Part shown: positions 1 through 40,778 of the stretch, in pieces
Layout of the letters: the number at the start of each line of letters is the position of its first letter
How positions within the stretch are numbered: position 1 is the first letter of the stretch
Virus record (IMG/VR): IMGVR_UViG_3300032288_000672
Span: 1-40,778 of that record
Direction: 5' to 3' (one strand)
Origin: a virus
Lineage: Duplodnaviria > Caudoviricetes
Length of the DNA stretch: 40,778 nt
Notes under the pieces: model-generated
The model's input: only the letters and a program-made list of their open reading frames with translations
What the model was told of the DNA's origin: nothing
Databases searched by the model: none
Made by a program: the position numbers and the translations under genes

Positions 1-10
1 AGGGAGGGTA
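1..10. repeat. 10-nt terminal overlap AGGGAGGGTA (copy 1), probable circular-assembly junction
   Basis: Identical to 40769-40778; joining puts GGAGG RBS upstream of ATG 13 and continues the + strand operon. Confidence 0.75.
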
Positions 11-12
11 AG

Positions 13-219
13 ATGTGTGATCATCAGCAACATACAGAAGAAAATAGTTGGTGGGAGTATGATGCAAGGGGTATTCCCTTGTGTCGGGTGTGTGAGGAGT
101 GTGTTGAGGAGAAGCTGAGTAGGTATCGTCGTGAGGTTCTGGATAACTGGAACTATGAGGCTGATGAACCTATTGATGAAGAAGTAGGTCTTAATCCTCC
201 ATGGTGGGAGTACAAGTGA
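13..219 (+). CDS. Early hypothetical protein with CxxCxxC motif
   Basis: 68 aa, RBS GGAGG, CRVCEEC; TGATG coupling to next ORF. Confidence 0.8.
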   Translation: MCDHQQHTEENSWWEYDARGIPLCRVCEECVEEKLSRYRREVLDNWNYEADEPIDEEVGLNPPWWEYK

Positions 220-434
220 TGACTGAGTATCGTTTGCATAGCAGTGGTCTGGTGTACACACCGGGGCTCCTTGAGTGGGCCAAGGTAGGTATGCTGTCTG
301 ATATTAACAAGATGGTGGAGATAATATCCAAGGGGTATGGTCTGTCCCAGAATGTGGCGTATAGTCTACTGTCTGGACATATCCAGTACAGGGTAGAGGG
401 TGAAACTGTTGTCTTTGAAGTGGAGGAAGTGTGA
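219..434 (+). CDS. Early hypothetical protein
   Basis: ATG 219 overlaps upstream stop, RBS GGGAG. Confidence 0.75.
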   Translation: MTEYRLHSSGLVYTPGLLEWAKVGMLSDINKMVEIISKGYGLSQNVAYSLLSGHIQYRVEGETVVFEVEEV

Positions 435-643
435 TGACACTGGTGGTAAACTATCCGAGCAAGAAGATACTGAAGGAGAATGTGGGCAAGCGTCTCAGGT
501 ATACTGAAACGTCCATGTTCGGGCCTGAGTATCAGGATAATGGAATGTTGACTGTGGCTAATCGGCCACATATCACAGGGCTGGGCAGAGAGTTCTTTGC
601 ACAGGTATGGATGCGCGATGGCCTCATTGAAAAAGTCAAGTGA
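434..643 (+). CDS. Early hypothetical protein
   Basis: RBS GGAGG, TGATG coupling. Confidence 0.8.
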   Translation: MTLVVNYPSKKILKENVGKRLRYTETSMFGPEYQDNGMLTVANRPHITGLGREFFAQVWMRDGLIEKVK

Positions 644-739
644 TAAAATGCTGTACCGTGTGGTCAGGTACAAGTGTAACAGCAAGGGCGGGTTGATTCC
701 TGTCTATGTCAAACGGCGCAAATGTAAACGACTAAGTAC

Positions 740-767
740 TTGACATACGCTAAGTATCTGATATGAT
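740..767 (+). promoter_or_regulatory. Host sigma70-type promoter TTGACA-N16-TATGAT with extended -10 TG
   Basis: TTGACA 740-745, TATGAT 762-767, upstream of AGGAGG RBS of the GP88-like gene. Confidence 0.75.
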
Positions 768-794
768 TAGATAATCGGAAACAGGAGGTTGACA

Positions 795-1508
795 ATGTGG
801 AAGGGTAAGCTACTGTCTGTTGGCACAAATGCCAAGACTGTCAAGGGGGATAAAGCAAGTGAGTATCTTACGGCTATCATGTATCTTGCACCAGCAGACT
901 TGTCCGGGGCGGGGAATGTCTGTGCCTTCGCTGTCATGGCGGGTTGCAAAAATCCGTGTCTCAATCTGTCAGGCCGAGGCAGATTTAACAATGTGCAGCT
1001 TGCACGAATCCGTAAAACCAAATGGTTCTTCACAGATCGTCAGGGGTTTATCCGGCAGCTTGAGACTGACATTGCCGGGTTTGTCAAGTATTGTCTTAAG
1101 GTGGGGAAGAAACCCGCCGTCAGACTTAATGGTACGAGTGACATCATGTGGGAAGTGGTGGCACCAGAGCTATTCAGTAAGTTTCCCCAAGTCCAGTACT
1201 ATGACTATACCAAGGTATACAAGCGAGCCTATACCAAACTACCTGACAACTACCACTTGACATTGAGTTATAGTGGTGCTAATCAGGAGTATGCCGAGGC
1301 GGTGCGTCTGGCACATATCAAGACTGGTGTCAATATGGCAGTGGTATATCGCACCAAAGAATTGCGACAGCTATCAGGTGCCATTGACGGGGATGAGACT
1401 GACTTACGATTCCTTGATCCTCGGGGTGTTATCGTGGGCTTGTATGCCAAGGGTAAGGCCAAGCATGACAAGTCTGGGTTTGTGGTTGATCAATCAACTG
1501 GAGCATGA
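795..1508 (+). CDS. GP88-family protein (Cys-rich, possible radical SAM-like Fe-S protein)
   Basis: NAKTVKG, Cx7Cx3C (CAFAVMAGCKNPC), VRLNGTSD, YDYTK, DLRFLD, GLYAKG motifs; AGGAGG RBS. Confidence 0.7.
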   Translation: MWKGKLLSVGTNAKTVKGDKASEYLTAIMYLAPADLSGAGNVCAFAVMAGCKNPCLNLSGRGRFNNVQLARIRKTKWFFTDRQGFIRQLETDIAGFVKYCLKVGKKPAVRLNGTSDIMWEVVAPELFSKFPQVQYYDYTKVYKRAYTKLPDNYHLTLSYSGANQEYAEAVRLAHIKTGVNMAVVYRTKELRQLSGAIDGDETDLRFLDPRGVIVGLYAKGKAKHDKSGFVVDQSTGA

Positions 1509-1756
1509 TGATGAGATACGTAATCACGGAAATGTTTGACGGGAAGTGGTGGGTGTCCTCTCATAAGGCACACCTTGGGTGGGAAACTTTGGACGGTGTG
1601 TACCACACCCTAGCAGAAGCCGAGGCTGACTGTGACAAGGCCGGGGGAGGGTACACTGTGACTCACCATGACAAGTGGTGGACTTTGGATAATGCCATCA
1701 GTGAGAACGACTACAGTTCTTATCGGGAGAAGGAGATTGACTATGACTACCTCTGA
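1505..1756 (+). CDS. Early hypothetical protein
   Basis: Overlaps upstream stop, GGAG RBS. Confidence 0.75.
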   Translation: MMMRYVITEMFDGKWWVSSHKAHLGWETLDGVYHTLAEAEADCDKAGGGYTVTHHDKWWTLDNAISENDYSSYREKEIDYDYL

Positions 1757-2036
1757 TGATTCTTACATTGCTGTCAATGCAGAAGGTGACATCACAACAT
1801 ATGTTGGGAAGGATGCCACACATTTATTCCGGGCAAGGACGGTACGCCATGCCTTGCTTGGATGGCAGAAGTTCAAGATGAAGCCTACTCGTGGCGTCAA
1901 CCTGACAAAGATGCTGGCCATCGCCGGGGAGTATACGGGGAAGAAGTACAAGCGTACTCAGGTGGAAGAAGCCATCCAAGATCTTGACGTATGGACCAAG
2001 ACCATGGTTGCAGCCCTACCTGTGGAGGGTGTGTGA
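1743..2036 (+). CDS. Early hypothetical protein
   Basis: AAGGAG RBS before ATG 1743. Confidence 0.75.
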   Translation: MTTSDDSYIAVNAEGDITTYVGKDATHLFRARTVRHALLGWQKFKMKPTRGVNLTKMLAIAGEYTGKKYKRTQVEEAIQDLDVWTKTMVAALPVEGV

Positions 2037-2287
2037 TGGAGTGGGTGAAGCAAGTACATGACTACCATCGTGGTGGCATGTCTTATGGTAAGATTGCCAA
2101 ACTGATGGGTATGACCAGAAACAAAGTCTTGTCTGCCCACCGTAGGTTCAGGTTCGGTATGAGCAATCACAAGTTCTATGAACTGAAGAACAAACAAGAA
2201 GTTCAGCTTACCAATATTATTACCTTGCCGAAGGTGACTGGTATCTGTAATCCTAAGTATAACTATAGGGAGTTTACACATGGCTAA
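2036..2287 (+). CDS. GcrA-like N-terminal helix-turn-helix protein
   Basis: MEWVKQVHDYHRGGMSYGKIAKLMGMTRNKVLSAHRR resembles GcrA N-terminal pattern (W..G.S...IA..LG..RN.V....HR); TGATG coupling, GGAGG RBS. Confidence 0.6.
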   Translation: MEWVKQVHDYHRGGMSYGKIAKLMGMTRNKVLSAHRRFRFGMSNHKFYELKNKQEVQLTNIITLPKVTGICNPKYNYREFTHG

Positions 2288-2468
2288 CCCAATGAACTTG
2301 ATGTCCCAAATCATTGACTACGAGGCGGGTATCCTTGAGGAAGATGAGATGGTGGATATGTTCCAAGAACTGTACGAGACTGGCCTGTTGTGGCAGTTGC
2401 AGGGTCACTATCAACGTACCTTCATGGACTTGGTAAGCACAGGAGCTATCTATGTCCCAAATGATTAA
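2280..2468 (+). CDS. Conserved-type small acidic phage protein
   Basis: IIDYEAG...FQEL..TG..WQLQGHY.R pattern common in phage early genes; GGGAG RBS. Confidence 0.75.
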   Translation: MANPMNLMSQIIDYEAGILEEDEMVDMFQELYETGLLWQLQGHYQRTFMDLVSTGAIYVPND

Positions 2469-2664
2469 GCCAGAGCAAATCCCGCTTCAAGTTGTCCATA
2501 CTTTCAGCAAGGCTAACAATGGCTGTGAATGTGATGTTTGCACAAGCGTTGCACTCGCCGCAGCCATCAACGCGTGGCCAAATGCGTGTCGCATAGAGTT
2601 CGATGATTGGGTCGAGATGGTTGAGGGTGAGATAGTATTGCCCGCGCCACTGGAGGGAAAGTGA
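2461..2664 (+). CDS. Hypothetical protein
   Basis: ORF with CECDVC; overlaps neighbours; start 2452 or 2461. Confidence 0.65.
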   Translation: MIKPEQIPLQVVHTFSKANNGCECDVCTSVALAAAINAWPNACRIEFDDWVEMVEGEIVLPAPLEGK

Positions 2665-2879
2665 AACTCAAGATCGAATGGTTGGTAGATGATTGGGATT
2701 GTGAGACTTGTGGATCAGACTATGCAGAAGGGGCTAACGTCTGGATTGATGGGGTGCTGACACTGGAGTTGACTCCCATTGCTCACTGTTATGACGGAGT
2801 AAACTATCCTCGTACTGATGTGTACAAGCGTATCCTTGAACACCTTGGTCATACTGTGGAGGTCATTGATGTCACTTGA
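2661..2879 (+). CDS. Hypothetical protein with DCETCG motif
   Basis: GTGA coupling, GGAGG RBS. Confidence 0.75.
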   Translation: MKLKIEWLVDDWDCETCGSDYAEGANVWIDGVLTLELTPIAHCYDGVNYPRTDVYKRILEHLGHTVEVIDVT

Positions 2880-3087
2880 TCCAAAGCGTTTGATGATTGA
2901 TCCACCAGAGGGGTGGAAGTATGGGTTTCCCAAAAGAATCCCACCTGAACATCAGTCACGTACCTTGCAGTGGTTGGTGGAAGAAGGGTATCCACAACAC
3001 CTGATTGATAAGATGGGTGATCATTTCTATTGTCGGTACTGGTCGGAGAAGGAGGATGAAGATGAACCCGTACAACAACGTAAGTGA
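2869..3087 (+). CDS. Hypothetical protein (IDPPEGWKYGFPK type)
   Basis: GGAGG RBS before ATG 2869. Confidence 0.75.
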   Translation: MSLDPKRLMIDPPEGWKYGFPKRIPPEHQSRTLQWLVEEGYPQHLIDKMGDHFYCRYWSEKEDEDEPVQQRK

Positions 3088-3226
3088 AGCTGACTTTATC
3101 AAATTGCAACAGGAGAGGCAGAAGAAAGATGCCATCATCCTTTCCCTGCATGAGCAAATAGACGAGTTGTTAGATGAGGTCAGGTACTGGCAACGACAGG
3201 CAATGAGGGATTTTCGCCGTGATTGA
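3062..3226 (+). CDS. Small coiled-coil hypothetical protein
   Basis: AGGAGG RBS, heptad-like sequence. Confidence 0.7.
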   Translation: MNPYNNVSEADFIKLQQERQKKDAIILSLHEQIDELLDEVRYWQRQAMRDFRRD

Positions 3227-3392
3227 GTATCGTATCTCAGAATATCCTGATGCAGCCATGGGTAAACATTACTCAATAGACTTCAAACTGGGCGAAACAT
3301 GGTATGTTCGGCAGCTTTTTATGACCAAGAAAGAAGCCACGAAAATGCTCAAGGAATTGAATAGGTTACAGAAGCCTATTGACAATTTCTGA
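3219..3392 (+). CDS. 57-aa hypothetical protein (below ORF-track cutoff)
   Basis: GTG start, GAGGGA RBS, VIEYRISEYPD...QKPIDNF; fills the gap. Confidence 0.6.
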   Translation: MIEYRISEYPDAAMGKHYSIDFKLGETWYVRQLFMTKKEATKMLKELNRLQKPIDNF

Positions 3393-3406
3393 ATCAACGA
3401 TATAAT
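3379..3406 (+). promoter_or_regulatory. Perfect consensus promoter TTGACA-N16-TATAAT for the replication module
   Basis: TTGACA 3379-3384, TATAAT 3401-3406. Confidence 0.85.
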
Positions 3407-3456
3407 AATACCAATGGTTCGCCGGGTTGATATATACCCATAGACAGGAGAATAAG

Positions 3457-3666
3457 ATGAAGTTTACAGGTAAACAAGTTACCCTTACATCATTATCTGA
3501 TGGTGTAGTTATAAAGATGAGTAATGGTACAGATACTGTAGAGCTTGTCCTTACTACACCAGAGAGTACTCAACTCATGTCATTCCTTATGTCTATCTTC
3601 GGGTTGGTAGAGGTCTATGAAGAAGATGGATTTGAACCTATAGAACAGGAAAGAAAGGTTCATTGA
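3457..3666 (+). CDS. Hypothetical protein
   Basis: AGGAG RBS before ATG 3457. Confidence 0.75.
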   Translation: MKFTGKQVTLTSLSDGVVIKMSNGTDTVELVLTTPESTQLMSFLMSIFGLVEVYEEDGFEPIEQERKVH

Positions 3667-3667
3667 C

Positions 3668-3850
3668 ATGCGTTGTCATATGTGTGATAAAGATTGTCCT
3701 GACCATGAGATTAAGTTGGAAAGAAAGCCTGATGGGAGTTTAACCTTTGGACCCTGTAACGAATGCCGTGACATCATATCAAGATCCCAAACTTCTCAAC
3801 AGGTCTGGGAGGAGGAAACACCTACCCTGCCCTTGTGGGATTTCGAGTGA
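3668..3850 (+). CDS. Small zinc-finger-like protein
   Basis: CHMC...CNEC pair of CxxC motifs; AAGG RBS. Confidence 0.65.
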   Translation: MRCHMCDKDCPDHEIKLERKPDGSLTFGPCNECRDIISRSQTSQQVWEEETPTLPLWDFE

Positions 3851-5390
3851 CGCATACTATCAGTATGATGATCACGACTATTGCTTCAGTTGTAACAAGT
3901 ACTTTAAGAAGGAAGGTGAAGTGAATATGCACAGCCCAACACCTGTCACCGAGAACATCAAGGTGTCAGGTATCATTGCGTCTATCCCTGACCGAAGACT
4001 GGACAGGAAGACTGTGGAAACCTACAAGGTTCTGCAAGAAGGGGAGAACCAGAAGTATCCCTACTACAAGGATGGCAAGATTGTTGCTATCAAGACACGC
4101 TATCCGGGCAAGGAGTTCTCTGTCCAAGGCCAGATCAATCAGGCCGAACTGTTTGGACAAAACTCTTTCCCTTCTGGTGGTCGTACCATTACCATTGTGG
4201 AAGGTGAGCTTGATGCTTTGTCTGCCAACCAGATGTTGAATGAACCTGTTGTCTCCGTGACTTCAGCAACATCTGCTTCCTCTGACCTGAAGCGTAACTA
4301 TGAGTACGTTGACAGCTTCAAGCAGATTGTCTTTGCCTTTGACAACGACAAGGCTGGACAGGAAGCCATGAAGAAGTGTGCCTCTCTGTTCGATCCTAAG
4401 AAGGTACGGTTGATGAAGCTGTCCCTCCACAAAGATCCGTCAGACTACCTTGTTCATGGAAATGTGAAGGACTTCTACGAAGCACATCGTACCGCTGGTC
4501 CCTTCACTCCTGATGGTATTGTGTCTGGCTCTACCATCTATGATCTGTTGTTGAAGAAGCCTGAGTACGAAGCTCTGCCCTACCCATGGAAGGGTGTACA
4601 GGACTATACCTATGGTATGCGTACCGGAGAACTGGTTACACTTATCGCCGGGACTGGTGTTGGCAAGACCCAGTTTATGCGTGAGCTTGTCTACCACCTG
4701 TTGACTGGTACTCAGCATAACATTGGTGTCCTCTTCCTTGAGGAACCTATCCGTGATACTGGTCTTGGTATCATGTCTATCCATGCAAACAAGCGGTTGT
4801 TCCTACCAGACACCGAATACACAAAGGAAGAATTTGATGGAGCTTATCAAGCTACTGTGGGCAGCGGTCGTCTTTTCTTGTACGATAGTTTTGGTAGTAA
4901 CAGCATTGACAAAATTCTTTCTACTATTCGCTTCTTAGTCCGGTCACTGGACTGTAAGTACGTCATCCTTGACCATATCAGTATTGTTGTATCGGATCAG
5001 GGGAGTGGGGATGAGCGCCGCGCCCTTGATGAGATTGCCACCAAGCTCAAGACGTTGACTGTTGAACTTAACATCTGCATCCTGATGGCTGCGCATTTGA
5101 AAAGGAGTCCTAATGGACAATCACATGAAGAAGGAGCGCAAGTTTCGCTCAGTGACATTCGTGGTACTGCTGGTATCGGCCAACTTAGCAATATCATTCT
5201 TGGCCTTGAACGAAACACACAAGCTGACGACCCTAGTGAGCGACACATTGTACGTGTGCGAGTAGTCAAGAACAGGTTTAACGGTATGACCGGACTGGCT
5301 ACCCACTTGCGTTATCAGCCGGGATCAGGTAGGCTATTGGAAGAAGAGCCGGATCTCCCGGTTCAGAACGAGGAGAAAAAGGATGATTAA
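3747..5390 (+). CDS. T7 gp4-like DNA primase/helicase
   Basis: Zn finger CPC..SSDA...YCFSC; TOPRIM EGELD and DNDKAG; Walker A AGTGVGKT; ILDHISI, DIRG, KNRF; exact start uncertain. Confidence 0.95.
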   Translation: MDPVTNAVTSYQDPKLLNRSGRRKHLPCPCGISSDAYYQYDDHDYCFSCNKYFKKEGEVNMHSPTPVTENIKVSGIIASIPDRRLDRKTVETYKVLQEGENQKYPYYKDGKIVAIKTRYPGKEFSVQGQINQAELFGQNSFPSGGRTITIVEGELDALSANQMLNEPVVSVTSATSASSDLKRNYEYVDSFKQIVFAFDNDKAGQEAMKKCASLFDPKKVRLMKLSLHKDPSDYLVHGNVKDFYEAHRTAGPFTPDGIVSGSTIYDLLLKKPEYEALPYPWKGVQDYTYGMRTGELVTLIAGTGVGKTQFMRELVYHLLTGTQHNIGVLFLEEPIRDTGLGIMSIHANKRLFLPDTEYTKEEFDGAYQATVGSGRLFLYDSFGSNSIDKILSTIRFLVRSLDCKYVILDHISIVVSDQGSGDERRALDEIATKLKTLTVELNICILMAAHLKRSPNGQSHEEGAQVSLSDIRGTAGIGQLSNIILGLERNTQADDPSERHIVRVRVVKNRFNGMTGLATHLRYQPGSGRLLEEEPDLPVQNEEKKDD

Positions 5391-5652
5391 TATTCCCATT
5401 GATATTGATATCAACCTCAGTACCGAGGGTCTTGAAGTGTACGCATCGTCAGGTGACTATGTATCTGACCAGACTTTGTACTCTTGGGTTACTCTTGTCA
5501 ATGAACTGGTCGAGGCACACAGAATCCCGAACCATCGTGGAAAGATTCTGGTCAGTGCAGATGACTATGATCGTCTTGTTGAAATTCTTCAGGACATGCA
5601 AGGTGCTATCACTCACTTTGGAAACTATCTGGAAAAAGCAGAGATTGTTTGA
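5383..5652 (+). CDS. Hypothetical protein
   Basis: 89 aa, overlaps both neighbours. Confidence 0.75.
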   Translation: MINIPIDIDINLSTEGLEVYASSGDYVSDQTLYSWVTLVNELVEAHRIPNHRGKILVSADDYDRLVEILQDMQGAITHFGNYLEKAEIV

Positions 5653-7319
5653 TGGATCTTGTCTTTGACATTGAAACTGATGGTCTTGATGCCACCCGTA
5701 TCTGGCTTATGGTTGGGAAGGAAGTGGGAAAGTCTGGTTTCATTATCGTCAAGGACAAGGAAACTTTCCTCCGCTTGGTCCCCAAGGTTACTCAGTGGAT
5801 TGGTCATAACTCTATTGACTATGACTCGTACATCATTGAGAAACTTTGGGGGTACAAGATACCTGTCAGTAAACAGACAGATACCCTTGTCCTGTCCCGA
5901 CTGTGTGACCCGGTAATGGACGGACATTCCCTTGACGCATGGGGAAAGCGTCTTGGATTTCCAAAGATTGAGTTCTCTGATTGGTCTGCATACTCTGACG
6001 AGATGAAGACTTATTGTAAGCAAGATGTGACTATCACGGAGCAAGTTCTTCTCCACCTTCGCCGGGAGATGAAGGGCTTCTCTGACAAGTCTATCAGGCT
6101 GGAACATTCCATGCAGTATATTGTGTCCCAACAAAAACGAAATGGCTTCCTTCTGGATGCAAAGGTTGCCATGGAGATTTATACAGGGGCCAAAGCTGAA
6201 GCCGACCGTATTGAGCAGGCAGTGCTTGAGTTCTTCCCACCCATCGTAACCGAGCGTTACTCTGAGAAGACAGGCAAGCGACTGAAGGATCATGTGGAAG
6301 AGTTCAACCTTGGCTCACCCTCACAAGTTGTCAAGCGTCTTAATTCTGTTGGGTGGAAGCCGTATATTAAAACCAAGTCTGGTAACTCGTGGAAGATCTG
6401 TCAGGAGAATCTGGATACCATTCCTGACACAGCACCACCACCTGTCCGTGATCTGAAGAAGTGGAAGATACTGGAAACTAGGTGGAAGACTGCCAAAGAC
6501 TGGCTGGAACGCATGGATACTGAAGGGAGAGTGCATGGACAAGTCATCTTACCGGGTGCCATTACCCACCGGGCCGCGCACCAAGGACCAAACATGGCAA
6601 ACATCCCAAGTATTACAGATGAGAGAGGCTTATCTGGACTATTTGCGTATGAATGCAGAGCAGCTTGGACTGTCCCAAGAGGCTATAAACTATGCGGAAC
6701 GGACGCTTCGGGAATACAACTTCGGGTACTTGCCCACTACATGAATGATCCTGAGTACACCAAGACACTCCTTGAAGGGGATATCCATACCTTTAACAAG
6801 AATGCTCTTGGTGAGTTCTGCAAGGACAGGCCCACTGCCAAGACGTTTATCTATGCTTGGCTTCTGGGTGCTGGAGTTGCCAAGGTTGCACAGATCCTTG
6901 GTTGCTCACACCAACAGGCTGAATGGTCCATGGAAAACTTCCTCCGGTCCATTCCTGCACTGAAGGAACTGAAACGTAAGGCTGCTATGGCGGCACAGCG
7001 AGGCTATCTGGTTGGTCTTGATGGTCGCCGTCTTGGCATTGAGTCCGAACACAAGGCACTGTCTGTTTACCTTCAGGGTGGGGAGACTGTGATTATGCGT
7101 GTTGCCAATGTGATGTGGTACAACGCAGCCAAACCTCTTGACTTCAAACAAGTTGTTTGGGTGCATGATGAATGGCAGACAGAGGTGAGGGAGAATCAGG
7201 CCGAGATACTGGGCAGGATACAGGTCCAGTCTATTCGGGATACTGGTGAACACTTCAAACTCAACTGCCCTCTGGATGGTGAATATAAGATTGGCTCAAA
7301 CTGGGCTGAAACCCATTGA
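5652..7319 (+). CDS. polA: Family A (T7-like) DNA polymerase with 3'-5' exonuclease
   Basis: ExoI FDIETD, ExoII HNSIDYD, ExoIII YCKQD; motif A DASGIQLR, motif B RPTAKTFIYAWLLG, motif C VHDE; C-terminal NWAETH. Confidence 0.97.
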   Translation: MDLVFDIETDGLDATRIWLMVGKEVGKSGFIIVKDKETFLRLVPKVTQWIGHNSIDYDSYIIEKLWGYKIPVSKQTDTLVLSRLCDPVMDGHSLDAWGKRLGFPKIEFSDWSAYSDEMKTYCKQDVTITEQVLLHLRREMKGFSDKSIRLEHSMQYIVSQQKRNGFLLDAKVAMEIYTGAKAEADRIEQAVLEFFPPIVTERYSEKTGKRLKDHVEEFNLGSPSQVVKRLNSVGWKPYIKTKSGNSWKICQENLDTIPDTAPPPVRDLKKWKILETRWKTAKDWLERMDTEGRVHGQVILPGAITHRAAHQGPNMANIPSITDERGLSGLFAYECRAAWTVPRGYKLCGTDASGIQLRVLAHYMNDPEYTKTLLEGDIHTFNKNALGEFCKDRPTAKTFIYAWLLGAGVAKVAQILGCSHQQAEWSMENFLRSIPALKELKRKAAMAAQRGYLVGLDGRRLGIESEHKALSVYLQGGETVIMRVANVMWYNAAKPLDFKQVVWVHDEWQTEVRENQAEILGRIQVQSIRDTGEHFKLNCPLDGEYKIGSNWAETH

Positions 7320-7343
7320 CACCATCAACCAGTATGATACACT
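7316..7343 (+). promoter_or_regulatory. Promoter TTGACA-N16-TACACT with extended -10 TG
   Basis: -35 overlaps the pol stop codon; upstream of AGGAG RBS of SSB. Confidence 0.65.
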
Positions 7344-7374
7344 ATAGATACTAACCAACTAACAGGAGATCTAA

Positions 7375-7902
7375 ATGGCTGCTTCAAAGACTTTGAACGG
7401 TGAGTTCCGCACCAATGTTTACTTTGCCCACGTACACGAGCCTTCCCAGTTTGGTCACTTTGAGGTGAACCTTGCTGTCACTCCTGAGATTGAGAAGGCA
7501 CTGGTTGACCTTCGCCTTGACAAGAAGATCAAGGCAGGGAAGGAACGGATCAACAATGGTGGAAAGTACATCACCCTCCGTAACCCCCAGACTGACCGTA
7601 CCAATAACATCTCTTCCATGGTTGTTGTCGATTCCTTCGGCAAGCCCATGACTGACTTGGTTGGTAATGGTTCTGAGTGCATCGTGTACTGGCGGGCCTA
7701 TGACCATCCCCAGTATGGCCGTATCATCAAGTTCGGCAAGATGCTGGAATGGGATGAGGAAGGGAAGACCAAGAAGTTTGCTGCCATGAAGGTTGTAAAC
7801 CTTGTCGAATACAAGGCTGGTGGTGATAACTTCTACGATCCTCTTCCCCCTGCCAAGGAAGTTGAGTCGTCTAAGGAAGTTGAATTTGAGATTGAGGAAT
7901 AA
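7375..7902 (+). CDS. Putative ssDNA-binding protein (T7 gp2.5-like)
   Basis: Position after pol, VGNGSECIV motif, acidic C-terminal tail EVEFEIEE. Confidence 0.7.
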   Translation: MAASKTLNGEFRTNVYFAHVHEPSQFGHFEVNLAVTPEIEKALVDLRLDKKIKAGKERINNGGKYITLRNPQTDRTNNISSMVVVDSFGKPMTDLVGNGSECIVYWRAYDHPQYGRIIKFGKMLEWDEEGKTKKFAAMKVVNLVEYKAGGDNFYDPLPPAKEVESSKEVEFEIEE

Positions 7903-7904
7903 GG

Positions 7905-8135
7905 ATGGACGAGAAGGATAATGTAAATCGTCCTTCTCACTATTCTTCTGGCACCATCGAATGTGTAGAGTATCTCAAGGACAACATGCCTTGGGATGCC
8001 TACACTGGTGGACTGGAGTGGAATGTGAAGAAGTACCTCCATCGCTGGCGATACAAACAACGCCCTGTGGAAGATCTTAAGAAAGCCAAGTGGTATCTGG
8101 AAAGGTTGATTAAGGAACTTAGCGATGACGAATAG
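7905..8135 (+). CDS. DUF3310 / T7 gp1.7-like protein (putative nucleotide kinase)
   Basis: VNRPSHY..G.IEC..., NVKKY.HR...K...EDLKKAKWYL. Confidence 0.85.
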   Translation: MDEKDNVNRPSHYSSGTIECVEYLKDNMPWDAYTGGLEWNVKKYLHRWRYKQRPVEDLKKAKWYLERLIKELSDDE

Positions 8136-8487
8136 TTTCTACCTTGACTTCGATGAGTACCAACACAATGCTCTTAAGACACTGAAGAAAGGTAACATCC
8201 ATCATCTTGGGTTTGGTCTACTTGCTGAATCTGGTGAAGTTGCAACCCTTCTACAGAAATACTTTCGCCAAGATCCTGTCTATTACCAGCCTGATTTGTT
8301 TGGTGATGGGTACTCACCCGAGTTTCGGGAAAGGATGTACAAGGAACTTGGTGATGTGATCTGGTACGTGGCTTGTCTGGCCAATTACTTTGGTCTTCCG
8401 TTGAGTTCTGTTGTCAATCATAATCTTAAGAAGCTTGAGAAGAGACAAGAAGAAGGGAAGATCCAAGGTGACGGAGACTACCGCTAG
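8125..8487 (+). CDS. MazG-like NTP pyrophosphohydrolase
   Basis: GL.AE.GEV, KELGDVIWY, NLKKL..R...G.I.G.GD.R. Confidence 0.85.
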   Translation: MTNSFYLDFDEYQHNALKTLKKGNIHHLGFGLLAESGEVATLLQKYFRQDPVYYQPDLFGDGYSPEFRERMYKELGDVIWYVACLANYFGLPLSSVVNHNLKKLEKRQEEGKIQGDGDYR

Positions 8488-9325
8488 TATCAATACCCTT
8501 GTCGGTGACATCTATAAAATCTTAAAGGAAGGTGTGGAAATAAATGAAGACCAAGCAGAAGACTTCGGTAAAAGGATTGGGACGCTCATCAAAGAAAGGC
8601 TCTCTCCTCGTCAAGAAAGGAAAGGCACCCTCCGCCTCTCGAACCTTGGTAAGAAAGACAGGCAACTCTGGTATGAAACCCATGGTTACAAAGGTGAAGA
8701 CTTCAACGCCAGCACCTATTTCAAATTTCTTTATGGAGATTTACTTGAAGAGCTTGTTCTATTTCTGGCCGAAGTCTCAGGCCACCGGGTTGAAGGAAGA
8801 CAAGGAGAAGTCTACGTTGATGGCATTCTTGGTCATCGTGATGCTTTTGTCGATGGCGTTCTTGTTGATGTAAAGTCTACATCATCTTACGCTTTCAAAA
8901 AGTTCAAAGAAGGAACACTGAAAGATGACGATCCCTTTGGTTATTACACTCAGCTTTCTGGTTATATTGCTGATAGCCAGTATGGTCGTGATCACGGAGC
9001 CTTCCTTGCTGTGGACAAGCAGAACGGTACGTTGGCTTTACTTCCTGTCTCTGCTGCTGACACTGTTGATGTTTATGCACGAATCGCTCACCTGAAAAAA
9101 GTTATTGCATCTGATACCCCACCTGAACGCTGCTATGAACCTGAACCTATGGGTAAGAGTGGTAACATGAAACTGGGTACTGGATGTTCTTACTGCGCTT
9201 TCAAGAACGAGTGTTGGAAAGATGCCAATGATGGAACAGGACTTCGTAAGTTTCTTTACAGTACTGGCCCTGCTTGGCTTACTACTGTGGTTGAACTTCC
9301 AAAGGTAATGGAAGTTGAGCCGTGA
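8468..9325 (+). CDS. PD-(D/E)XK exonuclease (Cas4/RecB-like)
   Basis: LRLSNLG, GHRD..VD..LVDVKS, Y..QL..Y, C-terminal CSYC.FK.EC; GTG start inferred. Confidence 0.8.
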   Translation: MTETTASINTLVGDIYKILKEGVEINEDQAEDFGKRIGTLIKERLSPRQERKGTLRLSNLGKKDRQLWYETHGYKGEDFNASTYFKFLYGDLLEELVLFLAEVSGHRVEGRQGEVYVDGILGHRDAFVDGVLVDVKSTSSYAFKKFKEGTLKDDDPFGYYTQLSGYIADSQYGRDHGAFLAVDKQNGTLALLPVSAADTVDVYARIAHLKKVIASDTPPERCYEPEPMGKSGNMKLGTGCSYCAFKNECWKDANDGTGLRKFLYSTGPAWLTTVVELPKVMEVEP

Positions 9326-9717
9326 AGTATGGACATTGGGAGTACTCTGGTAAGATAGACGTTGACAGTTCTTTTGGCTTCGTGTATCTTATTACTAACA
9401 CAATCACTGGTAAGCGTTATCTTGGCAAGAAACAGTTTCATTCATACAAGAAAAAGAAACGAGTATCTGAAACCAAGTGGCGTGAGTACACAGGTTCATC
9501 TACTGAGTTAAATGATGACATCAGGAACATGGGGAAGAATAACTTCAAGTTCCAGATCCTGCAAGTGTACAAGACCAGAGGTGGTCTGGTGTATGGTGAA
9601 GCTAACATACAGCATAAACTGAACACTCTGACTGAGACTGACAAGAATGGGGATAGGCTTTGGTACAACAAGCAGATTGGTAGTATCAAGTTTATCCCGA
9701 AAGAATACTACCCGTAG
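9322..9717 (+). CDS. GIY-YIG family endonuclease
   Basis: GFVYLITNTITGKRYLGKKQF, W..Y.GSS, conserved E, WYN. Confidence 0.8.
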   Translation: MKYGHWEYSGKIDVDSSFGFVYLITNTITGKRYLGKKQFHSYKKKKRVSETKWREYTGSSTELNDDIRNMGKNNFKFQILQVYKTRGGLVYGEANIQHKLNTLTETDKNGDRLWYNKQIGSIKFIPKEYYP

Positions 9718-9784
9718 CACAACTGGACAGTGCAACAGCCTTCTAAGCTGTAGGTTGCTGGTTCGAGTCCAGCCGGGTAGGCCA
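9708..9784 (+). tRNA. tRNA-Arg (anticodon UCU)
   Basis: Acceptor CTACCCG/CGGGTAG, anticodon arm ACAGC-CTTCTAA-GCTGT, T-loop GGTTCGAGTCC, encoded CCA. Confidence 0.92.
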
Positions 9785-10006
9785 AAGGACTGGCCAGTTC
9801 TGTATCCCCTTGCGGGCTGGCTTGCGGCAAGTTCGTCCGCCTAGAGATGAGGGAGATGCTGCCATACTGGACGGGGGTATGGCTTAAGACAATGGCTTCT
9901 GCGGAAAGGTAGTGGTCATAGCCCGTCCCTTTAACAGCGAAAGGCTACAGGGTCGCTCCCTGATACCTGACTGGGGGAGCCAGTGACAGGCGGGGAAAGA
10001 CCCGCA
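9785..10006 (+). ncRNA. Putative structured ncRNA, domain 1 (pseudoknotted)
   Basis: Hairpins GCGGGC/GTCCGC, GCCATAC/GTATGGC, CAGGG/CCCTG, ACTGG/CCAGT, GCGGG/CCCGC; loop GGACGGG 9869-9875 complementary to CCCGTCC 9922-9928; no credible ORF. Confidence 0.65.
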
Positions 10007-10036
10007 CAAATTTGCAGTAATGCAATTCCATTGCCT

Positions 10037-10175
10037 TTGGGTTAAGGAGAAAGAGGGGTAACGACCTACCCCAGCCGATAGGGGATTTCTCGGCCTAGTA
10101 GATGCCCGTTGTCGTGACGGGGTTGCGAACGGTGGACTATTCACGGATAGTCCTTAAAATTGTATCGGCACCCAA
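10037..10175 (+). ncRNA. Putative structured ncRNA, domain 2 (multibranch, kissing loop)
   Basis: TTGGGT/ACCCAA and GCCGATA/TATCGGC closing helices; hairpin loops ACGAC (10061-10065) and GTCGT (10111-10115) complementary; GGACTATT/GATAGTCC hairpin. Confidence 0.6.
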
Positions 10176-10179
10176 CTAT

Positions 10180-10254
10180 GCCGGGTTAGCTCAGCGGTAG
10201 AGCAGCGGTTTTGTAAACCGAAGGTCGGGAGTTCAATCCTCTCACTCGGCACCA
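10180..10254 (+). tRNA. tRNA-Thr (anticodon UGU)
   Basis: Acceptor GCCGGGT/ACTCGGC, D arm GCTCAGCGGTAGAGC, anticodon loop TTTGTAA, T-loop GTTCAATC, encoded CCA. Confidence 0.93.
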
Positions 10255-10277
10255 TAGTTTCTTAACTGGAGATAACG

Positions 10278-10445
10278 ATGGACGAAGATCTGATCAAAGC
10301 GTTAAAGAGATACTTTGACATCCTTGATGATCTGTCATACGATGTGTATGAGACAGATGACGCATGGGATGAGGCCAGAAGGCAGGCAGAACTTGAACTT
10401 CGTTACTTCCTCGACGCAGCAATTTATGAGAACATCAACAAATGA
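10278..10445 (+). CDS. 55-aa acidic hypothetical protein (below ORF-track cutoff)
   Basis: GGAG RBS; MDEDLIKALKRYFDILDD...; ATGA overlap with next gene. Confidence 0.7.
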   Translation: MDEDLIKALKRYFDILDDLSYDVYETDDAWDEARRQAELELRYFLDAAIYENINK

Positions 10446-11194
10446 AAACTCACCTGATCATTCCTGACCCTCATGCAGCACCTGATGAGGATCTGTCTCG
10501 CTTCAAGTACCTTGGTAATCTGATTGCATCTGTCAAGCCTGATGTTGTTGTCTGTATCGGAGACTGGGCTGACATGCCAAGCCTCTGCTCCTACGACAAG
10601 GGAACCAAGGGCTTTGAAGGACGTAGGTACAAGCGGGATATTGACTCTGCTGTAAAGGCACAGGACTTGATGTTTGCACCTATCCGTGCTGCTAAAAAGA
10701 AGTTGCCCCGCTTTGTAATGACAACAGGAAACCATGACTATGCCCGTATCAAAAAAGCAATCGAGCGAGATGCAGTACTTGATGGAACAATATCCGTCAA
10801 AGACCTTCAGTACGAAGACTTTGGTTGGGAAACTTACGATTTCTTGGAACCTGTTGAAATTGATGGCGTCTACTATGCTCACTATTTTCCAACGGGAGTC
10901 ATGGGACGAGCCACTAGCGGTGAACATCAAGCTTACACTCTACTCACCAAGCAGTTTGTATCATGCACACAAGGCCATACTCACACGCGAGATTTCTCGG
11001 AACGCACAGCCCCCGATGGACGAAGACTTATGGGGATGGTGACTGGTTGTTACATTGACCGCAAGCATGAGTATGCTGGTGAAGCAAACAAGATGTGGTG
11101 GTCTGGTGTTGTGATCAAACGTGACGTACATCAAGGTCAATATGACTTTGAGTTTGTTGGGTACAATAAGATCAAGAGAGAATATTCTAAATGA
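10442..11194 (+). CDS. Calcineurin-like metallophosphoesterase
   Basis: DPH, GDWAD, GNHD, H, GHTH metal-binding motifs. Confidence 0.9.
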   Translation: MKTHLIIPDPHAAPDEDLSRFKYLGNLIASVKPDVVVCIGDWADMPSLCSYDKGTKGFEGRRYKRDIDSAVKAQDLMFAPIRAAKKKLPRFVMTTGNHDYARIKKAIERDAVLDGTISVKDLQYEDFGWETYDFLEPVEIDGVYYAHYFPTGVMGRATSGEHQAYTLLTKQFVSCTQGHTHTRDFSERTAPDGRRLMGMVTGCYIDRKHEYAGEANKMWWSGVVIKRDVHQGQYDFEFVGYNKIKREYSK

Positions 11195-11382
11195 GCTTTG
11201 AACTTAGACAACTTATCCTTGACAGGTTCGATGTCTTCGAGTTGGTTGAGCTTCTTGACATTGAGGCTGAAGAGTTCTATGATAGAATGGAAGACATAAT
11301 TCTGGCTAATCTTCACAAACTTAAACAGGTCGATCATGGATTGGGAACAGAAACAGGAACAGAAGATACAGAACAGGATTAA
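11191..11382 (+). CDS. Small acidic hypothetical protein
   Basis: ATGA coupling; ELVELLDIEAEE. Confidence 0.7.
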   Translation: MSFELRQLILDRFDVFELVELLDIEAEEFYDRMEDIILANLHKLKQVDHGLGTETGTEDTEQD

Positions 11383-11500
11383 ACACAAGAGTAAGAAAGA
11401 GCATAACAGGTTCTACAAGTCTAAGTATGATGATGATGAAAACCTGTACCACAGGTTCAAGAAAATTAAATCAAAACGTATGAAGGATGACGATGAATAA
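11336..11500 (+). CDS. 54-aa charged hypothetical protein (below ORF-track cutoff)
   Basis: MDWEQKQEQKIQNRIKHKSKK...KDDDE; fills gap and overlaps RNR start. Confidence 0.5.
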   Translation: MDWEQKQEQKIQNRIKHKSKKEHNRFYKSKYDDDENLYHRFKKIKSKRMKDDDE

Positions 11501-13403
11501 CTATCTTCCCACAGACTACCAGAACTTCATTGCCACTTCTCGCTATGCACGTTGGTTGGAAGATGAGAACCGCCGTGAGACATGGGCTGAGACTGTGGAA
11601 CGCTTCATCTCCAATGTGGTAAAGCCCAAGGTTAAGCAAGAAGAGTTTGTTTCCAACATCCGTAATGCCATCCTGAACCTTGATATCATGCCCTCCATGC
11701 GAGCCATGATGACTGCTGGCAAGGCTCTGGACAGGGACAATACCTGTGCCTATAACTGCTCGTATCTTCCTGTGGATGATATGAAATCTTTTGACGAGGC
11801 CATGTTTATCCTTCTCTGTGGCACTGGTGTTGGCTTCTCTGTCGAACGTCAGTATATCCAGAAGCTTCCAGAAGTTCCTGAGAAGATGTTCCCGTCTGAG
11901 ACTACGATTGTTGTTGCAGATAGCAAGGAAGGATGGGCAAAGGCTCTGCGCCAGCTTATCTCCCTCCTGTATTCTGGAGAGATCCCCAAGTGGGATATGT
12001 CAAAGGTCAGGCCAGCAGGGGCGAGACTAAAGACCTTCGGAGGGCGTTCCTCTGGACCTGAACCTTTGGATCAGTTGTTCCGCTTTGTCACCAACATCTT
12101 CCGTGAGGCCTCCGGTCGCAAGCTGAACAGCCTTGAGTGTCATGATATCATGTGTAAGATTGGTGAAGTCGTGGTTGTTGGTGGGGTAAGACGCTCTGCC
12201 ATGATCTCCCTGTCCAATCTGTCTGATGACAGGATGCGTAATGCTAAGACTGGTGCCTTCTGGGAAAGCAACCCCCAGCGGGCCTTGGCCAATAACTCGG
12301 TTGCATATACGGAGAAACCTGATGCTGCAACATTCCTTCACGAATGGTCTTCTCTTGTGGACTCTGGTACTGGTGAACGTGGTATGTTTAGTCGCATTGC
12401 TGCGCAGAAGCATGTTGCGTCCTCTGGTAGACGAGATTCTGAATATGACTTTGGGACCAATCCGTGTTCTGAAATCATTCTACGCCCGTATCAGTTCTGT
12501 AATCTTTCGGAAGTAGTTGTTCGTGCAACGGATAGTCTGGAAGATCTGAGGAACAAGGTACGCCTTGCCACAATCCTTGGCACTATCCAAGCAACCTATA
12601 CCCACTTCCCCTACCTTCGCAAGATCTGGCAGAAGAACACTGAGGAAGAACGTCTGCTTGGTGTGTCTCTGACAGGTATCATGGACCACAAGATCCTGAA
12701 TGGCAGAAACTTTATGGGAGACTTGGAGAATATCCTGAAGATCCTGAAGGAAGAAGCAATTAAGACAAACAAGGAATGGTCTAAGAAGCTGGGTATCTCA
12801 GAGTCTACTGCCATCACCTGTGTCAAGCCTTCTGGTACAGTGTCTCAGCTTGTGGATGCTGCTTCTGGTATCCATGCCAGACACTCTCAGTACTACATCC
12901 GCACTGTGCGTGGAGACAATAAAGATCCTCTGACCCAGTTTATGAAGGATCAGGGTATCCCAAGTGAACCGGATCTGATGAAGCCTGACAACACGACTGT
13001 CTTTTCCTTCCCTGTGAAGGCACCTGATGATTGTGTTACTCGTGATGACATGACAGCCATTCAACAGTTGGAGCTTTGGAAAGTCTATGCACTACATTGG
13101 TGTGAACATAAGCCTTCAATCACAGTGTCGGTGCGGAAAGATGAGTGGGTTGAAGTTGGTGCATGGCTCTACAGGAATTTTGACATTGCGTCAGGATTGT
13201 CCTTCCTGCCTCACTCCGATCACATCTACAACCAAGCCCCGTATCAGGACTGTACTAAAGAACAGTATGAGGAAGCTCTGGCAAAGATGCCAAAGGCTGT
13301 GGAGTGGAGCAAGTTGAGTGAGTACGAGCTTGAGGATACTACAAAGTCAAGTCAGACAATGGCCTGTGTATCGGGCGTGTGTGAGATAGTAGATATTACA
13401 TGA
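11493..13403 (+). CDS. nrdJ: Class II adenosylcobalamin-dependent ribonucleotide reductase (RTPR/NrdJ type)
   Basis: SRYARW, RRETW, PSMR, YNCSY, GVRRSAMISL, TNPCSEI, CNLSE, KPSGTVSQL, C-terminal CVSGVC; no beta subunit gene. Confidence 0.93.
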   Translation: MNNYLPTDYQNFIATSRYARWLEDENRRETWAETVERFISNVVKPKVKQEEFVSNIRNAILNLDIMPSMRAMMTAGKALDRDNTCAYNCSYLPVDDMKSFDEAMFILLCGTGVGFSVERQYIQKLPEVPEKMFPSETTIVVADSKEGWAKALRQLISLLYSGEIPKWDMSKVRPAGARLKTFGGRSSGPEPLDQLFRFVTNIFREASGRKLNSLECHDIMCKIGEVVVVGGVRRSAMISLSNLSDDRMRNAKTGAFWESNPQRALANNSVAYTEKPDAATFLHEWSSLVDSGTGERGMFSRIAAQKHVASSGRRDSEYDFGTNPCSEIILRPYQFCNLSEVVVRATDSLEDLRNKVRLATILGTIQATYTHFPYLRKIWQKNTEEERLLGVSLTGIMDHKILNGRNFMGDLENILKILKEEAIKTNKEWSKKLGISESTAITCVKPSGTVSQLVDAASGIHARHSQYYIRTVRGDNKDPLTQFMKDQGIPSEPDLMKPDNTTVFSFPVKAPDDCVTRDDMTAIQQLELWKVYALHWCEHKPSITVSVRKDEWVEVGAWLYRNFDIASGLSFLPHSDHIYNQAPYQDCTKEQYEEALAKMPKAVEWSKLSEYELEDTTKSSQTMACVSGVCEIVDIT

Positions 13404-13654
13404 GTGAAGAAGAACCAAAACTAAAGGTAGTACCCTTTACCAAGAAACAAGAAAAGCAGGAACCTAAAGAGTTCCCGCCTGATGAAATCTTGAGGATGAG
13501 TAAGGGGATGTATAAGTTTGCCATCATCATGGGGTGGGATAGTAATGAAGAACTAAAGTATATCCTCTCTGATGGAGTAACCAGTGGAGAAGCCCTGTTG
13601 CTGATGGAGGTAGTCAAAGCAGACATTGTGGGAAATATGTTTGACCAAGACTAA
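13400..13654 (+). CDS. Hypothetical protein, last gene of the + arm
   Basis: ATGA coupling, 84 aa. Confidence 0.75.
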   Translation: MSEEEPKLKVVPFTKKQEKQEPKEFPPDEILRMSKGMYKFAIIMGWDSNEELKYILSDGVTSGEALLLMEVVKADIVGNMFDQD

Positions 13655-13671
13655 GTGTTCCCTTTGGGAAT

Positions 13672-13711
13672 AAAAGAAGAGGGGGAGCCTTGCGGTTCCC
13701 CCTTTTTGTTT
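13672..13711. terminator. Bidirectional rho-independent terminator between the converging arms
   Basis: AAAAGAAGA-GGGGGAGCC-TTGC-GGTTCCCCC-TTTTTGTTT. Confidence 0.9.
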
Positions 13712-14183
13712 ATCGTGAAGTACCTCGGATTATTTTTGATTTACTATTAAAACTAAAGACATCCCCCGGAAGTAACATTTTACTAATTAATCCACCCCTT
13801 GGTGCCTTTTTAGATTCAATACCGAGTCTGTTACCTCTATCATCTTCTCCCCAAATAACTTCTTCTTTAGTATCTCTCCATGTTCTCGGCTTAACAGAGC
13901 TTACTTCAGAAACAACTCTCTGACGATTTCTGGATACTGGACCAGTAGACATCTTAGACGTAGGTTGTTCTGCCTTTGTCATCTTGGATTCACCCGGTTT
14001 ACCACCAGCACTTTTACTCTGTGTCACAGGTTTACGAGCAGCTTCAGCCTTCTTCTTATTAGAGACATCTCTAACTTCCTTTACAGTGGAAGCAGCCATA
14101 AAATTCTGGTACTTTCCAGAACCCGGAGAAGACTCTCTATAGGTATAAGAACCTTTCTTGTAAGACTTTGGAGTCGTAGCCAT
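13710..14183 (-). CDS. Basic, low-complexity hypothetical protein
   Basis: 157 aa K/R/S-rich; TGATG coupling. Confidence 0.75.
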   Translation of the reverse strand: MATTPKSYKKGSYTYRESSPGSGKYQNFMAASTVKEVRDVSNKKKAEAARKPVTQSKSAGGKPGESKMTKAEQPTSKMSTGPVSRNRQRVVSEVSSVKPRTWRDTKEEVIWGEDDRGNRLGIESKKAPRGGLISKMLLPGDVFSFNSKSKIIRGTSR

Positions 14184-14374
14184 CAGCGTCTTCCTTCCTC
14201 TTTCATGGGGAGCCTGTTGCTCTTACCAGCATAATTAACCATCTGTCCCTTACGCTTTTCAACTACACCGGGGCTTTGACGAAGGGCATAGATATCAATA
14301 ACAGGTGTCTGCTTACCAGACTTTGTTACTTCTGTGCTATACTCTACTCTGTAGGGTTGACCTTTACCGGGCAT
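14183..14374 (-). CDS. Small basic protein
   Basis: 63 aa; AAGG RBS, abuts neighbours. Confidence 0.7.
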   Translation of the reverse strand: MPGKGQPYRVEYSTEVTKSGKQTPVIDIYALRQSPGVVEKRKGQMVNYAGKSNRLPMKEEGRR

Positions 14375-14375
14375 G

Positions 14376-14561
14376 TTACTTACCTTTCTTCTTCATCTTG
14401 GAGAGAGTCTGGGCAAGTCTGGCTCTCTGGCCCATCTTGCCGGGTTTCTTAGCAGCCTTGGCAAGCTTACCCTTGGGGATTGTCTTACCCTTCTTGACGC
14501 CCATGGCCTCACGCAAAGCACCGGGCTTCTTGATAGCTTCCTGAATCCACTTCTTAGCCAT
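14376..14561 (-). CDS. Small Lys-rich protein
   Basis: MAKKWIQEAIKKPGALR...RARLAQTL, 61 aa. Confidence 0.8.
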   Translation of the reverse strand: MAKKWIQEAIKKPGALREAMGVKKGKTIPKGKLAKAAKKPGKMGQRARLAQTLSKMKKKGK

Positions 14562-14562
14562 C

Positions 14563-14727
14563 TTACTTCATCTTCTTCTTAGCGGCTTTCTTAGCAGCCT
14601 TCTTAGCTGGCTTCTTCATGGCCTTCTTAACAGCCTTACCAACCATCTTTTCCATCGACTTCTTTTCCATCTTCTTCTCGGCCTTTTCCATCTTGGCGTA
14701 GCCCTTACCATATTCACCCATAGACAT
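14563..14727 (-). CDS. 54-aa histone H1-like Lys/Ala repeat protein (below ORF-track cutoff)
   Basis: MSMGEYGKGYAKMEKAEKKMEKKSMEKMVGKAVKKAMKKPAKKAAKKAAKKKMK; TAATG coupling. Confidence 0.75.
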   Translation of the reverse strand: MSMGEYGKGYAKMEKAEKKMEKKSMEKMVGKAVKKAMKKPAKKAAKKAAKKKMK

Positions 14728-14918
14728 TATCTTTTTCCTTTCTTTTTTGAAATACCAGCAGAGGATAAAGCAATGGCAATAGCCTGCTTTCTGCTCTTGA
14801 CAACAGGGGCTTTCTTAGGCCCCTTCGGATTGATACCACCATGCAAAGTACCTTTCTTGTACTCACGCATTACCTTTGCAACCTTATTGCTTTGTGCTTT
14901 TGTAGGCTTCTTAGCCAT
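14727..14918 (-). CDS. Small basic protein (DUF6496-like)
   Basis: KVAKVMREYKKGTLH.G...VKSRKQAIAIALS.AG motif; AGGAAG RBS. Confidence 0.75.
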   Translation of the reverse strand: MAKKPTKAQSNKVAKVMREYKKGTLHGGINPKGPKKAPVVKSRKQAIAIALSSAGISKKKGKR

Positions 14919-15114
14919 CTTTTTTCTTCCTTCCTTCCCCATCACGCTTGAGCGAGTCAGGTTTCCAAGTTCCGTACTTATCATTTATTTCCTCCACACC
15001 GGAGAGTTTTCTTTTCTTTACCATGTCGTAAAACTTGGCTTCAGCTTTTGTCTTACTACCATAAGTAATTTCCATGGCCTTCAAAATCTTCTTACCTTTA
15101 GATGTGAGTGCCAT
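14911..15114 (-). CDS. Small basic protein
   Basis: MALTSKGKKILKAM...YG...FY; TAATG coupling. Confidence 0.75.
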   Translation of the reverse strand: MALTSKGKKILKAMEITYGSKTKAEAKFYDMVKKRKLSGVEEINDKYGTWKPDSLKRDGEGRKKKDG

Positions 15115-15347
15115 TATCTGTACCTTGCCGTTTTCTTTGCAATGTTCTTAGGCTGGGAAACAAACTGTTTACCCTGCTTCTTACCTTTACGCTTTGCAGC
15201 AGTTGTGGCTGCATACTCAGCAGCAGACAAAGCCTTGATAGCCTTCTCAGGCAGATACCTTTCGCCTGTTTTAGAAGAAGGTTTACCAGACTTGGTTCTC
15301 CACTTCTGTTTAGTCCACTCAACCAAGGATTTCTGAGGCTTTTTCAC
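15114..15347 (-). CDS. Small basic protein resembling the C-terminal half of DUF5872
   Basis: QKSL..WTKQKWRTKSG...RYLPEKAIKALS...KQFV.QP; GTGA coupling. Confidence 0.75.
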   Translation of the reverse strand: MKKPQKSLVEWTKQKWRTKSGKPSSKTGERYLPEKAIKALSAAEYAATTAAKRKGKKQGKQFVSQPKNIAKKTARYR

Positions 15348-15490
15348 TTCTTTTTCCTTGGCTTTGTATGACTAAGCTTCTGGCTCTTTGCCGAATGTTT
15401 GGAACCAGTATGAAGCTGCTTACCCATCTTGTGGGTTGGGCCAGTATATACTTTACCATTGGGTAGATAATGTGTTGCATTCTTAGACAT
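15344..15490 (-). CDS. 48-aa His/Lys-rich protein (below ORF-track cutoff)
   Basis: MSKNATHYLPNGKVYTGPTHKMGKQLHTGSKHSAKSQKLSHTKPRKKK; GGAGG RBS, TAATG coupling. Confidence 0.75.
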   Translation of the reverse strand: MSKNATHYLPNGKVYTGPTHKMGKQLHTGSKHSAKSQKLSHTKPRKKK

Positions 15491-15684
15491 TACTTGTATC
15501 CTCCTCCAGCAGCCTTGTACTTTCTGGCCAGAAGTTGAGCCTTACGTGCAGACCATTGGCCAGCCTTTGTACCCATCACGGCAGAAGACTTAATCTCATT
15601 GAACAGACGCTTTCTCAACTCAGGCTTGGTGTAGTTACCAGCCGCATTGACTTTACTCTTGGTCTTGACAGGTTTCTTTGCCAT
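15490..15684 (-). CDS. Small basic protein resembling the N-terminal half of DUF5872
   Basis: YTKPELR...GQWSARKAQLLA..YK..GGGY; TAATG coupling. Confidence 0.75.
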   Translation of the reverse strand: MAKKPVKTKSKVNAAGNYTKPELRKRLFNEIKSSAVMGTKAGQWSARKAQLLARKYKAAGGGYK

Positions 15685-15956
15685 TACCATTTCACCTTAT
15701 CTGCCCAGTAAGCTGCACTCATCTTACCCTTGGCAATGTTCTTGGCATGTCTGGCCTTGAAGGACTCCCTACGCTTACGGTAGGATGCAGACTCACCAGC
15801 TTTCTTCGGGGAACCTGATACACCTTGCTGACCAAAGCGGATCAGCTTAACCTTACTACCTTCCTTTGCCAGTACAGCATGAGACTTGGAAGCATTAGGT
15901 GTACGCTTTGGTTTATTGTACCCTGCAAACTTTTCACCACGATAATCTATAGCCAT
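15684..15956 (-). CDS. Small basic protein
   Basis: KLIRFGQQG...RR.SFKARH...SAAYWA...KW; TGATG coupling. Confidence 0.8.
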   Translation of the reverse strand: MAIDYRGEKFAGYNKPKRTPNASKSHAVLAKEGSKVKLIRFGQQGVSGSPKKAGESASYRKRRESFKARHAKNIAKGKMSAAYWADKVKW

Positions 15957-17038
15957 CAGTTATAATCCCATGTTAATCCCATTCCGGGTAATAGTGTTTC
16001 CTCTGTCCATTCATCAAGGTGCATACCTCCACCTTCCATGTATGCCCCAACAGAACCAAACTTGTTGTCACGCCAGTACTTTTTAACCCTGTCAAGGATG
16101 GCTGTGTTTGTCACAACCTTGTTATCCGGTCCTACCAGATACACATCACCAGCTTTACCGTCATTATGTCTCACAGACCCAGTACCTTCACCGGGTTTAT
16201 TACTCTTCTGTCCACCAGAATAGACAAGGAAGGAATACTTACCATCGAATAGGTCAGAAGCAGCCTTGTCAAGCTTTGCCTCAAGTGTCGGGGTAAGAGG
16301 AAGTTGTCTTTTCTTACCAGCAACATTATACTTAATCGTTGGGTACATTCCTTCTTCTGTATTCTTAGGTACTACCCTTGGAGTTTCTGGGGCATACTCT
16401 CCAGCTTTTTTAAGACCTGTCCAAGTATCCTTCAGTTGACTTCTGACAAGACCGTACTTACCTTCTCTTAGATCAGTAAGAAGATCGTTACCAGTTCTTA
16501 ATCTGTAATCTCTCTGAGCCAGAAACCATGCAGCTTTATCCTGATTGGCAGGAGAAAAGTCAGTCAGGCCCGGAACCTTTTTCTTAATATCGTCCCATGT
16601 TCGTGCAACAATCTGGTATCTTCCAGCAGCAGTTGATGGGCCATTGATTGTTCTTTTTCCAATAATTCTGGGATGGTCTGTGTAGTCTTCAAATCTGGCA
16701 GGAGTACCGGGAATATCTTTCCCTTCTCCTACGATGATGTTATAATCACCTCTGGACTCATACTTTGCAATATAGTCCAGAAGAGGCATAGCTTCTGGGG
16801 GAAGAGATGTATCTGCAATCGGTGCCACAAGTTGATCTTGTGTTTGATAAAAATCTTCTGATTGTTTTATAACATCTTCAATAGTCTGAGGTTGAGTCTC
16901 TTCAGGCACAATAACAGTTTCAGGTTGTGACAAAAGATCGTTGATAGTTTCTGGTTTTGCTTGAGCAAGTGTTTGAGCTTCCACAATATTAAGTTCTTGT
17001 GGTTGCGTTATTTCAAGTTGTGGAGCAAATTTAGCCAT
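15956..17038 (-). CDS. Virion-associated peptidoglycan hydrolase: lambda R-like transglycosylase plus M15-like Zn peptidase
   Basis: IAKYES..DYN, STAAGRYQI...TW, DFSPANQD; C-terminal SVRHNDGKAGD...MHLD. Confidence 0.75.
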   Translation of the reverse strand: MAKFAPQLEITQPQELNIVEAQTLAQAKPETINDLLSQPETVIVPEETQPQTIEDVIKQSEDFYQTQDQLVAPIADTSLPPEAMPLLDYIAKYESRGDYNIIVGEGKDIPGTPARFEDYTDHPRIIGKRTINGPSTAAGRYQIVARTWDDIKKKVPGLTDFSPANQDKAAWFLAQRDYRLRTGNDLLTDLREGKYGLVRSQLKDTWTGLKKAGEYAPETPRVVPKNTEEGMYPTIKYNVAGKKRQLPLTPTLEAKLDKAASDLFDGKYSFLVYSGGQKSNKPGEGTGSVRHNDGKAGDVYLVGPDNKVVTNTAILDRVKKYWRDNKFGSVGAYMEGGGMHLDEWTEETLLPGMGLTWDYN

Positions 17039-17051
17039 TATCTATCCTTAA

Positions 17052-19013
17052 TTACTCAGAAGTACCCATTTCTGACTTGTACTTTGGAAGATTATTGATA
17101 GCATCAAGAAGAATAATTCTACCATAGGCCGGATTATTCTTAACTTCCTCAGGCATTTGATTGAATTGAGTGTAGAGGAAATTAAGTTGCTTAATGTTCT
17201 CAAGTAGAAATGGGGGATTATACGTTTGGAAGAAAAGAGAGGTTCTTAAATCTTCAAAGTTAGGGTCTTTGTTTTCTTCAAAAGCAGGATACAAGTCTCT
17301 CATCTCCGGTGCTGCACCAGCCTGAAGAGACATCTTATCCACAATTTCTTTGATATCCCTGTCTTCTCTGACAGCAGCTTCATCAAGACCAATCACAAGT
17401 CTTCCATTAAGTTCCTTGATGACAAAAGGATTCTTATCAGGAGGGAACATTGTGGAAAATTCTTGACGCATCTTGACAGAAATTCTGCTTACTTCAGAAG
17501 ACATAGCTTTGTTGATTTGCTTATACAAAAGCATACCATCGCTGGGAGAAACAGTACTCATCTTCTTTGCAAATTCAAAAGACTTTGAACCATAGCTATC
17601 CTGAAGGAAATTCATATCAGCAAAATCTGTTGGTGCTCTGGATGCCAACATCAGATACTTTGGAGTAAGGTGCATGTGCATCAGAGATGCTGCTGATTGG
17701 GTATCTGTTATATCATTCGGATTTACCAGAGAAATAGCCTTATTGTTCTTTGTAAGCTCTTCTTTTTGCTTTGCAGGGTCCATTGTTCTGTACGTTTGTA
17801 CAAAGGCAGGATTAAATTCTGACAAAGAAGCATTAGCCCCTGCTGTACTCTGATCTCTGGGAGAAATAACAGGAGGAGGAGTCATCTCAACAGAACCATT
17901 TGCTGGTGCTGTCGGAAGAAAGATAGAGGCAGGGTTAAGAGTATTGGCAACACTCTTGGCTGCTTCTGCACTCTTTCTCATTTCTTCAAGAACGCCCGGT
18001 TTACTTATATAAGAATTTACAAAAGCTGCTTTACCTTCATTAGTTGTTAAAGCCATTGCTGTAACTGGATCAATTTCATTCACGGTTCTGACAACACCAG
18101 AGAAAGTTGCCTCAGTTAATTCTTTAGCAGCCGTTTCAGGATAGGTTAAGATATTCTCCATAATCTTAAGTTTTGATTCAGCCAGTGCAAAGACCGAATC
18201 AATTTTATATGGACCTTCATTAGTGTTGATGCCGAGAGCATTTGCTCTGGCAGTAACTTTTGCTTTATAGCTATCTATTTCTTGTTGCAATAGACCTTTA
18301 GCTTGCAAAGTATTTTCTGTTGTATTCTTTGTACGATCAAAAGCTTGACTAATAATAGCATTGGTTGACTGAAGGTTAGTAAAGTATTCATTAGCTTTTG
18401 TAGTTTCTTCTGCCATGAATTCTGGGAAAACATCCTTCACATTAAATTCTCTTGTCTCTACCCTTCTCTTCAGATCATTATATTTTTGATCTGATCGTGC
18501 CTTATCGTGCGCTCTTTGAACAAGGAACGAGTATAGTTTATCTGGGTTAACTGACCCATCAGGGTTTCTGCTTATTTCCTGACCTCTGATAGCATCAAGC
18601 TGACCTTCTGTTGTTTTAGCATACTCTTGTAACAATAATTGGTCAGCACCAGCCTCAGTGGTGGCAGGAGGTGTAGAGATACCCTTATAACTATCCACAA
18701 GTGCTTTGATGTCTTCTCTGTATCCACTACCAATCATCTGGTATGCCCTAGATTCAGCAAGACGGAACTGGGCTTCCCTGACAAGAAGGTTTTCAATCTG
18801 AGAAATAGCATTCAGATCTTGAATGAAAGGCTCCATCATCACATTTTCAATTTCTTTTTCAGACGGTTTATTTTCTGAAGAAGATCGTGACGATCCAGCA
18901 AAAACATTGGCAAGATTAGCCAACCCAGAAAAATCAATAGAACGGGCACTACCGGGAGTCACATTAGATGCCCCAATATCAAAACCTATTTCTGGTGCAA
19001 AAGCGTTAGCCAT
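17052..19013 (-). CDS. Putative internal virion (ejection) protein
   Basis: 653 aa, helical; position in virion operon. Confidence 0.6.
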   Translation of the reverse strand: MANAFAPEIGFDIGASNVTPGSARSIDFSGLANLANVFAGSSRSSSENKPSEKEIENVMMEPFIQDLNAISQIENLLVREAQFRLAESRAYQMIGSGYREDIKALVDSYKGISTPPATTEAGADQLLLQEYAKTTEGQLDAIRGQEISRNPDGSVNPDKLYSFLVQRAHDKARSDQKYNDLKRRVETREFNVKDVFPEFMAEETTKANEYFTNLQSTNAIISQAFDRTKNTTENTLQAKGLLQQEIDSYKAKVTARANALGINTNEGPYKIDSVFALAESKLKIMENILTYPETAAKELTEATFSGVVRTVNEIDPVTAMALTTNEGKAAFVNSYISKPGVLEEMRKSAEAAKSVANTLNPASIFLPTAPANGSVEMTPPPVISPRDQSTAGANASLSEFNPAFVQTYRTMDPAKQKEELTKNNKAISLVNPNDITDTQSAASLMHMHLTPKYLMLASRAPTDFADMNFLQDSYGSKSFEFAKKMSTVSPSDGMLLYKQINKAMSSEVSRISVKMRQEFSTMFPPDKNPFVIKELNGRLVIGLDEAAVREDRDIKEIVDKMSLQAGAAPEMRDLYPAFEENKDPNFEDLRTSLFFQTYNPPFLLENIKQLNFLYTQFNQMPEEVKNNPAYGRIILLDAINNLPKYKSEMGTSE

Positions 19014-22000
19014 TATTCATTAGCTCCTTGTGGTTGAGAAAGAGTCCTAAGTCTTTCTGCTTCAGTGTTACGTCCAAATTCAATAAGTTTATTGTAAAGA
19101 TAATCACTATACTCTGTAAGGAATGGTTGTGTTTTCTTATCAAAATACATTTGCATTTCTGGAGGAAGAACTTCACGAAGAGCATAAATGTTTTCAGACA
19201 CTGCTGCTGATCTCTCATACTCTCCCTGATTCATCAGGTCATACCTACGTGTGTTCAATCTTCTTGCTTCTTCGACAAGATCATCAACCCTGTCCTGCTC
19301 ACTGTTTAGAAGTTCCTGCATTTTATTTTGATAGTCAATTTGTTGTAACTTAAAACCAAGAGCTGTAAGAATGGCAGCAGTCTTTGGATTCTCAATACCC
19401 TCAGTTGTTCTACCATTTCTGGTTACATACTCTCCGTATCTCCACAGGTAATACGCCTGTGTCTGTACGTTGATACCTGACACTTGTCTAACCAATTTTT
19501 CAAAGTCCATTGCCATGATGTCAACATTTTTAGTATACAAAGCCTTCATAAAATCAACAAGTGCTGTGACTGTACCACCGCCGAATGAGTAAGAAGGACC
19601 ACCAATAGTTTCAATAAGATTTAGTTCTATAATATTATTTATTGTTTCACTCATACCATTGAAGAATGAAAGTCTGTCAGCAATGTTTGTAGGAACTCCT
19701 GTAAGAGTATGTACAAGACCATCAATACCACCCTTCTTCAGAAAGGTATATACTTCTGGAGATGGTGTTATATTATAGTACTCCAAAGTTTCATCTATTA
19801 ACTTATCTCCAAGACCAAAGATATTAACTCCTGCTGCCCCGTATAAAGCAACCTGAGAACCAAGGAGTTTAAGTTTTTCTGTTTTAGAAAGACTTCTGGA
19901 GAAGAAAAGATTTTCAAGGAATCTGGCATTGATGGCTTGCCATTGTGTAGCCAAGCTCCATCCACCCTTTTGCCATGCAGCCTGTGAAGCCTTTGTCATG
20001 TTAAATGTCAAAGCATCAGCCCTGTTGGTGATGTACTCATCAGCCTTCCTCCAACCTTCTCTTGTTCTGATGTTTACATTCGGGAACTTTTCTACAAATT
20101 CTCTGAATGCCACATTAACGGAAATAAGTCTGGCAGAAAGTTCACCCTCTCTGAACGGAGCAGTCCAGTTATCACGAACTTGCTTTATACCGGGAGCCTT
20201 CAGTATTCTTCCAATACCAGAGTTAAGACCTTGGTTAGCATCAAGGTAAGATGTGGTAAGATTGATTTCGTACTTGCCACTTTCCTTCATATAATACATA
20301 AGGTCATCCCAGTTTTGTCTGGTCATACCCATAGCATTACCAACTCTTCTGTACATTTCATTAAGGAGGGGCTTATCAAATGTTCTTGTCATTGCAAAAC
20401 GCATAGGTACATACGACAGGAAAGCCCTGAGGCCATACTTGGGAGGAACAATAGTAGCGGCCATAGAAGAACCAATCAACTGCACCAGATACTGTGTAGT
20501 ATTCCAGAACCCGAAAGCCATACCAAATGCACCAGATCTAAGAGCCACAACAGGGTTCTTATTAAAGATACTGATTGCCTTTACTGCGGTATCATTACCC
20601 TTATCAAACATCCTCTCAGACATCTTAGCCATGAAGTGTTCCCACTTTTGAGCAGCAACACCCGGCACACTCATTCTGTCAAGGATAGTCTGACGTTCTC
20701 TGGCAAAAGCCTGACCAATAGCATCATTCCTGAACTCAGCCATCTTAATCTTTTCAAGGAGAGGAAGAGTTTTAATTTTATCCCAATTTGTTATAAAATC
20801 TTCACCATTCTTGACTAAGCCTTCCATGGCATTCTTAAAGTATGCACGTGTAGACATATAGTTAACACCCATGGCATACTGTTTAGTGATGCCAGAGATT
20901 GGGTCTACTAGATCAAAGTATCTGCCACCATATCCATGTGTTACTCTGTTTCTGGTGGGAGAACTTGGATTAGAATTAAGTCTGTACAAATCACCGTAAG
21001 TGCTTGAACCACCATACTGGTAATAGTTAACTGCCTTACCAATATCAATGTCTGGAACAGCTTCATCAGCATTTTTTACAACAACATCAGCAATCTCAAG
21101 ACCTGACTCATCAAGGAATTTGATAAAGTCATCAACTGTCTCAATCGAAGGATTGAAACCATTGTTTGCTCTGATCAAAGCATTAAGAGCATCGTCTGTG
21201 GCAAGACCTCTGAATGTCTGCTTTGTTGCATTAGGTCCAGCAAGTCTTCTGATACCAGCAATAATAGCATTAAAGTCTTTGGTAGCCTTCAAAGCATCTT
21301 TTGCACTCATAGAGGCAAACCATGTAACACCTCTCTTTACAAACGGTCTTCCACCAATCTGAGTACCAAGAACTTCTTGCACAGAGTAATGTCTGGCAGC
21401 AGTACCTCTCATACCACCGGGCTGATATCCAAGCACATCTGTATGCCTCAACTGTCTGGAGTCAACCAGATCGCCTGTCACATACTTTGCTTCTTTATTA
21501 CCAACCTTGATACCATCAGGAACCATAAGAAGATTTCTTCCCTGATACCTCTTAAAGTCAGATGGCTGAATAAAGGAACCTCTGTCAACATCAAAAATTT
21601 CATCAACTTCTCTGGGGATATTGGTAGAGTCATAAGCCTTCATACGAAGGTTCTTATACTTGTCAAAGGAACCAATAAACTCACCTCTGTTAATAGCATT
21701 TTTCAAAGGTGTATCTGCCGCCATATAGAAAGCAGCATCGTTAATAGCCCAGATAGACTTGTAAGCATCCACAACTTCCTGTCTTGGAAGCTGTCCTGTC
21801 AGCATATAGTACTTTTCAGAAAACTCACTATCATTATACCAAGACCTTCTGGTGGAATCTACGCCATCTCTGAGGTCTAGTGCAATGTTATTGATAGCCT
21901 TACCTTCATCAACAGAAAGTTTTTCAATCTTTTTCTGATGGTCAACCCAGATTTTTCTATAGGCTCTGCCAACAGCGGCCTCACCTCTTTTCAGAAGCGT

Positions 22001-23485
22001 GTTAAGAAAAACAGTGCTGGTATGTTCAGGGGAAAGTATTCTATTATTAAAATCAACAATAGCTTTTATTGTACTACGATAGGCTAAATCTTCTGCCTGA
22101 GTAGCATCAGAAATACCCTTCAGGGACAGACCACTATCCTGTCTCACAAAGAATGTATTGGTCTTTTCATCTCTGAATACAGTACCACCATGCGTCTTGG
22201 AAAACTTTTCAGCCGAGAAGTAATCTTCCCAACCAACACCATCGGCTTTGCCAAGCTTAACACTGATTGAATAATTGTCAAAAAGACCTTCATTGATCCT
22301 CAGAACATCCACAACATGGGCATTTGTTCTGGCCTGAATATCTTTTACAAATCTATCAGCAGCAGCCTTTACACCTTCTTCTGTGGTGTACATATCTCTG
22401 AAAGATGTGTTAAGGTCTTCCAAAACCTTTTGACTAAGCTCGTTGTCAACAACAGGCTTCAGACCAACATTAGGTGTACCCGGATCAGCCACTCTGAAAA
22501 TGTCAGGAGAACTGTGTCTATCAACTTCAACAACAGTATTCGGATTAGCCAAAGCCTGTGTAAGACTTTCTTGACCAGCCTTCTCACCCTTCAGAATTGT
22601 TGTATAATCCTGATGATCTTTGGCTTTACTAAGAAGTTCAATCTTAGTACCCTGCCTCAGACTTTTGATACCTCTTGCCGTTGCTTTACCAATACCAAGA
22701 GTTGCAACATCGACAGTAGTCCAGAACCATGGGTGTTCAAATCTGCCACCCTCTATTGTGGAGCGTAATTGGTCACTGAGTAGGAAAGCATTATTACCCA
22801 GAAAGCCAAGATTATCCCAATCATTGACAATATCTGTGGCAAGTTTTTCCATTTCTTCAGGAGTACCAGCCTTCATCATTTGTGAAAGTGCATTCTTTGC
22901 ACGATCTGAGGTACTTTCATCAAGACCAACCAGAGAAAGGGGCTTCTTCAGAAATGGTGCAGTATCACCAAGTCTTTCTCCCATACCGATAATAGTATCT
23001 CGCCAAACAGCACCGATAAAATCTACAACAGCTCCTGCCCATCCTTGATCAGCGGTCTTTGCAGAAACCTTTTCACCAAGAAGAGAAATAGCATACTGAT
23101 ACTTTTTATCAATATCTTCGTCATATACAATAGCTTCCACTTTATCAGTGGCAGGACCAGCAACAGCAACCATTTGTCTGCTGGTGTTTAGACGTTCCAT
23201 GGATAGCTTAAGGTCTTCCAGAGTTTCTTTCTTTACCAGACCTTCTTCAATAAATCTTTTCTCAACACTGGAGATATCTTCCACAGCGTTAATCAGAGAC
23301 TGAGGACCAAGAGCCCTTGTCTTTTCCAATGCTTCATCAAAAGTAAGATTGTTACGGGCAGCATAACGCTCCGCAATCTCCCTGAGGTATCTGTCAGGAT
23401 ACTGATCAGCAGAAACTGATGTTGTAACCTGAGGAAGAATACTTGGGGTTTCTTCTTCAGGTGTCTGCGGAAGTATAGAATCCAT
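19013..23485 (-). CDS. Large internal virion (ejection) protein
   Basis: 1490 aa; size and position after tail/GNAT genes, like T7 gp16-type proteins. Confidence 0.65.
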   Translation of the reverse strand: MDSILPQTPEEETPSILPQVTTSVSADQYPDRYLREIAERYAARNNLTFDEALEKTRALGPQSLINAVEDISSVEKRFIEEGLVKKETLEDLKLSMERLNTSRQMVAVAGPATDKVEAIVYDEDIDKKYQYAISLLGEKVSAKTADQGWAGAVVDFIGAVWRDTIIGMGERLGDTAPFLKKPLSLVGLDESTSDRAKNALSQMMKAGTPEEMEKLATDIVNDWDNLGFLGNNAFLLSDQLRSTIEGGRFEHPWFWTTVDVATLGIGKATARGIKSLRQGTKIELLSKAKDHQDYTTILKGEKAGQESLTQALANPNTVVEVDRHSSPDIFRVADPGTPNVGLKPVVDNELSQKVLEDLNTSFRDMYTTEEGVKAAADRFVKDIQARTNAHVVDVLRINEGLFDNYSISVKLGKADGVGWEDYFSAEKFSKTHGGTVFRDEKTNTFFVRQDSGLSLKGISDATQAEDLAYRSTIKAIVDFNNRILSPEHTSTVFLNTLLKRGEAAVGRAYRKIWVDHQKKIEKLSVDEGKAINNIALDLRDGVDSTRRSWYNDSEFSEKYYMLTGQLPRQEVVDAYKSIWAINDAAFYMAADTPLKNAINRGEFIGSFDKYKNLRMKAYDSTNIPREVDEIFDVDRGSFIQPSDFKRYQGRNLLMVPDGIKVGNKEAKYVTGDLVDSRQLRHTDVLGYQPGGMRGTAARHYSVQEVLGTQIGGRPFVKRGVTWFASMSAKDALKATKDFNAIIAGIRRLAGPNATKQTFRGLATDDALNALIRANNGFNPSIETVDDFIKFLDESGLEIADVVVKNADEAVPDIDIGKAVNYYQYGGSSTYGDLYRLNSNPSSPTRNRVTHGYGGRYFDLVDPISGITKQYAMGVNYMSTRAYFKNAMEGLVKNGEDFITNWDKIKTLPLLEKIKMAEFRNDAIGQAFARERQTILDRMSVPGVAAQKWEHFMAKMSERMFDKGNDTAVKAISIFNKNPVVALRSGAFGMAFGFWNTTQYLVQLIGSSMAATIVPPKYGLRAFLSYVPMRFAMTRTFDKPLLNEMYRRVGNAMGMTRQNWDDLMYYMKESGKYEINLTTSYLDANQGLNSGIGRILKAPGIKQVRDNWTAPFREGELSARLISVNVAFREFVEKFPNVNIRTREGWRKADEYITNRADALTFNMTKASQAAWQKGGWSLATQWQAINARFLENLFFSRSLSKTEKLKLLGSQVALYGAAGVNIFGLGDKLIDETLEYYNITPSPEVYTFLKKGGIDGLVHTLTGVPTNIADRLSFFNGMSETINNIIELNLIETIGGPSYSFGGGTVTALVDFMKALYTKNVDIMAMDFEKLVRQVSGINVQTQAYYLWRYGEYVTRNGRTTEGIENPKTAAILTALGFKLQQIDYQNKMQELLNSEQDRVDDLVEEARRLNTRRYDLMNQGEYERSAAVSENIYALREVLPPEMQMYFDKKTQPFLTEYSDYLYNKLIEFGRNTEAERLRTLSQPQGANE

Positions 23486-23940
23486 TATTGACCTCTAAGA
23501 CCAGACATGGAAGTGTATGGTGAAACAATCGGTGCAGCAGCAACCCTATTACTCTTGGCAAAGCTGCCAAAGATATCACCAACTGTTGAACCAATAGAGC
23601 CAATAGTATCATATCTGGACTGAGCAATATTCTGCTTAGTAATATACTTAGAGATATCCAGAGTTGTTTGCTGGAACCCAAGCTGTGCCTGTTGCTGATT
23701 TACAAGACCAGACAGACCACCAGCCAGAGCAGTACTACCAGTGGCTCCAAGTGCTGCACCAATGTTAAGAGTTTCACCTCTGGCAATAGCAGTTTGTCTC
23801 AGAAGCCTTCTACGCTCACGTGCATCAGCAAGTTCCTGTGCTTTCTGTTGAGCCCTCATAGCCTTCTGTTGAGCCTTTGCTGACTTTGCTTGCATAGCAA
23901 TACCAAACACAGTTCCGATCAATGCGCCAGCCGCTGCCAT
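23485..23940 (-). CDS. Small internal virion protein (gp14-like)
   Basis: Ala/Gly/Gln-rich with hydrophobic ends; follows GNAT. Confidence 0.65.
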   Translation of the reverse strand: MAAAGALIGTVFGIAMQAKSAKAQQKAMRAQQKAQELADARERRRLLRQTAIARGETLNIGAALGATGSTALAGGLSGLVNQQQAQLGFQQTTLDISKYITKQNIAQSRYDTIGSIGSTVGDIFGSFAKSNRVAAAPIVSPYTSMSGLRGQ

Positions 23941-23941
23941 A

Positions 23942-24421
23942 TCAAATTCCTTTCCAGTACACTAATTCTTGTGGTTTGTACTTATAACGGGTCAGAACCT
24001 TGCTAAAGTTCTTTGGACTTAGGTTTGTAAAAGCAGATAGAATAACCCTTTCTGCTTTCTTGTATTTTGCCCACTTCTCAAAAGCTCGGATCATATCAAG
24101 ACCATGACCTCTGCACTCAGGTTCTACCCAGATGGATAAACAGATTGCTACTTTTGTATCGTGGAAATAAAACTCATCAATTCCTGCAAGTATAAAACCT
24201 TTTGGATTATCCTCAGGATCAGCCAGTATTATTCCAGCATGTGTTTGATTTAATTGTGAAAGTGTAAAAAGGTCTTTTATTTTGTTTTCATTAAAAGGTT
24301 TACCGGGGAGTACTGTTTCTATTACCCTTTTAGAAGCCTCTACAACATACGGATAATCTTTTTCTTTCACATACCTAATATTAAAATCTTGGGTTCGATG
24401 CAACAACAGTCTCCCATCCAA
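23942..24421 (-). CDS. GNAT-family acetyltransferase
   Basis: IWVEPECRGHG..MIRAFEKWAK acetyl-CoA motif A. Confidence 0.8.
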   Translation of the reverse strand: MDGRLLLHRTQDFNIRYVKEKDYPYVVEASKRVIETVLPGKPFNENKIKDLFTLSQLNQTHAGIILADPEDNPKGFILAGIDEFYFHDTKVAICLSIWVEPECRGHGLDMIRAFEKWAKYKKAERVILSAFTNLSPKNFSKVLTRYKYKPQELVYWKGI

Positions 24422-26573
24422 TCAAGTAGAAATCTTTACCCTGTTCACTTTCAAATCTCATGCGGAGAACTCTACCTTTTCCCCTGATCTTTGTTCTACT
24501 TACGATTGTATCATAAGGATAATTAAATGTCAAGTTGTTAGGATTAGGTACAGGATAGTTAATGAGGCGGTAAATCTGCATAGGGTCTGACCATCTGGAA
24601 CTATCTTTGCTCAGATCCCATTTGACTGTAAGAGTACAGGACGAAGGAAAATCTGGCTCATATTCACTATTAACAAGAACAAAGTTTTGTTCTGTTCTCT
24701 TCATATATGTTGTGATATATGGGGAGTTCTTCTTAAGTGTCGCATCACCCATAAAATCATAACCAGTTTCAGCATAAGAAGAGAAGTTGGCAGAATCCCA
24801 ATCAAGGAAATCATCCCCGGTAAATTCAGCCATGGTAAGCTTGTTACCACTTGTCTTAACCACAAACTTAATATCTGATGTGACAATACTCGACTCAGCA
24901 GAAAGTGTCTGAACAACTGTATCAGAAGAAGCAACAACTTGATCAGTTCCAACCAGAACATTATACTCTGTTTGTGTGGAGCCAAAGCCTGATAAGAAAA
25001 AACCACCCATCAGATAAGGTGTGGTTCCTGTTGCATCAGAAATCCTCCATGGGAAGTATGCCCCAAGATCAAGATCAAGAACAAGAATCTCATTAAATTT
25101 ATGAGAAGTAGTGGTTGTTTCTGATGGGAACATCCAGTAAACTCTTTTACCAATACGATCAAAGACAGCAGTAGCCTGTAACTTTTTAGCATTTGATATA
25201 CTGTCAAAGTACGTCTTGATAGGTTGAGAAATATTCTGAATAGCTTCATTATTATTTTCAGAAGATACTGTGTAAATACCAGAAGTATCCCAAAAGATGG
25301 GAGTACCCTGTGCATTTACCAGAGTTCTTTGTGAGTAAAGACCAAAGTTAGAAACCTTCTTAACAAAGTACTCATTAGCCTTGAATACGTTATCAACACC
25401 ACCAATAGCCCAGATACCATTCTGAGCAAAGACATAGAGAAGTGAGCCAGTTGCGAACAATGCACGAATGTTAGCAGCATCTGGAATGACCAGATAACCA
25501 CCATCTGATGCAACTACACTAGCACTATCTTCAGAAGTTGGGTCTGCGATTTGGTAGCACTTTTCAAAGTCTGTCTCATCTTCAATAACCTTGGAGAAAA
25601 AAACTTTACCACCATTGGCAGAAGAGTCCAGACCAGCATACCATACACGACCAGCGTATGTGGCTGTGCAACGGAATCTGGCAGTTTCTGTTACTGTAGG
25701 GATGCCAGCAATACCAGAGACACCAGAACGGTTTTTGGAAAAGAAGTCTAGGATGTAATGTCCATTAGGTGCCAGAGTGTTACCAGCATCAATTTTGAAG
25801 AAAACATCAATATTTTGCCCACCATCGGCACCCTTACCAATCCACCATGGAGCATTTCTGGGAGGGTAGTCAGTTCTAAGGGAATCCCAATAATCAAAGG
25901 CATTGTTGGATCTTCCGTTTAATTCAGAAGACCAGCCCATATTGTATAGATCATACTTGTAATTTCTGAAATCCTCTGTGGCCGTGGAATTACCAAGCTG
26001 CGTCAGAGTAGGACTATCATCTGTTGCAACAGTTCCTTTGTAGATGTATTCCAAATCTCTGGTCTTGATCGTAATTACGGATACACTGATGGAATCCGTT
26101 GAAGCAGTATACTTGACACGGATGGGATTAATGGCAGGGGATGTGAGGATAAGAAAACCATTGATAGACGAAGCAGAAATAGGTTCATCTGCTGCATCAT
26201 AGTCATTGGCAACATCATAGTCATATAAGTTAATGCTGAAACTTTTCTCAGAAGCTGAGATAGCCTGTACAGACTTATCGTAAAAATAAACTGTATTGTT
26301 ACGTTGAACAACAAGGAACTCAACGCCAGAAAGGCCGGACACGTTGTACCACGTTTCTGTGTGTACAAAGTCTCCAGCCACTACTGTAAATGAACTGTTC
26401 TGATAGTTGTCTTCGTATACCAGACCTTTACGTCTACGTCTGGCACCGTTCTTTAGAAGGTCACAATTTAATTCGTCAGAAGAAGCATTTTCAGGAAACG
26501 TCATTTCAGTGGCTTCTGTTACAAGCCCCTTGATGAACGTGTTAGTTACCTTCTGACTGTATCTTTGCGGCAT
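24381..26573 (-). CDS. Tail nozzle / tail tubular protein B (gp12-like)
   Basis: 730 aa beta-rich, RRRKG near N-terminus, AGRVWYAG; position after adaptor. Confidence 0.75.
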   Translation of the reverse strand: MPQRYSQKVTNTFIKGLVTEATEMTFPENASSDELNCDLLKNGARRRRKGLVYEDNYQNSSFTVVAGDFVHTETWYNVSGLSGVEFLVVQRNNTVYFYDKSVQAISASEKSFSINLYDYDVANDYDAADEPISASSINGFLILTSPAINPIRVKYTASTDSISVSVITIKTRDLEYIYKGTVATDDSPTLTQLGNSTATEDFRNYKYDLYNMGWSSELNGRSNNAFDYWDSLRTDYPPRNAPWWIGKGADGGQNIDVFFKIDAGNTLAPNGHYILDFFSKNRSGVSGIAGIPTVTETARFRCTATYAGRVWYAGLDSSANGGKVFFSKVIEDETDFEKCYQIADPTSEDSASVVASDGGYLVIPDAANIRALFATGSLLYVFAQNGIWAIGGVDNVFKANEYFVKKVSNFGLYSQRTLVNAQGTPIFWDTSGIYTVSSENNNEAIQNISQPIKTYFDSISNAKKLQATAVFDRIGKRVYWMFPSETTTTSHKFNEILVLDLDLGAYFPWRISDATGTTPYLMGGFFLSGFGSTQTEYNVLVGTDQVVASSDTVVQTLSAESSIVTSDIKFVVKTSGNKLTMAEFTGDDFLDWDSANFSSYAETGYDFMGDATLKKNSPYITTYMKRTEQNFVLVNSEYEPDFPSSCTLTVKWDLSKDSSRWSDPMQIYRLINYPVPNPNNLTFNYPYDTIVSRTKIRGKGRVLRMRFESEQGKDFYLIGWETVVASNPRF

Positions 26574-26859
26574 TCGCCTTCACCTTCAAAATTGGAGTAG
26601 GAGTATCTTTATACTTGTCTTCCCATTCCTTTTCTTTGGTAGGCTGGCTATGGTCAATCCAGTACTTCAGATGGTCAAGGGCAGACTTGCGAGAAGTAAA
26701 GGAACCAGACAATTCAGCGGGTACTGGTGTATTGGTTCCTTCGTATCGGATCTTAAACATTGAAAACCCATCATCGGGTCTGTAAATCTGTAAGGGATTA
26801 ATTCTCTTATCAGTCTTGATGGTCAGGGTCAAACCATCTTCACTTTCACTTACGTCCAT
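26542..26859 (-). CDS. Hypothetical protein
   Basis: AAGGA RBS; VPAELSGSFTS motif; between tail genes. Confidence 0.7.
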   Translation of the reverse strand: MDVSESEDGLTLTIKTDKRINPLQIYRPDDGFSMFKIRYEGTNTPVPAELSGSFTSRKSALDHLKYWIDHSQPTKEKEWEDKYKDTPTPILKVKANAAKIQSEGN

Positions 26860-27598
26860 AATCATTCCTTATATTCGGTTGCTTTACTTTCCAACGGTCA
26901 TTGCGAAGGAAGTATCTTTGCTTTCTGGCAAACTGTTCCACCTTGGCATCGGGTCCACCCTTGAACATGGAGAAACATCTGCTCTTACATTCAGCGATAT
27001 AGTAGGGAAAGATAGTGTCATCCAAATCAGGGACGGCACTATCTGACACTGTAAACGAGGGGTACTTGGTTCCGATTACCAGAGTTTTTGAAGTCTGGAG
27101 AGAACTATCCACAGTAACCTTGTAAGAGTCAAAGCAAACATACCTGTCATCTAGCAAGGTGTAGTAGCTTGGCATAGCATCATTTACAATCGGAAGCTGA
27201 ATACCAGAAGTCGGATCAGCAATTAGGACTACGTTGGATGCAGAGGAATCCCTTTCAACAACCTTCGCCACAAATTCATCAGGTGCAACGTAGGGAATAA
27301 GTTTATACTCAACTTCTCCAATCGTCTCACTGACATTATAGCGCACCTCCTGAATGTTGGTTAACGCATTGGCATCCATAAAGTTTGGATAGGCAGCATT
27401 ACTAAGACCTGTCAGAGTAAGAATTTCTTTATGCTCTGGAAGGTCAAGAGTACTGATGATATCAAAGTAAACAGACTGACACACTTGGGCAATTTGTTCA
27501 GACTCAACCGTATCGGATATGGAGTTAACCTTATCCGAATCCATATCGTTCATAATATCCTGAACAATTTCTAGCAGTGTCTTTTTAATCGTTGCCAT
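26846..27598 (-). CDS. Tail adaptor / tail tubular protein A (gp11-like)
   Basis: TLLEIVQDIMNDMDSD.VNSI.DT.ES N-terminus; position. Confidence 0.75.
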   Translation of the reverse strand: MATIKKTLLEIVQDIMNDMDSDKVNSISDTVESEQIAQVCQSVYFDIISTLDLPEHKEILTLTGLSNAAYPNFMDANALTNIQEVRYNVSETIGEVEYKLIPYVAPDEFVAKVVERDSSASNVVLIADPTSGIQLPIVNDAMPSYYTLLDDRYVCFDSYKVTVDSSLQTSKTLVIGTKYPSFTVSDSAVPDLDDTIFPYYIAECKSRCFSMFKGGPDAKVEQFARKQRYFLRNDRWKVKQPNIRNDYGRK

Positions 27599-28218
27599 TA
27601 TCTAGCCTTATGTACTCTGGCCGTGACCAGACCAATATCAATGATGTTTGCAGTACCTGTATTTGTGGCAAGGTAAATTTTTGCCCCATGTGCAACCATA
27701 TTAGAAGTGACAGGAAACAAAGCTGTTTCAGTAATAACCTGTCCAGCACCCTTAATCAAGGAAACTGTGGTTTCACCAAGAATAGTACCATATGTTGTTC
27801 CATCTGAAGAACCATATAATTTTAGGTCCAAAGAGGCAGGAGAGCCAGAAACAGAATAAATCTTGAATGTTATAGTAATTGAATGAAGATCACCATTTGT
27901 CACAAACTGAAGCTTTTCGGTAGACAAATCCATCAAAGAGGACGTTGTACCAGACAGGGAAATTGGAATCTGTGTGATAGTGTCATCAGTTGTAAAGGGA
28001 AGAAGAACTTCAGTAGTAGAAACAGCAAAAGTCGTTGTACCAGTATACGTGGTATTTGTATACTTACCCCAACCTGTACCCGGAAACCTGTTAGCATTTG
28101 TCCAAGTACCAGAACCAGAACCATTAGATCTGTAAAGCTGGTCTGCCGCAGCGGTAGAGATACCCTTCGGTTCATGCAAATTGGGATCTGTCAGGGTAGA
28201 GTGTTGCACATTTGCCAT
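27598..28218 (-). CDS. Virion structural protein (fibre/decoration-like)
   Basis: HSTLTDPNLHEPKG...G.GSGTW N-terminus, Thr/Ser/Gly-rich. Confidence 0.6.
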   Translation of the reverse strand: MANVQHSTLTDPNLHEPKGISTAAADQLYRSNGSGSGTWTNANRFPGTGWGKYTNTTYTGTTTFAVSTTEVLLPFTTDDTITQIPISLSGTTSSLMDLSTEKLQFVTNGDLHSITITFKIYSVSGSPASLDLKLYGSSDGTTYGTILGETTVSLIKGAGQVITETALFPVTSNMVAHGAKIYLATNTGTANIIDIGLVTARVHKAR

Positions 28219-28256
28219 GAGTATATCCTATATAATCCGGGACAACCATTAGTAGT

Positions 28257-28284
28257 ATTATACTATAAAACCGTAGATTGTCAA
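28257..28284 (-). promoter_or_regulatory. Perfect consensus internal promoter TTGACA-N16-TATAAT for tail genes
   Basis: Reverse complement reads TTGACA ATCTACGGTTTTATAG TATAAT. Confidence 0.8.
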
Positions 28285-28310
28285 GGGGGAACCCGAAGAT
28301 CCCCCCTCAA
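28281..28310 (-). terminator. cUUCGg stem-loop after capsid genes (terminator or mRNA 3' stabiliser)
   Basis: TTGAGGGGGGATC-TTCG-GGTTCCCCCTTGA, 13-bp stem with G-U pairs; no immediate U-tract. Confidence 0.6.
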
Positions 28311-28318
28311 CAGTCGTA

Positions 28319-28795
28319 TTAGACTTCGATGTATTCGATGACCAGCTTACCAGCACCAGCGGTGAAAGCATCACCACCAGATGTCGGTGTGGTGTAGACA
28401 TAGCCATTGGCAGAACCAATGGAAGCTGTACCACCAGCCAAGGCACCATCGCAACGAACCACCTTGGCAGCACCAAGAGCAGCAAGAGCGATAGAAGCAT
28501 CAATGCCATCAGCATCAATCACCGTACCATCCTTCTGGGCCAGACCAATAGTCAGAGTAGCCGTACCAGCAGAGGTAGCAGCAGTCGTGACAATCAGGTA
28601 AGCACCCACGATGTACGAACCAGCAGGAATAAAGGCTTCGTGACCATCAGCAGCAGCCGTAATAGCTGTACCGAAGGTAAAGTCCAACACAAGGTTCTTC
28701 ACAGCACCAAGTGTAGAAACGCCAGCACCCGTCTGACCAGCCTCGGGACCGTCAAAACGGACCTCAAGGCCATCACTATTTGTCCAATCAGCCAT
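28319..28795 (-). CDS. Putative capsid decoration / minor capsid protein
   Basis: Directly after MCP, AGGAG RBS, Ala/Gly/Thr-rich beta protein. Confidence 0.65.
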   Translation of the reverse strand: MADWTNSDGLEVRFDGPEAGQTGAGVSTLGAVKNLVLDFTFGTAITAAADGHEAFIPAGSYIVGAYLIVTTAATSAGTATLTIGLAQKDGTVIDADGIDASIALAALGAAKVVRCDGALAGGTASIGSANGYVYTTPTSGGDAFTAGAGKLVIEYIEV

Positions 28796-28818
28796 AGTTT
28801 ATTCTCCTTTTTCTAAGA

Positions 28819-29760
28819 TTAAACAGACGGATTCGACAGAACCACAACGAGGTTCTCCGGGCGATAGAGCTTGACGCCATAACGGGCAGTCGTCACGAAC
28901 TCTGTACGCTGGAAGTCCTTGTTGTACTCAGTGTCAACTTCAGGCATCTGTCTCCATGCACCGATAAACGGTGTCACAGTCGGATCAGCCGAGAAGAACA
29001 GGTTGGCCTTATAACCAGCACAATCCTGTGTTTCAAGGGTTTCCGCAGAGATTGTGGCAACACGCTGAGAGGTGTACACATCGAAACCGTACACGTTACG
29101 AACGAAACGCATACCAGTGGCAATACCGCTGGACACGATACCTTCAAACATCGGGTTATTCGACACGTTCGAGATATTCGAGATTGTCTCAATGGTGTAA
29201 GCCACGGACGGGTCAACGATAGCCACACGATTGTTGGCAGACACGTTGGCCTTGTTCAGTGACAGATTTGCACGAGCAAAGTCATCAACCTTGATCACAT
29301 CAGATGTGCCAGTGGCAACAAAACGATGCTTCTCACCATTGATAAGGTTTGTGTTACCAGCAGTCTGACCCGACTGGAGGCCAAGGATAGACTCCTCAAC
29401 ATGCTCCATAATCGCGCGCTCCTGCTTGGGAACGAAGGACGAGATGAGTTCGTTCATGTAGAACACATCCTGCTCAGCCTTCTTCGTCACGTAAGTACCA
29501 GACGAGAGGTACTCAGTGATCTGGAAGGTGAACTGCCCAGTGTCAAGAGGACGGTACTTGACCGCTTCATCTTCACTGTAGTCATCCACATACGCCTGAC
29601 CAATGGACGGGATCTTGAAAGTATCGCCATCGGGGAACTCAGAGAGCCAACGGACGTACTTCGTAGCCATCAATTCGTCTTCAAGAATCTCCTTAAGCTC
29701 ACGCGACCAAACCTCTGCGCGAGTCAGGAGAGACAGATTACCAGTTGTCATACCAGCCAT
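28819..29760 (-). CDS. Major capsid protein
   Basis: 313 aa after scaffold; RAEVWS.EL, GDTFKIPSIG, YGFDVY.S, YGVKLYRPEN; strong AGGAG RBS. Confidence 0.88.
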   Translation of the reverse strand: MAGMTTGNLSLLTRAEVWSRELKEILEDELMATKYVRWLSEFPDGDTFKIPSIGQAYVDDYSEDEAVKYRPLDTGQFTFQITEYLSSGTYVTKKAEQDVFYMNELISSFVPKQERAIMEHVEESILGLQSGQTAGNTNLINGEKHRFVATGTSDVIKVDDFARANLSLNKANVSANNRVAIVDPSVAYTIETISNISNVSNNPMFEGIVSSGIATGMRFVRNVYGFDVYTSQRVATISAETLETQDCAGYKANLFFSADPTVTPFIGAWRQMPEVDTEYNKDFQRTEFVTTARYGVKLYRPENLVVVLSNPSV

Positions 29761-29774
29761 TTTTATCTCCTATG

Positions 29775-30530
29775 TTAGCTGTAGAACTTATCACCAAGTC
29801 TCAGACGATCATCCATCAACATACGCTGTACCTTGGGGGAATAATAGAGAGACTTGTTTTCCTTACGCATCTTCTGATAATACTGGAATGTACGTTCAGA
29901 AGTGTTTGATGTAAGACTATCCTGTCGCACAGAACCCTGCATGACTACCTTCTCAGGAGTCTTCTTAGCAGAACCTGTGACAAGCTGAAGGAAAGCAGTG
30001 GGGCTTTCAGCAGCAATTTCTTTAAGGCGTTCCACAGAAATACCAAGTTCCTGTGATCTGACCTTTACCACCTCACCAGCCTTTTCACCATATTGAGAAA
30101 CCATGGCCTCATTAGCTGCGGCAATGTTTTGCTCAAAGGTTCTGGCTTTTTCCTTCTTAGTGATAGCCTGTTCTACAAGGGCTTCAATATCAACCTCGCG
30201 GTTCTGAGTGGTGTCCTCAGTAGCAGAGTTTCTGGTTTGTGTGGAATCTTCAGTTTTGGCTGTACCAGATTCAGCCCCCTTGCTCTGAAGTTGTTCCAGA
30301 AGTGTCTTTGCGTAGTCTTGCTTGGCAACCTCTTCTCTGAGTTCATTCAGAGTTTTAGTGATGTCAGCAATGTGACGATCAGCTTCAAGCTTACCTTTGG
30401 CAAGAGATTCTACATCTCTGAACTTCTTTCCATCACCCACCAACTGATCAACAAACGAAGAGGGTGTCTCAGCATTTGTACTCTCAGTTGCCGTATTATC
30501 CGTGGTCGCGGAATCAAAAACATTACTCAT
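29775..30530 (-). CDS. Capsid scaffolding protein
   Basis: Acidic coiled-coil, LVGDGKKF...LAKGK..AD.HI; between portal and MCP. Confidence 0.75.
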   Translation of the reverse strand: MSNVFDSATTDNTATESTNAETPSSFVDQLVGDGKKFRDVESLAKGKLEADRHIADITKTLNELREEVAKQDYAKTLLEQLQSKGAESGTAKTEDSTQTRNSATEDTTQNREVDIEALVEQAITKKEKARTFEQNIAAANEAMVSQYGEKAGEVVKVRSQELGISVERLKEIAAESPTAFLQLVTGSAKKTPEKVVMQGSVRQDSLTSNTSERTFQYYQKMRKENKSLYYSPKVQRMLMDDRLRLGDKFYS

Positions 30531-30532
30531 TG

Positions 30533-30769
30533 TCAATCCTTCATGTTGATAAGGTTAATTACCTCGGTCAAGGCTCTATCGTAACCATTTCTGTCTGCTT
30601 GTTTATAAGCCCATGAAGGGTTATCGTAGTCAGTGGATAGAACCACCTCGGTCTTCTTCTCCTGCAAAATCTGTTTCAGTCTTTCCAATACATCTCTTGC
30701 AGAACGTACTTGTTTTTTGAAATCTTCCTGTTGGTCTTTGGGAAGATGGTTAACCCATGTAATTTTCAT
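30533..30769 (-). CDS. Hypothetical protein
   Basis: DYDNPSWAYKQAD.NGY; TAATG coupling to portal. Confidence 0.75.
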   Translation of the reverse strand: MKITWVNHLPKDQQEDFKKQVRSARDVLERLKQILQEKKTEVVLSTDYDNPSWAYKQADRNGYDRALTEVINLINMKD

Positions 30770-32520
30770 TAAACCCCATTTTCAAGAGCAATCTGATTTC
30801 TCTCTTCTGTGACAAGTTGTGCTTCTCTGGCAAATTCTTGTGTCTCCAAAGTCTCAACAACTGCAACATTTTCAGAGAACAGTTCAGATTCATTAAGTTC
30901 TTCTGCCATGATCTTGGCAAATGTTTTACCAGAAAGATGAGAGCCAACAGATGGATCATTAGATTTAAGCATCCAAAGCTGCTGAAGGTTCTGCACACGC
31001 TGCGCTCTTTCAGCAAAGTGTCTGGCACCCATCGGAACAATCTTACCCTTGGCTGTGATATCTTCTTTAGTAATCTGCTGGAAGATTTCAATACCAAGCT
31101 TTTCATTAGAAATTCTGATAATGTCAAAGGCATCCATATTTCTTCTGGCTGCTTCGAGCATTGAGTTAAGAATAGGTTCAACAAAGACTTTTTCAAAGTG
31201 CTGTGTTTTATTCTGGAAGATACGTCCAGCAGCATTTTGTAAAGCGTTAACTTCAAATGCTGTCTTCTCACCCGGAGTTCTGATACCCATGGCTTGCTTA
31301 GGAGCACCAGCCATTTCTTCCATAACTGCCATAATGTTGGCAATCTGGTTATCAGCATTTAGTGCTGTGGCATCTGGGGCAAGGTAGCCCACATCACCTT
31401 CATCACCAAGGTAGATACGAGAACCGGGTTCAAAGTCAAAGTCTTCAACATCACCTTTGATCTTCAGGATTGGGAAAGCAATCTGATCAAATACGTCAGC
31501 CTTCAGATTTTCCAGATGGTCGATGCGATATTGCATACCAACCAGATTATCCAACGGACCCATAGCATAAAGATTATCAGGACGCTCACGCCAACCAACA
31601 TGGAATATTGGTGATGTGCCTAACCATGAAGGATTAGGAATATTACGAATAACATATGATCTATCAACAACTGTGATGATACGATTCAGATGAAGCTCAT
31701 CATTATACTTGTCGTAAATATCACCGTAGAATGTCAGAAGTTCTACATAGTCTGATGAGTAGTATTCACGGATGGTTCCGAAACCATCAACCATGAAACC
31801 ATCATTCTTATGCAGATCAGAATCAGAGTAGTTAGAAACAGCTTGTCTGGAGCCACGCATCTTCTCAAAGACATCAGCCATATACGAATTGGAAGGGTCT
31901 TCTTGAATCATGCGCTTGACTTCACCCAAAGTCAGGATAGACCTGATAATCTTCGGAGTAGACTTAAAATCAGCAGCAACAGGGTTGAATACAATATCGA
32001 ACGGAGAAACTCTGACAACTTTTGGTCCTATGTATCCGGCAATAATTTCTTCTGTTTCAGTATCTTTAATGTACTCTTTTGAAAAATCAACAGTGGCAAA
32101 GCAGTTACCATAATCAATATAGTCAAGAACAAGTTTAGACATAGTAACTTCAAAGTTAGACTGACGAATCTTATTTGTCATATAACCTTGAATAGCGTCT
32201 TTCTTTGCCTTAGTGTTAGACTCTCTTGTATCAGCAGTCCAACGCATCCAGTTGTTCTGTGGGAACAGAGATGCCATGTAGTTTGCATGGAGGTTGTCTC
32301 TGATCTGAGTAAGCTTAGGAACTGTGGTGGAGTTCTTCCATGGCAGAGTTGAATTAGATGTGCCACGTGTATCTGTGGCAAAAAGGTAATTACGAAGTTC
32401 TCTCCACTCATCAATCTTTGGCTGACGTTGTTGATTCCACAAACGCCATTTATCAGAAATCTCTGTGGCGAGATTATCTGGAGAAAGAATCAGCTTCAGA
32501 TCAATAGTTGTACCAGCCAT
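30769..32520 (-). CDS. Portal protein
   Basis: 583 aa after TerL; LPWKNSTT.PKL.QIRDNL, GPLDNLVGMQYRIDHLEN, RTPGEKTAFEV. Confidence 0.88.
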   Translation of the reverse strand: MAGTTIDLKLILSPDNLATEISDKWRLWNQQRQPKIDEWRELRNYLFATDTRGTSNSTLPWKNSTTVPKLTQIRDNLHANYMASLFPQNNWMRWTADTRESNTKAKKDAIQGYMTNKIRQSNFEVTMSKLVLDYIDYGNCFATVDFSKEYIKDTETEEIIAGYIGPKVVRVSPFDIVFNPVAADFKSTPKIIRSILTLGEVKRMIQEDPSNSYMADVFEKMRGSRQAVSNYSDSDLHKNDGFMVDGFGTIREYYSSDYVELLTFYGDIYDKYNDELHLNRIITVVDRSYVIRNIPNPSWLGTSPIFHVGWRERPDNLYAMGPLDNLVGMQYRIDHLENLKADVFDQIAFPILKIKGDVEDFDFEPGSRIYLGDEGDVGYLAPDATALNADNQIANIMAVMEEMAGAPKQAMGIRTPGEKTAFEVNALQNAAGRIFQNKTQHFEKVFVEPILNSMLEAARRNMDAFDIIRISNEKLGIEIFQQITKEDITAKGKIVPMGARHFAERAQRVQNLQQLWMLKSNDPSVGSHLSGKTFAKIMAEELNESELFSENVAVVETLETQEFAREAQLVTEERNQIALENGV

Positions 32521-32529
32521 TATGTTTCC

Positions 32530-34068
32530 TTAAAAGCTTACACCACCAAAGCGGCTATGATATATCACGTTATTAGACTTTTTTATCTGACTGTTAGAAG
32601 ATGGTTTAACTGCTATTTCCACACATGCTGCAAGAGCATCTTTGATATCATCATGTGGAGGATTATTAGTTACAAGTTCCTCTTCCAAAATCTGACAATT
32701 ACCACCCCTGTAATGATAAATGGAAAGATTATCATATCTAGGTTCAAGGACAGCAGCAATACGTTCTTCTTTAGTACCTTGGTGTCTGGTTGGTCTAAAC
32801 TCTTCAACCTTCAACATCAGACCATTTGGCTTGATGTAAGACTCTTTAAGTTCTTTTACGATAGCAGCTTGGGCAGCAGTTACTTCAGCCCTAAGTTTTC
32901 TGAAATCCCACTTATTCAGCATTTCCAAAATATGGGCAAAGTATTCAGAAATCTTGTCAGTCTTAAATCTGTCAATGTCTAGAATGTATACGTTATTCTC
33001 AAAGTCTACACCTACCACCACAATTGCTGTATAGTCAGCTTTCTTTCTTACGGAGTAGGCAAAGTCAATGGCAGCAAAGACATTTAGCTTTCTGTCTCTA
33101 TAATACCACACACCATGGGTATTTGTCAAGTGTTCTTTTGCATAGTATTGAAATTTATCATAATCTACTGGTCTACTGTCTGGATCAGTAGGATCATTAT
33201 AATACTGAGCCCTGAACTGTGTCTTGTCCAGATACTGAGCCCTTTTCTTAGCCAGAACCTGTCTGTCAAAGCCAAAGAATTTACCATCTGGTCTGCGTTG
33301 TCTGGGCCACAGGAACTCACCTGTACCATCCCCTACGTCTTCCACAGCCCTTTCAAATATCTCATAGATAGGTTCAGAACCAATGATATCTCCATCATCG
33401 CCGTAGATATCCTCTGCCATTTCCAGAAGTTCAGAGTACAAATCCTTGGGATGGTATCTGGTTCCTACAACCCATTCTTTGGCGTTTGCCCCTTCGATGG
33501 AGGATAGGAGCGAGTATTGGCTTTTGACCTTTTCGCGCCCTTCACCTGTGTAGGCATTTTCGTAGACAACGATATCGTCCAATACAGCGATATCACAATG
33601 TAGGCCAGTAAGAGAAGTAGTAAGACCTCCGGTGAAAATCGTTGGGTCACGAACACCCTCCTGTTTTCTGCTGGGATGATCCACAGCAATTTCACTCATT
33701 GTCCACTTCTCACGCTTACCTTCATCATCGTGCACCATATCGGGCCAATAACGCTTGTATACAGGTGACGTAAGAATATTCTTGATAAATGAAAGCTGCT
33801 TCTGGGCAAGGTTAGCTGTGGCAGAGATATAAAGAATCCTGAGTGTAGGGTCTTTGGTAATATACCATGCCACACGATAAGCAACCATGGCAGACTTCAT
33901 ATGATCTCTGGGGAGAAGAACAAGCTGGTGTGATTTAGAATCTTCTCTTTCCCACCATAGGCAAAGTTCTTCATGTACTGCACCAAGCATACGGCCCGGA
34001 GATACAAGTCTGATAAATGTGGCAAGGTCAGATTCTGCTGCCTCGCGTATTTCTTCAATTGTTGCCAT
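32530..34068 (-). CDS. terL: Terminase large subunit
   Basis: Walker A-like PRDHMKS, Walker B IAVLDD, GTRYH, nuclease AIDFA and HDDIKDALA. Confidence 0.93.
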   Translation of the reverse strand: MATIEEIREAAESDLATFIRLVSPGRMLGAVHEELCLWWEREDSKSHQLVLLPRDHMKSAMVAYRVAWYITKDPTLRILYISATANLAQKQLSFIKNILTSPVYKRYWPDMVHDDEGKREKWTMSEIAVDHPSRKQEGVRDPTIFTGGLTTSLTGLHCDIAVLDDIVVYENAYTGEGREKVKSQYSLLSSIEGANAKEWVVGTRYHPKDLYSELLEMAEDIYGDDGDIIGSEPIYEIFERAVEDVGDGTGEFLWPRQRRPDGKFFGFDRQVLAKKRAQYLDKTQFRAQYYNDPTDPDSRPVDYDKFQYYAKEHLTNTHGVWYYRDRKLNVFAAIDFAYSVRKKADYTAIVVVGVDFENNVYILDIDRFKTDKISEYFAHILEMLNKWDFRKLRAEVTAAQAAIVKELKESYIKPNGLMLKVEEFRPTRHQGTKEERIAAVLEPRYDNLSIYHYRGGNCQILEEELVTNNPPHDDIKDALAACVEIAVKPSSNSQIKKSNNVIYHSRFGGVSF

Positions 34069-34568
34069 TAGTTAAGATTCAGACCAATGCGTTCAGCATC
34101 GTCAAGGAACACTTTATTAGCTTCAGCTTCTTGTTTAAGAGCAGCTTTGATCTCGTCCTTGCTAGGTCTTCCTCTCTTGCTTCCCTTTTCCAAATACTGG
34201 TTATCAGCCAAATACTTCATGGCTTGGAAGCTGAGATTTTCATCAGTAGTGGCTGCATGAATAATAGACTTCATGCCCTTGGCCTTGAGCTTCAGGTTCA
34301 GTTCCTTACGCCATTGGTCAATGTGTTCTTTGAACCATGGAGACTTGCACAGTGTCTCCCAATGTACAAATGAACCTAGGGTGGCAAGGGCAAAGTTATA
34401 CTCTGTCACATCTTCCATCTCAAGGTAGATCCTCTTCATCGAACGGTAGGTCTTACCGTCATTTGCCAGATGATCCTTTTCCTTCAGAGTCCACTCAGGC
34501 TCCATTTCAATTCTGTATTCAGGCAGTGTAGTCTCGAAGAAGAGTGCCTTGGTCTGCAATCTTGCCAT
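34068..34568 (-). CDS. Putative terminase small subunit
   Basis: Immediately upstream of and coupled to TerL; KRGRPSK motif. Confidence 0.6.
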   Translation of the reverse strand: MARLQTKALFFETTLPEYRIEMEPEWTLKEKDHLANDGKTYRSMKRIYLEMEDVTEYNFALATLGSFVHWETLCKSPWFKEHIDQWRKELNLKLKAKGMKSIIHAATTDENLSFQAMKYLADNQYLEKGSKRGRPSKDEIKAALKQEAEANKVFLDDAERIGLNLN

Positions 34569-34708
34569 CAGTATTTTCCTCTGTTTCCACGGTCTGCGGA
34601 TTTTGGTCCAAGTTTCTTTTGTCCACGTAGATGCTTTGGTTTAGTCCTGCGTCTGTTTTTGGTTTTAAGAAACTTAACAGCTTCTTTGTCAAACTTAACT
34701 TTTGCCAT
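34568..34708 (-). CDS. 46-aa basic protein (below ORF-track cutoff)
   Basis: MAKVKFDKEAVKFLKTKNRRRTKPKHLRGQKKLGPKSADRGNRGKY; TGATG coupling on both sides. Confidence 0.65.
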   Translation of the reverse strand: MAKVKFDKEAVKFLKTKNRRRTKPKHLRGQKKLGPKSADRGNRGKY

Positions 34709-35193
34709 CAGGCTTCATTCCTAGAAAATAACCCAGTAATCTTTTTAATCAACTTTTGTGGCGTGGAAGGAAGAGGAACATCCTTGGGCCATCTGGCACC
34801 AAGGAATCTGTCTTTACTTACACGGGCTGTGTTAACCATATCAGACTGATTCCCACCAAGAATGTTGTAAGCCACAGAATCTTCAGAATCATAGAAGCCC
34901 ACATGACCACCACCTTCTCTGCCAAACACCATCACAGCACCATACTGAGGTTCACACGGTACACCCCAGTTCAACCACTCACGCGCTGACAGGCTCTTCT
35001 GAGAGAACGGCAACCCAGCTTTGTGAATGCAGTGAGCCACAAACAGGCCACACCACGGAATCTCGTCCTTGGTATAGAATTGACCTATCCACCCACCCAG
35101 ATCTTTGGCCCATCCAACGATCACAGGATTGTTTACAGAGCCGGGGGCTTCCTTTGTACCTTTCAGGGAATTGGCAACAGTCATCCATTGCAT
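34708..35193 (-). CDS. Endolysin, TIGR02594 / CHAP-NlpC/P60-like cysteine peptidase
   Basis: DEIPWCGLFV, SAREW..WG, GGGHVGFY, LGGNQSD.V. Confidence 0.85.
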   Translation of the reverse strand: MQWMTVANSLKGTKEAPGSVNNPVIVGWAKDLGGWIGQFYTKDEIPWCGLFVAHCIHKAGLPFSQKSLSAREWLNWGVPCEPQYGAVMVFGREGGGHVGFYDSEDSVAYNILGGNQSDMVNTARVSKDRFLGARWPKDVPLPSTPQKLIKKITGLFSRNEA

Positions 35194-35194
35194 C

Positions 35195-35404
35195 TTAAAA
35201 CTTCCACGAAATAAACTTGGCGAGTATGGCTCCGAGGGTGGCGCAGGCAGAACCAACCATCATCAGCATCATAATGCTGCCATGTGCTTTATCCAGCTTT
35301 TGTCGAATAGCCTTAATGTCTGACTTCAGTTCAACCATGTCAGCTTCAAGACGTTCTACTTGTACTTCCAATCTGGCCACCGCTGTATCCAACTCGCTAG
35401 ACAT
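35195..35404 (-). CDS. Coiled-coil plus C-terminal TM protein (XhlA/holin-like)
   Basis: VARLEVQVERLEADMVELKSDIK followed by a hydrophobic helix. Confidence 0.65.
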   Translation of the reverse strand: MSSELDTAVARLEVQVERLEADMVELKSDIKAIRQKLDKAHGSIMMLMMVGSACATLGAILAKFISWKF

Positions 35405-35405
35405 T

Positions 35406-35597
35406 TCATGCCTCTTTGGCAGGAACAAGGGGTTCGCATGTACCACCCCAGATCTTGATTTCTCCAGATTCCATCATCGGCTTCATCACCTTACTTACTT
35501 CTTCTTTGGAAGGACATTCAGGAACAATGGTATGCTTGATCTGCATTTCACCTGTGGAAAGGACGATGGCGATAATAAAAAGGTACATAGGTGTCAT
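35406..35597 (-). CDS. Small membrane/secreted protein in lysis cluster
   Basis: N-terminal hydrophobic stretch YLFIIAIVL, two Cys; ATGA coupling. Confidence 0.6.
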   Translation of the reverse strand: MTPMYLFIIAIVLSTGEMQIKHTIVPECPSKEEVSKVMKPMMESGEIKIWGGTCEPLVPAKEA

Positions 35598-35992
35598 TTG
35601 GATTTTCCCTTCCATTTGTCAAAGGATCTTAAGGCACCCATACCCAACATACCAAAGGTAAGTTCCATCAGGATGTCATTGTTAATAACTGGCAGAGGTG
35701 TGGTTACACCCAGAAGAGTGAAAAGCCATGTGAACAGGGGAAGACCTACAAAGGTCCATCCAAAACCAACAGCACAGGCCCAGCCAATTGCAGGACGCCA
35801 TCCAGCCACGAACAGGCTTTGATGACCAGCTTCTGCTTTATTGATTTCAGCCTGACCTTTGGATTCTTCCACAAGAGCCGCCAGAAGACTGGCTCTCATC
35901 TCCAACTCTGCCTTTTCCTTTGCAGCAGGATCAGGAATACGGTCAATAAGCTTGGTGCCAATGTTAAGTGCTGTGCTAATCCAATCCATCAT
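35594..35992 (-). CDS. Holin (3TM, GTA-type family)
   Basis: LIDRIPDP, INKAEA.H.SLFVAGWRPAIGW, GMLGMGALRSFDK. Confidence 0.85.
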   Translation of the reverse strand: MMDWISTALNIGTKLIDRIPDPAAKEKAELEMRASLLAALVEESKGQAEINKAEAGHQSLFVAGWRPAIGWACAVGFGWTFVGLPLFTWLFTLLGVTTPLPVINNDILMELTFGMLGMGALRSFDKWKGKSK

Positions 35993-36552
35993 ACCACCAC
36001 ATGAACTCTTCTGACATTCTTTCTATAGTTGAAGAAAGCATCTTTACCCATCAACTTAATATCATTTTGTGCAGCGGTAAGCTGTACCATATCTGTCTGA
36101 GCAAGATCTGCTTGGAATACTCTTTCATTCGCAGTATATGAAGTCTTTAGAATACTGTGCTTTTTAAGTAGAGCATTCTGACCAGTCACCGGATAGAATG
36201 CAGGGGCAAATAGATCAGTATGTGTTTGACGAAGTGAGGCTGCTTGCCCTGTCAGTGTATAAGTTCCAGCAGAAACACTAAAGTTCTTATTATAGACAAA
36301 GGTAACAGGCTGACCTGTCAGGGTAAAGGAACCAGAACCAGCAGACAAGGTGTAACTTCTGACCAGAGAAGCCGTCTGTCCTTGTAGGGTGTAAGATCCA
36401 GCCAGAGGGTCTATTCTGTTTCCTGACAGGAAGGTAACATCCTGTCCTGTAAGTGTATAAGAACCAGCATCAGCAGTCAGTGTTGTTACAACTGGACCTG
36501 TCTGAAAAGAGTTAGTCTGAAAAGCATATGGTTGAAATGCTGAATCAGTCAT
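35989..36552 (-). CDS. Structural protein with 22-aa AGSYTLTGQ repeats
   Basis: Five imperfect repeats; AFQxxAFQ N-terminus. Confidence 0.6.
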   Translation of the reverse strand: MTDSAFQPYAFQTNSFQTGPVVTTLTADAGSYTLTGQDVTFLSGNRIDPLAGSYTLQGQTASLVRSYTLSAGSGSFTLTGQPVTFVYNKNFSVSAGTYTLTGQAASLRQTHTDLFAPAFYPVTGQNALLKKHSILKTSYTANERVFQADLAQTDMVQLTAAQNDIKLMGKDAFFNYRKNVRRVHVVV

Positions 36553-36557
36553 TCAAC

Positions 36558-36854
36558 TTATTTTTCTGGCTTGGTCGGCCAAACAGGATTAAAAGGGTCT
36601 GTTGTATTTTCGGGAAGATCACGCAAAGCCTGACGATATGTTGACCACTGAGCTTGCTTCTCCGGCGAGTACGAAGCCCAACGATCAGGTAGAACATAAG
36701 CATCACTTTCCTTCAGCAAGGAGTCACGTTGAGAACGAAGATTACTCCATGCCAGAGGGGTGAGACGAATACGTCTGGCTTCAATTTCTTGCTGAGTCCA
36801 ATGACGAATAGTTACTTCACCAGTTACTGCATTTGTATCAACTGTTGTGTACAT
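36558..36854 (-). CDS. Tail fibre assembly chaperone
   Basis: LRSQRDSLL..SD, W..YRQALRDLP, VWP.KP motif. Confidence 0.85.
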   Translation of the reverse strand: MYTTVDTNAVTGEVTIRHWTQQEIEARRIRLTPLAWSNLRSQRDSLLKESDAYVLPDRWASYSPEKQAQWSTYRQALRDLPENTTDPFNPVWPTKPEK

Positions 36855-36856
36855 GA

Positions 36857-37804
36857 TTACTTAATCCCATAAACACGAATAGAACCAGCATCAAAGGTTC
36901 CAACATTGGTAGCAATGCTAATAGATGTAGAAGCTGTGGTAATTGGTAAATCTCCAGAATATGTGTCTCCAGTAGTACCAGAAGAGGTATTAGATGTTAA
37001 AGTAGAATTATGATAACTAAAAGTAAATGTTCCATTTGTTAGATCAATAGTTGCAATACCAAATATATAGTCAGCACGATCAATATTTCCTGTAATTTGT
37101 AAGTCATCTGAAGTTGACTGACCAAGAAGAAAATAACTATTAGCAGATGGAGAGACGTTAAAACTTACACCCTGAAATACTAACATAACCAATTTGTAAT
37201 CTGTCAGAGTAAGACTGCTGATAGATTGTGAAGCACCAGAAGTAGTAGTAATAGTTCCTAACAAAGTCATACCACCGCCGCCACTTGCAGCAGCCCATAC
37301 TGGGGCAGATCCAGAACCTTGTGCAGTCAAGACATAGTTAAGTGTTCCGGTGGTGTCAAGCTTGGCCAGAGTGGCAGCACCAGAAGCCAGCTTACCAGAT
37401 GTAACGGCCAGATCGTTGATCTTGCCTGTGGTAACACCCAGATCCGCAATCTTGCCAGTTGTCACACCAAGGTCTGCAATCTTACCTGTGGTAACATTCA
37501 GGTCAGCAATCTTGGCTGTGGTAACTGCACCAGAAGCAATGGATGTGGTATTGGAATCTTCAGAAGCTGTGACATCACCTGTCAGAGCCGCTCTCTTCAA
37601 AGTCTGTGTGGCAGGGTCAAGGACAAGGGAAGAACCAACAGAAACTTCTTCAGCGGCACCAGATGATGCAGTGGCTCTACCCAGAAGCTTTGACGCAGCC
37701 AGAGTCAAATCATGTTCATCATTCCAGTTAGACGGTCTGACAACAGAGGTATCAGCACCGTCTGATTTGGCTGATGTAAATTTATGCTTAAGTGAGACAG
37801 TCAT
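36857..37804 (-). CDS. Tail fibre protein
   Basis: VRPSNWNDEH N-terminus, VTTxKIADL decamer repeats, VLTAQG.G.AP.W, GGGG linker, GSIRVYG end; followed by chaperone. Confidence 0.75.
   Translation of the reverse strand: MTVSLKHKFTSAKSDGADTSVVRPSNWNDEHDLTLAASKLLGRATASSGAAEEVSVGSSLVLDPATQTLKRAALTGDVTASEDSNTTSIASGAVTTAKIADLNVTTGKIADLGVTTGKIADLGVTTGKINDLAVTSGKLASGAATLAKLDTTGTLNYVLTAQGSGSAPVWAAASGGGGMTLLGTITTTSGASQSISSLTLTDYKLVMLVFQGVSFNVSPSANSYFLLGQSTSDDLQITGNIDRADYIFGIATIDLTNGTFTFSYHNSTLTSNTSSGTTGDTYSGDLPITTASTSISIATNVGTFDAGSIRVYGIK
37376..37525 (-). repeat. Five imperfect 30-nt coding tandem repeats (VTT[A/G]KIADL-type)
   Basis: GTAAC/GTCAC recurs at exact 30-nt period ending 37405, 37435, 37465, 37495, 37525. 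Confidence 0.85.
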
Positions 37805-37816
37805 CAAATACCCCTG

Positions 37817-38242
37817 TTAAGCAATGGTAAGAACACCAGTGGACGGGTCAAAGTCTGTGGTAAAGGATTCACCATCGGCCAGAGTAATGGCAGTACCGTA
37901 ATCCCACCAACCGATAAGTCTATCCCCGGTACTGGTGTCGTTGTACAGGATCACATAACGGAACGGGCCAATGGAACCACCAGAGGCAGTCCATGTGGCA
38001 GGATCAGCCAGTACAAGCTTGTACGTGCCAGATGTCTGGGCAGAGGATGTGACAGCGGCAGAGTTACCCCCAGCCGTGTACCCATTCCCGGCAGAAATCT
38101 CAGCAGCATCCGCCAGACCAGCATGTGTGCTGGCATTGGGGGCTGTGTTGGACAAAGCAACCTTCAAAGTATCTGAGCCAAGATTGTGAACCTTCTCGGC
38201 CAGATCTTCTACGAAGACATAGTATTTATTAAAAGAAGCCAT
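37817..38242 (-). CDS. Virion structural protein of fibre module
   Basis: 141 aa beta-rich, HNLGSDTLKVAL, GYTAGG, GPFRY..LYN, LIGWWDYG. Confidence 0.65.
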   Translation of the reverse strand: MASFNKYYVFVEDLAEKVHNLGSDTLKVALSNTAPNASTHAGLADAAEISAGNGYTAGGNSAAVTSSAQTSGTYKLVLADPATWTASGGSIGPFRYVILYNDTSTGDRLIGWWDYGTAITLADGESFTTDFDPSTGVLTIA

Positions 38243-38267
38243 TTCCTATTCCTTACGCTGAAGCGAG

Positions 38268-38996
38268 TTAAAAGTTCACGGTTACACTAAACTCAGTTAC
38301 CGTACCGGACAATCCAGTAAGTCTTACCCAGACATATCTGTTTGCCGGAATGGATGTATGAGACAGAGAAGTTGTCACAAGACCTGTGGTAGAGTTTGTA
38401 CAGGTAATGCCACCTTCCACCGCAGAGGTTCCAGACCCCGCCCTGTTCGCATCCCAGAGGATCTCAAAGGTTACTGAGGGGGAAGTTCCCCTGACCAGAG
38501 AAACGATGGATGTGATGGAAAGAGGTTGTGTGTTGTAGAAGAGGGTTACATTGTCAGTCCCGGTGGGGCTTTCAATTGTCAGAGCCTTCGGATCAATAAC
38601 ACCCGAGGCATACCACCCGGCACCTGTGTAGAATCTGAGATCATTCTCAGCAGTATTGTAGTAGACCGCACCAGCGATAAGAGTACCTCCGTCATTATCA
38701 GTGGTGGGGTCGGAGGCAAAGGCCCCCAGATATCTTTGTTTGTATAGTTCGTACACATTGTCCAGAGTATCTTCAATGTCCTGCTTACGCATCGGATCAT
38801 TCGGCTGGGTAGCCTGTGGAAGATTCAGGATTCTGTAACTATTCATGTCGAAGTCGGCAAGCATGGCATTGGGGGTAGAACCGTCCAACGACAACACATT
38901 GTCAAACTGATCACGGATATTGGTGAAGTTCTGGTTCAGAGCCGTATTGGCCTGATACCCAGATGTCACCGTTGTTATGTTGGGTTTCTTCGCCAT
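38268..38996 (-). CDS. Tail fibre anchor-like virion protein, first gene of late arm
   Basis: LNQNF..I...FDNVLSLDG..PNAM..DFDMNS.RILNL N-terminal domain; YLG.FASDPT.DNDG. Confidence 0.65.
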   Translation of the reverse strand: MAKKPNITTVTSGYQANTALNQNFTNIRDQFDNVLSLDGSTPNAMLADFDMNSYRILNLPQATQPNDPMRKQDIEDTLDNVYELYKQRYLGAFASDPTTDNDGGTLIAGAVYYNTAENDLRFYTGAGWYASGVIDPKALTIESPTGTDNVTLFYNTQPLSITSIVSLVRGTSPSVTFEILWDANRAGSGTSAVEGGITCTNSTTGLVTTSLSHTSIPANRYVWVRLTGLSGTVTEFSVTVNF

Positions 38997-39188
38997 GCGA
39001 CTCCGCTCTCTACGTTCGCTAGAAGGGACAGGTCTTTTAAGACAGAACTATCCTTAAAGACAAAATATAAAAGAAAAGACAGAAATCACTTTCTGTCCTA
39101 CTATTAGTATAACATATATGTTGAACTCTTGTCACTGATTGTATTTAATCTCTACAATAAGTGACCTTAAGTTTCTTTCTATAAGTAT

Positions 39189-39217
39189 ATTATACCAAAA
39201 GCCACAAATCATGTCAA
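39189..39217 (-). promoter_or_regulatory. Late-arm promoter TTGACA-N17-TATAAT with extended -10
   Basis: Reverse complement TTGACA TGATTTGTGGCTTTTGG TATAAT upstream of 38996. Confidence 0.8.
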
Positions 39218-39603
39218 TAGATAATTTTGCATAGAAGCTATGCTTTAAGTGCATACCTTCATGTTTTACACCCCCGGTCCCACATATTGTATAAACCATG
39301 GGTAATGCCCCCACCCATAGTAGGAACCCCATTTCTCTGGAATTTCTCTGTGAAAATTTTAAGTTGTGATTAGGGGGTATGGAGGTGGCCCGCCCCCCCT
39401 TTGTACCACGGGTAGGGGTAGGGGTCAAGCACCTAGAAGTTGTACCCTCTACTTTTTTACCCACACTGGGGAATACTACTAGGACAGAATTCCTACAACC
39501 ACGGGGTGATTTACCATAGGTTGTAACACGCATTGAGTGCATGGGGTGCGCTTATCTTTGGGTGTACCGGCTTTGTCCCGGCTCAACTTGTGAGTGCATA
39601 ACA

Positions 39604-39651
39604 CTAGGAATCCCTGCCTAGGAATCTAACCCTATGAAATCCCTAGGAATC
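39604..39651. repeat. Short direct repeats CTAGGAATC x3 plus one degenerate copy
   Basis: Copies at 39604, 39618, 39643; CTATGAAATC at 39632. Confidence 0.7.
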
Positions 39652-39704
39652 TTGTCTCATACAATAGGTAAGTCATGCTTACCAATTAACCGATTAAACT
39701 GCTA

Positions 39705-39732
39705 TTGACATAAGGGCGGAATTCTTTATTGT
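39705..39732 (+). promoter_or_regulatory. Early promoter TTGACA-N16-TATTGT
   Basis: TTGACA 39705-39710, TATTGT 39727-39732, AT-rich upstream; precedes first + arm gene. Confidence 0.6.
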
Positions 39733-39785
39733 TTTGACCATGGGCGAGGCATAGGGCCTACCTGCAACTAGAAGGACACAAGACA

Positions 39786-40340
39786 ATGACTAGTAAGCTT
39801 AAGGCGAACATCGTCAAAGGCGCGGTTCAAATCGCCCGCGACATCGTGGCAAACGACAATGCCAAGGCCGATTTGGCCAACAAGCTGTTGCGCTTTGTAC
39901 ATGACGGGCGCGAAGCTGGCCTCTCGGTCAATTCCATTTGGGCGGATATTGCCCGTGATATGGGTTTCTCCGATAAGGATGCCAAGCTTCAAGGCACGCA
40001 GATGCCGGGGACGCTGGCGGTCTATCGGGCTACCATGCGCAAGGCGGAACGCGTTGGCGCGAACTTCGGTCTAAACTGGGCAGCGTTCAAGGCGGACATC
40101 GCGGACAAGGCCAAGTCCGAACGTGCGCCGCAAGTGTCCAAGGCCAATGAGACCAAGGCGGAAACGGGAGGGCATGTTGTCGATTTTGAGGGTGAAACGC
40201 CTGAAACGCGCCTTACTGAGATTGCCGTGCCAGCCGGATTGATCCGCAAGATTGCCGATAAGCGCATGGGCCTAACCATTGAGCAACGTGCCGCGTTCGA
40301 TACCAAGATTGCCGCCTTCGTCGCAGCCTATGGGGTGTGA
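39786..40340 (+). CDS. Putative first early gene, GC-rich hypothetical protein
   Basis: 184 aa, Ala-rich, own promoter and terminator. Confidence 0.8.
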   Translation: MTSKLKANIVKGAVQIARDIVANDNAKADLANKLLRFVHDGREAGLSVNSIWADIARDMGFSDKDAKLQGTQMPGTLAVYRATMRKAERVGANFGLNWAAFKADIADKAKSERAPQVSKANETKAETGGHVVDFEGETPETRLTEIAVPAGLIRKIADKRMGLTIEQRAAFDTKIAAFVAAYGV

Positions 40341-40352
40341 TACACGCGAAAC

Positions 40353-40381
40353 GGGAGAGGTCGAAAGGCCTCTCTCTTTTT
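40353..40381 (+). terminator. Rho-independent terminator
   Basis: GGGAGAGGTC-GAAA-GGCCTCTCTC-TTTTT. Confidence 0.9.
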
Positions 40382-40384
40382 ACC

Positions 40385-40424
<40 letters not shown>

Positions 40425-40538
40425 AGAGGGTGGCGAGTAATGAGTTTGTCCATTTACAAGGTGGGCGGTTAAACGGGTATGTTTTGCATGGAGCGTAGCG
40501 TAGGCCGTTTAATCAATTAAACTGAGAGGAAAACGACA

Positions 40539-40769
40539 ATGTTGAAGTACAAGTACGATCCAGATGTGGCGTATGGTCTGCGCTTCAAAGCGGAACGTCT
40601 GTGTGAGATGATGGTGGTAGCAGCATTTGCCAATCCAGAAGATCAGGACTACTGGTTCCAGATGGGGATTGAGTATGCAGATAAGCTGGCACATGAGTTG
40701 TCTGCCTATCAGCAAGATCTACACTACCAACAGAATCCGGTGGTGATTAATGATCAGATTCCGTTCTAA
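40539..40769 (+). CDS. Early hypothetical protein
   Basis: GAGGA RBS, 76 aa ending DDQIPF-like tail (INDQIPF). Confidence 0.75.
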   Translation: MLKYKYDPDVAYGLRFKAERLCEMMVVAAFANPEDQDYWFQMGIEYADKLAHELSAYQQDLHYQQNPVVINDQIPF

Positions 40770-40778
40770 GGGAGGGTA
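40769..40778. repeat. 10-nt terminal overlap AGGGAGGGTA (copy 2)
   Basis: Identical to 1-10. Confidence 0.75.

Follow-up and report, generated by a model that had tools for sequence, protein, structure and literature searches.

A structured spacer between two phage tRNA genes

The window, by which we mean the whole stretch of DNA analyzed (40,778 nt), is a terminally redundant phage genome of 40.8 kb, in which comparison with PHROG families reveals genes for primase/helicase, DNA polymerase, ribonucleotide reductase, terminase, and capsid. Since its terminase is 73% identical to that of Lentibacter phages ICBM1/3 and Celeribacter phage P12053L, we take this phage to be a relative of the cobaviruses, and its host is likely an alphaproteobacterium. 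Part of the stretch is present in 20 public runs from 13 studies, mostly of freshwater or aquaculture origin. None of the 20 runs on record is an RNA run, and the source of Logan contig X20, used below, is probably DNA. Runs X1, X2, X3, X5, and X20 were examined for variants of the cassette; X1 may be the sample from which the window itself derives.

The genes for tRNA-Arg and tRNA-Thr are separated by a gap of 395 nt (Table 1), originally noted to be GC-rich and to lack a credible open reading frame (ORF). This is borne out by its GC content of 54.4%, as against 44.3% for the genome (only 1.2% of 395-nt windows are equally GC-rich), and by the two ORFs that touch it (9647-9844 on the plus strand, 65 aa; 9884-10144 on the minus strand, 86 aa), which have no match in PHROG and are interrupted by stops and frameshifts in homologues. 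Since the flanking genes are all on the plus strand and no convincing terminator was found within the array region, the array is likely co-transcribed with the tRNAs, within the replication-gene transcript. A conserved sigma-70 promoter was considered and rejected: the TTGACA at 9362 recurs only in loci L074 and L090, and a loose match to a sigma-70 promoter of some kind is found in 12 of 40 loci. Upstream, at 9322-9717, a gene encodes a short SegE-type GIY-YIG protein (PF19835), its stop codon lying inside tRNA-Arg, as it also does in 6 of the 10 relatives that have this gene. RNase P maturation would thus leave a stop-less GIY-YIG mRNA, a possible brake on the nuclease. A functional link between this gene and the cassette was discarded because 10 of the 38 relatives that lack the cassette have the gene, and none of five module-bearing records of other phages, one of them complete, was found to contain it.

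The gap as a whole folds better than shuffled controls with a z-score of -2.8, none of 100 shuffles being as good on the plus strand and one of 100 on the minus strand. Because both strands give this z-score, the assignment to the plus strand, which had also been proposed, rests instead on the orientation of the tRNAs and on one-sided changes among homologues that preserve G-U pairs on that strand. Rfam covariance models matched only tRNAs, both in the whole window (E ≤ 5) and at 9760-10200 (E ≤ 10), where the gap itself shows no match to a degenerate tRNA or a known element. No group I intron, RNase P, tmRNA, or manA was matched by Rfam in the window, and neither ARAGORN nor Rfam detects a tRNA in the gap. 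Together with the homologues described below, this supports a conserved, uncatalogued structured RNA on the plus strand.

Table 1. Features of the tRNA-Arg/tRNA-Thr interval, in window coordinates
Feature	Position	Strand	Remarks
tRNA-Arg(TCT)	9708-9784	+	CCA encoded; 5′ bracket of gap
A (A1+A2), tandem H-type pseudoknots	9792-9929	+	Covariation
A1, H-type pseudoknot	9792-9859	+	Homologue alignment, covariation
A1 P1	9792-9800/9814-9822	+	Invariant, 9 pairs
A1 pseudoknot helix	9802-9812/9848-9859, bulge 9854	+	11 pairs, 3 compensatory
A1 loop 3 hairpin	9824-9827/9837-9840	+	
A2	9860-9929	+	Also found without A1
A2 first hairpin	9861-9867/9877-9883	+	
A2 loop/3′-end helix	9869-9875/9922-9928	+	Predicted
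A2 variable hairpin	9890-9897/9914-9921	+	A.A mismatch conserved
Optional insert, 105 nt	9932-10036	+	Single C instead in short form
B core, three hairpins	9948-10007	+	Widespread phage motif
B first hairpin	9948-9952/9958-9962	+	Loop UCGCU
B AC..GU hairpin	9970-9974/9980-9984	+	GACAG after
B GAAAGA-loop hairpin	9990-9994/10001-10005	+	
GUAA-tetraloop hairpin in optional insert	10012-10025	+	Sequence
C, closed double-pseudoknot domain	10038-10174	+	Covariation
C closing helix	10038-10042/10170-10174	+	Two compensatory pairs
C hairpins	10055-10057/10065-10067; 10069-10072/10081-10084; 10134-10137/10150-10153	+	
C loop-loop pseudoknot	10061-10064/10112-10115	+	One compensatory pair
C second pseudoknot	10074-10079/10164-10169	+	One compensatory pair
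tRNA-Thr(TGT)	10180-10254	+	CCA encoded; 3′ bracket of gap

Modules A, B, and C

Module A begins 7 nt after the CCA of tRNA-Arg. In an alignment of six sequences, its 41 pairs are 99.6% paired and nine are compensatory, including the three in the A1 pseudoknot helix. A2, whose parts are joined by an A-rich linker, was aligned in nine sequences, where 9 of 21 pairs are compensatory, all in its two hairpins, and Logan contig X20 adds two more (9863/9881 and 9864/9880). The A2 loop/3′-end helix is predicted only, since it is invariant across the alignment and itself served as the search pattern. Between A1 and A2, two cross-pairings (8 and 7 bp), invariant in all six sequences, could compete with this helix, though A2 also exists without A1. 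The A model recovers two loci missed by nhmmer (L070, E = 7e-4; L083, E = 6e-5) and gave no score to four chance matches of the same search pattern. In the loci examined, what precedes A2 is either a pseudoknot or a tRNA. In L083 (~835-890), the place of A1 is taken by a perfect two-helix H-type pseudoknot (9+9 bp) of unrelated sequence.

The anatomy of A2 raises the question of catalysis. Pistol ribozymes have a hairpin-loop pseudoknot, an A-rich linker, and a conserved G after the pseudoknot, followed by P3 and the scissile site. A2 has a predicted hairpin-loop pseudoknot of this topology (that helix being the search pattern) together with an A-rich linker, and it is reminiscent of the pistol scaffold in its UUAA linker and in the AG that precedes the 3′ strand. 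A2, or else B, which is placed just before downstream units, could then be a self-cleaving ribozyme that punctuates the transcript. We consider this very improbable, because Rfam shows no ribozyme match, the inner hairpin of A2 is self-closed, and the catalytic part of pistol is missing: in all nine sequences the pseudoknot is followed by C and then variable bases. HDV-like/theta ribozymes, in which a nested double pseudoknot with P3/L3 starts at a tRNA 3′ end, were likewise excluded for A1, since its loop forms a single 11-bp covarying helix that leaves no P3/L3; A1 moreover starts 7 nt behind the CCA and has no Rfam match.

As for module C, its 26 pairs are 100% paired in five sequences, and eight are compensatory. 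Its second pseudoknot helix, on the 3′ side, is followed by an ACC, similar to the acceptor ends (GCCG..CGGC-ACCA) that tRNA-Thr has in these arrays. Three of the five sequences read ACCA at this point, and A2 of L070 ends in CCA, which might suggest that C (or A2) is a mimic of a tRNA acceptor stem with a free CCA end, charged or attacked instead of a tRNA. However, the ACCA of C pairs with its own 5′ end, with compensatory swaps (UA/CG/AU and GC/UA), the window and L064 read ACCCA, and only one of nine A2 sequences ends in ACCA. Since the apparent tail is base-paired and variable, a free CCA tail was dropped, and mimicry by C is decidedly improbable. Plant-virus tRNA-like structures also have a pseudoknot near a 3′ ACC(A), a feature shared by C, but C is without a T-arm or anticodon arm and its ACCA is paired and not conserved. 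Membership of the tRNA or tRNA-like class was rejected, there being no cloverleaf or T-arm match in the gap and no match to a tRNA-like structure in Rfam.

Compensatory pairs among homologues were thus found in A (9), C (8), and B (5, see below), and covariation covers three of the four pseudoknots (one in A1, two in C). In each of four counts (A, A2, C, and the first hairpin of B), none of 500 shuffles reached the observed covariation score, which is support rather than a P value, because the structures were derived from the same few, related sequences. Similarly, the numbers of compensatory cells overstate the numbers of events because the alignments are small (5-9 sequences from two or three lineages, with the duplicates L076/L064, L087/L080, and L073/L070 counted once). 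As nested structures, A1, A2, and C each fold no better than shuffles (z-scores of -0.9, -1.3, and -1.5, as against -4.3 for the B core). The original prediction of stacked hairpins was therefore right in that structured RNA is present, but its minimum-energy picture misses the pseudoknots revealed by covariation.

The optional insert is absent from the short form, whose joint (9931>10037) is found in runs X1, X2, and X5 and in L064. The first hairpin of B, which was not in the search pattern, has five of six pairs compensatory in 13 sequences. The window at 9970-10007 fits a pan-phage motif consisting of an AC..GU helix, GACAG, a 5-bp stem with a GARAGA loop, and AC. This motif was found at at least 119 loci, 97 of them distinct among those listed (about 270 stretches are estimated), and an AC..GU helix of ≥5 bp, absent from the pattern, lies upstream in 55 of 96 listed loci, versus 10 expected. 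GAAA- and GUAA-type loops had also been noted. GARAGA recurs at these ≥119 loci, although as part of the search pattern its recurrence is not independent, whereas the A2 loop GGAAAG is variable across homologues and the GUAA hairpin turned up in no more than the window and a single Logan contig, in which a C>T change at 10023 retains a G-U pair. Rfam found no match at the motif in 20 loci scanned, and a GUCGC/GUGAC pseudoknot within B was considered and dropped.

A Shine-Dalgarno sequence and start codon occur within 45 nt downstream of B in 34 of the 97 distinct listed loci (5.5 expected). A tRNA lies nearby in nine of the 97, always on the same strand, and starts within 15 nt in six; the other 88 have no tRNA within ~500 nt. 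In Rhizobium phage B1VFA, B immediately precedes tRNA-Cys. From these positions, B looks like an element placed 5′ of a downstream unit, and there is about an even chance that it serves to mark or protect the start of the unit that follows. That B lies within a long stop-free frame, on either strand, in 67 of the 97 loci is uninformative because the DNA is GC-rich. In lambdoid phages, boxB of the nut site has a five-base GNRA-like loop, with boxA upstream. The last hairpin of B is similar in having a 5-bp stem and a purine-rich GA-loop, but a nut-site boxB was rejected since the loop has six bases, there are two extra conserved helices, and a boxA-like sequence is upstream in only 1 of 97 listed loci. 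The A and C models have no match in the 97 distinct listed loci of the B motif.

Distribution and exchange of the modules

Relatives were collected via the neighboring phosphoesterase gene, which yielded 49 loci, 38 with the Arg-Thr pair (21 distinct sequences) and 11 without a tRNA. In these 38, the Arg-Thr spacer measures 0-5 nt in 35 (0-1 nt in 32) and 48, 55, and 97 nt in the other three, with no trace of the cassette in any, which makes the cassette an optional insertion. The close relatives L074 and L090, found by pattern search (their GIY-YIG protein is 82% identical), have A but no B or C at the site. Their tRNA-Arg is identical to that of the window at 70 of 77 positions, and by this measure tRNA-Arg is native to the cobavirus-like lineage. 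tRNA-Thr, in contrast, is identical at 74 of 75 positions to those of L064 and of G001, a complete phage genome of 56 kb, and at no more than 58 of 75 to those of cobavirus-like relatives. It was therefore likely imported with the cassette, the two moving as a block.

The modules occur in several combinations: A+B+C in the window and in one X3 contig, there after the end of a tRNA-Pro; A+C in L064, L080, and L081, and with the short-form joint in X1, X2, and X5; A alone in L074 and L090; A2 alone in L086, behind tRNA-Pro, and in the divergent L070 and L083; and C alone in L097, behind a tRNA-type CCA end, on a contig that starts just before C. A sits 3-7 nt behind four tRNA ends. G001 shares with the window A (94% identity) and C with tRNA-Thr (92%), but otherwise only four short matches to the first 20 kb; its terminase shows 26% identity across a fragment of 118 residues, and the phosphoesterase is missing. 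Such similarity in an unrelated phage implies horizontal exchange, likely by recombination through tRNA genes, the main sequence common to these phages. Two duplications may be signs of recombination at these tRNAs: in L008, an HNH-like ORF (as read from the sequence) is inserted behind tRNA-Thr with a duplicated tRNA-Thr 3′ half, and the Arg-Thr spacer of L027 contains a duplicated tRNA-Arg 3′ half.

The B motif is widespread, while A and C are rare. Searches with A+C by blastn gave only short chance matches in cultured phages and no match in plasmids. A pattern scan of prokaryote genomes returned one locus, a chance match. Two other scans gave no loci and 0 of 13 homologous, respectively, and chance loci made up 12 of 21, 1 of 2, 2 of 7, and 1 of 2 in four further ones. 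Together, these findings show that the cassette consists of structured, modular elements that are patchily distributed and exchanged between unrelated phages, of which we are all but certain. Might they nevertheless be neutral passengers, decayed tRNAs or a GOLLD/ROOL fragment carried with tRNA-Thr? The cassette is dispensable in 38 relatives and the L027 spacer has a short tRNA remnant, but the many compensatory pairs, including those in pseudoknots, and the lack of a tRNA, GOLLD, or ROOL match at E ≤ 10 largely refute this reading, which we consider extremely improbable.

Other elements were seen around these arrays. The slot after tRNA-Thr holds an optional gene of ~100 codons, which looks RlpA-like by a sequence motif, in L003, L007, L023, L025, L027, L030, and L033. 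A conserved RNA-like element (L226, 12181-12209, reverse complement; also in L227, L229, L097, and L081), with no Rfam match in the loci scanned, follows a TTGACA site resembling a promoter; in G001-type phages it lies after the tRNA array and next to the terminase gene, in the interval between the two. A long-hairpin module just 5′ of A (L230, 4057-4122; L227, 2431-2496, reverse complement) is common to one cobavirus-like and one G001-type phage, and L230 has another unannotated stretch of ~110 nt and a tRNA-Gly-like gene. Beside these modules, L090 (804-880, reverse complement), L065 (682-779), L066 (786-893), and L227 (2352-2423, reverse complement) have genes shaped like tRNAs whose anticodon arms are odd or expanded.

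Possible roles and known counterparts

RNase P acts at tRNA 5′ ends, and tRNAs also undergo 3′ maturation. If RNase P cuts at 10180 and the 3′ end of tRNA-Arg is matured at 9784, the spacer would be set free; pseudoknotted 5′ ends and the paired ends of C would slow exonucleases, yielding decay-resistant RNAs. We regard such release and protection as probable, and the close spacing in most arrays (3-8 nt) is in keeping with excision of this kind. There is no tRNA between A and C, so an internal A/C cut is unexplained; in the long form, B might serve at this separation.

Once released, A and C may act in trans as decoys that bind host proteins of tRNA metabolism or translation and help on some hosts. 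This is a guess by analogy that may well prove wrong. We favor it because the modules are dispensable, patchy, traded like counter-defense genes, and ride with tRNAs. Accessory counter-defense genes are typically dispensable, patchy, and traded between phages. Phage tRNAs themselves are reported to have counter-defense roles (PMC10264068, PMC11464382, and PMC11555353). The main rival is a role in cis, in which the modules serve as scaffolds for processing or stability, so that more of the flanking tRNAs and of downstream messages is made, with no role once excised. The modules tightly abut tRNA ends, B precedes genes as well as tRNAs, and A2 always has a pseudoknot or a tRNA upstream in the loci examined, even the unrelated 9+9-bp one of L083. 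However, in 32 of 38 relatives Arg and Thr are separated by 0-1 nt without any such element, and a spacer would not need three distinct complex folds whose unpaired bases are invariant, which makes a purely cis role rather unlikely. Alternatively, A2 and C could be orphan aptamers that soak up a small molecule (a nucleotide immune signal or ppGpp). Compact pseudoknots with invariant bases at junctions are riboswitch-like in anatomy, and both modules are compact pseudoknots with invariant unpaired bases beside helix junctions, with no gene or terminator behind. Yet Rfam shows no riboswitch match and the invariance may reflect few, related sequences, so we find this improbable. The reading as a whole, an optional, exchanged array of structured RNA modules probably released by host tRNA enzymes and possibly serving as host-protein decoys, is put forward tentatively. 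A broader proposal is doubtful: tRNA clusters would be a shared platform for traded pseudoknot RNA genes of 60-140 nt, with A and C as decoys or sponges against tRNA-targeting defenses or nucleotide immune signals.

The closest known counterparts, though analogues only, are the T4 species 1/2 RNAs. Like the modules of the window, the small RNAs rnaC (139 nt) and rnaD (119 nt) belong to a tRNA cluster and abut tRNA ends; they lie directly behind tRNA-Arg, downstream of a GIY-YIG gene (L091 locus). The rnaD RNA starts with a hairpin like the first of B (GGGUCGCU). The A and C models do not match rnaC/rnaD at E ≤ 1, and the B model reaches rnaD homologues only at E = 0.7-5, via this first hairpin (3 of 6 among the matches listed). 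We know of no modularity across unrelated phages for the T4 pair. These RNAs (RNAC and RNAD) were detected as late RNAs (PMC9697503), and their roles are given as unknown in PMC3014915, PMC9697503, and PMC12685909.

The cassette had been proposed to be one or two RNAs of a new class, or a miniature relative of ROOL and GOLLD. ROOL averages 581 nt and many GOLLD RNAs exceed 800 nt, both being pseudoknot-rich and near tRNA islands (PMC5737381 and PMC12286853). A homo-oligomeric nanocage is a further mark of these families. The window modules share the pseudoknots and the phage tRNA neighborhood, but they are 60-140 nt long, separable, and without an Rfam match; a 395-nt gap of three to four separable modules, with no covariance-model match, speaks against membership of these ~580- or >800-nt families. 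That the RNA is conserved and has no Rfam family is borne out, while the notion of one or two RNAs gives way to several modules. They are uncatalogued RNA families of a known kind (the T4 species 1/2 type), with a function that is only predicted. We found no description of them in the literature, where coverage of subscription papers is thin, and passages on manA (PMC2864571, PMC9964418) and from a tRNA review (PMC4810235) contain nothing specific to them. B in particular, or another of the modules, may already figure without a name among the 8,495 covarying viral RNA candidates (29-151 nt) drawn from IMG/VR by Fremin et al. 2023 (PMC10690425).

The modules represent three short tRNA-cluster RNA families with covariation-backed folds, exchanged between unrelated phages, and offer natural variants (long, short, A2-only, C-only, and none) in a 41-kb phage setting. 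They are small enough for direct expression, probing, and pull-down, making the role of tRNA-cluster RNAs testable. Should they be counter-defense RNAs, they would widen a class that consists almost wholly of proteins. Two minor observations concern hammerhead-like sequences. Homologues of rnaD (L091, 854-972) have conserved ends, a variable middle, and no stem I, and keep a set of motifs that looks hammerhead-like. In L078 (~880-1010), a chance pattern match looks like a hammerhead ribozyme in its core motifs.
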